Source of the DNA: a virus
Taxonomy: Duplodnaviria; Heunggongvirae; Uroviricota; Caudoviricetes
Length of the DNA: 32,811 bases
Virus record (IMG/VR): IMGVR_UViG_2563366806_000002
Reading direction: 5' to 3' (one strand)
Shown: positions 1 to 32,811 of the stretch, piece after piece
Numbering within the stretch: position 1 is the stretch's first letter
Layout of the letters: each line of letters starts with the position of its first letter
The notes under the pieces: model-generated
What the model saw: only the letters and a program-made list of their open reading frames with translations
Databases searched by the model: none
What the model was told of the DNA's origin: nothing
Position numbers and translations under genes: made by a program

Positions 1-981
1 TCACACCGCCAGCCCGCCGCCAAGTGGGTTTAATGTCACCGCGTGTTGCAGGTAATCGGGGGCGAGGTGAGCATAAACCATCGTTTGCTGAATGCTCGCA
101 TGACCCAGAATCTGCTGTAACGCGATAATGTTACCCCCGTTCATCATGAACCAGCTCGCGAACGTGTGCCGGAGCACATGCGTAGCCTGCCCGCGTGGCA
201 AGTCTGGTTTAACCTGCCTGAGCCGTTCGCAGAAGTTTTCATAATCAACTTTGAACAATGGCCCGGTGTCACTGGTCTTGATCTCCTTCTCCAGCTCTGC
301 CGATATTGGAACCGTTCGCTTTTTCCCGTTTTTGGTTTTGAGGAACGTCACACGCCCATGGTTAACCTGCTCACCTCGCAGGGTGCTGCCTTCTCCCCAA
401 CGTGCGCCAGTGCTGAGGCATAACAGCGCCACGCGCCGATCATCGCCGGTCAGGGTATCCAGCAGCTTGCTGATCTCTGATTTGGCGAGATAGGTCATAG
501 CTGGCGGCGCTTCTTTCAGTGGTTCCAATCCCTTGCAAGGATTCTCCTTCCTGAACTCATCCAGCTTAATCAACGTGCTGAACATGCCGGAAAAACGGTA
601 TATATCCCGGTTGATCGTTGCGGCGCTGATCCCGTCATCCAGTCGTTGGCTACGGTGCCGGGCGATGGTGCGCTTATCAAGCCGGTTAACTGCTGGATCT
701 CCCAACGCCCTGATTGTCTTTTTCAGGTGCCGCTTTTCTATCTCACCATTTTCCTGAGTCTGCCCATATAGCAGCCACCAGGTATCTAACAACTCGCTCA
801 ACGTGCGGCGGTCTACGCTCGCGCCAAGCCATTCTTTTTTATCAGCGTTAGCTAATACATAACGCTCAAAAAGAACCGCCTCTTGTTTCTTTTCAAATCG
901 CCTGCGGATGCGTTTTCCATTACGCCCACGGGGCCATACGTCTACTTCATACTGACCACCCTCGAGCTTCTTAATCGACAT
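1..981 (-). CDS. int: P2-like tyrosine integrase (stop codon at 1..3)
   Basis: 326-aa ORF with tyrosine-recombinase C-terminal signature (HVLRHTFASW...GHASIQQTMVYAHL); sits at the prophage end, divergent from cox as in P2. Confidence 0.9.
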   Translation of the reverse strand: MSIKKLEGGQYEVDVWPRGRNGKRIRRRFEKKQEAVLFERYVLANADKKEWLGASVDRRTLSELLDTWWLLYGQTQENGEIEKRHLKKTIRALGDPAVNRLDKRTIARHRSQRLDDGISAATINRDIYRFSGMFSTLIKLDEFRKENPCKGLEPLKEAPPAMTYLAKSEISKLLDTLTGDDRRVALLCLSTGARWGEGSTLRGEQVNHGRVTFLKTKNGKKRTVPISAELEKEIKTSDTGPLFKVDYENFCERLRQVKPDLPRGQATHVLRHTFASWFMMNGGNIIALQQILGHASIQQTMVYAHLAPDYLQHAVTLNPLGGGLAV

Positions 982-1047
982 AGCGAAGCCCTCCGGTATT
1001 GCAGAGTGAAAGTGAATCTATCCAGTCAATGAAATCATGGTGCAGCG

Positions 1048-1356
1048 TTAGCCAGTTTTGCGGACGGAGCGGCGCGACGTTGCCGTAGTCTCTGACCCAT
1101 CAAGAGAGAGAGCCGGTTCAATTTGCCCGGCTTCTGGTGCGGTGTTACCGGTCATCAGCCAAAGCGTATATTTCGCAAAACGTGGGTTTTCGAGTATCAC
1201 CGCGAGGTAATCGCCGGGGATCTGCCTGCCTATAGATTCATAGTTTTTAAGGTTGTTAGCTGAGATACCTGTTATCTCAGACATTTCTCTTCGGGATAGC
1301 CCTTCCGCCTTACGCATGAGGTGAATTTTTTCACCGATACTTGTTTTTTGGATCAT
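1048..1356 (-). CDS. Immunity repressor, short HTH protein (P2 C-like)
   Basis: 102-aa ORF with HTH-like segment (LSRREMSEITGISANNLKNY); located between int and divergent cox; no peptidase domain. Confidence 0.75.
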   Translation of the reverse strand: MIQKTSIGEKIHLMRKAEGLSRREMSEITGISANNLKNYESIGRQIPGDYLAVILENPRFAKYTLWLMTGNTAPEAGQIEPALSLDGSETTATSRRSVRKTG

Positions 1357-1378
1357 ATGTGATCTAAACTCCGTGATA

Positions 1379-1398
1379 TTGGATTACATGTAATCCAA
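1379..1398. promoter_or_regulatory. Perfect 20-bp palindrome TTGGATTACATGTAATCCAA in the C/cox divergent control region; candidate operator
   Basis: Read directly from sequence; lies in the 120-bp gap between the divergent repressor and cox starts. Confidence 0.5.
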
Positions 1399-1476
1399 TT
1401 CGTGACGTAGTACACCCGCCAATATAAGCAGGTGTAAGCCGAAATAAGCGCCTAGCGCCAGTGGGGATTATGACAC

Positions 1477-1758
1477 ATGACAGAGAAAGAGTTAGAGGGG
1501 TTCATTGAAGTGCGTCATGCTGTTGACGCGGTTCCGTACCCGAAATTTGCTGAGCTGATCGGCAAGAAGCCCGCCACGGTTAAGAGCATGATTGAAGACG
1601 GTAAGTTGCCGATCATCCCATGGAAGAACCCGGAAAGCCTGGGCGCTCGTGCTGAAAACTGGATCTACATTCCTGAGTTCAACCGCGCGATGCGTGATGC
1701 GTATTACAACCGCCCGAAAGAGCAGCGTGATGCTTGGCTGCTGTGGATTGGTCTGTAA
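1477..1758 (+). CDS. cox: Cox-like excisionase / early transcriptional regulator
   Basis: 93-aa ORF; segments AVPYPKFAELIGKKPATVKSMIEDGKLPII and NRPKEQRDAWLLWIGL match recalled P2 Cox. Confidence 0.8.
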   Translation: MTEKELEGFIEVRHAVDAVPYPKFAELIGKKPATVKSMIEDGKLPIIPWKNPESLGARAENWIYIPEFNRAMRDAYYNRPKEQRDAWLLWIGL

Positions 1759-1770
1759 GGAGTCGATGAT

Positions 1771-1974
1771 ATGACGGGCCAGTTAATACAATTAAGCCGC
1801 CATAGTTATATTTATCGTGGCTTCACCATTCATAAATGCCCGCGCAATGCCATTACGATGAAAACGGCATATAGCGTTTTAAATAATGGAAATTATTTAG
1901 GGCGTGATTTTGCTTTAGCCGAAGCAATGAAAACCATTGATAAGTTAAAAAGCGGTGAAAGTTATGAAAGCTGA
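1771..1974 (+). CDS. Hypothetical protein, first gene of AT-rich insert
   Basis: 67-aa ORF in a markedly AT-rich stretch immediately after cox. Confidence 0.4.
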   Translation: MTGQLIQLSRHSYIYRGFTIHKCPRNAITMKTAYSVLNNGNYLGRDFALAEAMKTIDKLKSGESYES

Positions 1975-2137
1975 AATGATTATCGGCCTTTCTATTTTTG
2001 CTGTGCTGGTTTTGTATTTAATTCAATTCCTGATCAGGCTGCGGAGCGAAAAAGTAAAGCAGCAGAGAGCTAAAGCGCTTGCTGAATTTAAAACCCGCCG
2101 CGAAGAAGTAGAGCGCAAGGCCCGTAGACAACTGTAG
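1955..2137 (+). CDS. Small single-pass membrane protein with basic helical tail (start uncertain; ATG at 1964 or 1976 possible)
   Basis: Hydrophobic segment IIGLSIFAVLVLYLIQFLI then KR/E-rich tail; AT-rich. Confidence 0.35.
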   Translation: MKVMKAEMIIGLSIFAVLVLYLIQFLIRLRSEKVKQQRAKALAEFKTRREEVERKARRQL

Positions 2138-2149
2138 CAGGTACACGAT

Positions 2150-2377
2150 ATGAACGATAACGCCCCATCACTTGCCAGCCTGTTAAAGCACGGTTGCCAG
2201 GTCACGCACTACCGCAATACACGCGGCTGGATTGAATGCCCGGACGGGCGTTTCTTTAAACCGGAACCGAATAAGGTGCGCTTTATTAAAGGTATGAGTA
2301 AGCCTTTTGTTTATACGAAGAAGATAAACAAAGGCTTATTTAGTGCCTTAGCAAGTTTATTTAGAAAGCTGCTTTAG
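2150..2377 (+). CDS. Hypothetical protein
   Basis: 75-aa ORF, AT-rich, third gene of the insert. Confidence 0.4.
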   Translation: MNDNAPSLASLLKHGCQVTHYRNTRGWIECPDGRFFKPEPNKVRFIKGMSKPFVYTKKINKGLFSALASLFRKLL

Positions 2378-2463
2378 TAATTAAGTAACAGATAAAACTT
2401 TTTCTACCTGTCGTCACTTTATTAAGTGATGGCGCATTCACTCACCAAAAAAAGGGGTTAATT

Positions 2464-2895
2464 ATGTTTGGCATGTTCAAGAAAAAAACTGCTGCTGTAA
2501 AAGTTGAATTAAAGAAAGTTGAAAATCGCGATTTGATGGAGGCCATTGTTGGTGGCTGTCTGCTGGTTGCTGCTGCTGATGGTGAAATTGAGAAAGAGGA
2601 AACCGCAAAGCTCGATCAGCTGCTGCGCTCCAATCCCCGCCTGAGCCATTACGGCAACGAAATCACCGCACTGATCACCCGTTTCACTGAACAGCTTGAG
2701 GCAGGTTTTCGCGTTGGTCGCATGAACATCCTGCGTGAAATCGAAGATATCAAAAACGACCCGAAAGAAGCGGAGGAAGTCTTCGTCAACATGCTGACCA
2801 TTGCCGAATCTGACGGCGAGATCGAGCCGGAAGAACAAAAGGTACTGGAAGAGGTTGGGCGTCGTCTGGGCCTGCGCGTTGAGGATTACATCTGA
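2464..2895 (+). CDS. TerB-like (tellurite-resistance TerB family) protein
   Basis: 143 aa with two DGEIE(K/P)EE repeats typical of TerB-like helical proteins; RBS AAAGGGG upstream. Confidence 0.5.
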   Translation: MFGMFKKKTAAVKVELKKVENRDLMEAIVGGCLLVAAADGEIEKEETAKLDQLLRSNPRLSHYGNEITALITRFTEQLEAGFRVGRMNILREIEDIKNDPKEAEEVFVNMLTIAESDGEIEPEEQKVLEEVGRRLGLRVEDYI

Positions 2896-3077
2896 TGAGC
2901 CAGATGCTGAGCATGTTGCGGCCCGCGCTGGTTCTGCTGCTGGCTTTCATGGTGGTAGCGGTGGACTTCACCAGTTATCTGCTCTCAGCAGTAGGCGATC
3001 TGTTCTTCGTGGGGGCGCTCGTTGTTCTGGTATGGCCTGCAATTAAGCCAGCCAAAGAGCAGCAGGGCGACGAGTAA
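2895..3077 (+). CDS. Small hydrophobic membrane protein, translationally coupled to the TerB-like gene
   Basis: 60-aa ORF, two hydrophobic stretches; start overlaps the upstream stop (TGATG). Confidence 0.45.
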   Translation: MSQMLSMLRPALVLLLAFMVVAVDFTSYLLSAVGDLFFVGALVVLVWPAIKPAKEQQGDE

Positions 3078-3144
3078 GAGAGGCACCGGGAAACTGGTGC
3101 TTATCCGGGGCGTTACTTCCGAGTGGTGCGCCTGATAAGCGGCA

Positions 3145-3555
3145 GTGATGGGGGATAGGGTTATGAGTATCGGGCAAGAAAAACCAGTATCCGGGCGTCA
3201 GATGTTCCTTGAACAGCGCGCCCGTTTGCAGTCGAGCATTTCAGTTTCCCGCACCAATGACACGGCGAGCCGTTTTAATCGCCTGGGCGAGACTCAGAAA
3301 AAGGTGATCATCCTGCTGGCAAACGAAGCCGCGCAGCGGTTTAAGGATCTGCCGTCCCTGACTCATTCCCATCTCACTATGCCTTTCGAACAGTTCAGCT
3401 CTCAGGACAAAGTGAGCCTGATGTTGGGCATTAAGCGCCTTGCCGAGCTGGCTGCGGCGTTGCCGTGGGAGTTTCCCGATTATGCCGCGCCGCGCCTTGA
3501 AATTCAGGCGTTACGCGAATCACAACCACCCGCGCCGGATGGCGCAGTCAATTAG
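3145..3555 (+). CDS. Hypothetical early protein (start may be ATG at 3163)
   Basis: 136-aa ORF in the early operon; RBS GGGGGA precedes the internal ATG. Confidence 0.5.
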   Translation: MMGDRVMSIGQEKPVSGRQMFLEQRARLQSSISVSRTNDTASRFNRLGETQKKVIILLANEAAQRFKDLPSLTHSHLTMPFEQFSSQDKVSLMLGIKRLAELAAALPWEFPDYAAPRLEIQALRESQPPAPDGAVN

Positions 3556-3624
3556 CCACTGAATGATTAACCAGTAGTCAGGCGCATCACCGCGCCGGGC
3601 TTCCTGCACCCAGGAGAAAGCAAG

Positions 3625-4566
3625 ATGATTCGATCACTACTCAAATGGCCCGGTGGCAAAAGCCGCGTGATGCCTGAATTACTCCCGCATTTACCAAAGG
3701 CTGGTTGCCTCGTGGAGCCTTTTGTTGGCGGCGCTTCCGTGTTCCTCAATACCGATTATCGCCGCTATATCCTTGCGGATATCAACCCAGACCTGATCCG
3801 CCTTTATCGTGAGGTGAAGAGCAATCCTGAGCTGGTTATTGACCTTGCCCGCCCGCTCTTTGCGACCGGCAATTCCAAAGAGGAATACTTACAGAACCGC
3901 CGCATTTTCAACGGTACTAAAGGCTTGCTTGATGTGGCCCGCGCGGCTCTGTTTCTTTACCTCAACCGCCACGGCTACAACGGCGTGGTGCGTTACAACC
4001 AGAGCGGCGGTTATAACGTGCCGTTTGGTCAGCATAAAAGCGCGCCTTACTTCCCGGAGGCGGAGATCCGGCAGTTTGCTGAGAAGGCCAACGACACCAA
4101 AGCCATTTTCTTGTGCAGCTCGTTTCAAAATACCCTCAAAGTGATGGTTGGAACGGATGAAGCCATCTACTGCGATCCGCCATACCTGCCTGCCAGCGAA
4201 ACCGCCAATTTCACTCAATACCACACCGAGCCATTCACCGAGCAGCACCACCGCCAGTTAGCGGCGGAGCTGCTGGAAGTGAACCGCAAATATGGCGCGC
4301 CGGTTGTCATTTCCAACAGTGACACCGAAACCACCCGCGAGATTTACCACCGTTTCCGCCTGCATGAAATCGACGTGCAGCGCTCTGTTAGTACTGACGC
4401 CAGCAACCGCCAGAATGCTAAAGAGGTGATCGGCGTTCTCAAGGTATGCGAAGGGTGCGGGCGCGCGGGCGGAGGCAACTGCCCGGACTGCGGGCCGTGC
4501 TGTGGTGATGCCACTTACAACGCGATGGTTGCAGCGGGCGCTTTTGATGAGCAAGGGGGTTTCTGA
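3625..4566 (+). CDS. dam: Dam-family N6-adenine DNA methyltransferase with Cys-rich C-terminal tail
   Basis: Strong similarity to E. coli Dam (LKWPGGK, CLVEPFVGGASVFLNTD, LFLYLNRHGYNG, DPPY motif); extra tail CEGCGRAGGGNCPDCGPCCGD. Confidence 0.9.
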   Translation: MIRSLLKWPGGKSRVMPELLPHLPKAGCLVEPFVGGASVFLNTDYRRYILADINPDLIRLYREVKSNPELVIDLARPLFATGNSKEEYLQNRRIFNGTKGLLDVARAALFLYLNRHGYNGVVRYNQSGGYNVPFGQHKSAPYFPEAEIRQFAEKANDTKAIFLCSSFQNTLKVMVGTDEAIYCDPPYLPASETANFTQYHTEPFTEQHHRQLAAELLEVNRKYGAPVVISNSDTETTREIYHRFRLHEIDVQRSVSTDASNRQNAKEVIGVLKVCEGCGRAGGGNCPDCGPCCGDATYNAMVAAGAFDEQGGF

Positions 4567-4802
4567 TGGCGAGCTTAATTGAATTTTTAGAGGCGGTTGG
4601 TCTGGAAAATGTGACCGTTCAACCACTTCACCAGTGCATTACGGGCGTAGCGATGGAGAGAAAAGGCGGTGCCAAAGTCAGCTTTTTGACCAATGAAATA
4701 ACCCCATCTGATGCATTCGGAGAGATGAAAAGAACGGCGTTCATCGTCTGGATGGACGCTAAGAAGTTTGATGCCGCACTTGAAAAAACGAAGGGCAAAT
4801 GA
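4566..4802 (+). CDS. Hypothetical protein
   Basis: 78-aa ORF, stop/start overlap with dam (TGATG). Confidence 0.5.
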   Translation: MASLIEFLEAVGLENVTVQPLHQCITGVAMERKGGAKVSFLTNEITPSDAFGEMKRTAFIVWMDAKKFDAALEKTKGK

Positions 4803-5014
4803 GCATGAAACAGAATAAGAGCGCGGTTTTATCATCAATCCAAAATGTTGCTGTTTTCTTCAATTACGGCGGTGAAACAGTAGCGTTAAAAATGACAGCC
4901 GAACAAAAGAGAGTGATCGGCCTGTTTGCTATTTCAGCCGTTGAAGGTACTGCGGAACTGGTGCGGGTGCCTCATTTGTCATTACCAGCAGATCCAGAAA
5001 TGGAGGCTCTGTAA
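4799..5014 (+). CDS. Hypothetical protein
   Basis: 71-aa ORF, ATGA overlap with the upstream gene. Confidence 0.5.
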   Translation: MSMKQNKSAVLSSIQNVAVFFNYGGETVALKMTAEQKRVIGLFAISAVEGTAELVRVPHLSLPADPEMEAL

Positions 5015-5322
5015 TGTCAAAAATCTATATCGCTGGCCCAATGAGCGGTTTGCCTGGCTTTAATCGCCCGGCGTTTCACCGTGCAGCCGCGCACATTGTA
5101 CGGCGCGGAAATGTTGCTCTTAATCCGGCGATCCTGCCGGATGGCTTAGAGCAAGCGGAGTATGTGGATATCTGCCTTGCCATGCTTCGCTGCGCTGATG
5201 GCATCTTCATGCTGGACGGTTGGCAGCAGTCTGCTGGGGCAAAAGCAGAATACGCGCTTGCTGAAAAGTTGGGGCTGGATATTCAGCACCAGATGATTGA
5301 TCGGTACGTGGGCGCACGATGA
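5014..5322 (+). CDS. DUF4406-like (nucleoside 2-deoxyribosyltransferase-like) protein
   Basis: 102 aa, IYIAGPMSG motif; translationally coupled on both sides. Confidence 0.55.
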   Translation: MSKIYIAGPMSGLPGFNRPAFHRAAAHIVRRGNVALNPAILPDGLEQAEYVDICLAMLRCADGIFMLDGWQQSAGAKAEYALAEKLGLDIQHQMIDRYVGAR

Positions 5323-7928
5323 CCACCGCAGCAAGTGGGCGTGGCGCTCCAACGCCGCCCCATCCGTATCCGGGTAGCGCACCAGACGCCACCCGGTACG
5401 CTTACGAATGGCAGAAGCCGAAAGCTGCCATTTGTGTTGATAAGACTCCCGTTGTTGATCTAGTCGAGCTGGGTCAAGAACAGGAGTTTTTGGCGTGGGT
5501 GAAAGTTACCCTTGCGCCGCTACCTCGCTTTATTCGCCTGCGTCTGGCTTCCCGCATTGACAGTATTCACACCATGAAGGGCAGACACATCGCCCGTCTG
5601 GCGCTACGCGATATCATTCGCAGGGATCTGCCACCCATCAACATGGTTAATGAGCAATACGCTATTGCGATGACCGATGAGGCTGAATCTCAGGCTGATA
5701 CAGCATTCAAAGGGGTAAACCCGCTTTACCACACGTTTAACACTCTTCACGGATTGGTTGAGCGCTTTAACCGCCTGCCGGACTTCACGCCGGAAGATGT
5801 TGAGCTGCTGGCGCAGGATATTGCTATCTATATGCGGTCTGTGCTGAGCGAAGTTCACGAGACGGTAGAGACGCAGAGTGATCGCAAATATGCCGAATAC
5901 CTTTACACCGAAGCGGCTATCCTCGCGCGGCTTTTCTTCCTGACGCCTCCAAGCTGGGAAAAGTATTGCCGGGGCGCGCTGTTTATTGATGAAGCTACTA
6001 CCGGCATCAGAAAGATGCTGGATGATCGCTATTGGCACCGTAACCTGAAAAAGTACGCTGCGCGCTGGCGCGAGCACCTGCACATTGCCTTTGGTGACGT
6101 GAAGCGGGGCGCTGCACCGTATTGCAGTAAGCACCATGTTGATGAGTGGGATGCCAGGCGTAAACGTAGCCGCGCGATCATGGCCCGTCTTGAACTGGAA
6201 GACCAGGACACCAAAGAGCGCATTTCACTTATTGAGCAGATCGATAAGAGCATTTCTAACCCGGCATTGCGCCGCGTTGAACTCATGACCCGCATTGGTG
6301 GTTTTGAGAAAGTAGCCACCGAAAGCGGCTATGCAGGCCAGTTTTTTACTCTGACAGCACCATCCAAATACCACGCCTATACCGTATTCGGTCATCGTAA
6401 TGCCAAATGGAACGGTGCCAGCCCAAGAGCAACGCAGCGCTACCTTAACCGGGTATGGCAAAAGATTCGTGCTGAGCTTGCCCGCCGTGAAATTCCGGTC
6501 TTTGGCCTGCGGGTGGCTGAGTCACACCACGATGGTACGCCGCACTGGCACGGCCTGTTGTTTTCCCTGCCGGAACATTCCGCCGAGTTGCTGGAAGTTA
6601 TGGAAGACTACGCAACCCGTGAGGATGCGGAAGAATTACAAGGTAAACACGGCAACCAACCGCGCTTTGATATGAAGCCGATCGATCATGAAATCGGCAG
6701 CGCCACCGGCTACGTGGTGAAGTACATCAGTAAGAATATTGACGGCTACGCGCTCGACGGCGAAACGGATGACGAGAGCGGCAGGCCACTGAAAGAAACA
6801 TCAAAACACGCTACCGCCTGGGCATCGTGCTGGGGCATCCGTCAGTTTCAGTTTTTGGGCGGTGCGCCGGTATCTGTCTGGCGTGAGCTGCGCCGGTTCC
6901 GCAATCAGGAGCAGGCCGACAAGATAAACCCGCTGTTTGCTGAGCTGCACCGCGCAGCGGATGCTGGCGACTGGCAGCAATACACCAAATTGCAGGGTGG
7001 GGCGCTGGTTGCCCGCCGTGATCTACCGTTGCGCATCTGGTACCAGCAGAAAGAAGAGCCAAATGATTACGGCGAGTATCTGGATCTTATTAAAGGTCTG
7101 GTGATGCCCGCTGCTCACATCCCACCAATTGAAACCCGCCTGCATACCTACCGCATTGTGCGTAAGAAACCGGAGGTTTTAGACGACTCCGGGCAGGCCG
7201 TTGACTTTGATTTTGACCTTCGGGGCGCGTCCGCGCCCTCTAGGACTCGTGTCAATAACTGTACTGAGGTCAAAAAACATACAAATTCAGGGGGTGACAA
7301 TTCGCCACCAGTTGAGCCTGAACAGTATGAAATTGGTCAAATGACCCACGAGCAGAAAAAACGGCTCAATGAAAGCATCAGAAACTACAAACCGGAACGG
7401 CAAAAATCACCTGCTGATGAGTTTGAGGCGCTGGCTAATGCCATTACGGCATCAGATTGTGATGATATTGAGCAGGCCAGGGCGGAGAGCTATCTAAAAG
7501 TTGCTCAAGAATTGAGGCAGCAGGAAAGGGATATGCCTGCTGTTACCGCGCCAGCTCCTATATCAGCCGATCGCATTGCGGCACTGGATGATTTTGCCAG
7601 ATCAATAGGCATAGAGCTGAGCACAGGCCAGTTATCGTTATTGCTACGCGGTGAGTGTTTGCGAATTGATGGCTTTATTGTCTCCGCAACCAGTAGCGGA
7701 GAGCTGAGACGCAGAAAAGATAACAGCGCTGACCGGAAGACCGCCGATTTGTGGCAGCATATGAAGCTAAGTCATAATGTTGACAGCAGAGATATCAGGC
7801 ATGATCCCGTTGGCAGCTATGCGGAAATGTTGAAAAAAGCTGATCCGGCTGCGTGGGACAGGTTGTTTGGTACCAGGAATCAGGAGCAGCGCGTATGTTT
7901 GACGAAGAACAGCGAGAGCAGGAAGTAA
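5319..7928 (+). CDS. A: Replication initiation endonuclease (P2 gpA-like rolling-circle initiator) with long C-terminal extension
   Basis: 869 aa; HUH-type segment ESHHDGTPHWHGLLF and catalytic Tyr region YVVKYISKNIDGY. Confidence 0.9.
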   Translation: MTTAASGRGAPTPPHPYPGSAPDATRYAYEWQKPKAAICVDKTPVVDLVELGQEQEFLAWVKVTLAPLPRFIRLRLASRIDSIHTMKGRHIARLALRDIIRRDLPPINMVNEQYAIAMTDEAESQADTAFKGVNPLYHTFNTLHGLVERFNRLPDFTPEDVELLAQDIAIYMRSVLSEVHETVETQSDRKYAEYLYTEAAILARLFFLTPPSWEKYCRGALFIDEATTGIRKMLDDRYWHRNLKKYAARWREHLHIAFGDVKRGAAPYCSKHHVDEWDARRKRSRAIMARLELEDQDTKERISLIEQIDKSISNPALRRVELMTRIGGFEKVATESGYAGQFFTLTAPSKYHAYTVFGHRNAKWNGASPRATQRYLNRVWQKIRAELARREIPVFGLRVAESHHDGTPHWHGLLFSLPEHSAELLEVMEDYATREDAEELQGKHGNQPRFDMKPIDHEIGSATGYVVKYISKNIDGYALDGETDDESGRPLKETSKHATAWASCWGIRQFQFLGGAPVSVWRELRRFRNQEQADKINPLFAELHRAADAGDWQQYTKLQGGALVARRDLPLRIWYQQKEEPNDYGEYLDLIKGLVMPAAHIPPIETRLHTYRIVRKKPEVLDDSGQAVDFDFDLRGASAPSRTRVNNCTEVKKHTNSGGDNSPPVEPEQYEIGQMTHEQKKRLNESIRNYKPERQKSPADEFEALANAITASDCDDIEQARAESYLKVAQELRQQERDMPAVTAPAPISADRIAALDDFARSIGIELSTGQLSLLLRGECLRIDGFIVSATSSGELRRRKDNSADRKTADLWQHMKLSHNVDSRDIRHDPVGSYAEMLKKADPAAWDRLFGTRNQEQRVCLTKNSESRK
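7221..7240. other. GC hairpin (GGGCGCG-tc-CGCGCCC) followed by AT-rich DNA inside the 3' part of A; candidate replication origin
   Basis: Palindrome read from sequence; in P2 the ori lies within the 3' part of gene A (recalled). Confidence 0.35.
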
Positions 7929-8404
7929 TTGATTTCATCAGTAACAAAATTAAGCGATGCCGTAAGTGTGGTAACGAGCTGCACTACAAGGAAAAGTATT
8001 ATTTTAATGATCGCATTTGCTGCACCTGCAAGGGGTTAAAACCGTTTGACGCTCCCGAAGATATTGCTTTGTCTGAAAGCTGCGAGCCAGAACCAGCGCG
8101 GCTGGCAGATGAAGGCCATGATGCGCGAACCAGTACCGAGCGTGAGCTATTTAGCCGATATCCCGAATGGCAGTTGATGAATGAGAGGGCGGCAAAGAAA
8201 TGGCGTGAAGAGCATCCGCCTGAAGAAAGCAGTCTCCCATCTTCCCGATCAGCGGTAAATTCCGCAGGCCCATTATCTGTTGAGCGCATCAATGAGCTGA
8301 TGGCTAAATATGATGCCAGCGAAGCCGTGGATATCAGGCAGGAAGAGCTGATATCGCTGCTGTGGGAAGTGCTCTATCACCGCAAGATTAATCCAGTCTT
8401 CTGA
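7895..8404 (+). CDS. Acidic zinc-ribbon protein of unknown function (track ORF starts 7853; ATG 7895 with RBS AGGAGC more likely)
   Basis: CRKCGNELHYKEKYYFNDRICCTCKG Cys cluster followed by D/E-rich sequence; overlaps the 3' end of A. Confidence 0.5.
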   Translation: MFDEEQREQEVIDFISNKIKRCRKCGNELHYKEKYYFNDRICCTCKGLKPFDAPEDIALSESCEPEPARLADEGHDARTSTERELFSRYPEWQLMNERAAKKWREEHPPEESSLPSSRSAVNSAGPLSVERINELMAKYDASEAVDIRQEELISLLWEVLYHRKINPVF

Positions 8405-8610
8405 ATGGCAATCGTTATAACCTTCGCAACTTGTTGCGCAGGTTATGGCGATTCTGCGGGCGCGGGCGGCAAAGAGTCCGCAGCATCGCGAAGCGGTGCT
8501 TATGCTGTGTGCGTTTTTGGAAATGAGAGCTGAAACAATAATTTTAGTCATTACAGGCACTAATCTGACTAAGCCCATTTGGGTGACTAGTCAAATTTAA
8601 AGGAATAGAA

Positions 8611-8916
8611 ATGCCAAAAATGAAAGATGGGGATCTGCTTTATAAAGATTACGTTAACCACGCCCGATCAGCTGGTGACGACCCAACCAAGATTATTTCA
8701 GATGCCAAGCGCTTTAACAGGCATGAAAAGTATGAGGTGCTTGATTTTCTTAATGCACTGCATGGACAGAACGGGGCAGACCTCGCCATCAAAACACGGC
8801 AAATTTGTGAGTGGATGATTCGCACCTATCTGCCTGGCACGATTCAAAGCACAAAAGCTGTTGAATCATGGGTTGCTGCAAACTTCGAAGAGCTTTCTAA
8901 AAAGTATCCATATTGA
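8611..8916 (+). CDS. Hypothetical 101-aa protein, AT-rich stand-alone moron
   Basis: AT-rich ORF with RBS AAAGGAA, 200-bp upstream gap, and a strong terminator directly after. Confidence 0.55.
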   Translation: MPKMKDGDLLYKDYVNHARSAGDDPTKIISDAKRFNRHEKYEVLDFLNALHGQNGADLAIKTRQICEWMIRTYLPGTIQSTKAVESWVAANFEELSKKYPY

Positions 8917-8933
8917 TGATTTTCATCTCTAAA

Positions 8934-8957
8934 GGCCGTCATTGATGGCCTTTTTTT
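8934..8957 (+). terminator. Rho-independent terminator
   Basis: GGCCGTCA..TGATGGCC stem followed by T7 run. Confidence 0.75.
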
Positions 8958-8965
8958 ATTTTCTG

Positions 8966-9080
8966 TAGAAATTGCCGCACAATCCCGCATTAAATTGCAC
9001 AATTTTTTTGACGGTACTTTTGCCAGACAAGCCCAGACGCGGCGCGGCCTGCCGTGATCTGCAAGTTTGCACAAAAAGAC
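8966..9080. repeat. Three direct (A)TTGC(A)CAA(T) repeats upstream of cos; candidate terminase/IHF recognition elements
   Basis: aaATTGCcgCACAAT, aaATTGCACAATtt, gTTTGCACAAAaa read from sequence. Confidence 0.35.
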
Positions 9081-9096
9081 GGGGGTTTTGTGTGCG

Positions 9097-9115
9097 GGCG
9101 AGGCGGGGGAACCAT
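9097..9115. other. cos-like site GGCGAGGCGGGGGAACCAT
   Basis: Close match to the recalled 19-nt P2/186 cohesive end (GGCGAGGCGGGGAAAGCAC); in the expected position beside the portal gene. Confidence 0.55.
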
Positions 9116-9326
9116 CGCGCGCTGAGGGGGTAAGGAGGGTATACCTGTTAATGCCCTTTTCCGCGTCTGTGCGGCTCTGTTTTGATGTGGTTGCGTTGTG
9201 GTCGGGTGAGGGGATGGAAAAGGAAAGCCCATGCCAGCGTGGCGCTGAGGGGCTTGTGTGGCGTTTGGCTTTTGCGCTGGTTGCGCTCACCCTCTGGCAG
9301 GGTGAGGCATCAATCTTTTTGAATGG

Positions 9327-10373
9327 TCAGGCGGCTGTTGGTGGGGATGCGAGGGCGTAAGGGTTAAAGCGGATCACCTCAAAGCCCAGCCAGTCATTCA
9401 GCTCCTTCAGGCTTTCTTGTATCGGCGTCAGCTCGTTGATGGAGAAGACGCGGGCGGCTTTCTCAACGTCACCAAACCCCCCGGCGTTGCCTGGCATCAC
9501 CCCCATCAGTTGAGGCGGAACGCGGTGCGCGGCAAGCATATCATCCCGCGTTGCGTCCTTGATGCCGGTAAACTCATCCTTTGCCGCTATCTGGCTGAAT
9601 GGCAGGATTTGCAAGCCGTCTTTCTTCCCGCCTGCTGCGTATACGAACAGGTTTTTAAAAGCGCCACCGCCGCGCGCATCTTTCAATGATTTTTTCAGGC
9701 TCTCAACGTCTTTGTTGTTGGCGATCGGGTCGGTCAGGTAGACGATTACCCCGGCATGACTGCCGTTGATGTAGTAGTTGCGGCGGAACATGGTCGCTTC
9801 ACTGTTGAGCATGGCGCTTTGTAACGAGGCCATGTATTCAGGTGCGCCGTAGATCTCCTGGTGGATGCTGGGGTTTTTTATCTGGCAGATGCTGCCCGGC
9901 TTGAATGGGTAGTCCGCATCACGGCGGGTGATAAACCAGTATTGATCTTTTTTCAGGTCGCTGCCGCGTCGGGTATATTTGGCCTGGGCGTGTTTTAACG
10001 CAATAGGCTCGCCCAGCATGTTACGGCGCACCTCCATGTAGTTGTTGCCGAATACCAGATAATCCAGCACCCACGCGCTCATTTCCTGCCTGCTCAGCAG
10101 CGGGTGAGGGATGTAGCAGGATGTGATCACATTACGCTTAAAGACCAGCGGCGACTGATGATAGGCCGTTGAATCAAACATCCGGGCGATGCCGTAGGGG
10201 CTGATCGGTGGTTCAAAATATACGCCGTTATCAGCGCACTCCATGCAATCCAGCAACATGCTGCGATCGGTGATAGCTACCGGGTCGCCAAAGCTGAATG
10301 ACTCAATGCCTGCGGTTTGTTCGCTGGCACCCGGCTGCGGTCTGGCCTGAAACTTTTGCTTTTTGCGGCTCAC
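9327..10373 (-). CDS. Q: Portal protein (P2 gpQ-like)
   Basis: 348-aa ORF with P2 Q-type sequence; leftward with P as in P2. Confidence 0.9.
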   Translation of the reverse strand: MSRKKQKFQARPQPGASEQTAGIESFSFGDPVAITDRSMLLDCMECADNGVYFEPPISPYGIARMFDSTAYHQSPLVFKRNVITSCYIPHPLLSRQEMSAWVLDYLVFGNNYMEVRRNMLGEPIALKHAQAKYTRRGSDLKKDQYWFITRRDADYPFKPGSICQIKNPSIHQEIYGAPEYMASLQSAMLNSEATMFRRNYYINGSHAGVIVYLTDPIANNKDVESLKKSLKDARGGGAFKNLFVYAAGGKKDGLQILPFSQIAAKDEFTGIKDATRDDMLAAHRVPPQLMGVMPGNAGGFGDVEKAARVFSINELTPIQESLKELNDWLGFEVIRFNPYALASPPTAA

Positions 10374-10375
10374 GT

Positions 10376-12091
10376 TTAAAACTCCTCTACAAAACTGTCA
10401 CTACCGCCGCCGCTTTCGCTGCCGATCGGCTCGTTATACAAAGCTGTCATTGATGCCCAGGCGAGATCGCCGTGATTGCTGCCGCGTTTGCGGTCGGAAA
10501 CGTAGGTCATTACCCCGCCTTTCTGCACCTTGCGAACCGTCATAAATGACTGGACGAGATCCAGCATTCCCGCATCCACTTCCAGACGACCGGCACGGAT
10601 CAACATAAGCGCTTTCAGCACCATGGCGCGCTTGAGTGGGGCGGAATACTGGTATTTCACCGCCAGCGGGAAGAACTTGATTACCAGTTGCCAGACGGCA
10701 TCACCAATGCCGGTGGCATCAATCGCGATGTGCTGGACGTTGTAACGCTCCGTCAGCCCCTGAATGGCCTTTGCCTGTTCCTCAAACTCCATCCCGCGAA
10801 GCTGGATGCGTTCAATGATGCGGAACTTGCCGCCCGATACCGCTGGCGGAACGATGACGACCAGTCCGGCAGAGTCACCGTTACCGCTTCCCCCGTTGGG
10901 GTCATAGCCTACCCATACACTGCGATCGCCTATCGGTTTGGGTGCGAATGGGTTCCAGTCGGGCCATACATCATCGTTGAAGCCGTCAACGCAGCAGCCG
11001 ATCATGGCGTTGTAGTTAAAGGCGCGCTCTCCCGCAGTCACGAAGCGGCAACGATAGAGGTTGTCGTATTCCTCCGGGGAGTTTTCCATCTTGATGGTTT
11101 CAATTTTCACCAGGTTGAAGCCGAGTTTTACCGCGTCTTCAATGGTGACAATCTGCCGCCAAATCCCATCCCCGCCCAGCTTGCCGTTTTTCAGCGCCTT
11201 GTGGCTGACGTCTATTTCTACCCGTTCACCTCTGGGCCTTGCCTTGTTGAACAGGTCGCCAGTCCAGAAGGCATAAGCCTCATGCTCCTCTGTGGATGGC
11301 GTGGAAAAGTAGGTACGGCGCAGCCCTTCATGGGTTGCCATGCCTGCGGCGACTTTACGCAGCTCAAGGAAATTGTTGATCCAGAATGCTTCATCAAGAT
11401 ACAGATCGCCGGTGTAGCTCTGTGCCGTCGCTGCTGAGGTGCCGAGAAAGTAGAACGTTGCGCCGTTGCTTAGGGTGATGGCGTCGCCGCCTTTCAGCTC
11501 AACGCCAACCTGTGCCGCCAGTAGTTGGATGAACTTCTTGAACTGGAACGCCTGGGCGCGGCTGGCTGACAGAAAGATCTGGTTGTTGCCAGTTTCCAGC
11601 GCCCGTAACAGTGCTTCGCGGGCAAAGTACCAGGTGGCACCAATCTGGCGCGATTTGAGGATAAAGCGGTTGCGGCGTTCGCGCTGCTTGTACCAGCGTT
11701 TTTGATGCTCGTAGAGCGAATCCAGCACCAGAGCGCGCAGATCCCCGATCTGCTCTTCCGTAAAGTGGTTTTTCGGCTTTTTCTCGCGGCCTTTCTCTTC
11801 GCTGCGGCGCTCTTCGCGCTCCATCCTCACCAGTTGACGGGTTAACAGGTCAATGGTTTTGAAGTCATGCGCCGTCAGGTCTGGCTTTTCCGTCAGACGT
11901 AACAGCCGCACCTGCATCCGATCCTGTACGCGCTCCAGCGCTGTGGACTCGTCCCACTTATCGCGGCGACGCCATGAATACAGGGTGTTGGTACTCACGC
12001 CGATCGATTTGGCGATCTGCGTGATGCTGTATGCCTGCCAGTACATGACCTTAGCGGCAATCCGTGGCTCATCGTGGGAAGTCTGTTTCAT
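10376..12091 (-). CDS. P: Terminase large (ATPase) subunit (P2 gpP-like); start may be internal
   Basis: 571 aa, Walker A-like KSRQIGATWYF, nuclease domain; adjacent to portal. Confidence 0.9.
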   Translation of the reverse strand: MKQTSHDEPRIAAKVMYWQAYSITQIAKSIGVSTNTLYSWRRRDKWDESTALERVQDRMQVRLLRLTEKPDLTAHDFKTIDLLTRQLVRMEREERRSEEKGREKKPKNHFTEEQIGDLRALVLDSLYEHQKRWYKQRERRNRFILKSRQIGATWYFAREALLRALETGNNQIFLSASRAQAFQFKKFIQLLAAQVGVELKGGDAITLSNGATFYFLGTSAATAQSYTGDLYLDEAFWINNFLELRKVAAGMATHEGLRRTYFSTPSTEEHEAYAFWTGDLFNKARPRGERVEIDVSHKALKNGKLGGDGIWRQIVTIEDAVKLGFNLVKIETIKMENSPEEYDNLYRCRFVTAGERAFNYNAMIGCCVDGFNDDVWPDWNPFAPKPIGDRSVWVGYDPNGGSGNGDSAGLVVIVPPAVSGGKFRIIERIQLRGMEFEEQAKAIQGLTERYNVQHIAIDATGIGDAVWQLVIKFFPLAVKYQYSAPLKRAMVLKALMLIRAGRLEVDAGMLDLVQSFMTVRKVQKGGVMTYVSDRKRGSNHGDLAWASMTALYNEPIGSESGGGSDSFVEEF

Positions 12092-12137
12092 GGTGGCAGA
12101 GTACCGCGCCCGCGCGCGCGTCGCTTCGGGTTGTCAT

Positions 12138-12155
12138 TGTCGGAAAACGGCAACA
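12138..12155. promoter_or_regulatory. TGT-N12-ACA dyad in the P/O divergent late promoter region (Ogr/Delta-type activator box candidate)
   Basis: TGTcggaaaacggcaACA read from sequence, 83 bp upstream of the O start. Confidence 0.45.
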
Positions 12156-12237
12156 ACGGCAACGCTTTGCGCGATCCGGCTGGGGCGGGAATGATAGAGG
12201 CACTGGTTAATATCATTCACTCATTCGGGATTTCGAC

Positions 12238-13077
12238 ATGCCAAAGTCTAAATTTTTCCGCGTCGCTGTTGAGGGTGCCACCTGCGATGGTCGGACGCTG
12301 GAGCGCCAGCACATCGAACAGATGGCTAAACGCTTCAACCCAGCGTTATACGGTGCTCGCGTCAATCTGGAGCACTGGCGCAGCGCTTCACCAAACAGTG
12401 ATTTCCGTGCTTATGGCGATGTTATTGCCGTCAAGGCTGAGGAAGTCACCGAAGAGCCGTTAAAAGGCAAGTTGGGGCTGTATGTGCAGGTTGATGCCAC
12501 TGATGATCTGGTTGCCCTCAAAAAGAGCCGTCAGAAGATTTATCACAGCATTGAAGTGCATCCCTCATTTGCTGATACCGGCGAAGCCTATTTGATGGGG
12601 CTGGCCTGTACTGATAGCCCTGCCAGTCTGGGCACGGAAATGATGGAGTTTTGTGCCAAAAGCACCGTTAACCCGCTGGCCTCACGCAAGCACGATCAGG
12701 CTTGTTTCTTCACCGCCTCCGTTGAATCCACGATGGAATTTGAAGATGAGCAGCCGCCGCAGGACGAAGGCAAAAACTTCTTTGCCCGTATTAAGGCGCT
12801 GTTGGGCGGTACGCAGCAGCAGTTTAACCAGCAGAACGGTGAAAACCGTGAGGCTATCGAGGCGATTGCCGAGAGCCAGGGCAAGCTGCTGGACAGTACA
12901 ACCCAGCTTTCTGCTGCGGTGAAAGGTAAGGCTGACGCCACCGAGCTGGAAAGCCTGCGTAAGGACTTCAAAGCGCTGGAAGAGAAACTGAAAGGCCAGG
13001 ACGCCGAGCAGTACAACCAGCGCCCGCCTGCCACTGGCGGCGATGGTCAATCAACTCAACATCTGGCTGATTGCTGA
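12238..13077 (+). CDS. O: Capsid scaffolding protein (P2 gpO-like)
   Basis: 279-aa ORF, position and composition match gpO. Confidence 0.85.
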   Translation: MPKSKFFRVAVEGATCDGRTLERQHIEQMAKRFNPALYGARVNLEHWRSASPNSDFRAYGDVIAVKAEEVTEEPLKGKLGLYVQVDATDDLVALKKSRQKIYHSIEVHPSFADTGEAYLMGLACTDSPASLGTEMMEFCAKSTVNPLASRKHDQACFFTASVESTMEFEDEQPPQDEGKNFFARIKALLGGTQQQFNQQNGENREAIEAIAESQGKLLDSTTQLSAAVKGKADATELESLRKDFKALEEKLKGQDAEQYNQRPPATGGDGQSTQHLADC

Positions 13078-13116
13078 TAAGGCTCAGTGCGTCAGGCTCA
13101 GGAAAGGAAAAATAAG

Positions 13117-14163
13117 ATGCGTAATACAACCCGCGATTTGTTTGATAAGTACATTCAGCGACAGGCTGAACTCAACCATATCAGCGCTGCCCACGTCACC
13201 AAGGCGTACAGCATTGATCCGAGCGTTGAGCAGACGCTTGAGGATAAGATCCAGCAGTCGTCTGAGATGCTGAAAAAAATTAACATTTACGGCGTTAACG
13301 ATCAGACCGGTGAAAAAATCGGCCTGGGTGTGAGTGGCCCGGTATCCAGTACCAACAATTCCACCACGGATCGCCGTCAGCCTACCTCTGTGGCGGCGCT
13401 GGATTCGAATAAGTACACCTGTAACAAGGTGAACGCCGATACCTTTACGCCGTACACGCAACTTGATGCCTGGGCAAAATTCCCGGACTTTCAGCAGCGC
13501 CTCAGCAATCAGATCATCAAGCGTATTGCGCTCGATCGCATCATGATCGGCTTCAACGGTACCAGCTACGCGGAGAAATCAGACCGCGCCGCCAACCCGC
13601 TGTTGCAGGATTGTGGTATCGGCTGGCTCCAGCAGTACCGCACTAACGCGGCCCAGCGTGTGATGAAGGATGTCACTGTGACCAGCCGTGACGACACCAA
13701 CCAGGTGATCGCCAAAGGTGATTACGGTAACTATGACTCCATCGTATTTGATGCGGTCAACTCGCTTATGGATGAGTGGTACAAGGATTCGCCTGATCTG
13801 GTGGTGATTACCGGGCGTAATCTGACGGTTAACCGCTCTTTCCCGATCATCAACGCTGTAAGCACCAATAACCCTAACTCCGAAGCACTTGCCGGGCAGT
13901 TGATTGCATCGCGCAAAACGATCGGCAACCTGCCGTCATTTATCGCGCCATTCTTCCCTGATGGCAGCATGTTCATTACCTCCTGGGAAAACCTGTCCAT
14001 CTACTGGCAGGAAGGCGGGCACCGTCGCCGCATCGTTGAAGAGCCGGAGTATAACCGCGTCTCAACGTACAGCTCTTCGAATGATGCCTACGTCATTGAA
14101 GACTACGGCTATGGCTGTCTGATCGAGGGCATCACCGCCGCCGAGCCAGCACCAGCACCATAA
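13117..14163 (+). CDS. N: Major capsid protein (P2 gpN-like); track ORF starts at GTG 13087, ATG 13117 has RBS AGGAAAGGAAA
   Basis: Sequence similarity to P2 N; operon position. Confidence 0.9.
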   Translation: MRNTTRDLFDKYIQRQAELNHISAAHVTKAYSIDPSVEQTLEDKIQQSSEMLKKINIYGVNDQTGEKIGLGVSGPVSSTNNSTTDRRQPTSVAALDSNKYTCNKVNADTFTPYTQLDAWAKFPDFQQRLSNQIIKRIALDRIMIGFNGTSYAEKSDRAANPLLQDCGIGWLQQYRTNAAQRVMKDVTVTSRDDTNQVIAKGDYGNYDSIVFDAVNSLMDEWYKDSPDLVVITGRNLTVNRSFPIINAVSTNNPNSEALAGQLIASRKTIGNLPSFIAPFFPDGSMFITSWENLSIYWQEGGHRRRIVEEPEYNRVSTYSSSNDAYVIEDYGYGCLIEGITAAEPAPAP

Positions 14164-14207
14164 GACGCCGCAGGCCAGCAGTGCGCAGGCCTGCTCAGGG
14201 GGCATAA

Positions 14208-15053
14208 ATGTTAACACCAGCACAAAAACATTTTGATCGGGTGATGGCTGAGCGCCGCAGTAATCGCGGTACAACCACCGCCGAAAGAACTGCATACGAG
14301 CAGATACTTTTTCGCCTGCGCATGGATAAAGCCGACCTCAGCCGCATCCAGTCGAATGCCGGTAAGGCGAAGCTGAAAAGCGAGCGCCTGCCGGATTACC
14401 AGCCATGGATTGATGGCGTACTGGCAGCGGATACGGGCCAGGCGGATGAAGTGATCACCACTGTAATGATCTGGGCAGCGGATGCCGGTGATATTGCGCA
14501 GGCGCTACGGATAGGCCAGTACGTGCTGCGCCATAAAATCCCGATGCCTGACCAGTACAAGCGCACCACCGCCACGGTACTGGTTGAAGAAATTTGTGAT
14601 CCCATCCTTGCCGCCTTCAAAGCGAACCCGGCAAAGGCAAGCGTGAGCATTGACAACCTCAACGCACTGAACGGCATCACCACCCATGAAGATATGCCCG
14701 ATCAGGTAAGGGCTAAGTTGTTTAAGGCCATGGGGTACACCGTGCGCCTTAATCAGGATGTTGAATCCCAGCAGCTTGCCCGCTCGCATTTGCAGGAAGC
14801 TATCAGGCTCAACGCAAAAATTGGCGTGGCGCGTGATATCGAACTGCTGGATCGCAATATCAAAAAGCTGACCGCAGCCAGCGGCGGAGAAGGCGAGGGC
14901 GATGCGCCACCGGTACAGCCGGAAGCGCAGCCAGAGGCCGCGAAAGCTGCGCCGGAGAAAGCGCCGCGCACTACCGCAGCCAGGAACCAGAAAAACAGCC
15001 AGGCAAAAACGGCAGCAAAGAACAAGACGACGCGCAAAACCGCGAAGTCATAA
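14208..15053 (+). CDS. M: Terminase small (endonuclease) subunit (P2 gpM-like)
   Basis: N-terminal MLTPAQKHFDRV and central regions resemble P2 M; Lys/Ala-rich basic tail. Confidence 0.85.
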   Translation: MLTPAQKHFDRVMAERRSNRGTTTAERTAYEQILFRLRMDKADLSRIQSNAGKAKLKSERLPDYQPWIDGVLAADTGQADEVITTVMIWAADAGDIAQALRIGQYVLRHKIPMPDQYKRTTATVLVEEICDPILAAFKANPAKASVSIDNLNALNGITTHEDMPDQVRAKLFKAMGYTVRLNQDVESQQLARSHLQEAIRLNAKIGVARDIELLDRNIKKLTAASGGEGEGDAPPVQPEAQPEAAKAAPEKAPRTTAARNQKNSQAKTAAKNKTTRKTAKS

Positions 15054-15152
15054 CGAATGTGCCCCCGCGCACCAGGCGGCACGGTGTGACGTAGTAAGGC
15101 CCGGCCTCTACTGCGTCACACCGTCCACCGCCTGCCTTATGGAGAGTCCTGT

Positions 15153-15641
15153 ATGAGCCTGGTCGCCACTGAACCGGTAAGACCGCCATCAGATCCCGCG
15201 CCGGATGATGGCGGCGCAAAGGTTGAGAGCCTGCCTTTCTGGCCTGTCATTGTGCTGGCTGATTTGCGCCGGGCGATGCGCCTTGATGGGCAGGTAACGA
15301 CCGATCGCCTTATGTCACGCACCATTGAGGCAGTGGCCCACGTCAACGATCAGCTTCTTCTGTGGCGTCAGGTTCAGGTTGATGCCGGTTATCTGACTCT
15401 GGCGGAGATCCCCGCCGATCCGGTGAATGGTGAATCGGTGAAGGTCTGGCGCTATAAAAATGCCGTCTGGTCACTGACCAAAGCCCTGCTGATTGAGGGG
15501 TATCGCGATATTGATACCACCAGTAAAGGGGATGACCACGCGCAGGCGCTCAGCACCCAGATAGATACGCTTTGGCGTGATGTTCGCTGGTCTATTCGCG
15601 ATATCCAGAATGAAGATCGCGGCCTTGCGGAGCTGTGCTAA
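15153..15641 (+). CDS. L: Head completion/stabilisation protein (P2 gpL-like)
   Basis: 162-aa ORF in P2 order. Confidence 0.8.
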   Translation: MSLVATEPVRPPSDPAPDDGGAKVESLPFWPVIVLADLRRAMRLDGQVTTDRLMSRTIEAVAHVNDQLLLWRQVQVDAGYLTLAEIPADPVNGESVKVWRYKNAVWSLTKALLIEGYRDIDTTSKGDDHAQALSTQIDTLWRDVRWSIRDIQNEDRGLAELC

Positions 15642-15844
15642 TGAACGTGCAGGCGCAGCAGGATGACACCGTTGATGAACTCTGCTGGAGGTATTACGGC
15701 AGGACGGCGGGAGTAACCGAAGCCGTGCATGAAGCCAATCCGGGGCTGTGCGACAGCGGCCCGCTGCTGAGTGCCGGGCAGGTTGTTTATCTTCCAGAAT
15801 TACCACCACCCACCCAGCGGGAAACCGTGCAGCTATGGGATTGA
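15641..15844 (+). CDS. X: Tail protein X (P2 gpX-like, LysM-like)
   Basis: YYGRTAGVTEAVHEANPGL matches the P2 X motif YYGRTEGVVETVLAANPGL; ATGA overlap with L. Confidence 0.8.
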   Translation: MNVQAQQDDTVDELCWRYYGRTAGVTEAVHEANPGLCDSGPLLSAGQVVYLPELPPPTQRETVQLWD

Positions 15845-15853
15845 GAGGTTGCC

Positions 15854-16183
15854 ATGAGCGACGTACCTACGGGGATGCTGGAACAAACAATGAAATGGAT
15901 TGCTACTTATCTGCCGACGCTTTACGCGGCAGGCGCTGCGCTGAGCATTTCGGCGCTTATGAGTCTGTATGACGGTCAGTCAATGCTGAAAACCGCCACC
16001 GGTTCACTGGTCTGCGGGATCGTTACGCTGGCGGTTGCCGGTTCGCTGGAATATCTGGGCTTGCCGTCTAATGCCGTTACCTTCGTGGGTGCATCCATAG
16101 GTTTTATGGGGGCTGACAAGGTACGCAACAAAGTGACCGGCTTTATTGAAACCCGTATCGGGGGAGCGAAAGGAAATGAGTGA
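15854..16183 (+). CDS. Putative holin
   Basis: 109 aa with about three hydrophobic helices and a charged C-terminus, directly upstream of the endolysin. Confidence 0.6.
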   Translation: MSDVPTGMLEQTMKWIATYLPTLYAAGAALSISALMSLYDGQSMLKTATGSLVCGIVTLAVAGSLEYLGLPSNAVTFVGASIGFMGADKVRNKVTGFIETRIGGAKGNE

Positions 16184-16565
16184 ATTTAAATTCAGTCAGA
16201 GAAGTGAAAATAACCTGAAAGGTGTTAACGCTGACCTTGTGAAAGTTGTCCGCCGCGCCCTTCAACTTTCCGCTGTTGATTTTGGTATCACCGAAGGGCT
16301 GCGCTCTGTAGAGCGGCAAAAACAGCTTGTTGCGGAAGGGAAAAGCCAGACGATGAACAGCAGGCACCTTTCAGGCCATGCGGTTGATGTGTTTGCGTAC
16401 CCAACCCCGGCAGGCTCATGGGACTGGAAATTTTACCAGCAGATTTCCGAAGCCTTCAAACAGGCGGGAAAAGAGCTAAATATCCCCATTGAGTGGGGCG
16501 GCGACTGGAAGACGCTGAAAGATGGCCCGCACTTCCAGCTTCCTTATGCGGCGTACCCTGCATGA
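16176..16565 (+). CDS. Endolysin, peptidase M15-type
   Basis: SRHLSGHAVDV and DGPHFQ metal-binding motifs; RBS AGGAAA before ATG 16176 (track ORF starts 16146). Confidence 0.8.
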   Translation: MSEFKFSQRSENNLKGVNADLVKVVRRALQLSAVDFGITEGLRSVERQKQLVAEGKSQTMNSRHLSGHAVDVFAYPTPAGSWDWKFYQQISEAFKQAGKELNIPIEWGGDWKTLKDGPHFQLPYAAYPA

Positions 16566-17098
16566 TTCTGGCATGGCTCAGGCGATACTGGCGCGGCCTT
16601 CTGGCTGCGTTAATTCTGGGTGGTGCCTTCCTTTCTGGTTCATGGTTTGGTGCCCACCAGGCGAATACGGCATGGGCACTGAAATGGAAACAGCGGGATG
16701 CCGACGACGCTACCGCGCTGGCAAAGCGGCAGGCAGAAGCCAGAGCCGAAGAGCAGCGCCGACAAGGTGAAATAGATGCGATTGAGAGAAGGGCTGAGGG
16801 GCAGATTGCTCAGGCCGTTGCTGATGCTGACCATGCCCGCGCTGTTTCTGACGGGCTGCATGACGAAGCCGCAAAACTCGCCGCGAGATTGGCAGCAAGT
16901 GAACGCGCCCGCCGTGCCGCAACTGCCAGCGGAGGCCAGGCAGGCACCACCGGCAGCGAACTGCTTGCCGAGCTGTTCCGCCGCGCTGACCAGCGAGCGG
17001 GAGAGTTGGCGGCAATTGCTGATCAGGCAAGGATTAGAGGGCTGACCTGTGAAGCCGCTTATGATGCGCTGACAGGAGCCAGCGCGGTGGAGAAATAG
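16562..17098 (+). CDS. i-spanin (Rz/LysB-like)
   Basis: N-terminal TM helix then Ala/Arg/Glu-rich coiled coil; overlaps endolysin stop. Confidence 0.7.
   Translation: MILAWLRRYWRGLLAALILGGAFLSGSWFGAHQANTAWALKWKQRDADDATALAKRQAEARAEEQRRQGEIDAIERRAEGQIAQAVADADHARAVSDGLHDEAAKLAARLAASERARRAATASGGQAGTTGSELLAELFRRADQRAGELAAIADQARIRGLTCEAAYDALTGASAVEK
16824..17045 (+). CDS. o-spanin (Rz1/LysC-like lipoprotein) embedded in the +1 frame of the i-spanin
   Basis: Lipobox LFLTGC then Pro-rich periplasmic segment; wholly inside the i-spanin gene. Confidence 0.65.
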   Translation: MLTMPALFLTGCMTKPQNSPRDWQQVNAPAVPQLPAEARQAPPAANCLPSCSAALTSERESWRQLLIRQGLEG

Positions 17099-17100
17099 CG

Positions 17101-17568
17101 ATGTTAAAACCCGATCTACTGCGTAAACACATCAGCCACGCGGTGCCGTGGTTGCGTGACAACCCTGATAATCTGGCGGTGTATGTCCAGAAGGGGCGCA
17201 TGGTGAGCACCGGGCAGCGCTCTGCCTCGTTTGAATACGAGTACACTATTGAGGTGCTGGCGATGGATTACCCTGAGCCACTGGATACCCTCAGCCTGCC
17301 AATTCTGGCATGGGCGCGCCTGTATCAGCCTGAGCTGCTATTCAACCCTGACCGTGCCCGCGATGGCATCACCTTTGAAGCGGATATCCTGAGCAATTCC
17401 ACCATGGATGTGCTTATCAAAATTCAGGCCAGTGAGGCGGTTGTTGTCAAAGTTGAAGAGGGTAAGCCGGTCATACATCACCGCGCTGATCCTATGCCGG
17501 GGCCGGAGCTGGGTGCCTGGTCACTGGTCTTTGAAGATACGGTAAGCGGCGAGACGTGGACGGACTAA
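17101..17568 (+). CDS. R: Tail completion protein (P2 gpR-like)
   Basis: 155-aa ORF in P2 order with similarity to gpR. Confidence 0.8.
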   Translation: MLKPDLLRKHISHAVPWLRDNPDNLAVYVQKGRMVSTGQRSASFEYEYTIEVLAMDYPEPLDTLSLPILAWARLYQPELLFNPDRARDGITFEADILSNSTMDVLIKIQASEAVVVKVEEGKPVIHHRADPMPGPELGAWSLVFEDTVSGETWTD

Positions 17569-18201
17569 ATGAACGCTGATCCGCTGTTCCATGCCCTTGA
17601 TGATTATCTGGCAACCGTGGCGGCGCAGCTCGCACCGGGCCAGCGCCGTAAGCTCACGCGCGAGGTGGCTATTGGCCTGCGCAAGCGCCAGCAGCAGCGC
17701 ATCAACAGCCAGAAAAACCCCAGCGGAGAAAGCTATACGCCGCGCCGCCGTAAGATTTTGCGCACTCAGGGCGGGGTTAAATTCCTGTGGAAAGATGAAG
17801 TGCGCGAGCTGAGCAACTGGCGCACTACCGGGCGCGGCGAACAGCGCGCCATCACCGGCTATGATGTCGAGAAAGGGGCATTGCGCACGTTCTATAAGCG
17901 CGATATTGAGCGCTATATTGAAATCCATCTCAACCAGACCAAGCGCACCACCACCCGTAAAGAAAAGATGTTCCGCCGCCTGCGCACCGCTCGCTTTCTC
18001 AAGGCATACGGTACCGCCAGCGCCGCCGTGGTGGGTTACTCCGGGCATACCGCCGAGATCGCCAGTGTTCACCAGTATGGTGAGGTTGATACCGTGGCAC
18101 CGGGTGCCCGTACCCGTTACCCGGCGCGTGAATTGCTGGGCTTTACGGAAAGCGATCTTGACTGGCTGGCGGATACTATCGTCAGTTTTCTGCAACCCTG
18201 A
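17569..18201 (+). CDS. S: Tail completion / virion morphogenesis protein (P2 gpS-like)
   Basis: 210-aa ORF following R. Confidence 0.8.
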   Translation: MNADPLFHALDDYLATVAAQLAPGQRRKLTREVAIGLRKRQQQRINSQKNPSGESYTPRRRKILRTQGGVKFLWKDEVRELSNWRTTGRGEQRAITGYDVEKGALRTFYKRDIERYIEIHLNQTKRTTTRKEKMFRRLRTARFLKAYGTASAAVVGYSGHTAEIASVHQYGEVDTVAPGARTRYPARELLGFTESDLDWLADTIVSFLQP

Positions 18202-18293
18202 CCCATTTCTGCAGTACTGTTAAAAGTGACAGTGCTCGATGCTTTTTCCCGCCACTGTCATAACTGGCAGTGTCTGCCGGTACCACCCTCCAT

Positions 18294-18311
18294 TGTTACC
18301 AACCCCTGACA
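18294..18311. promoter_or_regulatory. TGT-N12-ACA dyad upstream of gpV (candidate late promoter activator box)
   Basis: TGTtaccaacccctgACA, centre 80 bp upstream of the V ATG. Confidence 0.45.
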
Positions 18312-18381
18312 ACGCCAGCGCGTTGCTTGCGCGCGCGTGGATCATGAAACTGGCTGTAAATTTAATAACGCAAGCCAGCTT

Positions 18382-19017
18382 ATGAACCTGAATGAACTCT
18401 ATCGCCTGATCTGTAACCTTGTCCGTATTGGTACGGTGACGGATGTTGATCTTGCTGCTGAGCCGCCAGTTGCGCGAGTCTCAACGGGAGAGAATACAAC
18501 GGACTGGATTCGCTGGGCGGCTTTGCGCGCCGGAAAGGCTGTTACATGGTGGGCACCTACGCCAGGCGAACAGGTGTTACTTTTTGCCCCATGCGGCGAT
18601 CTGGAAAATGCCGTCATCATGGGCAGCTTGTACAGCGATAGCGTGAAGCCACCGGATAACGGTGAAACGTCAAATGTCACTTTGTACCCTGACGGGGCAA
18701 AGGTTCTGTATGACCCGGAAACCGGCGCACTGGCTGCTACTGGTATTAAGAGCGCAACCGTAGAGGCGTCTGACTCTATCGCCGCGACTGCCCCCAAAAT
18801 GACCTGTACCGCAACAACCTCAATCACCCTTGATACGCCAGAAGTGATCTGCACTAAAAAGCTCTCATGCTCCACGTTTGAGATGAAACAGGGCGGCAAG
18901 ATGACCGGCAATGTTGAGCATAGCGGCGGCAGCTTTACATCAAATGGCGTTGTGGTGCATACCCACAAACATGGCGGCGTAGAACGTGGCGGAAGCCAGA
19001 CGGACGGCCCACAATGA
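18382..19017 (+). CDS. V: Baseplate spike/assembly protein (P2 gpV-like)
   Basis: WWAPTPGEQVLL, TLDTPEVICTKKL and VVHTHKHGG match recalled P2 V; start at ATG 18382. Confidence 0.85.
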   Translation: MNLNELYRLICNLVRIGTVTDVDLAAEPPVARVSTGENTTDWIRWAALRAGKAVTWWAPTPGEQVLLFAPCGDLENAVIMGSLYSDSVKPPDNGETSNVTLYPDGAKVLYDPETGALAATGIKSATVEASDSIAATAPKMTCTATTSITLDTPEVICTKKLSCSTFEMKQGGKMTGNVEHSGGSFTSNGVVVHTHKHGGVERGGSQTDGPQ

Positions 19018-19379
19018 CCAGTGCAAGATATCGCGGGATGAACGCCGAAACCGGCGAAACGCTCACCGATAACGAGCATATTTCTCAGTCCATCAATGAC
19101 ATTTTGTTAACGCCGGTTGGCTCTCGCGTTATGCGCCGTGCCTACGGCTCGCAGCTCAATAACCTGATTGACCAGCCAGGCAATGCCGTAACGCGCCTTC
19201 GCATTATGTCCGCGATATACAGCGCGCTTTTCCTTTGGGAGCCGCGTATCTCACTGACCAATATTGTACTGACGGAAACCGGGGCGGGGCAGATGATTGC
19301 CACCATCAAGGCCAGCCGTACCGATACCCAATCACCCTTTACCACGGACGTAACGATCGGCAGGCAGGTGCAGGCATGA
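19014..19379 (+). CDS. W: Baseplate protein W (gp25/GPW family)
   Basis: 121-aa ORF, ATGA overlap with V. Confidence 0.85.
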   Translation: MTSARYRGMNAETGETLTDNEHISQSINDILLTPVGSRVMRRAYGSQLNNLIDQPGNAVTRLRIMSAIYSALFLWEPRISLTNIVLTETGAGQMIATIKASRTDTQSPFTTDVTIGRQVQA

Positions 19380-20287
19380 GCGGAACAATCGATCTTTCAC
19401 AATTACCGCCTCCGGTGGTGGTGGAGCCGCTGGACTTTGAAACGCTGTTCAATGAGCGTAAAGAGGCGTTTATCGCACTTTACCCGGAAGATGAGCAGGA
19501 CGTTATCAGGCGCACCCTCTCGCTGGAATCTGAGCCGATCACCAAGCAGCTGGAAGAAAACTGTTATCGCGAATTGTTGCTACGCCAGCGCGTGAACGAA
19601 GCAGCGCGCGCGGTAATGGTGGCGTACTCTGTGGGCAGTGATCTGGATCAGCTGGCGGCAAATTTCAACGTGGAGCGCCTGACCATCACGCCGGAAGATG
19701 ACAGCGTTGTACCGCCTGTGCCTGCGGTGATGGAATCGGATGCCGATCTGCGCGTCCGCACTCCGCAGGCGTTTGAAGGGCTGAGCGTTGCCGGGCCAAC
19801 GGCGGCATATGAATTTTTCGGCCTGTCTGCTGATGGGCGCGTTGCTGATGTATCTGCCGTAAGCCCAACGCCTGCCTGCGTCACCATCTCTGTGCTTTCC
19901 CGCGAGGGTGACGGTACCGCCAGCCAGGAGTTGATCGATATCGTTGCCAGCGCGCTGAATGGCGAAGAGGTGCGCCCGGTTGCCGATCGCGTGACCGTGC
20001 AGGCGGCGGAGATCGTGCCTTATGGGATTGATGCCACGCTGTATATCTATCCGGGGCCGGAGTCGGAACCCATCCGCCAGGCATCTGAGCAGAAGTTACA
20101 GGCGTACATAGCCGATCAGCGTCGCCTGGGGCGTGATATCCGGCTGTCTGCCATTTATGCCGCGCTGCACGTTGAAGGAGTCCAGCGGGTGGAGCTGGCC
20201 CAGCCGGTGGCGGATATGGTGCTTGATGATACTCAGGCGTCCCACTGTACCGGCTACACCATAACCGTTGGGGGGTACGATGAGTAA
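19376..20287 (+). CDS. J: Baseplate protein J
   Basis: About 300 aa from ATG 19376 overlapping the W stop. Confidence 0.85.
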   Translation: MSGTIDLSQLPPPVVVEPLDFETLFNERKEAFIALYPEDEQDVIRRTLSLESEPITKQLEENCYRELLLRQRVNEAARAVMVAYSVGSDLDQLAANFNVERLTITPEDDSVVPPVPAVMESDADLRVRTPQAFEGLSVAGPTAAYEFFGLSADGRVADVSAVSPTPACVTISVLSREGDGTASQELIDIVASALNGEEVRPVADRVTVQAAEIVPYGIDATLYIYPGPESEPIRQASEQKLQAYIADQRRLGRDIRLSAIYAALHVEGVQRVELAQPVADMVLDDTQASHCTGYTITVGGYDE

Positions 20288-20897
20288 AACCCTCACGCCG
20301 CCCAGCTCAACGCGCCTTGAGCGTGTCGCCGCCCGTGTTTGCGCCTCTCTGGGGGAAGTGCGGGTACCGCTGCGTCAGCTCTGGGATCCGTATACCTGCC
20401 CGGTTGATCTGCTGCCCTATCTGGCGTGGGCTTTCTCCGTTGACAGATGGGATGAGAACTGGCCCCAGACAACGAAGCGTAAGGCGATAGCTGATGCGTT
20501 TTACCTGCACCGCTACAAAGGCACCACCGGAGCAATGCGCCGCGTTGTGGAGCCGTTCGGCTATTTCATCCGGGTTAACGAGTGGTGGAACATCGACACC
20601 GACCCAGGCACGTTTACGCTGGATATTGGCGTTGAAGAGGAAGGCATCAGCGAAGAAACCTATCAGGAGCTTGAGCGGCTGATCGCTGACGTTAAACCGT
20701 GTAGCCGTCACATGCTGGGCATGAGCCTGCACTTACAGACTACCGGCCCCCTTTATGTTGGTGCGTCTGCCTATCTGGGCGACACGCTGACCGTATATCC
20801 CTATTTCCCCGAAACCATTTCAGTTGGCGGTGCGGAGTATGTGGGGAGCGCAATTCATTTGATCGATACCGTGGAGATCTCACCAAGTGGCAACTAA
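20280..20897 (+). CDS. I: Baseplate/tail protein I
   Basis: ATG 20280 overlaps the J stop. Confidence 0.8.
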   Translation: MSKTLTPPSSTRLERVAARVCASLGEVRVPLRQLWDPYTCPVDLLPYLAWAFSVDRWDENWPQTTKRKAIADAFYLHRYKGTTGAMRRVVEPFGYFIRVNEWWNIDTDPGTFTLDIGVEEEGISEETYQELERLIADVKPCSRHMLGMSLHLQTTGPLYVGASAYLGDTLTVYPYFPETISVGGAEYVGSAIHLIDTVEISPSGN

Positions 20898-22209
20898 ATA
20901 TTATGCCCTGCTAACCAATGTCGGGGCCGCGAAGCTGGCGAACGCTACGGCATTGGGTGAACAGGTTGAAATTACTCAGATGGCGGTAGGGGATGGCAAC
21001 GGCGCACTGCCGACGCCAAACCCTGCGCAGACTGCGCTTGTGCATGAGCTGCGCCGCGCGCCGCTCAATACGCTGACCATTGACCCGGTAAACACCAACC
21101 AGATTATTGCTGAGCAGGTGATCCCGGAAGACGTGGGCGGGTGGTGGATCCGTGAGATTGGCCTGTATGACAGCGACGGCGACATGATAGCCGTGGCGAA
21201 CTGCGCTGAAACCTATAAGCCGTTATTGCAGGAAGGTAGCGGACGTATGCAGGTTATTCGCGTCATTCTGATCGTCAGCAGTACCCAGGCGGTAACGCTC
21301 AAAATTGATCCGTCTGTGGTGCTGGCAACCCGGCAGTATGTTGATGACCAGATAATCCAGGTTAAAGCCTTCGTAGATCAGCAACTGGCGGCGCACATCG
21401 CAGCGGCAGACCCTCATAAACAATATGCACCCAAGGCAAGCCCGGCCCTGACGGGAACGCCTACAGCGCCGACTGCGGCGCAGACAGTGAATAATACGCA
21501 GATTGCCACAACGGGATTTGTGAAATCAGCAATTGCTGCACTGGTAGCATCATCCCCGGCTGCACTGGACACGCTGAATGAATTGGCGGCAGCGCTGGGA
21601 AATGATCCAAACTTTGCCACCACTGTAACGAATGCGCTGGCGGGTAAGCAGCCGCTTGATAGCACTTTAACTAATTTATCGGGAAAGACAGTTAACGGCA
21701 TTCTCCAATACCTTGGTTTGGGAGAAGGTTCGGCATTACCCGTTGGTGTGCCTGTTCCGTGGCCTTCAGCCACTCCGCCAACAGGCTGGCTGAAATGCAA
21801 TGGTGCGCCTTTTTCTGCCGAAGAGTATCCGGAACTGGCAAAAGTTTATCCGACAAATAAATTGCCAGATTTACGTGGTGAGTTTATTCGTGGCTGGGAT
21901 GATGAACGTGGTGTGGATAGTGGGCGAACTCTGCTTTCAGCGCAAGGAGATGCTATTCGAAACATTACTGGCGGTTTTGGTCAGTTGCGCGTAAACAGCG
22001 AAATAAATGCAATTGTTGATGTTCAAAGTGTGAGTGGTGCTTTTTACGGAGGTACCTCAGTCCGGAATAACATCAACGTATCTATGACATACGCTAATGA
22101 CCGAAATATCCGACAAGATGTTCACTTCTCGGCGGCAAATGTTGTTCCAACAGCAAATGAAAATCGTCCACGTAACATCACCTTTAATTATATTGTGAGG
22201 GCCGCATGA
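20887..22209 (+). CDS. H: Tail fibre protein (P2 gpH-like); GTG start; variable C-terminal domain begins near 21727
   Basis: N-terminus (ALLTNVGAAKLANATALGEQVEITQMAVGDGNG) matches P2 H; the C-terminal ~160 aa lie inside the candidate invertible segment. Confidence 0.85.
   Translation: MATKYYALLTNVGAAKLANATALGEQVEITQMAVGDGNGALPTPNPAQTALVHELRRAPLNTLTIDPVNTNQIIAEQVIPEDVGGWWIREIGLYDSDGDMIAVANCAETYKPLLQEGSGRMQVIRVILIVSSTQAVTLKIDPSVVLATRQYVDDQIIQVKAFVDQQLAAHIAAADPHKQYAPKASPALTGTPTAPTAAQTVNNTQIATTGFVKSAIAALVASSPAALDTLNELAAALGNDPNFATTVTNALAGKQPLDSTLTNLSGKTVNGILQYLGLGEGSALPVGVPVPWPSATPPTGWLKCNGAPFSAEEYPELAKVYPTNKLPDLRGEFIRGWDDERGVDSGRTLLSAQGDAIRNITGGFGQLRVNSEINAIVDVQSVSGAFYGGTSVRNNINVSMTYANDRNIRQDVHFSAANVVPTANENRPRNITFNYIVRAA
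21701..21726 (+). repeat. Candidate Gin/Hin/Cin/Pin-type inversion crossover site inside H (TTCTCCAATACC-TT-GGTTTGGGAGAA)
   Basis: 15-bp core TTGGTTTGGGAGAAG (21713..21727) recurs inverted at 23546..23560; right half matches the recalled gix half-site GGTTTTGGATAA at 10/12. Confidence 0.6.
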
Positions 22210-22811
22210 TGAATAAAGCTGTATTAAATAGTGAACTCATTGCCATAAAAGCGGGAGACATTATCATTTATAATTATGATGGTGAAACGCGTGAATATAT
22301 TTCTACATCAACTGAATATCTCGCTGTCGGCGTCGGTATTCCGGCATGTTCTTGTTTGGATGCACCAGGTACACATAAAGCTGGTTATGCAATCTGTCGC
22401 TCTGTAGATTTAAATTCATGGAAATATGTGCCAGATCATCGCGGTGAAATCGTCTATAGCACCGAAACAGGAGAATCGAAAGAAATCACAGCTCCGGGTG
22501 ATTATCCTGAAAATACAACCACTATCGCCCCGTTAACGCCATACGATGAATGGAATGGTGAGAAATGGGTGACAGATACCGAGGCACAGCATCGCGCCGC
22601 AGTAGACGCGGCAGAAGCACAGCGTCAGTCACTGATTGATACTGCAATGGCTTCCATTAGTCTGATTCAACTGAAATTACAGGCCGGGCGGAAACTGACG
22701 CAGGCAGAAACAACCCGGCTTAACGCTGTGCTGGATTACATTGACGCGGTGACGGCAACAGATACCAGCACCGCGCCGGATGTCATCTGGCCTGAACTGC
22801 CGGAGGAGTAG
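22206..22811 (+). CDS. Tail fibre assembly chaperone (gpG/Tfa-like)
   Basis: 201 aa; conserved Tfa C-terminal motif LDYIDAVTATDTSTAPDVIWPELP. Confidence 0.8.
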   Translation: MMNKAVLNSELIAIKAGDIIIYNYDGETREYISTSTEYLAVGVGIPACSCLDAPGTHKAGYAICRSVDLNSWKYVPDHRGEIVYSTETGESKEITAPGDYPENTTTIAPLTPYDEWNGEKWVTDTEAQHRAAVDAAEAQRQSLIDTAMASISLIQLKLQAGRKLTQAETTRLNAVLDYIDAVTATDTSTAPDVIWPELPEE

Positions 22812-23223
22812 GCCATTCAATATCTGGTGCACTGGAAGTATCGACCAGCTCCAGTGCGTCCAGATAATCCAGCCACAAATTATATTGCGCCAGTTCCTCA
22901 CCTTTCAGACGACCAATAGCCGCTTTACCAACCCATTGTCTACTGTTCATATAATCGTTGGCCTGATTAATCAATTGCTGCTTTTTAGTTTCGGCTGATG
23001 CAATTTGTTCTTCACGTGTTGGCGGTGGAACATCTGCCCATGCTGGCATTCCATCGTCTCCGGTAATTCTGTACTTACCGTCAGGCGGCGTATCATGGAA
23101 ATATTCCCTGAAAATAGCTTCGTCTATATCCACGCCTTTACCTTCGGGCCATTGGCCTTTTGCAGCGTAAACAGACTGGAGGGCATAAGGGTACGCCAGA
23201 TTATCAACATACAAATATTTCAT
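22783..23223 (-). CDS. Alternative tail fibre assembly chaperone (Tfa'), convergent with and overlapping the + strand tfa
   Basis: 146 aa with the same C-terminal motif LDYLDALELVDTSSAPDIEWP. Confidence 0.8.
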   Translation of the reverse strand: MKYLYVDNLAYPYALQSVYAAKGQWPEGKGVDIDEAIFREYFHDTPPDGKYRITGDDGMPAWADVPPPTREEQIASAETKKQQLINQANDYMNSRQWVGKAAIGRLKGEELAQYNLWLDYLDALELVDTSSAPDIEWPTPPAVQAR

Positions 23224-23225
23224 AA

Positions 23226-23555
23226 TTAACGCCCTTTCGCGTAGAAGGCTCCACCTTCAAAGCCATAGTTACAATGAGCAACGAAACCTGTTTTCGTCCA
23301 GTTAGTTGCGCCCCACATATTCCCACCACCAAAACCGCCGTCATATACAATCACTACGTCTGGCTCCTGCGTAAAAGGAATGGGGAAAGTCACATTTGTA
23401 GATACCGCCGCGGCGTTAGTCGGGAAATTAATTCTTCCCCACTGTTCAATTGAACCATCAGGCAATTTTTGCCAGCCAGATCCTGATGAATAAGCTGACA
23501 TGTCTGGTATCTGATTCGCCCCAGTCCCCACATTCCTTTTCGCCGCTTCTCCCAA
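23226..23555 (-). CDS. Start-less alternative tail-fibre C-terminal cassette (Hc')
   Basis: Gly-rich fibre-tip-like 109 aa; begins exactly at the shared GLGE junction found in H; no ATG or RBS of its own (track start is TTG). Confidence 0.7.
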   Translation of the reverse strand: MGEAAKRNVGTGANQIPDMSAYSSGSGWQKLPDGSIEQWGRINFPTNAAAVSTNVTFPIPFTQEPDVVIVYDGGFGGGNMWGATNWTKTGFVAHCNYGFEGGAFYAKGR

Positions 23556-23572
23556 ACCAACCTTTGATAGAA
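23546..23572 (-). repeat. Partner inversion crossover site at the 5' edge of the Hc' cassette (minus strand TTCTATCAAAGG-TT-GGTTTGGGAGAA)
   Basis: Perfect inverted copy of the 15-bp core in H. Confidence 0.6.
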
Positions 23573-23683
23573 GCTACAGCACCGCCATAAATGACCGTGC
23601 TGCAGCACGGTTAAAAGTGACGGTGCCCGATGATTTCGGTACCACACTGCCAACAATGAACGTGTTGGCCATAAAAAATAAAG

Positions 23684-24133
23684 TTAGAAATTCACCCCCG
23701 CTTTCACCATAGACAGCACATCATCGTTGGTAATTTCCGCCAGCTTCTCCCTGATATCCTCGCTGACCTTTTTCAGGGTGAGAGTAAAATCAATCTTCCG
23801 CGCTTTCCCGTCCTGAAAGAACTCAGTGCGATTCTGGGTTAACCCGTCGATCACATACATACCGTAAATCTTGCCGGTACCTTCAATCAGGGGCCAGGCT
23901 CTGCCGGTGTATGCCATTGTCTCCAGCGTAGTGAGCGACACATCGCCGCCGCTGATTTCCGGGTACAGCGTACCGGATAGCGTGATCGGCTCTTCATCCG
24001 GGCCTATGTACTGATAGCGCGGGGATTTCCCCACGCGATCGTTTTTGACGTGTCGCCATGTATTCGACTGGTTCGACGTCTGGTAGGGCGTCGTTTGCAG
24101 TGCAAACGGAAACATGCCCAATATCATCATCAT
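23684..24133 (-). CDS. U: Tail protein U
   Basis: 149-aa ORF after the tape measure on the minus strand; gpU-like. Confidence 0.85.
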   Translation of the reverse strand: MMMILGMFPFALQTTPYQTSNQSNTWRHVKNDRVGKSPRYQYIGPDEEPITLSGTLYPEISGGDVSLTTLETMAYTGRAWPLIEGTGKIYGMYVIDGLTQNRTEFFQDGKARKIDFTLTLKKVSEDIREKLAEITNDDVLSMVKAGVNF

Positions 24134-24144
24134 GGCTTTGCCCC

Positions 24145-27075
24145 TTATTCGTGGTCGGTCAGTTGCGAGCGTTTGCGCCGTGCGGCCTGCAGCTGGGCAA
24201 CGGTGAACTCTTCGCGGATGTGCTGGACAAGTTTTTGTTCATCCATCTGGCCCGCATCGTTGATGTTGATTTCAAAGTTAAACACGTCGCCGCCAGGCAT
24301 CAGCGCCGCGACGGAAGCCGCAGACGGAACCGCCGACACTGGAGAACGGGCGGCAGGCTGCTGAACACTGTACGGCAGCACCGAAGAAACGAGCGCGCCA
24401 GCCTGCTGCTGCATCCATGCTGTGAGTGATGGCACCTGCCGCTGAACCTGCTGCACCGGTTCGGCGTACCCGCCACGGATAGGAATGTACGGCTGCTTAT
24501 TCTTGAAGACGATTTCACCGGGGCCGTCTTTCTTCTCTGCCGTGTTGCTGGCGATTTTATCCAGACTACCGCTGATCTTAGGTGCGAGGTTTGCCGGGCC
24601 TTTCAGGTTATTGGCAAGCGCCTGCTGTTGCTGGCTCTGTTCGGTTTTTCGCTTCTGCTCCTTCTTCTCCTCTTCCTTCTTCGATTGCGCGGTGACGGCT
24701 TTCAGATCCCCGGCAAGCGTATCCGCCAGCCCGGTAAGTTTCTTCTGCGTGTTCACCTGCTCAACGGCTTTTTTGGCTCTCTCTGCCTGATCGGGGATCA
24801 AGCCCAGCTTTTCCAGCACCAGATCCAGACCTTTCCAGAGTTGTTCAACGGGCCATAGCACCAGTGAGATGGCCTCACCCACAATCTTGCCGAAGGACTC
24901 CCCGGCGCTGGTACAGGATTTAAGCGCCTCAGTGGAGAACTGGATCGGCTCAAACAGCTTTGTAAACCAGTCCCATACCGTACTGAGCGCGGAGATGATG
25001 GCGTCAAATATCGGTACCAGCGGTGAGAATACTGCGGAAACGATAGAAAAGATCGGCTGTAGCCCCTGCATCAGACCGGTGAAGAACCCGCTGAAAAACG
25101 CCTTGATAGGTTGCCAGAACTGGATGATCGCAATAGCGACGCCAGCAAACAGGGCAATCAGACCCCAGACTGGGGCAGAGATACCCGCCAGCAGCGTGAT
25201 CAGGGGGCCAAAGACCGCACGACCGGCAGTAAGTAGCGCCTGCATAGGCGAACCAGCCAGCCACTGAAACGCGCCGCCCAGCCGGGTGATGCTGGTCAGC
25301 AGCTTAGCGATCCCGCCTTCACCTGCCAGCGTGGTAAAGCTCAGGCGTACAAGGGCCATCGGGCCAAGAATTGCGCCCAGCGCCAGCATAAGCGAACCCA
25401 ACACCGTGAGAATGGCACCAATCGCGGCGACGGTCTTCATGATGGCGGCAACCAATGCCGGGTTGGCTTCAATCCAGCCCCGGATTGATTGCAGAACGCC
25501 GCCGACTGATTTCATAATCGCCATCATTGGCCCGCGCATGGTTTCGCCCAGCGCGCTGAAATTGTTGCCAAACTCAGCTTTGGTTATCTGCCACTGTGAT
25601 GAAAGGGAATCTTTATCAATATCGGATTCCCGCTTCATGGATCCTTTCGACGCGGTGCCGTGGGTTAATTCGAGCTGTCTGCGCAGCTCAGGAAGATTGT
25701 TGGCGACCTTTCTTACTGCCATGGCATATTCATCACCAAAAAGCTGAGTAAGAACGTTTAGTTGCTTGTCGTCGTCAAGCTTTTTGGTGGCTTCCATCAC
25801 CGCCATAATGGTGCCCATGGCGTCTTTTGCCATGTTCTTCTGCACCTTCTCCGCGCTCAGCCCCAGCGCGTCCAGACCTTCCATAAACCGATCCGGTTGC
25901 ACCATGGCGTTGCCCAACTCGCGCACCATCGCTTTAACAGCAGTACCAGCAGTCTCTGCGCCTTCACCAAGGCTCAGGAATGTAGACCCTAACGCCGCCG
26001 AGTTCTTATAGCCGAGCTGATCGGCAGTGCCGCCCACTCGCAACAGAACATCAATTATTTCGGAGCCTTTTGATTTGGCGTTATCGTCAAGATAGTTAAT
26101 GGCGTCGCCTAATTCGCCAATATTCTGTATTGGTACTTTGTACAGGCCTGCAATCTTACCCAGGCTTTCTGACAACTGATCGGCAGGCAGCTCAAATGCT
26201 TTTGAGGCCATGGCGGCAGTGTTGGCAAAATTCAGCAGATCTTTTTTCTGCTTCTGCCATGGATCATCGCTATTAGCCACGCCCATACGAGCGCCGCCCT
26301 CTACCAGCGCGGCATAATCAACCGCCCCGTTGGGCATGGGTAGATTTTCGGAAGCGTCTTTGATGGCCTTTTGCATCTCAGCAAACTGAGCTGTGCGGTT
26401 GCCGCTATCATCGCGCAGACCATTCACCTGTTTGGATACGCCCTTCATGGCGTCTTCCAGACTGCTGTAACTCTTGATAGCGGCGACGACAGGAGCTACT
26501 ACCGCCGCACCAGTCGCAGCGGTCTTCATGCCAGCGCTTTGCAGCTTCTCACCGGTTTCTTTGGCGCGAGCATAGCGGGCTTGCGCCTGAGTGACGGACT
26601 CAAGCCGCCGTTGTTGCTCAGTAAGCTGGCGGTTGTACTGCGCGGTGCGCTGGCTGATTTGTTCCGTTGCCCGGCTGGTGCTGCTGATCGCAATCCCTTC
26701 GCTGTAGAAGCTGGCGCGCAATTGATTAAGCTGGGCCTGTTCCGTTTTCTGCTGGGCTGTCAGGTTGCGGATCGCTGCCCGCTGCTGATTGAGGGCGGTA
26801 ACTTGCTCAGTGCTGCGCTGGCGTAGCGGGCCGAATGCCGCCGCCATTTCACGCGCCTGCGTCTTTGCCTGAGCCAGTTGATCGGTGGTCTTCTTATTGG
26901 CTGCGGTCAGCCGGTCAAAGCTGGAAGCCTGACGCTCAAGCCCTTTGATGCTGCTTTGCGTCTGCTTGATTTGAGAGGCCAGCGCGGCGGCGCTCTGGCG
27001 CGCCGCACTGACAGGGCGGGACATATTATTCAGGGCGCTGAAAGCAACCTGAATATTTAATTTGCGGTCTGCCAT
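24145..27075 (-). CDS. T: Tail tape measure protein (P2 gpT-like)
   Basis: 976 aa, coiled-coil and Gly/Ala-rich hydrophobic repeats typical of tape measures. Confidence 0.9.
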   Translation of the reverse strand: MADRKLNIQVAFSALNNMSRPVSAARQSAAALASQIKQTQSSIKGLERQASSFDRLTAANKKTTDQLAQAKTQAREMAAAFGPLRQRSTEQVTALNQQRAAIRNLTAQQKTEQAQLNQLRASFYSEGIAISSTSRATEQISQRTAQYNRQLTEQQRRLESVTQAQARYARAKETGEKLQSAGMKTAATGAAVVAPVVAAIKSYSSLEDAMKGVSKQVNGLRDDSGNRTAQFAEMQKAIKDASENLPMPNGAVDYAALVEGGARMGVANSDDPWQKQKKDLLNFANTAAMASKAFELPADQLSESLGKIAGLYKVPIQNIGELGDAINYLDDNAKSKGSEIIDVLLRVGGTADQLGYKNSAALGSTFLSLGEGAETAGTAVKAMVRELGNAMVQPDRFMEGLDALGLSAEKVQKNMAKDAMGTIMAVMEATKKLDDDKQLNVLTQLFGDEYAMAVRKVANNLPELRRQLELTHGTASKGSMKRESDIDKDSLSSQWQITKAEFGNNFSALGETMRGPMMAIMKSVGGVLQSIRGWIEANPALVAAIMKTVAAIGAILTVLGSLMLALGAILGPMALVRLSFTTLAGEGGIAKLLTSITRLGGAFQWLAGSPMQALLTAGRAVFGPLITLLAGISAPVWGLIALFAGVAIAIIQFWQPIKAFFSGFFTGLMQGLQPIFSIVSAVFSPLVPIFDAIISALSTVWDWFTKLFEPIQFSTEALKSCTSAGESFGKIVGEAISLVLWPVEQLWKGLDLVLEKLGLIPDQAERAKKAVEQVNTQKKLTGLADTLAGDLKAVTAQSKKEEEKKEQKRKTEQSQQQQALANNLKGPANLAPKISGSLDKIASNTAEKKDGPGEIVFKNKQPYIPIRGGYAEPVQQVQRQVPSLTAWMQQQAGALVSSVLPYSVQQPAARSPVSAVPSAASVAALMPGGDVFNFEININDAGQMDEQKLVQHIREEFTVAQLQAARRKRSQLTDHE

Positions 27076-27539
27076 TTATTGATCTCCGCCACTGCGCGCA
27101 GCGGCTTGATCACGCCATAACAGAAGTTCCTCTACCGTCATGGCGTCCATCTCCGCTGGTCGCCAGTGGAAAATGACGGCGATATCCGCCATTAAGTTTT
27201 CTATGCGTTCGCAGGGGCATCGGATGACGCGCTGCCCGTATCCGTCCCGCTCTGATCCGAAGGTGGTTGCAAAAAATCAACCACCGCATTGGCGAGCTGG
27301 CAGAAGTCCCACGTATCCATGCGGGCGATTTCGTCAGCGGTCAGCGCCGGGGCGGTAACGCGGGGCAGCAGAACAACCAGCGCATCATAATTCGACGTCA
27401 GAACGTCATAGACTTTTAAGCCACGCAGCGATCCGGCCTGCTTTAAGACTGGCGTGATCGTGATTTCGCTGATTGCCGTCTTGCCGCGAACGATAGGTGC
27501 ATTGAGCGTTACAACTTCTTTACCGGTTACTTTGGTCAT
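27076..27539 (-). CDS. Tail assembly chaperone E+E', product of a -1 programmed frameshift (about 155 aa)
   Basis: Slippery heptamer T TTT TTG in the E frame at 27270..27276; the -1 frame is open for 65 codons and stops at TAA 27076..27078, one base before the T start. Confidence 0.7.
27201..27539 (-). CDS. E: Tail assembly chaperone E
   Basis: 112-aa ORF immediately upstream of T. Confidence 0.8.
   Translation of the reverse strand: MTKVTGKEVVTLNAPIVRGKTAISEITITPVLKQAGSLRGLKVYDVLTSNYDALVVLLPRVTAPALTADEIARMDTWDFCQLANAVVDFLQPPSDQSGTDTGSASSDAPANA
27270..27276 (-). other. -1 ribosomal frameshift slippery site T_TTT_TTG
   Basis: Zero-frame codons GAT TTT TTG (D88 F89 L90 of E) verified by hand. 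Confidence 0.7.
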
Positions 27540-27553
27540 GGTGCGTTAATTCC

Positions 27554-28069
27554 TTATAAGCCAATGTTAGCGCGGTGTTTTTCCATCATGTCAACGCCGC
27601 CAACTTTGTAGATCATATTGAGCACATCAACTTCAATGATTTCTTCGCCGTTGATGGTCAGCTTGTAATAGGTATTTTTCAGGGTGTACTTATGGGAAGT
27701 GTCATCCCCGGTTTTGGACGTACCCGGATCCATCTCCGTGAAGCGCCCGCGCGTCTGGATTTCAACGGGTACCGCTTCGCCGGTTGAATCATCTTGGTAA
27801 GACCCGGCATAGCGTGTTTGCATACCATCGGCGGTGGCGATGCCCCATTTTTTAAGCAGCCCCGCATCCATGCCGCCAAGGGTGATATCCATATCCAGCG
27901 CCCCGGCATCAAAGCCGAGATCGACCGCGACAGAACCCGGCATACCACCGGCCTGATAATCCTCTGTTTTGCGGGTTAACTTCGCCGGGGTGATTTCCGG
28001 CACCATGCCGAAATAGTTATCCCCGTCAAAGAACATGTTGAAGTATTTAAGTTTTTTAGGCAGAGCCAT
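27554..28069 (-). CDS. FII: Tail tube protein (P2 gpFII-like)
   Basis: 171-aa ORF with tube-protein similarity, between sheath and E. Confidence 0.9.
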   Translation of the reverse strand: MALPKKLKYFNMFFDGDNYFGMVPEITPAKLTRKTEDYQAGGMPGSVAVDLGFDAGALDMDITLGGMDAGLLKKWGIATADGMQTRYAGSYQDDSTGEAVPVEIQTRGRFTEMDPGTSKTGDDTSHKYTLKNTYYKLTINGEEIIEVDVLNMIYKVGGVDMMEKHRANIGL

Positions 28070-28081
28070 ACGCGCCCCCGG

Positions 28082-29278
28082 TTAGTTATTCACTGCGCTG
28101 GAAAACGTAGCGAAGTATTCATCAGTGAACTCCTGCACCAGGCTGAGATTTTCCAGCGGCGGGACAGGCGTGTAGTTGTATTTGATGGTGAGCTGCCCGT
28201 TGCGCAGCGTTTCGCTGGTATTCGGTTCAGGGTCGTACCAGCAGCGCGCACCCAGCAGCTTGCCCGCCGTCACATAGGACGTCAGCTTGCGGTTGATACC
28301 GTCAACGATATCTTTCACCAGCGACGGGGTGAGCGGCTTATCAACATAGGAGAAGTGAGCCTCTGCCACGGTATCCGCCACAATCTGAGCGGTACGGGTG
28401 TAGCTCTCAAAAATGTAGGTTTCTTCGTCGCAGGTACGTGATCCCCAGATGCGATAACCATCCTGTTTGATCAGGGTGGTGATGCCTGCGGCGTTCAGCT
28501 CGTCCGCATCGGTATCGGTGCCCTGTAGGGTGAAATAGATATCGCGATCCATCCCCAGCACGTTATTCACCGGCACGTTGGAAATGGTTTTGTGCCATCC
28601 CTGCGTTGCGTCGATTTTTGCTCGCATCCCTACCGCATGAGCACCCACCGGCACGGTGGCGTTTGCTCCCGCGTTGGTGTCGTAGCAAATGAAGTTAGGC
28701 CAGATCACCATCATTTCACGTTGGGCAAAATTCTCGCGGTACGTCTTCGCCTCTGCGATGGTGTTGCAGCCATTCGCGGATACGTAAGCAAAGGCGCGCA
28801 GTTTCTCAGCCATCACACCGAGCTGCGCCGCCACTGGCTGAGTATCAAGGCCGGGAACGGCAAGCACACGCGGGCGGACGCCAACACGCATCTCAGCCGA
28901 TAGCAGCGCATACATGCCGGTGAAAAGCCCGGTATCTGGGTCAGTACCGCCAATAACCAGTTGATCCTGCGTTGGGGCCGTGCCGCCTTCCGGGGGTACG
29001 ATTTTGGACGCATCAGCCACGCGGATCACAATGGTCTGTGGGCTGGTCTGGTCTGAAATGGCTTTCAGAGTGGTGAACAGGGTGCCGGTTTTGCCTGCTT
29101 TGCCCAGCATGTTAGCCACGCGGGTAATGAGTACAGGGGTATCCAGCGGGAAAGCTTCTTCGTCTGCATCGTCAGCGATACAAACGACGCCGATAACCGC
29201 CGAATCAATATCGGTGATCATCGTGCTCAGATCGGTGGTTTCCGTGACGGTTACACCGTGATGGTAATTTGTGGCCAT
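28082..29278 (-). CDS. FI: Tail sheath protein (P2 gpFI-like); ATG at 29278 (track ORF begins at TTG 29299)
   Basis: N-terminus MATNYHHGVTV parallels P2 FI MSDYHHGVQV; conserved C-terminus YTPVPPLENLSL. Confidence 0.9.
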   Translation of the reverse strand: MATNYHHGVTVTETTDLSTMITDIDSAVIGVVCIADDADEEAFPLDTPVLITRVANMLGKAGKTGTLFTTLKAISDQTSPQTIVIRVADASKIVPPEGGTAPTQDQLVIGGTDPDTGLFTGMYALLSAEMRVGVRPRVLAVPGLDTQPVAAQLGVMAEKLRAFAYVSANGCNTIAEAKTYRENFAQREMMVIWPNFICYDTNAGANATVPVGAHAVGMRAKIDATQGWHKTISNVPVNNVLGMDRDIYFTLQGTDTDADELNAAGITTLIKQDGYRIWGSRTCDEETYIFESYTRTAQIVADTVAEAHFSYVDKPLTPSLVKDIVDGINRKLTSYVTAGKLLGARCWYDPEPNTSETLRNGQLTIKYNYTPVPPLENLSLVQEFTDEYFATFSSAVNN

Positions 29279-29351
29279 GTAGTTGCCTCGCCAGGTCAAT
29301 GATTGCCACTTATCATTGCGACAATTGCCAGCCGGTGCGAGAGGTGGGCGT

Positions 29352-29369
29352 TGTCAGCAGACCGCAACA
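29352..29369. promoter_or_regulatory. TGT-N12-ACA dyad centred between the divergent FI and D starts (candidate shared late activator box)
   Basis: TGTcagcagaccgcaACA; 82 bp from the FI ATG and 80 bp from the D ATG. Confidence 0.45.
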
Positions 29370-29439
29370 ACAGCCACGCGTTGTCTGTACGCGCGCGCGT
29401 GGCGACGATGGTACCCTCACCAATGAGGGAACCAATAAG

Positions 29440-30567
29440 ATGTTGGATGATGATGCGCGTTATTCGCCCCGCCCGGCGTTCAGTATTCAGATTGAGGGCA
29501 AGCAGCTCACCGCGCTGGATGACCGTTTGATCTCGTTGTCGCTGACGGACAATCGGGGATTTGAAGCGGATACGCTTGATCTCACGCTGGATGATTCAGA
29601 CGGACAGATCGTTATGCCATCGCGTGGCGCGAAGATTTCCGTTTCGCTGGGCTGGGATAATGACCCGCTGATATTTAAAGGACTGTACACCGTTGATGAG
29701 GTTGCGCACCGTGGCCCGCCTGATCAGCTCACAATCAGCGCCCGCAGCGCAGACTTTCGCGACACGTTCAACGTGAAGCGTGAATATTCCTGGCACGATA
29801 TTACCGTGGGCGATGTGGTTGCCAGTATCGCCAGCCGGTACGACCTGCGAGCCGGGGTGAGTGAGGAACTGGCGAAGATTGAGATCGATCACGCAGACCA
29901 GACCAGTGAATCAGATATCAGCTTTCTCACCAGAATGGCGGATATGCTGGGTGCGGTTGCCACCGTTAAAAATGGCATGTTGCTGTTCATCACGCCGGGG
30001 CAGGGCTTAACCCAAAGCGGTAAACCATTACCGGCGATCAGCATTGTGCGGGCCAGCGGCGATAAGCACAGCTTTAGCATTGCCGATCGTGATGCTTATA
30101 CCGGCGTTACTGCCTACTGGCTGGATCTAAATTTCGGGAAGAAGCCTGCCACCACGGTACAGACAAACACCCGCAGACGCCGCAGAACAACCCAGCCGAA
30201 GAAGCCGAAAGAACCCGCCTCAAGCAGCAAAGAAGGGGATTACATGGCAGGCGCGGAAGGCAACGTATTCGTGATCCGCAAGACGTTCAAAACCGAGAAG
30301 GCAGCGAAGCGGGCAGCGGCGGCGAAGTGGAGCCAGTTACAGCGTGGCGCGGCGTCATTCTCCATCACGCTGGCGCGGGGCCGGGCGGATTTGTACCCGG
30401 AACAACCGGCAAGCGTATCGGGCTTTAAGTCCACGATTGATAACGGTTACTGGACGATTACCCGATGTGTGCATGATATCGGCAGCGGCGGCTTTACCAC
30501 CTCGCTGGAGCTGGAAGTTAAGATCGATGAATGGACGGCTGAGGCGGGTGACGAATCAACGGGTTAA
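29440..30567 (+). CDS. D: Tail protein D (P2 gpD-like, late control D family)
   Basis: ATG 29440 with RBS GAGGGA; N-terminus MLDDDARYSPRPAFSIQ is gpD-like (track ORF begins upstream at TTG 29269). Confidence 0.9.
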   Translation: MLDDDARYSPRPAFSIQIEGKQLTALDDRLISLSLTDNRGFEADTLDLTLDDSDGQIVMPSRGAKISVSLGWDNDPLIFKGLYTVDEVAHRGPPDQLTISARSADFRDTFNVKREYSWHDITVGDVVASIASRYDLRAGVSEELAKIEIDHADQTSESDISFLTRMADMLGAVATVKNGMLLFITPGQGLTQSGKPLPAISIVRASGDKHSFSIADRDAYTGVTAYWLDLNFGKKPATTVQTNTRRRRRTTQPKKPKEPASSSKEGDYMAGAEGNVFVIRKTFKTEKAAKRAAAAKWSQLQRGAASFSITLARGRADLYPEQPASVSGFKSTIDNGYWTITRCVHDIGSGGFTTSLELEVKIDEWTAEAGDESTG

Positions 30568-30613
30568 GCGTTATACTTGACGTGATATTAACCAGCCCAG
30601 AGGAGGCCCGCGT

Positions 30614-30856
30614 ATGGCAATGCGCTGTCCTCGCTGCCGTGCAGTTGCGAAAACTCGTACCAGTGTAGAGTTGAGTGATTTAGTGCGACGCAGTTATCAC
30701 CAGTGTCAAAACATGTTGTGCGGCTACTGCTTTACCAGCATGACGCAAATAGACGAATCATTAAACCAGACTCAGCCAGTCCCCGGCGCGGTGGTTCCTC
30801 AAGACGTTTTCCCGCGAAGTCATCACGGCGAAGATCAGCTTAGTCTGGTGTTGTAG
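30614..30856 (+). CDS. ogr: Ogr/Delta-family zinc-finger late transcription activator
   Basis: CPRC...YHQCQNMLCGYCF matches the Ogr zinc-finger pattern CPLC...YHQCQNVNC. Confidence 0.85.
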   Translation: MAMRCPRCRAVAKTRTSVELSDLVRRSYHQCQNMLCGYCFTSMTQIDESLNQTQPVPGAVVPQDVFPRSHHGEDQLSLVL

Positions 30857-30870
30857 TTTCGAAGCAAGGC

Positions 30871-30900
30871 AAAAGCCTGCCGGACAGGCAGGCTTATTGT
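30871..30900. terminator. Bidirectional hairpin terminator between ogr and the convergent downstream gene
   Basis: AGCCTGCC-ggaca-GGCAGGCT stem, A-run on one side and T-rich on the other. Confidence 0.6.
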
Positions 30901-31622
30901 TATTGCAGTTCTTTCAGTTCAACAATCTTACCAGTGGCTATATCTACTTTAGCGGAAACGGTGTTTTTTACCGTTGCCCCAAGAGCATTTGCGCCACGGA
31001 ATGTTGTCACAAATACTGCATATGGTTTTTTGTCTTTCTCAAACATTAATTGATGGGTGGTTTTGATATGTTTGTAGGATGAGTCATCGTTCATCTGTTC
31101 TTTGATCGCGACCTCTAAGGGGTAGTAGACGCCGTTATAGTCGCTCAGCATTTCATCGAAATTATCAAAATTTATACGGTCAGAAAGAGATGTTGCATCG
31201 CGGGTAAAATCTGAGTAACACCAATCAAGCACTTGATCGAGGTGTAGTTCTTCCGATTTTCTATGAGAATATTCGCTTAGGCAGTTGTAGAAGTCATTAC
31301 GTGCAGATTCAGGGATCTTTTTAAATTTAACATACGAGTTAACAATTTCGCGTCTGTCTTCCTTATCGTTCTTAACTCTCCATTCCTTTAGTGATAAATC
31401 GGCGTATTTAAATTTTTCTTCTTTAATCGGTGGGCGTTCTTGAGCGTTGCTTGAGGTAGAAGGGCGTAAACTGGCCCCTATTGCAGCAACGACTAAGCAC
31501 ATTGAGAAGTAGAAAAGAGACGATTTTTTTCTGTTTGGCATGAAAACCCACTTTGGATTTATAAGCCCGATCCAGAAAGCGATACCGGCTATCGCTGCAA
31601 TGATAGTGATGATTTTTTCCAT
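30900..31622 (-). CDS. AT-rich membrane-anchored protein of unknown function (candidate cargo/moron)
   Basis: 240 aa; two N-terminal hydrophobic helices then a charged soluble domain; strong RBS GGAGGG; clearly lower GC than flanking DNA. Confidence 0.6.
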   Translation of the reverse strand: MEKIITIIAAIAGIAFWIGLINPKWVFMPNRKKSSLFYFSMCLVVAAIGASLRPSTSSNAQERPPIKEEKFKYADLSLKEWRVKNDKEDRREIVNSYVKFKKIPESARNDFYNCLSEYSHRKSEELHLDQVLDWCYSDFTRDATSLSDRINFDNFDEMLSDYNGVYYPLEVAIKEQMNDDSSYKHIKTTHQLMFEKDKKPYAVFVTTFRGANALGATVKNTVSAKVDIATGKIVELKELQ

Positions 31623-31800
31623 TGGATACCCTCCGTATTGAGGCGGGTATTATTGTCGATGGTGCTCAAAAACGGAACAGCCAAGCGCGGTGCGCCTGGC
31701 TGCTTCTTTGTCGAAGTGTAGTCAAAATGTAGACGAAGATTAGAATAAATCCTTTTATTCCATTGTGTTACTTGCTGGATTTCTTCACCATCCCTGTCTT

Positions 31801-31827
31801 CCCCCACATGATGTGGGGGTTTTTTTT
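31801..31827 (+). terminator. Strong intrinsic terminator (CCCCCAC..GTGGGGG then T8) upstream of fieF
   Basis: Perfect G/C-rich hairpin plus eight Ts read from sequence. Confidence 0.8.
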
Positions 31828-31908
31828 ATCCTCAATTTGCCTGCTGCTTAATGCATTGCAGATGATTTGCTTCCGTTATACTAGCGTCAGTTGATAGCGG
31901 GAGTATTT

Positions 31909-32811
31909 ATGAATCAATCTTATGGACGGCTGGTCAGTCGGGCGGCGATTGCTGCGACGGCGATGGCTTCGCTGCTATTGCTGATTAAAATTTTTGCATG
32001 GTGGTATACCGGGTCGGTGAGTATTCTCGCCGCGCTGGTGGATTCGCTGGTGGATATCGGCGCGTCGTTGACGAATTTACTGGTGGTGCGATATTCCCTG
32101 CAACCTGCCGACGATAATCACTCGTTTGGTCACGGTAAAGCTGAGTCCCTCGCGGCGCTGGCGCAAAGTATGTTTATCTCCGGTTCAGCACTATTCCTGT
32201 TTTTGACGGGTATTCAACATCTGATATCTCCAACACCGATGACAGATCCAGGCGTCGGGGTTATCGTGACAATTGTGGCGCTAATTTGTACGATTATCCT
32301 TGTCTCGTTTCAGCGTTGGGTGGTGCGCCGGACGCAAAGCCAGGCGGTGCGGGCTGATATGCTACATTACCAGTCTGATGTTATGATGAACGGCGCAATT
32401 CTGCTGGCGCTGGGGTTGTCCTGGTACGGCTGGCATCGCGCCGATGCTCTGTTTGCATTGGGAATCGGCATCTATATTTTATATAGCGCGTTACGCATGG
32501 GATATGAGGCGGTACAGTCATTACTGGATCGCGCATTACCTGATGAGGAACGGCAAGAAATTATTGATATCGTGACTTCCTGGCCGGGTGTTAGCGGCGC
32601 TCACGATCTTCGCACGCGGCAGTCAGGGCCGACCCGCTTTATTCAGATTCATTTGGAAATGGAAGACTCTCTGCCTTTGGTTCAGGCACATATGGTGGCG
32701 GATCAGGTAGAGCAGGCTATTTTACGGCGTTTTCCGGGATCGGATGTGATTATCCATCAGGACCCCTGTTCCGTCGTACCCAGGGAGGGTAAACGGTCTA
32801 TGCTTTCATAA
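31909..32811 (+). CDS. fieF: Cation-diffusion facilitator FieF/YiiP (ferrous iron / zinc efflux), host gene
   Basis: Translation from ATG 31909 ([54 protein letters not shown]...) matches enterobacterial FieF as recalled; stop at window end. Confidence 0.95.

Follow-up and report, generated by a model that had tools for sequence, protein, structure and literature searches.

Tail Genes and Their Orientation

The window, i.e., the whole analysed stretch of 32,811 nt (IMG/VR record IMGVR_UViG_2563366806_000002), is an E. coli prophage of the P2-like type (Peduoviridae), located beside fieF. According to the Pfam matches, its P2-type contractile tail module includes the sheath, the tube, gpU, gpD, the tape measure protein, and the Ogr/Delta zinc finger (Table 1). 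The RefSeq annotation of the near-identical ECONIH4 prophage was mapped onto the window with an offset of 18487, and the gene ends in the mapped annotation are the same as in the window. An earlier note on this DNA had placed FI, FII, E/E', T, and U on the minus strand (23684–29278) and D and ogr on the plus strand; both Pfam and RefSeq confirm this arrangement. The divergent FI and D genes are separated by a gap of 161 nt (29279–29439), as had also been noticed before.

Table 1. Features of the tail region of the window, the FI–D gap, and the left junction. The −10 hexamers and starts are predicted.
Feature	Position	Strand	Evidence or comment
Left junction, V-operon/tail-fibre module converging with the 3' end of U	23561–23683
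48-nt palindrome (inverted repeat)	23579–23626		Inside the left junction
37-nt direct repeat	18209–18245 / 23600–23636		86% identity
Gene U (tail protein)	23684–24133	−	Pfam PF06995 Phage_P2_GpU, E = 1.8e-41; ECONIH4 RefSeq CDS ends match
Gene T (tape measure)	24145–27075	−	Pfam PF10145 PhageMin_Tail; RefSeq "phage tail tape measure protein"
E' extension (−1 frameshift from E)	27076–27276	−	Slippery TTTTTTG at 27276–27270
Gene E (tail assembly chaperone)	27201–27539	−	Pfam PF10109, weak match, E = 4e-4
Gene FII (tail tube)	27554–28069	−	Pfam PF04985, E = 1.2e-63
Gene FI (tail sheath)	28082–29278	−	Pfam PF04984, PF17482, PF22671 (three domains); RefSeq CDS ends match
Predicted −10 of PF, AATGAT	29312–29317	−	Hexamer begins 35 nt away from the edge of the dyad; predicted start ~29305
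Ogr-type activator dyad TGTCAGCAGACCGCAACA (TGT-N12-ACA)	29352–29369		Centre of the FI–D gap; exact match
TTGTCTGTA-CGCGCGCGCG motif of the putative D-side promoter	29381–29399	+	Very similar to the PV promoter of the window
Predicted −10 of the putative new late promoter PD, GACGAT	29404–29409	+	Starts 35 nt from the dyad edge; predicted start ~29416
Gene D (baseplate hub, "late control D")	29440–30567	+	Pfam PF05954 Phage_GPD; RefSeq start codon matches
ogr (late activator; Ogr_Delta zinc finger)	30614–30856	+	Pfam PF04606, E = 3e-14
Terminator-like hairpin 3' of ogr	30873–30895

The E protein is 79–80% identical to that of the SEN5 phage (tblastn). The −1 frame is open from the TTTTTTG heptamer to just before the ATG of T, so the E/E' pair is real, and the annotated frameshift site of P2 is an identical heptamer.

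The F operon of P2 contains the same genes and the same heptamer. The earlier statement that FETUD form one rightward operon in P2 agrees with the NC_001895 annotation, in which there is a single F operon and ogr is on the same strand as these genes. D is the last gene of this operon; it overlaps U, and there is no promoter before it. In the window, D is neither co-directional with U nor directly downstream of it, being located 5.3 kb away on the opposite strand. The order U-T-E-FII-FI opposite to D-ogr, with FI and D diverging across a gap of approximately 150–165 nt, characterises the lineage described below, and the window has this order.

Predicted Divergent Late Promoters in the FI–D Gap

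Four Ogr-dependent late promoters of P2 and their consensus have been described (PMC3931495). Only six TGT-N12-ACA matches were found in the window, three of them in the control regions of P/O, V, and FI/D. The perfect dyad is present in 15 of 18 non-redundant FI–D gaps of the relatives (0.70 expected by chance), and among the non-redundant relatives it is always located 74.5–85.5 nt from the FI ATG. Since P2 itself has imperfect dyads, a perfect one cannot be taken as strictly diagnostic; certain lineage members have TCT...ACA or another palindrome (the P88-type loci, L016/L019, and L032/L034).

NANNAT hexamers lie at +35/36 on both sides of the dyad in all 29 distinct dyad-bearing relatives, and the PO, PP, and PV promoters of the window likewise carry a NANNNT hexamer at +35. 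The predicted starts rest on −10 hexamers located +35–40 from the dyad edge, as at the mapped starts of P2; relative to these predicted starts, the dyad is centred approximately 55 nt upstream, as in a late promoter. The CGCGCGCG motif occurs at only four places of the window, and three of them lie 17–20 nt after the late-promoter dyads (PP, PV, and PD). The downstream sequence of PD closely resembles PV, and PF resembles PO. A generic sigma-70 promoter scan was uninformative (seven matches versus 8.6 expected), and a terminator scan revealed no hairpin between D and ogr. We infer that the FI–D gap is a mirror-symmetric bidirectional late promoter, with Ogr binding at the dyad, a start on each side of it, and co-transcription of D and ogr.

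The same geometry is known in P2: the divergent PP/PO starts are 111 bp apart, each 47–48 nt from the dyad edge, and a single "activator binding site; pO, pP promoters" is annotated between them. The predicted starts in the window, 29305 and 29416, are also 111 bp apart. PP/PO controls the packaging versus the capsid genes, whereas the FI–D gap would control the sheath and tube versus the hub genes.

The leftward half of the gap corresponds to PF of P2, in which the −10 is located 35–41 nt from the dyad edge. The distance from the dyad centre to the FI ATG is 82.5 nt in the window and 83 nt in P2, and in Xenorhabdus members the "AACATAGGCAC" −10 region known from the colinear PF can still be recognised on the FI side. 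Since both the PF spacing and the motif are kept there, the ancestral junction must be located between the dyad and D, at 29370–29439. The right breakpoint had previously been sought at 29279–29350; this stretch is instead the retained PF core promoter. The D-side core promoter could have arisen de novo or could have been copied from a PV-like promoter.

Left Junction

Both strands of the left junction fold strongly (z = −4.6 and z = −6.2), and visual inspection of these folds shows no canonical hairpin-plus-T-run terminator; the left junction of SEN5 has such a terminator. The repeat/palindrome element of the window occupies the position of the O- and V-operon terminators of P2. The left breakpoint proposed earlier, at about 23640–23683, fits the comparison with the relatives, in which homology stops at 23626–23645 and resumes at the U stop codon (23684).

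The earlier note had also taken a leftover promoter-like element at this junction as support for a past inversion. The 37-nt repeat is real, but its copy at 23600–23636 has neither a dyad nor a −10. Related copies lie 35–50 nt upstream of late-promoter dyads, namely those of PV in the window and of PF in the colinear loci L068 and L083. The "leftover promoter" is more plausibly an element located between operons. The repeat is conserved in the SEN4-like subclade only, and of 35 inverted loci just 10, mainly from this subclade, have the palindrome core beside U (blastn-short). The inversion is far older than this narrow distribution, so the repeat cannot be its scar, and both the 37-nt repeat and the 48-nt palindrome were rejected in this role. 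A degenerate dyad (TGT-N12-ATA, 23663–23680) noticed by eye was given no weight, as a 5/6 match is expected by chance about once per five such regions.

Distribution of the Inverted Order

The same prophage was found in the complete E. coli chromosomes ECONIH4, NA3664, and CAVP776 at approximately 99.9% identity (99.9% from the aligned ECONIH4 flanks), and of the 5426 complete E. coli genomes, 31 contain the junction at a coverage of at least 80%. There are 47 phage records with D at an identity of at least 60%. The inverted order is common to the SEN4 and SEN5 phages (Senquatrovirus), P88 (Xuanwuvirus), the Klebsiella phage 3LV2017 (Reginaelenavirus), and the Serratia phage KSP20. In a survey that included one genome per species, it was found in 33 of 80 species genomes across Enterobacterales. 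Every one of the 33 surveyed loci whose D shares at least 61% identity with that of the window is inverted, and the 47 loci in which this identity is at most 57% are all colinear.

The Salmonella phages SEN4 and SEN5 (Peduoviridae) have the same gene order as the window: V W J I H ..., then, on the minus strand, U T E' E FII FI, and then, on the plus strand, D and ogr. Their nucleotide identity with the window is approximately 77–80% across the tail block, and the central dyad, the −10 hexamers, and the palindrome beside the 3' end of U are the same. They differ in the tail-fibre module, the early region, and the host. The late genes of SEN4 align with the window at 73–77%, and the tail-fibre module and a large part of the early region do not align, the genus threshold being at least 70% over the whole genome. 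The P88, 3LV2017, and KSP20 phages are more distant relatives, with D 62–64% identical; in them, FI and D also diverge, and the block from U to FI is opposite to D. SEN4, SEN5, and P88 are viable phages that form plaques or can be induced (PMC5261728; PMC6456863).

On simple neighbour-joining trees, midpoint-rooted and without support values, D, FI, FII, and U each separate 40 inverted loci cleanly from 47 colinear ones, and the window is on the inverted side. The J tree does not show this split, as expected for mosaic phages. P2, the Pseudomonas phage phiCTX, and the Burkholderia phage KS5 are colinear outgroups; the colinear arrangement of the KS5 tail genes is documented (PMC3091744). The clean split, together with the colinear outgroups, points to one old inversion in the ancestor of the lineage. 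The inverted tail order is old and is the usual arrangement in a large, already known group of P2-like phages. The earlier note had offered either an inversion of about 5.6 kb or a lineage with such an arrangement: the block is indeed inverted relative to P2, and the lineage alternative stands, supported by the named phages and the 33 species-level genomes in the synteny comparison, but a recent or strain-specific event does not. The note itself had named as refuting its reading the case that this order is shared by a described P2-like clade, and the comparison shows exactly this. The literature on SEN4/5, P88, the Citrobacter phage PhiSM, the Xenorhabdus prophage xnp1, and Burkholderia P2-like phages, as well as a comparison of Peduoviridae, does not explicitly discuss the inversion; an earlier description is possible.

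Origin of the Inverted Order and Expression of D

The reading that we favour, with a probability of roughly 0.8, is that a single ancestral inversion took place in a large and old enterobacterial lineage of P2-like phages, and that one shared Ogr site would drive both FI and D. The segment comprising the PF promoter, FI, FII, E/E', T, and U would have been inverted once in the ancestor, with D and ogr staying in place, and D would thereby have lost its connection to the F operon. This loss appears to be compensated in the lineage by the bidirectional late promoter: Ogr acting at the single palindromic dyad would give a leftward transcript from the original PF, running from FI to U, and a rightward transcript from the new PD, which would include D and probably continue into ogr. 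The opposite end of the block is the palindrome-rich left junction, where the F operon, running leftward, now meets the rightward V/tail-fibre operon head-on. It is also moderately likely that one end of the inversion fell immediately beyond the palindromic Ogr site belonging to PF and made a one-way promoter mirror-symmetric and two-way, and that this symmetric site was co-opted for the orphaned D (for ogr by read-through), the −10 spacing being kept in every descendant across Enterobacterales.

Possibly, the dyad serves PF alone, and D is expressed from an Ogr-independent promoter in the gap, constitutive or otherwise regulated, or by another route. A weak sigma-70-like −35 (TTGTCT) is indeed located 17 nt upstream of GACGAT, and the promoter-like site of ogr itself (30548–30577) indicates that independent promoters occur in this region. 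This explanation is nevertheless unlikely: the D-side −10 keeps its 35-nt offset from the dyad in all 29 distinct relatives despite the diverged surroundings, and the sequence on the D side is a close match to the late promoter PV. In addition, two divergent late promoters already share one site in P2, and D encodes a structural tail protein that is required late. As for the direction of the change, the split on midpoint-rooted trees does not by itself indicate which order is older, and the inverted order might be ancestral for enterobacterial P2-like phages, with the colinear FETUD of P2 restored by re-inversion. We consider this highly improbable, given the colinear order of P2, of the 47 enterobacterial loci, and of phiCTX and KS5 outside them, the PF spacing and motifs kept on the FI side of the gap, and the overlap of U and D in P2, which is expected of an original operon.

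The single inversion in the ancestor also has to be weighed against explanations in which the orientation is not a property of the lineage. A recent strain-specific inversion or a mis-assembly of the window genome has in its favour only the difference from P2, and its probability is negligible: the order is the same in the three independent complete E. coli assemblies, in the 31 E. coli genomes, in phages of three ICTV genera, and in genomes of many genera. Just as improbable is a programmed inversion of the 5.6-kb block by an invertase of the Gin/Cin/Pin type, acting as on the neighbouring tail-fibre segment. Such an invertible segment with crossover sites does lie directly to the left of the block (21713–23560), and in relatives an invertase gene is located precisely at the left junction; P88 has its invertible tail-fibre segment in the same place and, unlike the window, has kept the DNA invertase, along with a variant half-site (TCT...ACA) instead of the perfect dyad. 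SEN5 lacks the invertible segment and retains only a 3' remnant of the invertase gene. However, a repeat search revealed no inverted repeats or crossover-like sites at the ends of the 5.6-kb block, there is no invertase beside the tail-fibre segment in the window, and all 40 inverted loci have one orientation, which follows the phylogeny. Flipping of the block by an invertase was therefore rejected.

Significance of the Inverted Tail Block

The inverted tail block is not a new kind of system. Divergence of FI on the minus strand and D on the plus strand in P2-like prophages is a lineage marker and should not be taken as a sign of mis-assembly or of a degraded prophage. It provides a simple synteny character that distinguishes Senquatrovirus, Xuanwuvirus, Reginaelenavirus, and many unnamed prophages, including those of Xenorhabdus and Photorhabdus, from phages of the P2, 186, and Fels-2 type. 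The proposed history is a tidy and testable case in which an essential gene would have been cut from its operon by an inversion and re-expressed via an existing palindromic activator site. If true, it would be a clean natural example, for which we found no describing paper, of a split operon rescued by the symmetry of an activator site.

Organization of the tail block

The window contains a complete-looking P2-like prophage with an integrase at the left end and the host gene fieF at the right end. From left to right, the integrase is followed by Q/P, O-N-M-L, the lysis genes, R-S, V-W-J-I-H-G, the tail block, D, and ogr. The earlier note, made from the sequence alone, claimed that the block FI-FII-E/E'-T-U is inverted relative to D and ogr. 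This was confirmed by the gene strands obtained from Pfam and from the RefSeq annotation of the near-identical E. coli ECONIH4 prophage, which has the same gene ends. The P2 reference record annotates one F operon, with every gene from FI through D and ogr pointing rightward, whereas in the window FI and D are divergent and separated by 161 nt (29279-29439). E' is present as well: the TTTTTTG heptamer at 27276-27270 (minus strand) is identical to that of the annotated P2 frameshift site, and the -1 frame is open as far as the T start.

Features of the tail block, the tail-fibre segment and the late promoters
Feature	Position	Strand	Remark
gpU	23684-24133	-	Pfam
Tape measure (T)	24145-27075	-	Pfam
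E-type chaperone	27201-27539	-	Pfam
Tube FII	27554-28069	-	Pfam
Sheath FI	28082-29278	-	Pfam
gpD	29440-30567	+	Pfam
Ogr/Delta	30614-30856	+	Pfam
Tail-fibre assembly gene	22206-22811	+	opposed to the next
Tail-fibre assembly gene	22783-23223	-	opposed to the previous
Alternative fibre C-terminus	23226-23555	-	
-10-like hexamer towards FI, AATGAT	29317-29312	-	+35 from dyad edge
-10-like hexamer towards D, GACGAT	29404-29409	+	+35 from dyad edge
CGCGCGCG tract, PP	12111-12120		
CGCGCGCG tract, PV	18330-18337		
CGCGCGCG tract, PD	29390-29399		

The early region encodes a TerB-domain protein (2464-2895, plus strand) and a Dam-like (D12 class) adenine methyltransferase (3625-4566, plus strand). The interval from ogr to the fieF-side end of the prophage contains a 240-aa ORF (30900-31622, minus strand) without a match in Pfam or PADLOC. 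This position is a variable cargo locus, where another ORF, of 648 nt, is present in a related prophage (L003).

Distribution and origin of the inverted order

The complete E. coli chromosomes ECONIH4, NA3664, and CAVP776, which are independent of each other, have the same order and an essentially 100% match to the query; a detailed alignment of ECONIH4 gave 99.9% identity outside the tail-fibre segment. A probe across the FI-D junction was matched over 80% or more of its length in 31 of 5426 complete E. coli genomes. An identical strand pattern is present in the Salmonella phages SEN4/SEN5 (Senquatrovirus; about 77-80% identity over the block), Escherichia phage P88 (Xuanwuvirus), Klebsiella phage 3LV2017 (Reginaelenavirus), and the 6-kb fragment of Serratia phage KSP20. 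SEN4/5 (PMC5261728) and P88 (PMC6456863) are functional phages, and in 47 phage records the D protein shares 60% identity or more with that of the window.

A survey of 80 loci from a one-genome-per-species collection, fetched by alignment of D proteins, was carried out, and eleven window proteins were placed on these loci by tblastn. All 33 loci with D at least 61% identical to the window's D are inverted (U- T- E- FII- FI- / D+ ogr+); they come from Dryocola, Enterobacter, Hafnia, Citrobacter, Salmonella, Pectobacterium, Yersinia, Photorhabdus, Xenorhabdus, Providencia, Morganella, Brenneria, Kosakonia, Klebsiella, Edwardsiella, Serratia, and others. All 47 loci with D at most 57% identical have the P2 order, as do P2 itself, Pseudomonas phiCTX, and, according to its gene table, Burkholderia KS5 (PMC3091744). 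Neighbour-joining trees of D, FI, FII, and U with reference phages added each contain a single split between 40 inverted and 47 colinear members. The tree of the baseplate gene J lacks this split, which is expected, since these phages are mosaic.

Two annotation issues can be noted among the inverted loci. A contig labelled Vagococcus sp. WN89Y (L027), a Firmicute label, carries a P88-type enterobacterial prophage with a layout almost identical to that of a Salmonella locus (L033); contamination or mislabelling of the assembly is likely. In the SEN5 RefSeq record (L001), the 120-nt minus-strand ORF labelled 'late control protein ogr' (22007-22126) looks like an annotation slip; the homologue detected by tblastn (89% identical) is on the plus strand and starts at 21889.

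Occurrence of the order in three E. coli chromosomes and in isolated phages rules out an assembly artefact or a recent event. A switchable block was also rejected because no inverted repeats flanking it were found in the window and a single orientation was observed in every inverted locus examined. One ancient inversion in the ancestor of the inverted lineage is the simplest reading, and we consider the order an ancient lineage trait with a probability of about 0.97. The earlier note had held that its reading would be refuted if this order proved common in a described P2-like clade, which turned out to be the case. The prophage belongs to a known lineage, and the gene order of that lineage can be seen in public annotated records of three ICTV genera. 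A literature search of incomplete coverage returned no paper discussing the inversion or a shared FI/D promoter. The finding is real but ordinary.

Junctions of the inversion

The right breakpoint was previously placed at 29279-29350, which was not borne out. The FI side of the gap retains the spacing of PF, the late promoter of the F operon, and in Xenorhabdus members also two motifs that PF has in colinear loci, 'GCGTG' and 'AACATAGGCAC'. PF and its Ogr-type dyad therefore moved together with FI, so that the right-hand junction lies between the dyad and D and must be within 29370-29439. At the left end, the sequence common to close relatives ends at 23626-23645 and is found again from the U stop codon onward, compatible with the proposed breakpoint at 23640-23683.

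The earlier note also described a leftover promoter-like element at the left junction. The underlying repeat is real: 18209-18245, after the S stop codon, and 23600-23636, after the tail-fibre segment, share 86% identity, and no direct repeat in the window is better than this one. Its second copy makes up one half of a 48-nt palindrome (23579-23626), for which strong folding was obtained on either strand. Folds of 18209-18245 and 23579-23645 are far stronger than those of shuffled controls (z from -3.1 to -6.2), and no T-run was seen by eye after these hairpins. Given that related copies precede late-promoter dyads by 35-50 nt (PV in the window, PF in two colinear genomes), an origin as a spacer once preceding PF is not unreasonable. 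Against an inversion scar, the element has neither a dyad nor a -10, occupies the place of the O- and V-operon terminators of P2, and adjoins U in just 10 of 35 inverted loci, mainly of the SEN4-like subclade, though the inversion predates the whole clade. It is regarded as an inter-operon (operon-end) element and not as a scar, and the repeat and palindrome may serve as an operon-end or RNA-stability element. Another partial copy is located in SEN5 (L001, 31149-31173).

Tail-fibre segment

The neighbouring region 21713-23560 looks like an invertible tail-fibre segment. It is bounded by perfect 15-nt inverted repeats TTGGTTTGGGAGAAG (21713-21727 and 23546-23560), which presumably resemble cix/pix crossover sites. 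No adjoining invertase gene was found in the window, where U follows directly, whereas L003 and P88 have an invertase between the segment and U, and SEN5 retains just the 3' end of the invertase gene. In ECONIH4 (L002, 3214-5073), the segment has the opposite orientation and about 89-90% identity, compared with 99.94% in the flanks. It has thus undergone flipping and/or exchange in an otherwise identical prophage.

Predicted late promoters of the FI-D gap

After the inversion, D would be beyond the reach of PF, and a transcript reading through from the V operon would run antisense over 5.6 kb; the 161-nt gap would therefore have to contain a promoter for D. In P2, the dyad to which Ogr binds at late promoters has the consensus TGT-N12-ACA (PMC3931495). 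Six exact matches were found in the window, not more than expected by chance; three are in control regions, namely those of P/O (the gap, 12138), V (upstream of the gene, 18294), and FI/D (the gap, 29352-29369). Two further matches occur near the Q-proximal accessory region (8964-8981) and in the lysis region (16307-16324); being outside known late control regions, these may be due to chance.

The FI/D dyad has a central position in the gap, at distances of 82.5 nt to the FI ATG (83 nt for the PF site of P2) and 79.5 nt to the D ATG. A perfect dyad was found in the gaps of 15 of 18 non-redundant relatives against 0.70 expected by chance, in every case 74.5-85.5 nt from the FI ATG, while the surrounding sequence is strongly diverged. 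In each of the 29 distinct sequences with a dyad, a NANNAT -10-like hexamer starts on either side at +35 (rarely +36) from the dyad edge, and in PO, PP, and PV of the window a NANNNT hexamer is placed at exactly +35.

By sequence, the late promoters form two classes, PP/PV/PD with CGCGCGCG and PO/PF with CCGGCTGG...AATGATA, where PD is the predicted D-side promoter. On the D side, GCGTTG...CGCGCGCGTGG almost duplicates the PV promoter, and the FI-side sequence resembles PO. Three of the four CGCGCGCG tracts in the window are located 17-20 nt after the PP, PV, and PD dyads; the tract is also present in PF of colinear relatives. From the single dyad (12138-12155) of the P/O gap (12092-12237), leftward transcription is predicted to begin at about 12091, on the A of the P start codon of the longest ORF. 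The P mRNA would then be leaderless, unless P begins at the in-frame ATG 12052; for comparison, the V-operon start in the P2 record coincides with the V start codon.

Mapped starts of P2 PF, PO, and PP are 47-48 nt from the dyad edge, and in the P2 record two divergent starts, separated by 111 bp, have one site between them, labelled 'activator binding site; pO, pP promoters'. This rule predicts starts near 29305 (minus strand) and 29416 (plus strand), also 111 bp apart, with leaders of 27 and 24 nt. No terminator-like hairpin was found between D and ogr, and one follows ogr (30873-30895); PD transcripts would thus probably continue into ogr, as those of the P2 F operon do. An Ogr-dependent promoter that uses the central dyad jointly with PF is fairly likely to drive D. 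The proposed mechanism is a small variation on the PP/PO design of P2.

Follow-up and report, generated by a model that had tools for sequence, protein, structure and literature searches.

A single symmetric activator site between the divergently transcribed tail genes FI and D probably controls two late promoters that read away from each other. The site lies in a 32,811-nucleotide stretch of DNA (referred to here as the window) that contains a P2-like (Peduoviridae) prophage; an integrase gene occupies 1-981 and a cation-efflux gene of the host 31891-32811. By analogy with phage P2, we consider it about 80% probable that one Ogr-bound dyad, positioned at -55, activates both the FI promoter (pFI) and the D promoter (pD). 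The sequence-only reading of this DNA had proposed one Ogr-type box for two late units, and the in silico evidence supports that proposal through a conserved dyad, mirror-image -10 hexamers, the promoter geometry of P2 and an encoded Ogr. In the proposed mechanism, an Ogr-family zinc-finger activator would bind the dyad at 29350-29371, near -55 relative to each of two late promoters that point away from each other. To the left, a promoter with the -10 AATGAT (29317 to 29312) and a start near 29305 would drive FI-FII-E-T-U; to the right, one with the -10 GACGAT (29404-29409) and a start near 29416 would drive D and then, by read-through, ogr. The two-fold symmetry of the site would allow bound Ogr to recruit RNA polymerase to either side, as at the P2 pP and pO promoters. 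[quoted passage not shown]

FI, FII, E, T and U read leftward, and D and ogr read rightward, from an intergenic region of 161 nt that contains one box only. The leftward unit is headed by the tail sheath gene FI (28082-29278, minus strand; Pfam Phage_sheath_1), whose product is 52% identical to P2 FI. It continues through the tube gene FII (27554-28069, minus strand; Pfam Phage_tube) and ends on its left, at 23684, with U (23684-24133, minus strand; Pfam Phage_P2_GpU). The rightward unit, D-ogr, is headed by D, the tail or baseplate hub gene (29440-30567, plus strand; Pfam Phage_GPD). Judged by these Pfam assignments, the box is located upstream of late morphogenetic operons, with the FI sheath operon on its left and D on its right. 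The core of the box, TGTcagcagaccgcaACA, is a TGT-N12-ACA at 29352-29369 and lies inside the perfect dyad GTTGT-N12-ACAAC (29350-29371, no strand), which has its centre at 29360.5 and which we regard as a putative Ogr-type activator box. The dyad TGTCAGCAGACCGCAACA had been placed at 29352-29369 from the sequence alone, and we found it at those coordinates. The distances to the two start codons were also given correctly, being 82.5 nt from the dyad centre to the FI ATG (A at 29278, minus strand) and 79.5 nt to the D ATG (29440, plus strand). For the box upstream of V, the claimed spacing held at 79.5 nt, with the correction that the V ATG is at 18382, not 18383. Elsewhere among the tail genes, just after H and G and on the opposite (minus) strand, 22783-23223 encodes a second tail-fibre assembly protein and 23226-23555 the C-terminal fragment of a tail fibre; the pair looks like the spare cassette of an invertible fibre segment.

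Two further boxes of this type, neither assigned a strand, accompany late genes in the window: one at 12138-12155 lies between the P and O late promoters, which diverge from it, and corresponds in position to the pO/pP site annotated in P2, and the other, a TGT-N12-ACA at 18294-18311, belongs to the V late promoter. Measured from the box centres, all five half-promoters of the window have a hexamer of the form xAxxxT at +43.5 to +48.5 (P, TACTCT; O, AATGAT; V, GAAACT; FI, AATGAT; D, GACGAT). The predicted -10 of the leftward FI promoter (AATGAT, 29312-29317, minus strand) is identical in both sequence and offset to that of the O promoter of the same phage, and it is accompanied by a -35 region matching the consensus at 2/6 positions. 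On the other side, the predicted -10 of the rightward D promoter (GACGAT, 29404-29409, plus strand) matches at 3/6 positions and its -35-like element, TTGTCT, at 4/6. From the starts in the P2 record, transcription of FI is predicted to begin 55.5 nt from the centre, at about 29305 (29303-29307, minus strand), and the same P2 geometry puts the D start at about 29416 (29414-29418, plus strand). The predicted FI leader is therefore about 27 nt long, with a ribosome-binding site GAGG at 29286-29289 (minus strand), and the predicted D leader about 24 nt, with GAGGG at 29425-29429. A sigma70 consensus scan of the region found no promoter reading outward from the box to FI or D. The single match that it returned, at 29288-29316 on the plus strand (TCGCCA-17-TATCAT), overlaps the FI -10 and was set aside as being at chance level (1 found vs 0.8 expected), and a "terminator" match in the scanned region was merely a self-complementary (CG)n tract.

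The same geometry bears on two start codons outside the FI/D junction. The ATG of P, the terminase large subunit gene, is at 12091, only 55.5 nt from the centre of the P/O box (12146.5). It thus coincides with the pP start predicted from P2, and the P mRNA would be leaderless unless translation starts at Met15. The P reading frame has no earlier start codon, and the alignment with P2 gpP begins at residue 6 of the window protein. Similarly, in a Yersinia aleksiciae locus (L018, 2431-2497), the D ATG coincides with the predicted start, the box centre being 55.5 nt away, and this D may be a leaderless late gene or one with a wrongly assigned start codon.

In the P2 RefSeq record, activator sites and transcription starts are annotated for pP, pO, pV and pF. 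A single feature, "activator binding site; pO, pP promoters" (3057-3087), stands between the divergent starts of P (3016, minus strand) and O (3127, plus strand), which are 111 bp apart, or 55.5 nt to each side. The annotated P2 starts are 55.5-57.5 nt from their dyad centres, and xAxxxT is found at +43.5 for pP (TAGCCT), pO (GAAACT) and pV (CAATCT) and at +44.5 for pF (GAAAAT). The FI/D site shares with P2 pP/pO the one dyad midway between back-to-back promoters, the hexamers at 43.5 nt on each side and a small Ogr zinc-finger activator, whose role in the window is predicted. It differs in being located between FI and D, in having predicted starts, in its perfect dyad (GTTGT/ACAAC, whereas that of P2 pP/pO is TGT-N12-CCA) and in the (CG)n tract on its D side, which is absent from the P2 late promoters. 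A box shared by divergent late promoters is already known from P2 pP/pO, and in phage Smp131 the promoters PP' and PO' are likewise one 18-nt box read in both directions (PMC3931495); the FI/D site is a new instance at another junction.

The divergent layout, with FI leftward and D-ogr rightward, is widespread. It is also present in the Salmonella phages SEN4 and SEN5 (Senquatrovirus), which are the nearest phage records to the window (80.6% DNA identity in the region), in P88 (Xuanwuvirus), phiT5282H (Novemvirus) and Gemsvirus, in the Klebsiella phages 3LV2017 and ST16-OXA48phi5.4, in Klebsiella phages of Reipivirus and Reginaelenavirus, and in others. The closest proteins are those of prophages of Dryocola sp. 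and Enterobacter soli, to which D, FI and Ogr are 97-100% identical. The D protein identified 41 genome loci, in hosts that include Xenorhabdus, Yersinia, Pectobacterium, Erwinia, Serratia and Klebsiella, and 36 of them have this layout; the remaining five show no upstream match to FI, and in three of these D is matched only in part. SEN4/SEN5, P88, phiT5282H, Reipivirus, Reginaelenavirus and the Enterobacterales prophages share with the window both the position of the box and the mirror -10s. In nearly all relatives, T[GC]T-N12-ACA occurs 75.5-88.5 nt (mostly 82.5) from the FI start, and three loci that first seemed to lack a box (L031, L032 and L041) have CCT-N12-ACA at the expected place. 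In many relatives the FI-side half-site is degenerate, being TCT or CCT where the window retains TGT, and the D side has ACAACAAAAA.

To compare the two sides, the FI/D loci were anchored on the box centre and reduced to 19 clusters of less than 75% identity. The hexamer xAxxxT was present at 43.5 nt in 18 of the 19 clusters in the direction of FI, where it reads xAxxAT in 18/19, and equally in 18/19 in the direction of D. At the other offsets from 30.5 to 69.5 nt, the pattern was found in no more than four clusters, and on the D side in no more than three. In the cluster lacking the mirror hexamer at 43.5 nt, it is one base out in the anchored alignment. Columns kept in at least 17 of the 19 clusters comprise the half-sites (T.T and ACA), AT..T on the FI side, an A and a T on the D side, and four isolated positions, and this pattern of conserved sequence is the footprint that would be expected of a symmetric bidirectional activator-dependent promoter. 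Since the relatives are homologous, conservation among the clusters reflects constraint rather than independent origins.

As a control, we examined 16 non-redundant canonical P2-type pF regions, in which the FI operon ends with D (L053-L132). Their boxes, 80.5-82.5 nt from the FI ATG, are of the form TGT-N12-CCA with an invariant distal TGT, and usually a rho-independent terminator hairpin occupies the far side, immediately upstream of the box. The forward hexamer (GAAAAT or GACAAT) was present in all 16, and the mirror xAxxxT in one. Set against 18/19 in the divergent loci, this frequency of 1/16 indicates that the mirror -10 goes with a divergent D. In P2 itself, the distance from the pF box centre to the FI ATG is 82.5 nt, identical to that in the window, and the conserved half-site is the FI-distal TGT both in P2 pF and in the divergent FI/D lineage. 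The two differ in that D is the last gene of the P2 operon FI-FII-E-T-U-D, whereas in the window it is split off and reads away from the box.

The two late units had been attributed, from the window's sequence, to an inversion. Because the box-to-FI distance is identical in P2 and the window, the data fit an inversion in which pF moved together with FI-U, so that the dyad came to face D. Such an inversion would not be an event particular to the window: judging from the relatives' sequences, the divergent arrangement is an old trait common to several Peduoviridae genera and many Enterobacterales prophages.

The two halves of the site are not alike. The D-side spacer (plus strand) contains the -35-like TTGTCT at 29381-29386, at 17-nt spacing from the -10, and a (CG)5 tract at 29390-29399. 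On the D side, 16/19 clusters carry an alternating (CG)n tract of 6 nt or more, some 26-40 nt away from the centre; on the FI side, 2/19 do. Within the window, the D (29390-29399), V (18326-18338) and P (12106-12120) promoters have such tracts, roughly between -30 and -16 relative to the predicted start, and the D half resembles the V promoter, including the layout of the tract. On the FI side, a (g/a)CGTGA is kept at +18.5 to +23.5. When the five half-promoters were put into a free multiple alignment, little emerged that the anchored comparison had not already shown. The -35-like match on the D side is poorly conserved (1-4/6 in relatives), and the weak TTGTCT makes some degree of Ogr-independent activity on this side possible.

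The presumed activator is encoded just after D. The ogr homologue (30614-30856, plus strand; Pfam Ogr_Delta, E = 3e-14) specifies 80 amino acids, and its translation contains C5-X2-C8-X22-C31-X4-C36, an intact copy of CX2CX22CX4C, which is cited as the zinc motif of Ogr (PMC3931495). A promoter scan found a sigma70-like match, GTGACG-18-TATACT, just upstream of ogr (30548-30577), and a terminator scan found a terminator just after it (30873-30895). In this respect the window parallels P2, whose record gives ogr a sigma70 promoter and a terminator of its own. Given the sigma70-like match, Ogr can precede pD activity, which would then reinforce it by read-through. Between this terminator and the host cation-efflux gene, on the minus strand, there is a 240-amino-acid open reading frame (30900-31622) with no Pfam match but a strong match to phrog_3403 (unknown function; E = 4e-110), which is probably a cargo gene at the prophage end.

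These features also allow a different assignment, in which the box serves FI only, as its P_F site, and D-ogr has a weak sigma70 promoter that does not depend on Ogr (TTGTCT-17-GACGAT) or is read from other starts. The 4/6 match to the -35 consensus at 17-nt spacing is compatible with this assignment, as are the sigma70 promoter of P2 ogr and the box-to-FI distance, which equals that of P2 P_F exactly and shows P_F ancestry. However, the offset of the D-side -10 from the dyad is exact in 18/19 clusters despite the diverged sequence between them, and an unrelated promoter would have no reason to hold such an offset. Moreover, GACGAT is a poor -10, the -35-like match falls as low as 1/6 in relatives, the D half is like the V late promoter of the same phage, and the mirror hexamer goes with divergent D, being almost confined to it. 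We therefore consider an FI-only box unlikely.

The direction assigned to each -10 rests on analogy with the starts annotated in P2. Because xAxxAT reads as xATxxT on the opposite strand, sequence by itself leaves that direction unfixed, and the two promoters might instead face each other and read through the box to the genes on the far side, with the box downstream of both starts (e.g., as a repressor site). Such an arrangement is very unlikely, however. In the P2 record, the starts at the homologous sites (pP/pO and pF) are annotated back-to-back, the box being at -55. Canonical P_F regions carry the FI-side hexamer only, and leaders from face-to-face promoters would be about 115 nt long and would cross the activator site.

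Support for the shared Ogr box also comes from motif counts within the window. The bare TGT-N12-ACA is at chance frequency (6 found vs 6.2 expected), and its count, not being enriched, was dropped as evidence. The extended form TTGT-N12-ACAA was found three times against 0.31 expected, a number reached in 0 of 100 shuffles, and all three sites are upstream of late operons (P/O at 12137, V at 18293 and FI/D at 29351). A composite pattern that joins the box to the two key -10 positions of xAxxxT at a fixed offset (T[GC]T-N12-ACA-N35-A-N3-T) gave six matches against 1.1 expected, and again none of 100 shuffles reached that number. Each of the three boxes accounts for two of these, one per direction, and five of the six face a late gene. 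The sixth runs out of the V box to the left (18254-18311, minus strand) and was discarded as probably due to chance, because S is there on the plus strand and the minus-strand open reading frame has no family match. That the FI/D dyad is itself a product of chance, or the site of an unrelated host regulator, is extremely improbable: the bare motif is no more frequent than expected and unrelated regulators (e.g., PpsR/CrtJ) use the same loose motif, but the position is kept across Enterobacterales prophages, both the extended and the composite motif exceed their expected counts, the prophage encodes a cognate Ogr, and an Rfam search of 29150-29550 matched no family.

Literature searches, to which the classic P2 promoter papers and the P2 review were external, yielded no account of a bidirectional FI/D promoter. 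Nor did we find a paper describing the promoters of the relatives with divergent FI and D, and the word "promoter" is absent from the paper on SEN4/SEN5. In published annotations, small hypothetical CDSs are placed inside the FI-D promoter region of SEN5 (SEN5_27; L001, 3364-3516) and P88 (gp50; L002, 3336-3467), and the annotated FI start extends over the promoter by 15 codons in phiT5282H (L003, 3308) and by 42 codons in ST16-OXA48phi5.4 (L004, 1863). Because homology among the FI proteins starts further downstream, these small CDSs and long FI starts look like miscalls.

For the tail genes of a widespread P2-like group, the result is a promoter map predicted to within a few bases. The group includes Senquatrovirus, Xuanwuvirus, Novemvirus, Reipivirus and others, in which spurious open reading frames or over-long FI genes are annotated at this place. 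The FI/D site extends the known pP/pO design and will not surprise specialists. A symmetric activator site lets an inversion split an operon without loss of late control; given the old pF box, the far side needed only a -10 at the mirror position. A more speculative extension, which we hold to be quite improbable, is that splitting off D-ogr under one symmetric Ogr site created a short positive-feedback unit (Ogr to pD to D-ogr) that is coupled to, or competes with, firing of the sheath operon, with the (CG)n tract perhaps setting the balance in a manner sensitive to topology or replication. If true, the (CG)n tract could bear on the replication requirement of P2-type late transcription.

Follow-up and report, generated by a model that had tools for sequence, protein, structure and literature searches.

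Genes and features of the locus

The window, that is the whole stretch of 32,811 nucleotides analysed here, opens with an int gene at positions 1–981 (minus strand), which encodes a 326-aa tyrosine integrase with Pfam matches to Int_N (7.6e-32) and Phage_integrase (5.7e-19). Since the stop codon of int occupies positions 1–3, the left attachment site attL is located ∼175 bp to the left of the window. In ECONIH4 the same prophage, with 99.9% identity across the query, stands between cpxP and fieF. There the int copy is annotated as a phage integrase, adjoins attL and is transcribed towards it, the P2 gene order is complete and ogr is annotated as an ogr/Delta-like zinc finger. Taken as a whole, the prophage does not resemble Wphi in DNA sequence. 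Salmonella SEN4/SEN5 come closest among sequenced phages, with 41% coverage, and within the first 25 kb of the window only ∼1.75 kb matches phage phiT5282H in DNA sequence.

Towards the right end, the ogr-type late-gene activator (30614–30856, plus strand) is the last conserved phage gene before the right attachment site attR, as in P2 and Wphi, and has its own terminator at 30873–30895. It is followed by an ORF of 240 aa (30900–31622, minus strand), whose start is preceded by a good Shine-Dalgarno sequence (GGAGGG) and whose N-terminus is hydrophobic; the ORF belongs to phrog_3403 (E 4.4e-110), a family of unknown function, has no Pfam or PADLOC match, and is not part of the recombination site. 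This position is occupied by no gene in Wphi and by a cpdA-annotated gene in phiT5282H, so that the interval between ogr and attP is a variable cargo slot beside the attachment site.

The sole host gene visible in the window is fieF (31909–32811, plus strand), encoding a CDF cation-efflux transporter and recognized from the ORF list and genome matches; an earlier note on this DNA, made from the sequence alone, had already named it as such. The end point which that note gave for the junction, 31908, is the base preceding the fieF ATG. Upstream of the gene, 31831–31908 (plus strand) is unaltered host cpxP–fieF intergenic DNA, identical to empty sites; these 78 bp are unchanged at attR and are preceded by an intact host-type terminator. 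The latter, a copy of the Rho-independent terminator of cpxP and its small RNA CpxQ (31801–31827, plus strand), has an 8-bp stem, a 3-nt loop and a T8 run at 31820–31827. The underlying palindrome, CCCCCACAT-G-ATGTGGGGG at 31801–31819, is perfect (9/9) and was scored as a stem of eight pairs, six of them GC, with a 3-nt loop; RNA folding reproduces the same hairpin. Its assignment to cpxP and CpxQ, which the earlier note had offered as a possibility, agrees with a K-12-type empty site (L001), where the hairpin and T8 are found. Terminator-like sites are frequent in this region, with six in 30500–32000 versus 1.4 ± 1.1 in shuffled sequences.

The right boundary of the prophage

A megablast search of complete E. 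coli genomes with positions 31400–32100 separates two kinds of sequence. From 31786 rightward the query matches all 5426 genomes, and the match begins at query base 387 (window 31786) in all but 15 of them; 31400–31785 is found in only 15. Among the matches listed, 31786 is the start of host homology. The reciprocal search of the same 5426 genomes, with the K-12-type empty site L001 (cpxP, 148 bp and fieF) as the query, finds the cpxP–fieF site uninterrupted in 4592 genomes and split in 834 (15.4%). In six of six split-site genomes among the matches listed, the cpxP-side match stops at L001 position 1545, equivalent to window position 31830.

The segment 31623–31785 shows no similarity to anything in the empty cpxP–fieF sites (∼4600 E. 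coli genomes with an uninterrupted site). It is the P arm of attP, phage DNA kept at attR. Its sequence lines up in the same register as the P arms of Wphi and eight other attR or attP junctions, and Enterobacter phage phiT5282H has an attP arm with 96% identity to 31702–31785. Collectively, this indicates, with a probability that we put at about 0.95, that 31623–31908 is the attR of a P2-family (Peduoviridae) prophage, inserted by its integrase in the CpxQ gene at the 3′UTR of cpxP. The right prophage boundary is fixed at 31786–31830, and fieF and its upstream region are left intact.

The boundary could also be sought near 31623, at the end of the 240-aa ORF, in which case 31623–31908 would be entirely host DNA, a longer strain-specific spacer, and the hairpin a resident terminator. 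The segment 31623–31785 is indeed non-coding and adjoins a host-type terminator, and a phage arm can be separated from a host spacer only through sequence comparison. That comparison, however, refutes a longer host spacer and leaves it a probability close to nil: none of the ∼4600 genomes with an uninterrupted site has 31623–31785, homology starts at 31786, the attP arm of a free phage genome matches 31702–31785, and the segment bears arm repeats matching those beside int.

Insertion at the 3′ end of cpxP, as the earlier note had suggested, is borne out by the cpxP and fieF genes that flank the same prophage in ECONIH4; in NA3664, the same prophage is likewise bounded by cpxP. The interval in which the note expected attR, 31623 to about 31830, holds both edges, with host homology from 31786 and the attL-side homology ending at the equivalent of 31830. 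An uninterrupted cpxP–fieF interval running on leftward in prophage-free relatives had been named as an argument against the junction. No prophage-free site continues leftward of 31786, where the sequence instead matches the phiT5282H attP arm (31702–31785), and since 31623–31785 is absent from empty sites the junction withstood this check.

The 45-bp core and the CpxQ gene

The left edge at 31786 and the right edge at 31830 together define an att core of 45 bp, CACCATCCCTGTCTTCCCCCACATGATGTGGGGGTTTTTTTTATC (31786–31830, plus strand), common to attR, attB and phage attP. It consists of CpxQ nt 17–58 followed by ATC. The expectation that attL lies beyond the window edge was right, but not the accompanying view that the core could therefore not be defined, as other genomes with the same prophage define it: the direct repeat sought at the other prophage end is present at the int end in ECONIH4 and NA3664, where it matches 44 of the 45 core positions and has one G fewer. 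A 20-mer quoted by the earlier note as preceding the hairpin, cttcaccatccctgtcttcc (31783–31802), is present, but its first three bases, ctt, are phage DNA and only the remainder belongs to the core.

The core of the window is 100% identical to that in the attP of Wphi (AY135739 and AJ245959), fiAA91-ss, phiT5282H and others, with 62 phage records in all. Several P2-like phages of Yersinia pestis and phages of Salmonella have the identical core as well; in sum, it occurs in ∼50 sequenced P2-like phages besides Wphi. In free phages it sits between ogr and int.

In the literature, CpxQ is a 58-nt, Hfq-dependent RNA that RNase E releases from the cpxP 3′UTR, with the seed at its 5′ end; the C11G mutation disrupts pairing with cfa, and U7 pairs with nhaB. 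In the K-12-type empty site L001, cpxP ends at 1475 and is followed by ...TTTTCCTTGCCATAGACACCATCCCTGTCTTCCCCCACATGCTGTGGGGGTTTTTTTTATCC... and then by fieF. If the last T of the T8 run is taken as nt 58, the 5′ end of the RNA reads UUUUCCUUGCC..., with U7 and C11 at their published positions, so that CpxQ corresponds to L001 1485–1542. Window positions 31786–31827 are CpxQ nt 17–58, including the terminator and the U-tail. The suggestion that the phage had entered ‘into or next to’ the cpxP 3′ end was correct as to location and can be refined: the insertion is inside CpxQ, from nt 17.

At attR the full 58-nt CpxQ is not present. The 5′ seed region (nt 1–16), which serves nhaB and cfa, is missing, and the 16 nt to the left are phage sequence. 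Also lacking are the promoter of cpxP and the context for RNase E processing: cpxP stands at the other prophage end, and the attR copy is preceded by a phage ORF on the minus strand. The window copy is an orphan 3′ fragment of CpxQ; the functional CpxQ of the lysogen is the attL copy, beyond the window.

Exact copies of the 42-nt RNA part of the core number 116 in ∼115 enterobacterial species-representative genomes, and at least 15 of these 116 matches are prophage junctions. The genera include Escherichia, Salmonella, Citrobacter, Klebsiella, Raoultella and Enterobacter, as well as Kosakonia, Kluyvera, Yokenella, Lelliottia, Mixta and Erwinia. The core is long and conserved because this 42-nt part is a functional small RNA, kept exactly in ∼115 species.

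ARAGORN found no tRNA or tmRNA in 30500–32811, and the core is not an att site of the tRNA/tmRNA type; such sites follow the same logic, but the target here is a small RNA. In Rfam, no CpxQ-named family was matched by the window region or by the intact K-12 locus, even with full-length K-12 CpxQ. The family RF02628 (Hrs1) scored 41.4 bits (E 1.8e-6; gathering score 56.4) against the complementary strand of K-12 CpxQ (L001 1470–1542, minus strand) and 25 bits, below the gathering score, against the attR fragment (31743–31827, minus strand). The Rfam scan otherwise returned only generic terminator look-alikes. Hrs1 (Hfq-regulated sRNA 1) may perhaps be a CpxQ homologue entered on the opposite strand.

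Anatomy of attP and attR

Alignments were made of 11 junctions on the phage side and of 11 on the int side. The junctions share one architecture, which reads from left to right as a GC-rich hairpin, two 7-bp repeats, an A/T-rich spacer, the core and a further repeat pair near int. The starts of the left repeats, at –69 and –58 relative to the core, are separated by 11 bp, and the second pair lies ∼85 bp beyond the core, beside int. In the window the left pair is formed by the direct repeats TGTAGTC (31717–31723) and TGTAGAC (31728–31734), both on the plus strand and at the positions where Wphi has its TGTGGAC pair. Their counterpart in the P′ arm, read at attL of ECONIH4, NA3664 and CAVP776, is TGTAGAC twice. 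Wphi and most other aligned phages have TGTGGAC at all four positions; TGTGGAC pairs of this P2/Wphi kind are absent from the window attR, which has TGTAGTC/TGTAGAC in their place. Following the paradigm of P2 and lambda, the arm repeats are presumed sites for the N-terminal domain of Int.

The A/T-rich conserved spacer (31743–31770) is a presumed bending-protein site. It contains the palindrome GAATAAA-TCCT-TTTATTC at 31743–31760 and the IHF-like motif TTCCATTGTGTTA at 31758–31770. The motifs AAATCC(T/A)TTT and ...GTTA keep their register in 10 of the 11 aligned junctions, L045 being the exception at this motif. Compared by eye on the alignment, the Wphi sequence TATCATCAGGTTA matches WATCAANNNNTTR at 12 of 13 positions, and the window copy has three mismatches. 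Here too, the P2 and lambda paradigm suggests that the spacer would be an IHF site.

The GC-rich hairpin, which is found in all aligned P arms, is represented in the window by a terminator-like inverted repeat at 31676–31704 (minus strand), with a 13-pair stem followed by TTCCGTTTTTGA. In the circular phage it is downstream of int, across attP, and may function there as a terminator. In the prophage it points leftward, just upstream of the 240-aa ORF. Integration parts it from int, and its placement recalls that of lambda sib.

The arm repeats go together with a motif in the integrase: among six integrases, LEGGQYEVDVWPRG is paired with TGTAGAC arms and LDDGRYEVDIRPRG with TGTGGAC arms, and as the six represent only two lineages, this pairing is a correlation rather than a test. 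Residue 16 (W versus R) is a candidate determinant of arm specificity, with two lineages sampled. Over Int residues 7–16, LEGGQYEVDVW accompanies TGTAGAC arms and LDDGRYEVDIR accompanies TGTGGAC arms (compared in L003, L017, L060 and L070). Two integrase lineages that share one core and differ in their arm repeats offer a natural system for following the separate evolution of arm and core specificity.

Strand exchange within the core

Two polymorphisms in the core, a loop base and a run of G, allow the crossover to be positioned. The loop base (window 31811, L001 1526) is A in the window, in 116 of 116 enterobacterial matches and in the attP sequences with a 100% identical core, and C in E. 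coli of the K-12 lineage; the predicted fold energy is the same with either base. Judged by this distribution, the K-12 C is a derived allele. A reading of the loop A as a phage-derived scar was rejected, given its presence in all 116 species matches and the derived state of the K-12 C. Two Wphi-class lysogens with C-type hosts and different prophages, AH21 and JKHS016, were read through from end to end; in each, the loop base at attL is A and that at attR is C. An attR query with C finds nine genomes at 100%, and four IMG/VR junctions are of this attR-C type. No perfect match to an attL with C occurs among the 261 genomes that share the corresponding P′ arm, the best being 99.5%, with one mismatch.

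The G run has five residues (G5) in the window attR, as in every empty site, and four (G4) at the int-side junction of three independent assemblies of the same prophage (ECONIH4, L002 34440–34490; NA3664, L205 350–391; CAVP776, L206 350–391). The attL of the window genome being outside the window, attL was read from these three assemblies, whose int differs from that of the window by at most 1 nt. With G5 in the attP of both Wphi and phiT5282H, a homopolymer assembly error was considered for the G4 at the ECONIH4 attL, and was rejected on its recurrence in the three assemblies. The related prophage EcPF16 (L207), with 89% DNA identity in int, has G5.

According to the two markers, everything from the loop to the right is of phage origin at attL and of host origin at attR, so that the exchange takes place left of the loop, in the interval 31786–31810; this mapping rests on two fully read Wphi-class lysogens together with aggregate BLAST identities, and for the window phage on one indel. 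By the same mapping, the terminator of attR, at least from the loop rightward, is host-derived. The side of the crossover is here mapped from natural polymorphisms, without experiments.

A 5-bp stem with a 7-nt loop is the geometry of the anticodon arm of tRNA. In this interval, attB reads AGACA-CCATCCC-TGTCT, with an inverted repeat of 5 bp enclosing 7 bp; RNAfold folds this sequence as the first hairpin of CpxQ, a candidate crossover structure that would resemble an anticodon arm. On the geometry of tyrosine-recombinase core sites and of anticodon arms, CCATCCC (31788–31794) is proposed as the overlap region, and it probably is. The symmetry of its flanks extends over 5 bp in attB and is good in the Wphi attP; it is restricted to CA/TG in the attP of the window phage.

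An exact repeat of 45 bp could in principle also permit RecA-dependent exchange, and one might regard the duplication as the footprint of homologous recombination, or as a transposon target duplication, with the element being an island. This is scarcely credible. Packaged genomes of free phages have this core between ogr and int, the prophage has the full P2 gene order with int adjoining attL, and arm-type repeats stand at fixed distances on either side of the core. Moreover, 45 bp far exceeds a transposon target duplication, and the polymorphisms show the polarity of a defined crossover.

Integration and consequences for CpxQ

In the mechanism that we propose, the attP of the free phage comprises a P arm that bears a pair of TGTAG(T/A)C repeats as well as the IHF-like spacer, the core, and a P′ arm with two TGTAGAC repeats beside int. 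An integrase with the core specificity of Wphi Int would recombine the attP core with the identical host sequence in CpxQ. Exchange occurs left of the terminator loop (31786–31810), probably in the CCATCCC loop of the first CpxQ hairpin. As all sequence 3′ of the point of exchange is also present in the phage copy, a complete cpxP–CpxQ–terminator unit is regenerated at attL; attR keeps the phage P arm, the core and the untouched region upstream of fieF. The terminator copy at attR, without the cpxP promoter and the CpxQ seed, would likely only insulate fieF from rightward transcription of the prophage. Given the terminator of ogr and the minus-strand orientation of the 240-aa ORF, it probably has little to stop.

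The G4 of the phage core bears on the regenerated gene. A G4 terminator stem has seven pairs versus eight with G5, and its predicted energy is –14.4 versus –17.4 kcal/mol. The core of the window phage itself being G4, the CpxQ terminator at attL of its lysogens is one G–C pair shorter. A wider reading joins this to other effects: lysogeny would alter CpxQ by making it a chimera, a C–int RNA would act as antisense, CpxQ/CpxP would be tuned, and integrases would have specialised on motifs of Hfq sRNAs. Taken jointly, these propositions are unlikely to hold. If they did, the CpxQ of a lysogen would be a chimera with a phage-supplied G4 terminator, at least from the loop to the U-tail; a constitutive C–int prophage transcript would run across attL, antisense into CpxQ and cpxP; the prophage could tune the output of CpxQ or CpxP; and P2-family integrases may have specialised on 5-bp stems with 7-nt loops in Hfq-binding sRNAs (cyaR, rybB and cpxQ).

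The 3′ copy of CpxQ at attR or attP might also be an expressed phage sRNA, a mimic or chimera transcribed from a promoter in the P arm, which would reprogramme envelope-stress targets or titrate Hfq. The copy retains the terminator and the U-tail, the usual Hfq contact, and a promoter-like sequence, TAGTCA-16-TAGAAT, stands upstream of the terminator at 31719–31746 (plus strand); in the literature, CpxQ is prominent in Hfq interactomes during lambda infection. Such a phage sRNA is nevertheless very improbable, because the copy is devoid of the CpxQ 5′ seed, and the would-be seed, 16–20 nt left of the core, is not conserved among phages with the same core. In addition, promoter-like matches are not enriched in a sigma-70 scan (two versus 2.4 in shuffles), and the one at 31719–31746 overlaps the arm repeats.

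Relation to Wphi and other attachment sites

Prophages between cpxP and fieF are on record. In the E. coli W genome, the site is given as ‘cpxP-fieF: Wphi1 (P2)’, beside P2-type prophages at ‘rybB ncRNA’ and ‘cyaR RNA’ (PMC3032704). The Wphi site is position 4104392 of MG1655, and L-413C has the Wphi core (PMC3448106). A prophage of O157 also lies between cpxP and fieF (PMC7609406), and Salmonella Infantis has a 31.7-kb insert at this place. In the literature consulted, an incomplete selection, we found no link of the Wphi core or att site with CpxQ.

On comparison of their sequences, the site in the window is the known Wphi insertion site, and its attachment system is a sister of that of Wphi with the same presumed core specificity. 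The two systems share the chromosomal site, the order ogr–attP–int, the number, spacing and distance of the repeats, and the AAATCC(T/A)TTT motif of the spacer. The core is identical over 45 of the 47 bp of the Wphi core, Wphi sharing a further GA with the host on the left. In contrast, the window Int is 67% identical to Wphi Int over its full length, the arm repeats are TGTAG(T/A)C versus TGTGGAC, the core of the phage is G4 versus G5, and the 240-aa cargo gene separates ogr from attP in the window phage. Closer in its attachment functions is phiT5282H (Peduoviridae, Novemvirus), with 97% identity in Int, a core that is the same save for G5 versus G4, and nearly identical P and P′ arms (TGTAGTC/TGTAGAC). 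The two phages differ in the gene beside attP. No published analysis of the phiT5282H att site was found.

The site also resembles those of P2 at cyaR and of P2-like prophages at rybB, as well as tRNA and tmRNA att sites, in that the core covers the 3′ part of a structured RNA gene. As in sRNA and tRNA sites, the core reaches the terminator, and integration rebuilds the gene at attL. The target differs, however: CpxQ is a 3′UTR-derived sRNA without a promoter of its own, not a free-standing gene. CpxQ joins the small RNAs whose 3′ ends act as phage attachment sites. Current understanding is not overturned by the findings at attR.

Frequency of the two classes and unusual junctions

The Wphi class is the commoner of the two in E. 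coli: a Wphi-class int is present in 790 genomes, 788 of them with a Wphi-class attR, versus 37 genomes with a window-class int, only three of these at ≥99% identity. Both classes together account for almost all of the 834 interrupted sites. Among viral contigs of IMG/VR, the core is found in 83, and the two arm classes stand at ∼45:13 on the P side. The boundaries defined here provide an annotation rule for the ∼15% of E. coli genomes, and for many other Enterobacteriaceae, with a P2-family prophage at this site.

A few junctions depart from the common pattern. In E. coli CAVP776 (L206, 300–391) and in Kosakonia oryziphila (L005, 5480–5700), the core is flanked left and right by phage arms, giving hybrid junctions that resemble attP. 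Each combines the P arm of one class with a P′ arm of the other; in CAVP776, the hybrid is with a neighbouring Wphi-class prophage. The hybrid junctions indicate tandem prophages at a single cpxQ site. Finally, in Citrobacter amalonaticus P55 (L038, 1047–2926), an attL core and an attR core with arms of the TGTAG class are only 1838 bp apart. The interval encloses ORFs of 339 aa and 154 aa and no integrase, which suggests either what remains of a prophage or a small cargo island left behind there.
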